DNA of 5,775 nt from Amoeboradix gromovi X-113 (lineage: Eukaryota; Fungi; Sanchytriomycota). Below, one piece after another: positions 1 to 5,775 of this stretch. Under the pieces are notes generated by a model. It was not told the origin of the DNA, made no database searches, and saw only the letters and a list, made by a program, of their open reading frames with translations. The stretch's first letter is position 1; each line of letters opens with the position of its first letter. Location of the stretch: NCBI GenBank assembly GCA_018985225.1, contig JADGIF010000629.1, positions 1-5,775 on the forward strand, written 5' to 3'. The position numbers and the translations under genes were made by a program.

Positions 1-26
1 GGATGAAAGAGTAAGAGAATAGCTGT

Positions 27-220
27 ACAGAATATTTATTTTTGAAATTTCGATACAAAAAGTTATTTATAAAAGTTGTTTATTTTCCTTTTATACTCGT
101 CAATTCCGCAACTAGCTGAATGTCCACTCGTCTCTTAAATCCATAAAATTAATAAAGCTGAAATAATGTGCCAAGTTGTTACAGAAAGTTGTCCAGTTTT
201 TATATTTGATGTCCCGTTTG
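27..220 (+). repeat. Left copy of a long imperfect inverted repeat bounding the window
   Basis: 27-42 (ACAGAATATTTATTTT) is the exact reverse complement of 5760-5775. 87-212 aligns to the reverse complement of 5759-5634 with 8 substitutions and 2 single-base indels (manual alignment). Similarity fades over 213-220. Bases 43-86 are absent from the right copy. Confidence 0.95.
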
Positions 221-264
221 GATATTTGCTTTAAAATAAAATGCGAAATAGGACAAACTCGGCA

Positions 265-347
265 GCTCCATTGGCCTAGCGGTTAAGGCATCGAGCTTAT
301 ATGACTAAGATTCTCGGGGATCACCAGTTCGAACCTGGTATGGAGCA
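265..347 (+). tRNA. tRNA-Ile (anticodon TAT) with a 10-nt canonical intron at 302-311
   Basis: Full cloverleaf. Acceptor stem GCTCCAT(265-271)/ATGGAGC(340-346), discriminator A347. D stem GCCT/AGGC. Anticodon stem TCGAG(291-295)/CTCGG(313-317). Loop CT-TAT-A followed by intron TGACTAAGAT after position 37. T stem ACCAG/CTGGT with TTCGAAC loop. No encoded CCA. Eukaryotic Ile-UAU genes typically carry introns. Confidence 0.95.
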
Positions 348-352
348 TTTTT
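348..352 (+). terminator. RNA polymerase III oligo-T terminator
   Basis: TTTTT directly after the tRNA discriminator base. Confidence 0.75.
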
Positions 353-422
353 AACACTTTGGATTTTCGTTTTCTCAAGATTGGCGGTTAACAAGGAGAT
401 TGAGATAAGAATTTTTATTACC

Positions 423-1040
423 TTAAAGAACCATATTATCATTGCAACCACGAAGCTTGAGTATTTTGGAAACGTGTTTTTTAATTTCAGTCCTCAATGT
501 TTTACCAAACTCATTTACAGCATCAATAGTAGAAACATTCTGGAGTAGAGAATCAATATGAACAGGTGTCTGAACATGAAAACCTAGTATCTTTTGATTT
601 GAAATAAACCAGGTAACTGTGACTCCTGATTGTTCCTCCATATAATTAGGATCTAGTAAAATGGTTGGAATTTCTGAATGCATATTTTGAATACCACTAT
701 TAAGCGAAAATATTAGGTCTTCCATGACAATTCCAGCGTCTGCAATAGCTAATGATACACAATTCACGCAACAAGCTAATTCACTACCATCTTTTTGGAG
801 TAATGTTATATCTATATGAGCAGGGTTTTGCATCCAAGGTAAGAACATACTTTCTATTTGCTTTAAATGTTCGTTGTTTGTGGGATTTGCTGTAAATTTA
901 GTTTCTAAACTAAACGTTACAGTTACCATTACTTTTGTTGAGCCCAATTGAAAATACGCGGATCCATCAGCCTCTGACATGCCTAGCTTGATTCCCATTT
1001 GTCTGTATTGATTTGGTAATCTTCCGTCGATGCGATACAT
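423..1040 (-). CDS. RRP41: Exosome core RNase PH-like subunit, Rrp41/Ski6/EXOSC4-like (divergent, shortened, 205 aa)
   Basis: N-terminal RIDGRxxxxxR, ADGSAYFQLGSTKV, IDITLLQKDGSELACCVNCVSLAIADAGIVMED and LDPNYMEE match RNase PH/Rrp41 motifs. The specific paralogue (Rrp41 vs Rrp46/Mtr3) is less certain than the family. Confidence 0.8.
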   Translation of the reverse strand: MYRIDGRLPNQYRQMGIKLGMSEADGSAYFQLGSTKVMVTVTFSLETKFTANPTNNEHLKQIESMFLPWMQNPAHIDITLLQKDGSELACCVNCVSLAIADAGIVMEDLIFSLNSGIQNMHSEIPTILLDPNYMEEQSGVTVTWFISNQKILGFHVQTPVHIDSLLQNVSTIDAVNEFGKTLRTEIKKHVSKILKLRGCNDNMVL

Positions 1041-1461
1041 TTCAAAGGAGGTTCCCCATTTTTTGCAATAAACTCATATCTCTTTAAAATAAGTCAATCC
1101 ATACTTAACAGGGCATAACATCAGAAATTAGGGCATTCAAATTGAGAGATGACTTTTTCTTGAAATTAAATTTTCATCTTAATTAATTCTTGTATCTCAA
1201 CAACTCTTCAAGACACTTGACTTTCGAGAAAATCAAGGAATTTCAGCTGGAAAATGGGTAACCGGTCCCAAAATATTTTTGAGTGCAAGTTAGATGTGTG
1301 ACTGTTAAAATTTCCAAGAATACTTTGGCAGTTGACACTAAAACCAAAAGATGTAATCAATCCCAATATCGGCGTGGGTTGGAATGAATTTTTAAAAAAC
1401 ACATGGTTTTCGAATTTCCATGCCAACAGAACGCGACATAATCCACTTTTCAGAATTCCAC

Positions 1462-2586
1462 ATGATTTTCGTTGAAAAGTGTTCAGTTTTGATATTTATC
1501 CTCGCACAAGTTTACGGGGTAGTTCTTGATGACTGTGATAATGTTATTTATTTAGCGAAAAGCTTAAACGTGGACATTAAACAACCAGCGCTAATGTCTC
1601 AAATAACTACAGACTGCTGCAACTCAGTAGGGATAAAGTGCAACACAAGATATGTCTTTGAAATTGACTGGAGAGGACTAGGTTTAAACGGATATTTAAA
1701 CTCTAGTGCTATTCCGTCAAAAATACTGCGGTTAGATCTTGGAGCTTATTATACTAAAACTAATAACATATCTGGTACTATAGACACTTTGCCTAGTAGC
1801 ATTACGGATTTTTGGGCGGATTCAAATCGGCTAAATGGGACAATTCCAGAGTTACCTGTGACAATGAAACTTTTTGTGGTAGATAACAATAGGTTGTCTG
1901 GAACATTGCCCAGGCTTGAACATTTGGATAATTTGGTTGCATTATCGGCAGATTACAACAATCTTGGCGGTGATATTCCTGTTTTGAACTCAGCCTTGCA
2001 GTATTTATCGGTCAGAAGCAACATAAACTCTGATAATAGGTTTTCAGGAAGTATAATAATGGATAAACCCATAATGTTAGCCATAACTTACAATTGGATC
2101 GCAGATGTGGTATTTGGTGACACTAGCCTTCTAGAATATTGTGATTTGTCTTACAATCCCTTATTAGACCTAAGCGGTAATTTCACTTTTTCAAAATGTA
2201 TTAAAATGGGACTTTACCGTGCGTCTTCAGTACCTTTTACAATTTCGTCAAAACTGGATGTCTCAATGATGTCTGATCTCAGAATGGCCAGTAAAACAAC
2301 TTTTTCTTTGATGAATCCGGCCACAAGTCTAAGTTCTTTCTCAGAAACTCATTGTGCTACTACTGCCGCAGAAACTAATATTTTATCAGAGGTGTACATA
2401 CCAAGCATCGGTGGCATTCTCGTATACGTACTTTTTGCAGGACTAGTTTTTCTGGCTTTGTTAATTCTGCTTTTAGCAAGTTTGACAAGAAAGCCTGAAT
2501 TCATATCAAAATTTGGAAGAAAAAATAGTTTTGCAACGTTAAACACGGTGAACACAACTCGAACAGGGCAGAATGTAGCCAAATAA
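1462..2586 (+). CDS. Type I single-pass leucine-rich-repeat receptor-like membrane protein (ORF is open from 1420; ATG 1462 preferred)
   Basis: From 1462: signal-peptide-like MIFVEKCSVLIFILAQVYG; Cys cap DCCNSVGIKC...VFEIDWRGLGLNG; about 6-7 LRRs with NxLxGxIP motifs (NNISGTID, NRLNGTIP, NRLSGTLP, NNLGGDIP, NRFSGSI, CDLSYNPL); Ser/Thr-rich stalk; hydrophobic helix at 2407-2484; basic 33-aa tail with no kinase domain. Confidence 0.88.
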   Translation: MIFVEKCSVLIFILAQVYGVVLDDCDNVIYLAKSLNVDIKQPALMSQITTDCCNSVGIKCNTRYVFEIDWRGLGLNGYLNSSAIPSKILRLDLGAYYTKTNNISGTIDTLPSSITDFWADSNRLNGTIPELPVTMKLFVVDNNRLSGTLPRLEHLDNLVALSADYNNLGGDIPVLNSALQYLSVRSNINSDNRFSGSIIMDKPIMLAITYNWIADVVFGDTSLLEYCDLSYNPLLDLSGNFTFSKCIKMGLYRASSVPFTISSKLDVSMMSDLRMASKTTFSLMNPATSLSSFSETHCATTAAETNILSEVYIPSIGGILVYVLFAGLVFLALLILLLASLTRKPEFISKFGRKNSFATLNTVNTTRTGQNVAK

Positions 2587-4086
2587 ATCATGAATTGATT
2601 TCAAAATAAACTTTATTAAAGCAGACGTCATTGATCATTGAAAATGTCTGTCAATAACCTAGAGGTCATTTAGGCATATTTCTCTTTATTTTGACCCTCG
2701 TTGTACTGCTTGACGTCCATCTGTAAATGCTAAAGAGAATAAAGCAGATATTGTTAGTAACTCTAGACTGAAACACACTTTCTATTGATTCTGAAAGACT
2801 TGGCTGACAATGTAGCGAAATAAGTGATGTGCCGTATCTTTGACGTATAGAAAATGTGATAAATTACAGCAAATTTTTTCGTACTATGCTAGTTCTAAAA
2901 GTTCGTTTAGAATAGTTTGCATAAATTTTGCAGAGTGTGATCAATATATGAAGCCCATTCTGGCAAAATGTTTTCATCTCTAAGTAGCAGAAACACCTAA
3001 AAAGAGCACTACGAATCTGACATCTTCATGTTATCAGATACGAAGGTTTATCAGAAATAAAAAGCGAAGTACTTTGGAGACGACAGACAAAAGAAAGACA
3101 TTCAGATCCTGCCTTGTTTGTGAACGAAACGACATTACAACATCAAGATAGAATATGAAAACAGTTATCGGCTGAGATCTTGCAGCATATGCTCAAGTGC
3201 TAATCAGCCAAGCTATTTTGAAAGATACGTTGCCAATGCATTTTAATATTGAAACTATAAAAAGTTGTTTAATAACCTGAGTTGCATCATGAAAGGTCTC
3301 TTTGATCTCTGGTACTGTATTAGTTACACTAAAATTGTATATCAGCGATTTAAGCATGCAAGTAACAAACCGGAACGAAAGGTGAGAGAATTGCTAAATA
3401 TTACACACCTAATTAAATTCTTAATCTCAATTGTCAAAATCTTGGTTTCCCTGAGAAATTCACAAAGCGTTTAATTATTTACTTACTTTTTCACTACTTT
3501 GAGACTGAATTGAGTAGGACGCATACATTTGAAGTGGTCTCTTTACTTTGAATGTCAATTTGCGCATGTCTCCAAATTGGTGTTAGTTGCAGTCCTACAA
3601 ATTGAACACTTTTAACCAAGTTCCTAATTGGATTACACCAATGGCATTCCTATATTTTGTGCTTGAGCTTGAAGCGGTAATTAGCAGAGGAATGAGGGTC
3701 TATCAAGGATTTTAGCTATTCCTTATTGAATTTCTTGATACGAGATATTTTAAGAATATCTACAGAGAAGCAGAATAAGTGAGCACATCGGCCATCTTGC
3801 TACTATATTACTTGTCGAAATTCCTACCTCATGAAATGCGTTTTACTGAAAAATCTCATTTGATAATTTCAATGAGTTAAACAGAATCTTCTCTTGAGTT
3901 TTGCTGATTACCTTTACAGTTTATGTCTGGTTCACTTTATTTTTTTCAGGCAAGTAGAAAAAGATAATATCATGTTTTCCATTGAACGTTTCTAGAAATA
4001 TAGTCTACTGTAGGTAGTGAGATCAATGTAATCATAGCAAATGGTTTATTCGTTAAAGTGCATTTTAACTTTAACTTTTTTGTAAC

Positions 4087-4515
4087 ATGTCCTATTTATT
4101 GTATCAGCTTACAAATGCATGGCAAGTCGATCAGGCAATTGTATCTGAAGAGAGCAAATTAGTAGTGCTACGGTTTGGACATAATGAGCATCCTGATTGT
4201 CTAATAATGGATGATATATTAAGTTCCATAGCAGAAAGAATAAAATTATTTGCTGCTATATATTTGGTAGACACACGGCAAGTGCCGGACTTCAACGATA
4301 TGTACGAGTTGATTGACCCATTTTGCATAATGGTATTTTTTAGAAATCAGCATATCAAAATTGATTTAGGAACCGGAAATAACAATAAAATCAACTTTGT
4401 CATTAACGATAAACAAGAGCTAATTGATATTTTAGAGCTGTGTTATCGCGGTGCTTATAAGGGTAAGGGATTAGTAGTATCTAACAAAGACTATTCTTCC
4501 AAATTTGAATATTAG
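4087..4515 (+). CDS. DIB1: Spliceosomal U5 snRNP thioredoxin-like protein Dim1/Dib1 (TXNL4A), 142 aa, intronless
   Basis: Canonical length and motifs WQVDQAI.SEE, RFGH, IYLVD...VPDFN.MYEL.DP, IDLGTGNNNKIN, YRGA.KG.GLVVS.KDYS. Confidence 0.97.
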   Translation: MSYLLYQLTNAWQVDQAIVSEESKLVVLRFGHNEHPDCLIMDDILSSIAERIKLFAAIYLVDTRQVPDFNDMYELIDPFCIMVFFRNQHIKIDLGTGNNNKINFVINDKQELIDILELCYRGAYKGKGLVVSNKDYSSKFEY

Positions 4516-4640
4516 TTTTTGAATTCATGCCTTTGGCATCAATAGCGCTAAATAAACTGTTTCCAGAATAGCCGACATTTAATTTGAGTTTTTCAAAATA
4601 GTTAAAATTGGAAATGATTATATAAATTTACTATGGTACT

Positions 4641-5577
4641 TTACAAGAAGTAGTCTGGTGTTCTTCTTGTAACCTGCGGCTCTCCCTTTCTTGGTGCTGG
4701 ATCAAATTGCAAAAACTCGTATTTCATCTTCTCGTCAAATTCCATGATTGCAGCTTGATTTCCACATCTATAACAATAATTAGGTGCCGAAAAGATAGTA
4801 ACTACGTTTCTGTCATGCGCCCATGCGTATCCTTCCATTACCAGTTGATGGGCTCTAGCCACCAGTGTTAAATTATTATTGTGGTTGAAGGCTTCACTAA
4901 TGTCTTGACCAAATGTGTATCCAGCACCTCTAGGAGATATTCCCCAGCCACATCTTTCATCAGGGTCGCTCCATAGTAAATCACACCTAAATAAAAATAA
5001 GATACATTGGTCCTTCGTGGGGAATTTCTTGAATTCTGTCCAGGGATTTGATGTGATCTAACAAATCAATAGAAGGTGATAGCCCACCATGCAAACAGAA
5101 TATCTGATCTTCTACCAACGCAGTTAATGGCAAATAATCGAACAAATCGGTAAAGTATTTCCAAACATTTGCGTTGCCATATTTTCGTAAGCACTCATCA
5201 TAAAAGCCATAGACTTGCGTAATCTGTCTGGATTCATGATTACCGCGGAGTATAGTGATACGGTGAGGGTATCTTACTTTCAAGCTAACTAACAAAGAAA
5301 CAGTTTCAACGGAATAATATCCTCTGTCAACGTAGTCACCCATGAACAAGTAGTTTGTATCAGGAACGAGGCCGCCAATTTTAAACAGTTCCAACAGATC
5401 GTGCAATTGACCGTGAATGTCACCGCATATAGTAACTGGAGCCTTGACTGGCTGGACATTGCTTTCCTCGATTAATATCTCGCGTGCCTTCTCACACAAA
5501 AACTTGACTTGATTCTCTTTAAGTAGCTGGCAGTTCATTAGCGTGGAAATACAAACCTCCAAATCTTGAGTATTCAT
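4641..5577 (-). CDS. PPP2CA: Serine/threonine protein phosphatase 2A catalytic subunit; two exons (5577-5006, 4986-4641), 305 aa
   Basis: PPP motifs GDIHG, GDYVDRG, RGNHE, SAPNY and the PP2A C-terminus RRTPDYFL. Removing 5005-4987 restores [31 protein letters not shown]. 572+346=918 nt, i.e. 305 codons plus a stop. Confidence 0.97.
4987..5005 (-). other. 19-nt spliceosomal GT-AG intron (phase 2) in PP2A-C
   Basis: CCA AT|GTATCTTATTTTTATTTAG|G TGT GAT. Excision restores the frame and the conserved sequence exactly, with no residue gained or lost. Confidence 0.92.
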
Positions 5578-5625
5578 AACTTTGATTCTTTTGTTTCAGA
5601 ATTGGAGGAGATTTAAATATAAAAA

Positions 5626-5775
5626 CACATGGAACATCAAATATAAAAACTGGACTAACTTTCAGTAATAACTAGGAACATTATTTCAGCTTTGTTAATT
5701 TATGGATTTAAGAGGTGAGTGGACATTCAGCTAGTTGCGGAGTTGACGAGTATAAAAGGAAAATAAATATTCTGT
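5626..5775 (-). repeat. Right copy of the inverted repeat (runs off the window end)
   Basis: Its reverse complement matches 27-42 and 87-220. The match continues to the last base of the window. Confidence 0.95.

Follow-up and report, generated by a model that had tools for sequence, protein, structure and literature searches.

A high-copy Fanzor1 ghost element at both ends of a five-gene contig of Amoeboradix gromovi X-113

The window analyzed here, a contig of 5,775 nucleotides from Amoeboradix gromovi X-113 (JADGIF010000629.1; hereafter C911), carries five genes between two inverted copies of one and the same sequence. This raises the question whether it represents a small linear chromosome, a mobile or invertible unit, or a piece of chromosomal DNA that ends twice in a common repeat, the three explanations that an earlier note, made from the letters of the window, had put side by side. 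The A. gromovi genome was obtained by whole-genome amplification (WGA), Illumina sequencing, and SPAdes assembly in single-cell mode, and amounts to 10.5 Mb with a GC content of 36% (PMC8371127).

The two arms and the repeat family to which they belong

A repeat search within the window retrieved the inverted pairs 27-42/5760-5775 (100% identity), 79-147/5699-5767 (96%), 146-190/5657-5701 (89%), and 191-220/5626-5655 (90%). Global alignment of positions 87-212 with the reverse complement of positions 5634-5759 reproduced exactly the 126-nt core with eight substitutions and two indels mentioned in the earlier note (8 mismatches, 2 gap columns, 92.1% identity), and both window ends were indeed found to consist of one non-coding sequence in inverted orientation, at positions 1-216 and 5630-5775. 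The left arm starts at the first base, since positions 1-26 are homologous to other genomic copies of the arm too. It contains 44 additional bases (about positions 35-78) relative to the right arm. Telomere-like repeats (runs of the TTAGGG type) were not found in the window.

The left arm (1-216, minus strand) was annotated as belonging to the left end (LE, 5') of one element of a family of Fanzor1 ghosts bounded by terminal inverted repeats (TIRs), referred to as family A, based on an alignment with 15 internal copies, BLAST identities of 94-96% to other copies, and a table of TIRs and flanks. Its TIR (positions 191-216) has its tip at position 216, facing inward, and the body of the element runs past base 1 of the window. 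The adjoining flank (217-221, minus strand), read outward from the LE tip as CCAAA, contains the family-A CA at positions -4/-3. The right arm (5630-5775, plus strand) likewise stems from the LE, but of another, independent family-A element, which belongs to a subfamily without the 44-nt block. Its TIR (positions 5630-5655) has its tip at position 5630, facing inward as well, its body runs past base 5775, and its flank (5625-5629, plus strand; ACACA) has the CA in the same place relative to the LE (-4/-3). The best matches of the right arm were located on other contigs, with 95.2% identity to a copy on C875, and its 44-nt gap recurs in a long copy on C33. The arms are about 92% alike, less than the 95-96% identity of each with copies from other contigs, and they are separated by the 44-nt block, a subfamily marker; their mutual likeness is no greater than that between random family-A members. 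The contig ends truncate both arms, at arbitrary points within a longer element.

Family A turned out to be very abundant. The arm used as query against the assembly gave 804 first-look candidates, 40 of which were scored (87-96% identity). The TIR of 26 nt, TGGGACAYCAAATATAAAAACTRGAC, occurs at both ends of the copies of about 520 bp. A search of the 10.5-Mb assembly (1,319 contigs) with a 20-nt TIR pattern, allowing up to two mismatches, yielded 819 forward and 861 reverse sites, or approximately 1,680 family-A ends, compared with zero forward and zero reverse matches for a control pattern. The ends occur in both orientations throughout the genome. In total, family A amounts to about 840 copies and takes up roughly 4% of the genome, mostly as a MITE of about 520 bp; rare copies measure about 1.7 kb and carry a gene for a nuclease of the Fanzor1 type, a TnpB-like, RNA-guided enzyme of eukaryotes. 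Internal copies run approximately 300 bp past the arm to a second TIR, and many family-A copies lie inside contigs with unrelated unique DNA on both sides.

A flank table, built by means of blastn-short, revealed a one-sided signature. Upstream of the LE, both window arms included, C was present at position -4 in 45 of 45 flanks and A at position -3 in 44 of 45, so that an invariant CA stands two nucleotides upstream of the LE (CA-N2). The flank of the right end (RE) displayed a weak A-T-A bias only. The CA-N2 motif may reflect a target or TAM-like requirement. As to a target-site duplication, the two bases adjoining both ends matched in seven of the 15 complete copies when compared by eye, which is above chance and far from universal. 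Furthermore, cargo-bearing derivatives of family A may exist, as outward family-A TIRs on C154 (76-1834) enclose a non-Fanzor gene, an ORF of the SLFN_AlbA_2 type.

Kinship with Fanzor1 elements

The window arms consist of the TIR and the approximately 190 bp that precede a Fanzor ORF in long copies of the family. One of these long copies, on C33, measures 1,662 bp, is bounded by both TIRs, and contains an ORF of about 440 amino acids with a frameshift. Another, on C1157, contains an ORF of 436 amino acids, the end of which adjoins the RE TIR. An intact, full-length family-A Fanzor gene was not found in the assembly. A profile built from the family-A ORF and its homologues matched Fanzor1 of Guillardia theta (GtFz1, 9CER) over about 460 positions with an E-value of 1.6e-15. 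Similarly, the top seven matches of a Foldseek search, for which the query was an AF2 model of modest quality (mean pLDDT 56.5), were all Fanzor structures, with SpuFz first (E-values of 6e-7 to 3e-6) and GtFz and PpFz also among the top. The ORF displays the motifs GIDPG, NE-YTS-C--C, and ERD, expected of the RuvC (D/E/D) and Zn-ribbon parts of a Fanzor1 nuclease, and scored 20.9 and 24.3 bits against Pfam PF07282, just under the curated cut-off of 26.3 bits. Family A is thus a Fanzor1 'ghost' MITE, and its gene-bearing relatives code for a Fanzor1-like nuclease.

The family-A protein is very divergent: a set of 1.84 billion cluster representatives contained only 16 homologues (E ≤ 1e-3), and identity with SpuFz in the fold alignment was 11-12%. 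When the family-A ORF was compared with the PDB as a single sequence by phmmer, nothing relevant was matched, and the ORF remnants borne by the MITEs matched no Pfam family at E ≤ 0.01 (PF07282 reached 15.5 bits at a relaxed threshold). It was only through profile and fold searches that the family-A ORF could be tied to Fanzor1.

Several other loci were set aside. Family B, a different ghost family (for instance, L033:1236-1833) and responsible for the majority of the PF07282 matches in a genome scan, lacks the TGGGAC TIR and is not the window repeat. A 672-amino acid open frame on C542 comprises an IS607-like serine recombinase and a TnpB-like ORF (Fanzor2-like) and bears no relation to the arms. 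BLASTP comparisons of the family-A ORF with the C542 ORF and with family B were not significant. Finally, a 325-amino acid open frame on C665 is a read-through into an adjacent EF-hand gene.

The gene block and the contig breaks

The first gene between the arms is a tRNA gene with an 11-nt intron (265-347, plus strand; Rfam RF00005, 54.2 bits, E-value 6.5e-10). In view of its anticodon loop, CUUAUA, the predicted isotype is probably tRNA-Ile(UAU). ARAGORN, run in bacterial mode, reported no tRNA in the window; the gene found by Rfam has an intron. It is followed by genes encoding an Rrp41-like exosome subunit with an RNase PH domain (423-1040, minus strand; Pfam PF01138, 63 bits), the U5 snRNP thioredoxin-like protein DIM1/Dib1 (4087-4515, plus strand; Pfam PF02966, 199 bits), and a PP2A-type catalytic subunit in two exons (4641-5577, minus strand; Pfam Metallophos, 117 bits). 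As read from the sequence, the latter gene contains a 19-nt intron (4987-5005; GTATC...TTTAG), and its removal restores the frame (...HEGPM|CDLLWSDP...). Rfam, for the tRNA, and the Pfam families RNase_PH, DIM1, and Metallophos/PP2A-type thereby uphold four of the gene calls of the earlier note. The fifth, a leucine-rich repeat (LRR) protein, concerns an ORF of 388 amino acids (1420-2586, plus strand; ORF list), which displays LRR-like repeats, with a hydrophobic segment at the C-terminus, but to which no Pfam family corresponded at E ≤ 0.01, so that an LRR protein is a tentative reading of the sequence pattern.

The block further contains a degenerate, right-truncated member of a third family of dispersed repeats (2942-3255, plus strand; alignment with seven copies), which has at least 47 genomic matches (73-86% identity) and the translation of which includes a decayed TnpB/Fanzor-type CxxC...CxxC...ER- tail. 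That no third copy of the terminal sequence occurs inside the window accordingly holds for family A, while a different dispersed repeat is present. Apart from this unrelated repeat of 310 bp, the interior (230-5620) is single-copy in the genome. A recombinase was not found in the gene block, neither in the ORF list nor by Pfam.

The bracket of C911 is not exceptional in this assembly. A small sample was drawn evenly from the contigs of 1.3 kb or longer; among its 33 contigs, family A accounted for 25 of the 66 termini (38%), with the tip pointing inward every time. Matches of the arm query at contig starts were all on the plus strand and those at contig ends all on the minus strand. Similar brackets were retrieved elsewhere, with the LE at both ends of C29 and the RE at both ends of C54 and C533. 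About 14% of the contigs are expected to have both ends in family A, half of those inverted, and finding one sequence, inverted, at the two ends of a contig is to be expected in this assembly. Very probably, the arms of C911 are parts of two separate copies of family A at which the short-read assembly broke, and the unique block lies between independent insertions. Of the three explanations offered by the earlier note, it was therefore the mundane one, an abundant dispersed repeat at an assembly break, that was borne out by the approximately 1,680 TIR ends and the share of sampled contig ends in family A.

The contig would accordingly represent a unique gene block of 5.4 kb flanked by two independent family-A insertions, its ends stopping within these insertions because the assembler was unable to resolve the repeat. 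The assembly graph presumably branches at the points where deletion derivatives diverge. Since both TIR tips face inward, each element extends past its end of the contig, which places the genes between two insertions and not inside one. The missing rest of each element would comprise a remnant of the nuclease C-terminus and the right end, where the guide RNA would start, and the chromosome probably continues past both arms.

Other origins of the bracket have to be weighed against this reading. Two inverted transposon copies flanking a gene block could form a composite or Pack-like unit, in which both copies jointly move the block by means of their outer ends, or in which the block is the cargo of a single TIR-bounded element. 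The outward configuration of TIR, SLFN gene, and TIR on C154 and the Fz loci with extra genes between their inverted repeats reported by Saito et al. (PMC10432273) speak in its favor. However, the tips at positions 216 and 5630 point inward and leave the genes outside both elements, the block occurs once in the genome, and the arms resemble each other no more closely than random family-A members do. Moreover, with about 840 randomly oriented copies in 10.5 Mb, half of all neighboring pairs will be inverted by chance. Such a unit is very unlikely. An invertible segment, the 5.4-kb block of which is flipped in some cells by homologous recombination between the approximately 92%-identical arms, is physically possible with any pair of inverted repeats, here of at least 150 bp on both sides. 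Yet, no sign of a second orientation was encountered, the arms do not display concerted evolution (92% identity with each other versus 95-96% with other copies), and the block is devoid of a recombinase, making this option highly improbable. The earlier proposal of a TIR-bounded Pack-like or invertible unit could thus not be maintained, given the inward tips, the single-copy block, and the derivation of the arms from different subfamilies.

A linear mini-chromosome, or a unit of programmed fragmentation with conserved subterminal repeats, was suggested by the recurrence of the sequence of the contig start, inverted, at the contig end. It is exceedingly improbable, as the sequence occurs about 840 times, often inside contigs between unrelated unique DNA, telomere repeats are absent from the window, and the arms break off at arbitrary points within the element, as do 38% of the sampled contig ends. 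WGA is known to generate inverted chimeras. A fold-back chimera produced during amplification, to which the genome was subjected before sequencing (PMC8371127), or by the assembler would explain an inverted bracket too, but the arms differ by eight substitutions, two indels, and the 44-nt block, each has its own flank carrying the family-A CA motif, and each matches a different subfamily, so that this origin is extremely unlikely as well.

Since the arms come from two copies of a common repeat at an assembly break, the five-gene block is very probably ordinary chromosomal DNA, neither a mini-chromosome nor a mobile unit. The bracket of terminal repeats is an assembly boundary and no biological terminus. 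Either a mini-chromosome or a TIR element with genes as its cargo would have meant an unusual genome architecture, but neither was borne out. There is a very slight chance that family-A ends can mobilize foreign DNA, as hinted at by the SLFN gene between TIRs on C154, with adjacent inverted copies, such as those around the C911 block, occasionally acting as a composite element or as a substrate for inversion. If so, Fanzor1-ghost elements would be a driver of gene-block rearrangement in a very compact genome.

Comparison with known systems

In being short, non-coding, TIR-bounded, and present in high copy number, family A behaves like the MITEs that break short-read contigs, the ends of which lie in copies with the unique flank inward. 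It differs from MITEs by its one-sided invariant CA-N2 flank, as found in TnpB/Fanzor-type elements, and a target-site duplication is not clear-cut, the 2-bp flanks agreeing in seven of 15 copies (by eye). With Pack-MITEs and composite transposons, the window shares two inverted element copies around host genes, although its termini do not face outward but inward, the cargo occurs once in the genome, and nothing points to joint mobilization.

The closest parallel is the Spu-1 group of Fanzor1 elements in Spizellomyces punctatus, for which 134 ghost loci have been described (Saito et al. 2023, PMC10432273) in a genome of 24.1 Mb. In Spu-1 ghosts and family A alike, inverted repeats of about 26-30 nt enclose a body with about 520-550 conserved nt, and a CA is conserved immediately before the 5' or left-end inverted repeat (PMC10432273). 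In both cases, ORF-less ghosts far outnumber the gene-bearing copies, these relatives contain a Fanzor1-type RuvC/Zn-ribbon nuclease, and a transposase between the inverted repeats was not found. In contrast, family A resides in a different fungal lineage, a sanchytrid-like host, encodes a very divergent protein, and reaches a far higher copy number per genome size (about 840 in 10.5 Mb versus 134 in 24.1 Mb). It also lacks an intact gene copy in the assembly, and the window contains the LE side only and not the omegaRNA side. With a left-end CA motif and an architecture like those of Spu-1 elements in Spizellomyces, this very abundant and very divergent family of Fanzor1 ghosts extends the Spu-1-type system to a sanchytrid-like fungus.

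The inverted arms and their repeat family

A repeat search of the window retrieved the inverted colinear pairs 27-42/5760-5775, 79-147/5699-5767, 146-190/5657-5701, and 191-220/5626-5655. The inverted repeat with a 126-nt core described in the earlier note was confirmed by pairwise and global alignments, positions 87-212 and the reverse complement of 5634-5759 differing by 8 substitutions and 2 indels (92.1% identity). A 44-nt block of the left arm was absent from the right arm. Comparison with other genomic copies revealed that positions 1-26 are also part of the repeat; therefore, the contig ends cut both arms and are not natural ends. The tips of the terminal inverted repeats (TIRs), at 216 and 5630, both point inward and the element bodies run outward, beyond the contig; the five genes are located between two insertions, not within one element. 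The left tip lies 48 bp upstream of the tRNA gene and the right tip 52 bp upstream of the start codon of the gene for a PP2A-type catalytic subunit, so that the insertions fill nearly the whole upstream spacer of each (216-265 and 5577-5630). The latter gene contained a 19-nt GT...AG intron (4987-5005), the excision of which restores ...HEGPM|CDLLWSDP... The isotype of the tRNA and the label of the LRR-like ORF are sequence-based readings.

The window comprises one entire contig (C911) of an assembly of 10,549,678 bp (1,319 contigs), and searching this assembly with the left arm gave 804 first-look candidates, 40 of which were scored (87-96% identity). A 20-nt TIR pattern with at most two mismatches was present at 819 sites in forward and at 861 in reverse orientation, and the reversed control pattern at none in either. 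These counts correspond to roughly 840 elements in both orientations (family A), the density of this repeat in the genome being high. Alignment of 15 internal copies indicated that a window arm covers just one end of an element of greater length. This element commonly occurs as a MITE of about 520 bp with TGGGACACCAAATATAAAAACTAGAC... and ...GTCCAGTTTTTATATTTGATGTCCCA at its two ends; each internal copy was flanked on both sides by unrelated sequence. Upstream of 45 left ends, a C was present at -4 in all 45 cases and an A at -3 in 44, with mostly A at -5 and variable positions -2 and -1; the 31 right-end flanks displayed a weak A-T-A bias only. Both window arms kept the motif (CCAAA|CGGGAC and ACACA|TGGAAC). 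Candidate explanations of this CA motif are target choice by a transposase and a TAM-type requirement. A 2-bp duplication was found in only seven of the 15 complete copies, their flanks being compared by eye.

Relationship of family A with Fanzor1

The strand opposite to the left arm carries, in the MITE, a coding remnant (...YTSKKCNVCENE...RKCTFCLDA-RPHIFERDAGSSSFILKRG) that scored only 15.5 bits by Pfam alone. Two long copies were reached by searching with this remnant peptide. One of them, on contig C33 (L054:2730-4391), encompassed 1,662 bp with both TIRs and a frameshifted ORF (151 + 291 amino acids); the other, on C1157 (L053:3-1310), contained a 436-amino acid frame, open to the contig start and with its stop beside the right-end TIR. 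An intact family-A Fanzor gene was not found in the assembly. At E ≤ 1e-3, a search of 1.84 billion cluster representatives retrieved only 16 homologues of the long-copy ORF; several comprised 585-642 amino acids, and the more remote of them passed the PF07282 cut-off. The homologue alignment displayed the motifs G-DPG, WG-G, NE-xTS-C--C, and ERD, and its profile matched the Fanzor1 of Guillardia theta (9CER; E 1.6e-15, about 460 positions), with weaker matches to Cas12f, TnpB, and SpuFz1. In a Foldseek search with an AF2 model of modest confidence (pLDDT of 56.5 on average and of about 70-80 in the core), the best seven matches were SpuFz, GtFz, and PpFz (E 6e-7 to 3e-4). Together, the long copies, motifs, and profile and fold matches indicate that family A is a Fanzor1 element, as predicted from sequence and modelled fold, with abundant ORF-less derivatives. 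In the long copies, the arm sequence is located between the left-end TIR and the ORF start; thus, the window arms represent the left-end (5') side and not the omegaRNA side.

Another arrangement with family-A ends occurred on contig C154 (L138, C154:1-2600), where outward family-A TIRs (right-end type, 76-106; left-end type, 1803-1834) of an element at 76-1834 enclosed a 395-amino acid SLFN_AlbA_2 ORF (Pfam, 51 bits) in place of the Fanzor gene. This ORF was single-copy, its paralogues elsewhere all being diverged. The arrangement could represent Pack-like cargo capture or a chance neighbourhood of two solo TIRs.

Other TnpB/Fanzor-type repeats

The many strong matches of a genome scan with PF07282 were not accepted as copies of the window's repeat, as they represent a separate ghost family that lacks the family-A TIR. 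This family B, of about 600 bp (e.g., L033:1236-1833; about 150 scored sites genome-wide among 560 candidates), possessed a well-kept TnpB/Fanzor C-terminus (...NESFTSQTCTRCG...CTNCHLKIDRDHMAARNIYIK; PF07282 up to 74 bits) and no TGGGAC TIR. A third and older dispersed repeat, with 47 or more matches (73-86% identity), was represented in the window by a right-truncated copy at 2942-3255. The plus strand of this copy holds a decayed TnpB/Fanzor-type tail (CLVCE...(frameshift)...CSICSSANQPSYFERYVANAF). The surrounding interval 2590-4086 (about 1.5 kb) contained no ORF of at least 70 amino acids, which is unusual for such a compact genome. On the minus strand of C542 (L039, C542:1-7000), an IS607-like serine-recombinase ORF (3399-2770) overlaps or is fused with a 672-amino acid TnpB-like ORF (3491-1476) with the motifs GxDPG and CxxC...CxxC...DRDHLAARNI. 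This would be a Fanzor2-type element, its frame apparently open.

Origin of the bracket

The published assembly of Amoeboradix gromovi (10.5 Mb, 36% GC) was built with SPAdes from Illumina reads of single cells subjected to whole-genome amplification (PMC8371127). A small sample of contig ends, 700 bp from either side of contigs chosen at even intervals, was compared with family references. Of the 66 termini of the 33 contigs that measured 1.3 kb or more, 25 (38%) were inside family A, in every case with the element tip toward the contig interior; at a length near 500 bp, the roughly 840 copies of the family make up only about 4% of the genome. Left-arm matches at contig starts were all on the plus strand and those at contig ends all on the minus strand. 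Many contigs started about 200-215 bp from the left-end tip, the point where the deletion derivatives diverge and a probable branch point of a de Bruijn graph. If each end has a probability of about 0.38 of falling in family A, both ends are expected to do so in about 14% of the contigs, half of them with the same end type twice, which gives an inverted bracket. Other bracketed contigs were found indeed, with left ends (C29) or right ends (C54 and C533) on both sides.

Each arm shared 95-96% identity with copies from elsewhere in the assembly, on other contigs, versus only about 92% with its partner. The 44-nt block also divides subfamilies, the gap of the right arm being common to the long copy on C33, and each arm adjoins its own flank with the family motif. 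Positions 230-5620 were single-copy, except for an unrelated 310-bp repeat, and telomere-like repeats were absent from the window. These features argue against a mini-chromosome, one of the options in the earlier note, as well as against a locally duplicated inversion. Joint mobilisation of the block as a TIR-bounded unit is likewise disfavoured, given the inward tips, the single-copy interior, and the arms of different subfamilies. The argument that the arms are too different for a fold-back chimera was strengthened by the 44-nt block and the separate flanks. The explanation considered mundane in the earlier note, two copies of an abundant dispersed repeat at which the assembly broke, agrees with both the copy number and the share of contig termini inside family A. 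The bracket is thus, as far as sequence comparison can tell, an assembly boundary that was created by two unremarkable copies of a dispersed repeat. The window contributes no omegaRNA, no intact nuclease, and no evidence for mobilised host genes; its repeat appears to belong to the known class of Fanzor1 ghost elements, of which it is a very divergent and new member.
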